Shown: in pieces, positions 1 to 658 of the stretch | How the letters are laid out: each line of letters starts with the position of its first letter | Position numbering within the stretch: position 1 is the first letter of the stretch | Source: a phage | Sequence record: AY167110.1 | Strand: one strand, 5' to 3' | Length of the DNA: 658 nucleotides | Notes under the pieces: generated by a model | What the model was told of the DNA's origin: nothing | Database searches by the model: none | The model's input: the letters and a program-made list of their open reading frames with translations, nothing else | Translations under genes and position numbers: made by a program

Positions 1-198
1 AAGGACTATGTTGATGGAGCAATAAATATTGTTACAACAAATGCAAACTCTAGAGTATTACGCTCTGGAGACACTATGACAGGAAATTTAACTGCGCCAA
101 ACCTTTTTTCACAGAATCCTGCATCTCAACCCTCGCATGTTCCGCGATTTGACCAAATCGTAATTAAGGATTCTGTTCAAGATTTCGGCTATTATTAA
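1..198 (+). CDS. 36: 3' end (5'-partial) of a T4 gp36-like long tail fibre protein (distal half-fibre hinge/connector subunit); C-terminal 65 aa, stop TAA at 196-198
   Basis: Frame 1 is open from base 1 to TAA 196-198 and translates to KDYVDGAINIVTTNANSRVLRSGDTMTGNLTAPNLFSQNPASQPSHVPRFDQIVIKDSVQDFGYY. It ends 8 nt before the gp37-like start codon, the conserved 36-37 gene order of T4-like phages. The C-terminal sequence resembles my recollection of the T4 gp36 C-terminus (not verifiable here). Absent from the ORF track, presumably because it is a short edge-truncated ORF. Confidence 0.75.
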   Translation, partial: KDYVDGAINIVTTNANSRVLRSGDTMTGNLTAPNLFSQNPASQPSHVPRFDQIVIKDSVQDFGYY

Positions 199-203
199 GA
201 GGA
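199..203 (+). promoter_or_regulatory. Shine-Dalgarno-like ribosome binding site (GAGGA) for the downstream gp37-like ORF, immediately after and partly overlapping the gene 36 stop (TAAGAGGA)
   Basis: Purine-rich GAGGA at 199-203, 3-4 nt upstream of ATG 207. The spacing is short but within the usable range and the motif sits directly on the upstream stop codon, suggesting translational coupling. Confidence 0.55.
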
Positions 204-206
204 CTT

Positions 207-644
207 ATGGCTACTTTAAAACAAATACATTTTAAAAGAAGCAAAACGGCAGGTCAACGTCCAGCTGCTTCAGTATTAGCCGAAGGTGAATTGGCTATAA
301 ACTTAAAAGATCGTGTACTTTTTACTAAAGATGATCAAGGAAATATTATTGACTTAGGTTTTGCTAAAGGCGGTAGTATTGACGGGAATGTTATTCATAA
401 AGGCAATTATAACCAAACTGGTGATTATACTTTAAACGGTACATTCACCCAGACTGGTAATTTTAATTTAACTGGTATTGCTCGAGTAACTCGCGATATT
501 ATTGCCGCTGGGCAGATTATGACTGAAGGCGGAGAACTTATTACAAAAAGTTCAGGAACGGCACACGTTCGTTTTCATGATTCCGCCGACCGTGAACGCG
601 GTATTATTTTTTCTCCTGCTAATGACGGGTTAACTACACAGTAG
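207..644 (+). CDS. 37: N-terminal region of a T4 gp37-like long tail fibre distal subunit; the ORF as read ends at an in-frame TAG after 145 codons, far shorter than full-length homologs
   Basis: ATG at 207 preceded by an SD. Translation begins MATLKQIHFKRSKTAGQRPAASVLAEGELAINLKDRVLFTKDDQGNIIDLGFAKGG, near-identical to the T-even gp37 N-terminus as I recall it. Downstream come Thr-Gly/Asn-Gly-rich motifs typical of fibre shafts. Position directly downstream of a gp36-like gene. Stop TAG at 642-644 verified by manual translation; the 3' boundary is uncertain biologically (see findings). Confidence 0.8.
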   Translation: MATLKQIHFKRSKTAGQRPAASVLAEGELAINLKDRVLFTKDDQGNIIDLGFAKGGSIDGNVIHKGNYNQTGDYTLNGTFTQTGNFNLTGIARVTRDIIAAGQIMTEGGELITKSSGTAHVRFHDSADRERGIIFSPANDGLTTQ

Positions 645-658
645 TTACATCAGAGTTC

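Follow-up and report, generated by a model that had tools for sequence, protein, structure and literature searches.

The closest described counterpart of the locus analyzed here is gene 37 (g37) of the T4-like coliphage AR1 (Tequatrovirus ar1), which is available both as an older record of the tail fibre locus (AF208841) and as part of the complete genome (AP011113). In T4 biology, gp37 forms the distal half-fibre and is required for adsorption. In both AR1 records g37 is an uninterrupted reading frame of 1103 codons, and a Pfam search assigns to the full-length AR1 product a Gp34_trimer-like domain and a C-terminal Peptidase_S74 chaperone domain at residues 993–1052. The gene lies directly downstream of g36 in the g34–g38 fibre cluster, and this layout is the same in AR1, SH7 and RB51; the gene order in the matching relatives is g36, g37 (1103 aa), then g38 (adhesin) and t (holin). 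Two further systems serve for comparison. Tail-fibre amber mutants are plentiful in T-even genetics, as is generally known, and amber mutations are substitutions by definition; a locus with an in-frame TAG early in g37 resembles these T4-type mutants. The other is the end of a Sanger read. A sequence of about 650 nt with errors heaping up at its 3′ end has the look of the tail of a single Sanger read, and hairpins cause bases to be dropped by compression in gels and capillaries, classic compressions usually being GC-rich.

Sequence record AY167110.1, the whole 658-nt stretch of which was analyzed and is called the window hereafter, consists of the 3′ end of g36 and the start of g37, which encodes the distal subunit of the long tail fibre, of T4-like coliphage AR1. 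A megablast search of 50,697 phage records has returned 671 matching records, nearly all of them from Tequatrovirus-type coliphages and Shigella phages. AF208841, entitled 'Bacteriophage AR1 distal tail fiber locus', matches best, with 99.4% identity over the full 658 nt, and the AR1 complete genome, AP011113, is 98.9% identical over the full length of the window. The record shares with AR1 the g36 stop, the 8-nt g36–g37 spacer and the g37 start, and it is laid out as follows.

1–198, plus strand: 3′ end of g36 (hinge connector, or small distal tail-fibre subunit), 65 codons followed by TAA at 196–198; the relatives annotate g36 here.
197–203, plus strand: Shine-Dalgarno-like AAGAGGA at the g36–g37 spacer, 4 nt upstream of the ATG at 207.
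207–641, plus strand: codons 1–145 of g37, its N-terminal part, in window frame 3; the relatives annotate a g37 of 1103 aa here.

The AAGAGGA at 197–203 is unchanged in all aligned relatives and, judged from its letters and position, may act as a Shine-Dalgarno sequence for g37. Matches to the T4 late-promoter motif TATAAATA in the window all carry one mismatch and occur at chance frequency. The reading frame that begins with the ATG at 207 ends with a TAG at 642–644 after 145 codons, the last residues being NDGLTTQ, and the window itself ends at what corresponds to codon 151 of g37. The first-pass annotation, which was made from the letters of the window and described this frame as a gp37-like tail fibre gene cut short at 145 codons by an in-frame amber codon, was right about the frame and its end: the product of ORF 207–644 is 99.3% identical to residues 1–145 of AR1 gp37, and the conserved gp37 N-terminus MATLKQIQFKRSK is present in it with one private change. 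Its remark that the region resembles the shaft of T4 gp37 was also correct in kind, since the stop lies within a conserved gp37 motif. Neither the 145-aa N-terminal piece nor the g36 tail is assigned to a Pfam family.

An alignment of the record with both AR1 records, SH7 and RB51 (alignment A1) has shown how the stop comes into the frame. The features at the site are the following.

639–641, plus strand: first missing base, one of the doublet at 640; the relatives have ACA CAA/CAG GTA and the record has ACA CAG TA.
642–644, plus strand: TAG; in the relatives these are bases 2 and 3 of Val146 (GTA) and base 1 of Val147 (GTT), out of frame.
646–648, plus strand: second missing base, one A of the doublet at 647; the relatives have GTT AAC and the record has GTT AC.
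649–658, plus strand: codons 149–151 of g37 (ATC AGA GTT, IRV) and 1 nt, in window frame 1, the translation of which ends with SSYIRV.

All 40 relatives listed are 2 nt longer than the record over the aligned stretch (660 versus 658 nt, or 654 versus 652 nt), and alignment A1 places the difference in two separate 1-nt gaps, at 640 and at 647. The record is identical to the relatives over the 7 nt that separate the gaps and over the 11 nt that follow the second one. A single 2-nt deletion was considered instead of two 1-nt deletions and was set aside, since only with separate gaps do the intervening 7 nt align without a mismatch. The relatives thus read ACT ACA CAA/CAG GTA GTT AAC ATC AGA GTT, which is translated as TTQVVNIRV, and the record reads ACT ACA CAG TAG TTA CAT CAG AGT TC. 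The site is ACACAGTAGTTACATC in the record and CAAGTAGTTAAC in its intact form without the deletions; when both bases are restored, the record continues as NDGLTTQVVNIRV, the same as in AR1.

T642, A643 and G644 are all the same as the corresponding bases of the relatives, so that there is no substitution in the TAG, and the TAG stands in frame because one base has been lost at 640. The TAG is a product of a frameshift and not a changed codon. The first-pass annotation had offered, as one explanation, a classic conditional-lethal change of CAG, AAG, TGG or TAC to TAG and had proposed to find the sense codon that occupies 642–644 in the homologs; there is no single sense codon that has been changed, the homologous codons being CAA or CAG, GTA and GTT. 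An amber nonsense substitution in g37, with the phage maintained on a suppressor host, would account for a TAG that is in frame with the g37 start and takes the place of codon 146. However, none of the three TAG bases (0/3) differs from the relatives, the frame having been changed by a 1-nt deletion, and the frame past the TAG is not that of gp37. It reads LHQS, that is, four codons and 2 nt to the end of the record, where gp37 has VNIRV. The earlier statement that the same frame stays open to the end of the window is therefore true as far as it goes, but so short a stretch is uninformative and is not gp37.

The frames beyond the window were compared by extending the record, from the shared ACATCAGAGTTC onward, with AR1 sequence. 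With AR1 downstream, stops are reached after 9 codons in the TAG frame and after 38 in frame 2, whereas frame 1 remains open for 957 codons as gp37. This is in agreement with the alignment, in which the second 1-nt deletion, at 647, puts the homologous gp37 reading into window frame 1. The expectation that a downstream extension would keep the frame of the stop open with gp37-like similarity thus fails for that frame. Since the gp37 frame is lost downstream of the TAG, the protein is beyond rescue by a suppressor tRNA, and in this respect, as well as in the origin of its TAG from a frameshift, the record differs from the T4-type amber mutants. At the sequence level (alignment A1) the amber-mutant reading is refuted, and we regard it as extremely unlikely.

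The changes at the site are private to the record. When the last 59 nt of the record were used as a query, 172 phage records matched, none of which was at least 99% identical (0/172); the best was 95.1% identical, and each of the matches listed spans 61 nt. In contrast, the 61-nt AR1 version of the site is at least 99% identical in 23 phage records. AR1 gp37 residues 101–200, a 100-aa stretch with the site at its centre, have been used as a query and match 258 phage records, every one of which covers at least 80% of the query and reads through the site; for all 30 of the 258 that were listed, the tblastn match crosses the site in a single piece. The closest relatives, which are 97–99% identical, have one ORF of 1103 codons. 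None of the 13 loci fetched, whose identity goes down to about 53%, has a stop at or near the site, and the motif QV(V/I)NIRVQDY is kept there down to about 62% identity; the site is therefore internal to a conserved segment rather than placed at a domain boundary. No assembly searched contains the truncated 145-aa product. An exact-pattern scan of viral contigs with 27–29-mers has found neither the record version nor the consensus version of the site, and a gapped pattern that covers both versions has no match in metagenome contigs or in genome contigs; as these collections contain the site in neither form, the scans are uninformative, and the phage records serve as the informative control.

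These comparisons bear on the suggestion, also made in the first-pass annotation, that the fibre gene is genuinely split or truncated, in which case a short N-terminal piece would have a natural end at the TAG and would be followed by a separately initiated gene. T-even tail-fibre loci are generally known to be mosaic and variable in gene organization, which lends such an arrangement some plausibility. The 258 of 258 records that read through the site, the single 1103-codon ORF of the closest relatives and the position of the site within a conserved motif all speak against it, as does the 14-nt stretch after the TAG, which contains neither a start codon nor a ribosome-binding site. A natural gene end or a split gene here has an almost negligible probability.

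Each of the missing bases comes from a doublet, and each is located in the loop or the 3′ arm of an inverted repeat. About 52% of the positions are in runs of at least two identical bases, and so the location of both deletions in doublets is by itself weak evidence. The repeat in the coding sequence of AR1 g37 has a perfect 8-bp stem, formed by TTAACTAC/GTAGTTAA, and a loop of 4 nt, at 633–640 and 645–652 of the AF208841 locus (L001:633-640/645-652). The same repeat sequence is present in the AR1 genome record and in RB51, and SH7 has one loop base different (alignment A1). What is left of it in the record is the following.

631–647, no strand assigned: remnant inverted repeat with a 7-bp stem and a 3-nt loop, identified in DNA folds; the relatives have TTAACTAC-ACAA-GTAGTTAA.

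The hairpin of the relatives, folded as DNA, has a free energy of −5.2 kcal/mol (z = −2.9), and the hairpin is weaker in the record than in the relatives. Its only relevance here is as a likely compression site. In comparison with typical compression sites, it is AT-rich and weaker, and so the hairpin, like the doublets, is consistent with a sequencing error but does not decide for it.

The overlap of a small hairpin with the site also brings programmed recoding to mind, in the form of ribosomal frameshifting or bypassing across 640–647, and the translational bypass of T4 gene 60 is a generally known precedent. In the relatives, however, the gene is colinear in one frame and needs no recoding, and in the record the ribosome would have to shift twice in succession within 7 nt. 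In the record, moreover, the hairpin is weaker than in the relatives, and an Rfam search at E ≤ 1 has returned no match. Folding of 600–658 as RNA has given a structure no better than those of shuffled sequences (z = −0.22), and so the fold makes no case for a recoding structure. The probability of programmed recoding at this site is negligible.

The two deletions are not the only private differences of the record. It differs from AF208841 in four such places, the deletions at 640 and 647 and two substitutions.

230, plus strand: A to T, which changes codon 8 from CAA (Gln) to CAT (His), Q8H; CAA is found in 19 of 19 fetched loci, distant ones included.
629, plus strand: T to G, a synonymous change of GGT to GGG (alignment A1); it opens the group of three discrepancies in the last 30 nt.

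Three of the four private differences fall within the last 30 of the 658 nt, which has a binomial probability of 3.7e-4 under a model of uniformly distributed changes. The substitution at 230 sits within the conserved N-terminus of gp37, a long way from the end of the read; either a genuine SNP or a further error may account for it.

The distribution of these differences also bears on whether the frameshifts are real. Two genuine −1 frameshifts in the DNA, whether of a defective laboratory mutant or of a non-viable molecule from PCR or cloning, would give a truncated gp37 of 145 aa. The deletions are present in the sequence as given, and short runs and hairpins are also places where polymerases tend to slip, either in vivo or in PCR. 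However, a phage with such a gene could not propagate unaided, because gp37 is needed for adsorption, and the two −1 events, 7 nt apart, are uncompensated, with a net change of −2. The third private change, at 629, lies 11 nt upstream of the first deletion, and the crowding of all three into the final 30 nt of the record is more readily explained by read quality than by mutation. In addition, both other AR1 records are intact and the changes are shared by 0/172 records. Real frameshifts of this kind are thus quite unlikely. We consider it very unlikely that both deletions belong to an AR1-like frameshift mutant, in which a third, compensating −1 shift just past the window might rewrite a few residues of QVVNIRVQDY, or which would otherwise be a defective variant without the fibre. 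If the change were real after all, it would amount simply to a defective fibre mutant.

The stop is very probably a base-calling error at the end of a read of about 650 nt, the gene itself being intact, a reading that the first-pass annotation had listed as a sequencing or assembly error without choosing it and that the evidence favours. The record has much in common with Sanger reads that deteriorate toward the end or contain compressions: its length of about 650 nt, errors in the last 30 nt, collapsed doublets and a hairpin at the site. The discrepancies are private to the record, clustered at its end, and break the conserved ORF of an essential gene, as is expected of a read-end artefact, and we infer that they arose in sequencing and not in the phage. 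A plausible course of events is as follows. The record would be the product of a single sequencing pass, about 650 nt in length, across the g36–g37 junction of AR1 or of a nearly identical isolate, probably read from the same primer end in g36 as AF208841. Base calling may have worsened over the last 30 nt, where the T at 629 would have been called as G, and two doublets, at 640 and 647, may each have been called as a single base in the loop and in the 3′ arm of the hairpin. The first dropped base would move the gp37 frame by one step, and the out-of-frame TAG within GTA GTT (Val-Val) would then act as a stop; with the loss of the second base the frame would shift again. The phage gene would be intact and would encode the usual gp37 of 1103 aa.

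The premature amber codon is not a biological feature, and AR1-type gp37 is already well described. Where the gene is essential and conserved, a stop in the last few bases of a short record calls for caution and for an alignment with close relatives before anything else.

At the other end of the record, bases 1–40 are identical only to those of AF208841 among 621 phage records, and the record differs from AP011113 at three sites within the first 20 nt. A 5′ end that is shared with AF208841 and differs from AP011113 suggests that positions 1–20 of the window, and the same stretch in AF208841, are derived from a primer and are not phage sequence. If so, the record may represent a PCR product that was read once from that primer. 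Just past the end of the window, at codon 151 of g37, AF208841 has CGA (Arg151; L001:661-663), where CAA (Gln151) is the codon in the AR1 genome and in every other close relative, so that the older AR1 record, too, differs from the later genome sequence.

The metagenomic viral contig IMGVR_UViG_3300030021_000021 (L005) also has a premature stop in its g37, a close homologue whose product is 91% identical to gp37 of AR1. By way of contrast, it displays the form that a true nonsense substitution in g37 takes, and this is the form the first-pass annotation had expected of the record. Here g37 starts at L005:493, and the in-frame stop is an ochre codon at L005:1678-1680. The pattern differs from that of the record, where it has no counterpart: a single T-to-A change converts TTA (Leu396), which is the codon in AR1, SH7, RB51 and a further locus (L007), to TAA, and the same frame continues beyond it with homology for about 300 more codons, the 91% identity extending to the end of the locus. 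A genuine nonsense variant, a minority allele and an assembly error are all possible origins of the ochre codon.

Follow-up and report, generated by a model that had tools for sequence, protein, structure and literature searches.

In the T-even phages, the N-terminus of gp37 is bound by the C-terminus of gp36 (PMC9603124, PMC5238451), and it is highly conserved among members of this group (PMC5238451, PMC9603124). Motif swapping in the T-even tail fibres, and their plasticity, have previously been described (PMC3157838). The distal tail-fibre locus of AR1, an E. coli O157 phage whose g36/g37 junction is well known, has also been published under accession AF208841, as entered in the reference list of PMC9603124 (Yu et al., J Bacteriol 2000; ref. 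83). In the genomic records compared here, the gene block g34-g35-g36-g37-g38-t is annotated in AR1, T4, T2, RB14, PP01, ime09, RB69 and JS98. The AR1 genome (AP011113) was reportedly published in 2011. The g36/g37 junction represents the upstream edge of the host-range cassette in T4-like phages.

Identity and content of the window

The window, i.e., the whole 658-nt stretch of DNA that was analysed, contains two frames on the plus strand, the first of which is open at its 5' end, while the second starts at an ATG (position 207) and comprises 145 codons before a TAG (642-644). On the reverse strand of the window, the ORFs do not exceed 26 aa. A megablast search against 50,697 phage records returned 671 records matching the window, the best of which is the entry 'Bacteriophage AR1 distal tail fiber locus' (AF208841, nt 4-663, 99.4% identity), with the AR1 genome (98.9%) and Shigella phage SH7 (98.5%) next, and then JY01, Sf23, KIT03, RB51 and RB68. 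The AR1 records AF208841 and AP011113 assign the first frame to g36 (distal hinge connector) and the second to g37 (long tail fibre distal subunit), with g38 and t downstream. In the window, too, g37 lies directly 3' of g36, with the g36 stop codon, an 8-nt spacer and the g37 ATG in succession. The window is unambiguously identified as the gene 36/gene 37 junction of a Tequatrovirus, essentially that of phage AR1. As such, the junction is an ordinary and already published one, and the window adds no new biology. The features of the window are listed in Table 1.

Table 1. Features of the 658-nt window, with positions counted from its first nucleotide
Feature	Position	Strand	Remarks
3' end of gene 36	1-198	+	last 65 codons of gp36; stop TAA 196-198
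Intergenic spacer GAGGACTT, 8 nt	199-206	+	Shine-Dalgarno-like GAGG, 4 nt 5' of the g37 ATG
Gene 37 codons 1-62, conserved N-terminal domain	207-392	+	gp36-docking end, role from the literature
Window-specific A-to-T substitution, CAA to CAT (Q8H)	230	+	alignment with AR1 and other T-even phages
Breakpoint zone, limit of the similarity to other T-even g37 types	311-410		megablast and maximum chi-square
Gene 37 codons 63-145, proximal shaft of the AR1/RB69/PP01 type	393-641	+	tblastn, PHROG 1699
Frame-disrupted 3' end of the window	639-658	+	two 1-nt deletions relative to AR1; TAG 642-644

Searches for additional elements returned little. Rfam gave nothing at gathering score in the window, and no DNA tandem repeat was found in it. 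The T4 late-promoter motif TATAAATA, allowing at most one mismatch, was matched twice, which is not above chance, and three sigma-70 promoter-like sites were found in the window against 1.8 expected, which represents no enrichment. Two terminator-like hairpins, each with a 5-bp stem and a T-rich run, are located at positions 556-570 and 589-602, within the g37 coding region; both are weak, and their number (two found against a shuffle mean of 0.4 expected) is probably due to chance.

The two partners of the joint

On the gp36 side of the junction, 62 of the 65 residues encoded in the window are identical to those of T4, and in a profile search the 65-aa fragment matches PHROG 1425 (E = 1.4e-14), in agreement with membership of the gp36 family. 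The Pfam model Phage_T4_gp36 (PF03903) returns E = 0.039 and 14.4 bits for the same fragment, below its cut-off of 26, while full-length AR1 gp36 scores 99.6 bits. The spacer and ribosome binding site are identical to those of T4, the 14 nt TAAGAGGACTTATG being the same in both phages, and the bin at 181-210 is 100% conserved across all nine phages compared, with the exception of JS98 at 87%. Over the entire length of g36 (4042-4698 of the AR1 segment compared), the identity of AR1 to T4 is 95-100% in the first ~180 nt, 48-77% in the centre and 85-100% in the last ~180 nt, a distribution that makes gene 36 itself a mosaic relative to that of T4.

On the gp37 side, residues 1-62 are identical to T4 gp37 at 54 of 62 positions (87%), the differences being located at positions 8, 14, 17, 37, 38, 44, 57 and 58. 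This bears out a preliminary description of the sequence, in which the first ~60 codons were stated to be near-identical to T4 gp37. Three substitutions had been singled out in that description, namely H8, T14 and Q17, and T4 indeed possesses Q8, I14 and T17 at these positions; H8, however, is specific to the window and is not a feature of the lineage. The conserved N-terminal domain of ~60 residues that characterizes the T-even gp37 proteins, MATLKQIQFKRSK...GELAINLKD...FTKDD.GNIIDLG, is present, and the match to PHROG 1699 that is obtained with positions 1-145 (E = 2.8e-78) is also obtained with positions 1-62 alone (E = 2e-46). Furthermore, the N-terminal ~50-62 residues of gp37 head at least four other tail-fibre PHROGs (35830, 19966, 20242, 10316, 17885), which is consistent with this N-terminus acting as a portable attachment domain.

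Pfam and NCBIfam returned nothing useful for the 145-aa fragment, the N-terminus of gp37 not being represented by any curated model, and PDB sequence searches with the fragment, full AR1 gp37 and AR1 gp36 returned no structure that covers gp36 or the gp37 N-terminus. Based on the conservation described above and on the literature, we infer that the first ~56-62 residues of gp37 and the C-terminal ~60 residues of gp36 jointly form the protein joint of the distal half-fibre.

A segment of gp36, NIVTTNANSRVLRSGDTMTGNLTAPN (window 25-130), which includes SGDTMTGNL, also matches internal positions of PHROGs 32540, 16472 and 10316, and PHROG 10316 is at the same time a family whose own N-terminus matches that of gp37. 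These matches hint that gp37-like and gp36-like elements may, in some phages, be contained within a single long fibre protein.

A discrete identity step at the end of the N-terminal domain

Directly after the conserved domain, the identity to T4 falls sharply. In residues 63-145 of gp37, 24 of 83 positions are identical to T4 (29%), and this value is evenly low in both halves of the segment; neither uniform divergence nor uniform identity is thus observed along the 145 aa, the profile being that of a step from 87% to 29%. At the DNA level, a maximum chi-square scan against T4 places the change-point after nt 373, with 90.6% identity to its left and 53.0% to its right, a statistic that was reached in none of 500 permutations. 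The megablast alignment to T4 likewise stops at nt 373, and the identity in 30-nt bins is 80-100% up to nt 360, 73% at 361-390 and 37-70% thereafter. The identity step against T4 is discrete and far beyond chance. Its position also fits the preliminary description, in which the divergence was said to start at ~390: residue 62, which represents the edge at the protein level, ends at nt 392, and the DNA edge at nt 373 is located ~17 nt earlier.

The position of the step varies with the phage used for comparison. Megablast alignments end at nt 356 for T2 and K3, 361 for RB14 and PST, 373 for T4, 391 for ime09 and 410 for the Mosigvirus O157 typing phage 3 (O157tp3), with further ends at 379 and 397, while the maximum chi-square change-points are found at 311 (for RB14), 356, 373, 374 and 410, each with 0 of 500 permutations reaching the statistic. 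The breakpoint is thus a zone, nt 311-410, which varies with partner and method, and not a single site; the spread of ~100 nt is partner-dependent and is estimated from a handful of genomes. The upstream block is found in all 671 matching records, 199 of which are aligned over 80% or more of the window. At the same position as the breakpoint zone, T4, T2 and Mosigvirus carry related repeats that differ in phase and number.

The proximal shaft

The divergent part of the protein retains the fibre-like composition that had been attributed to it in advance, with T 14%, G 13%, I 10% and N 7% beyond residue 62, and positions 63-145 on their own match PHROG 1699 ('long tail fiber protein distal subunit') with E = 4e-25. 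The hexapeptide-like repeats NYNQTG DYTLNG TFTQTG NFNLTG (~nt 402-476, gp37 residues 66-90) follow directly after the conserved domain, and residues 57-90 show a weak likeness to a triple beta-helix segment in the gp5/OBP gp146 chimera (6p2a, E = 0.0029). A tblastn search with residues 63-145 returned 260 phage records, including those of RB69 (96.4%), PP01 (90.4%), Ac3 (89.2%) and JS98 (78%), and no T4 record was present among the 40 rows listed, which sampled the matches down to 35% identity.

A comparison of the full-length proteins nevertheless relates the AR1 shaft to that of T4: the two gp37 proteins are 35% identical over 750 aa (E = 7e-101), are colinear and share a Gp34_trimer-like segment, with recognisable islands such as AHVRFHDSADRERGIIF / AHLWFENADGTERGVIY within the alignment, and their BLASTP similarity stops at about residue 640-750. 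By this alignment, the AR1 shaft is a remote homologue of the T4 shaft, i.e., an allele that has diverged deeply and ends in a different tip, and not a foreign or unrelated sequence. The earlier statement that the protein diverges strongly from T4 is therefore retained as far as the 29% identity is concerned, but not in the sense of two unrelated shafts.

Relative to PP01, the window is 94% identical up to nt ~550 and 74% identical beyond it, where HDSADRERGIIFSPA is found versus FDNNSRERGIIYAPA (window 550-641). This step, which is milder than the first one, indicates a putative mosaicism on a finer scale inside the AR1-type shaft.

Probable exchange of the fibre cassette

In the genes on either side of the variable region, AR1 and T4 show backbone-level identity, with 90.7% in the 3' part of g34, 93.3% in g35 and 98.9% in t, versus 56% in g37; for g38, the value of ~58% is spurious and is derived from a partial alignment. 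Within the variable region, an island is 90% identical to T4, which is again at the level of the backbone; it starts ~190 nt before the end of g36, includes the spacer and extends ~150-185 nt into g37, and it is flanked on both sides by far more divergent DNA. The codon changes that separate the island from T4 comprise 14 synonymous versus 3 non-synonymous changes in the g36 tail, and 8 versus 6 in g37 codons 1-56. This predominance of synonymous changes is as would be found under purifying selection, and together with the above-mentioned colinearity of the two gp37 proteins it speaks for an alternative in which no module was exchanged and g37 diverged in place, its N-terminus being held by purifying selection for gp36 binding while the shaft drifted or diversified.

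Divergence in place cannot, however, explain why two phages of different genera should be most alike in their most variable gene, and it is precisely such a pattern that is displayed by RB69, a member of the genus Mosigvirus. Its g34 and g35 genes are 64-70% identical to those of AR1, whereas its g37 reaches 84.8%, and many of the 150-nt bins in this gene lie at 90-100% (g36-g37 corresponding to 3150-7126 of the RB69 segment compared). Against the window, the RB69 sequence exhibits a change-point after nt 96, within the 3' end of g36, with 68.8% identity to the left and 91.3% to the right from nt 97 onward (0 of 500 permutations), and this step mirrors the one seen with T4. The RB69 data point to a cross-genus transfer of the fibre gene.

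A second line of evidence against divergence in place is provided by the way in which the g36-centre and g37-shaft types are combined, which differs between O157tp3, T4 and T2. The g36 centre of O157tp3 is of the T4/ime09 type (83-91%), which is above the ~80% identity of its own backbone, while its g37 shaft is closest to that of T2 (69%, versus 58% to T4); AR1 and PP01 are alike in both segments, with 92% in the g36 centre and 77% in the g37 shaft. The incongruence across the island is read from pairwise identities, and by these the g36-centre and g37-shaft types appear to assort independently. Taken together, the RB69 mosaic and the independent assortment mean that crossovers in or beside the island are needed, and we infer that they took place within the island. 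An account in which g37 merely diverged in place is, consequently, regarded as improbable. The same two observations, namely the reciprocal mosaic of RB69 and the independent assortment on the two sides of the junction, lend support to the proposal, already put forward on first inspection of the sequence, that the conserved joint permits exchange of the distal fibre.

The preferred explanation is that of a cassette exchange, in which co-constraint on both joint partners would keep an island of ~350 nt similar enough for homologous recombination; since both partners are conserved, the island could act as a homology arm. The island and the conserved gene t would then bracket g37-g38 as a host-range cassette that can be exchanged and that determines receptor specificity, and the AR1 cassette would be the RB69/PP01/T2-like version and not the T4 version. 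We place high confidence in cassette exchange as the explanation of the AR1 junction. Part of the contrast between the AR1 and T4 shafts could nonetheless result from relaxed or diversifying selection and not from exchange, because the AR1 shaft is still homologous to that of T4 (35% over 750 aa). In practical terms, the end of homology at nt ~356-410 (g37 codons ~50-68) guides the placement of homology arms for distal-fibre swaps, although this is already standard knowledge.

The 3' end of the window and its differences from AR1

In a three-way alignment with both AR1 records, 654 of the 658 positions of the window match AF208841, leaving four differences. Two of these are substitutions, A230T, which results in Q8H in gp37, and T629G, which is silent, and the other two are 1-nt deletions within the last 20 nt, namely CAA to CA at ~640 and TTAAC to TTAC at ~647. 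The TAG at 642-644 results from the first deletion; the second, located 7 nt later, leaves the frame unrestored, with the result that the AR1 sequence NDGLTTQ-VV-N-IRV is spread over three frames of the window. The best 40 of the 671 matching records each align over 2 nt more than the window does (660 versus 658, or 654 versus 652). Because the deletions are absent from both AR1 records and from these best 40 relatives, the end of the 145-aa ORF is most likely a sequencing artefact at the end of a read. In the preliminary description the gene was given as 207-641; AR1 gp37, by comparison, is 1103 aa in length. Full-length fibre proteins of this type comprise ~1000-1350 aa, and the window, the last 20 nt of which are frame-disrupted, stops at about codon 150.

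The possibility that the TAG is genuine was also considered, in which case the sequence would derive from a g37 frameshift or nonsense mutant, or from a natural variant, in which gp37 would be made as an N-terminal fragment of 145 aa. The in-frame TAG is present in the window as given, and gene 37 nonsense mutants are classical laboratory tools, which was counted in favour of such a reading; two 1-nt deletions inside the last 20 nt are, however, the usual signature of read-end errors, and neither of the AR1 records nor any of the best 40 relatives carries them. A genuine stop is accordingly rated as very improbable.

As regards Q8H, residue Q8 is present in all nine relatives that were read or aligned, including both AR1 records, T4, T2, RB14, PP01, ime09 and O157tp3. 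In an exact 27-mer scan of IMG/VR, the CAT (H8) version returned 0 matches, compared with nine contigs for the CAA (Q8) version. The deleted 3'-end 25-mer was likewise absent from IMG/VR, but so was the intact AR1 27-mer, which renders this control uninformative. It is considered equally remote that the TAG and Q8H are both real, so that the window would stem from an AR1 variant that is either a fibre-defective mutant or the source of a decoy or regulatory gp36-docking fragment. The premature stop is the only peculiarity of the window and is most likely a matter of data quality.

The two AR1 records also differ from each other at three positions within window nt 1-20, where the window sides with the older AF208841, and gp37 residue 151, immediately beyond the window, is R in one record and Q in the other.

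Comparison with known distal-fibre systems

The distal-fibre module downstream of the junction lies beyond the window and was assessed on the AR1 record. AR1 gp37 carries a C-terminal Peptidase_S74 chaperone domain (Pfam, E = 1.1e-12), and its last ~190 residues match the gp37 tip of Salmonella phage S16 (PDB 6f45, E = 4.4e-44). The AR1 gp38 protein (259 aa) matches the Pfam families GP38 (E = 4.9e-73) and Gp38_N (E = 2.2e-21), and the AR1 record thereby displays all three features of a T2/S16-type distal module, i.e., Peptidase_S74, an S16-like tip and a GP38/Gp38_N-type gp38. T4 gp37 (1026 aa), by contrast, is characterized by a Collar domain and Phage_fiber repeats, and the 183-aa gp38 of T4 is unrelated to that of AR1 and has no match in Pfam; neither Collar nor Phage_fiber is found in AR1 gp37, and AR1 gp38 is of the adhesin type. 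Judged by these domain matches, AR1 carries a distal module of the T2/S16 type, in which gp37 has a cleavable C-terminal chaperone and the adhesin is a separate gp38. The expectation that the distal fibre module of this phage differs from that of T4 is thus borne out by Peptidase_S74 and the GP38 adhesin in AR1 as opposed to Collar/Phage_fiber in T4.

Among the named relatives, AR1 (AF208841; AP011113/NC_027983) is the closest to the window, which it resembles in gene order, spacer and 144 of 145 gp37 residues, and from which it differs in the absence of A230T (Q8H), T629G and the two 3' deletions. Phages with gp37 of the RB69/PP01/wV7/Ac3/SH7 type are 89-100% identical to the window in residues 63-145 and possess a separate gp38 adhesin. 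RB69 differs in its Mosigvirus backbone and in a g36 that is divergent upstream of window nt ~96, and PP01 differs in its local divergence after nt ~550 (74% identity).

T4 (gp37 NP_049863; genome NC_000866) resembles the window in the N-terminal 62 residues of gp37 (87%), in the position of g37 after g36 and in the spacer and ribosome binding site, whereas its shaft, colinear as far as about residue 750, is only distantly homologous, with an identity of 29-35%. The two phages also differ in the way the fibre ends, since in T4 the adhesin is the Collar/His-box needle at the C-terminus of gp37 itself and gp38 serves as a chaperone, while AR1 combines Peptidase_S74 with a gp38 adhesin.

The gp37 of T2 shares the conserved N-terminus, with a megablast alignment that extends to nt 356 at 91%, and that of K3, the record of which begins at the g37 ATG, is aligned to the same nt 356 at 89%. 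The proximal shaft of T2 starts differently, with LSISAGGNISGNITQTGDY, and T2 gp37 (1341 aa) shows an overall identity of 33%, yet both T2 and K3 possess a separate gp38 adhesin, in the same kind of architecture as AR1.
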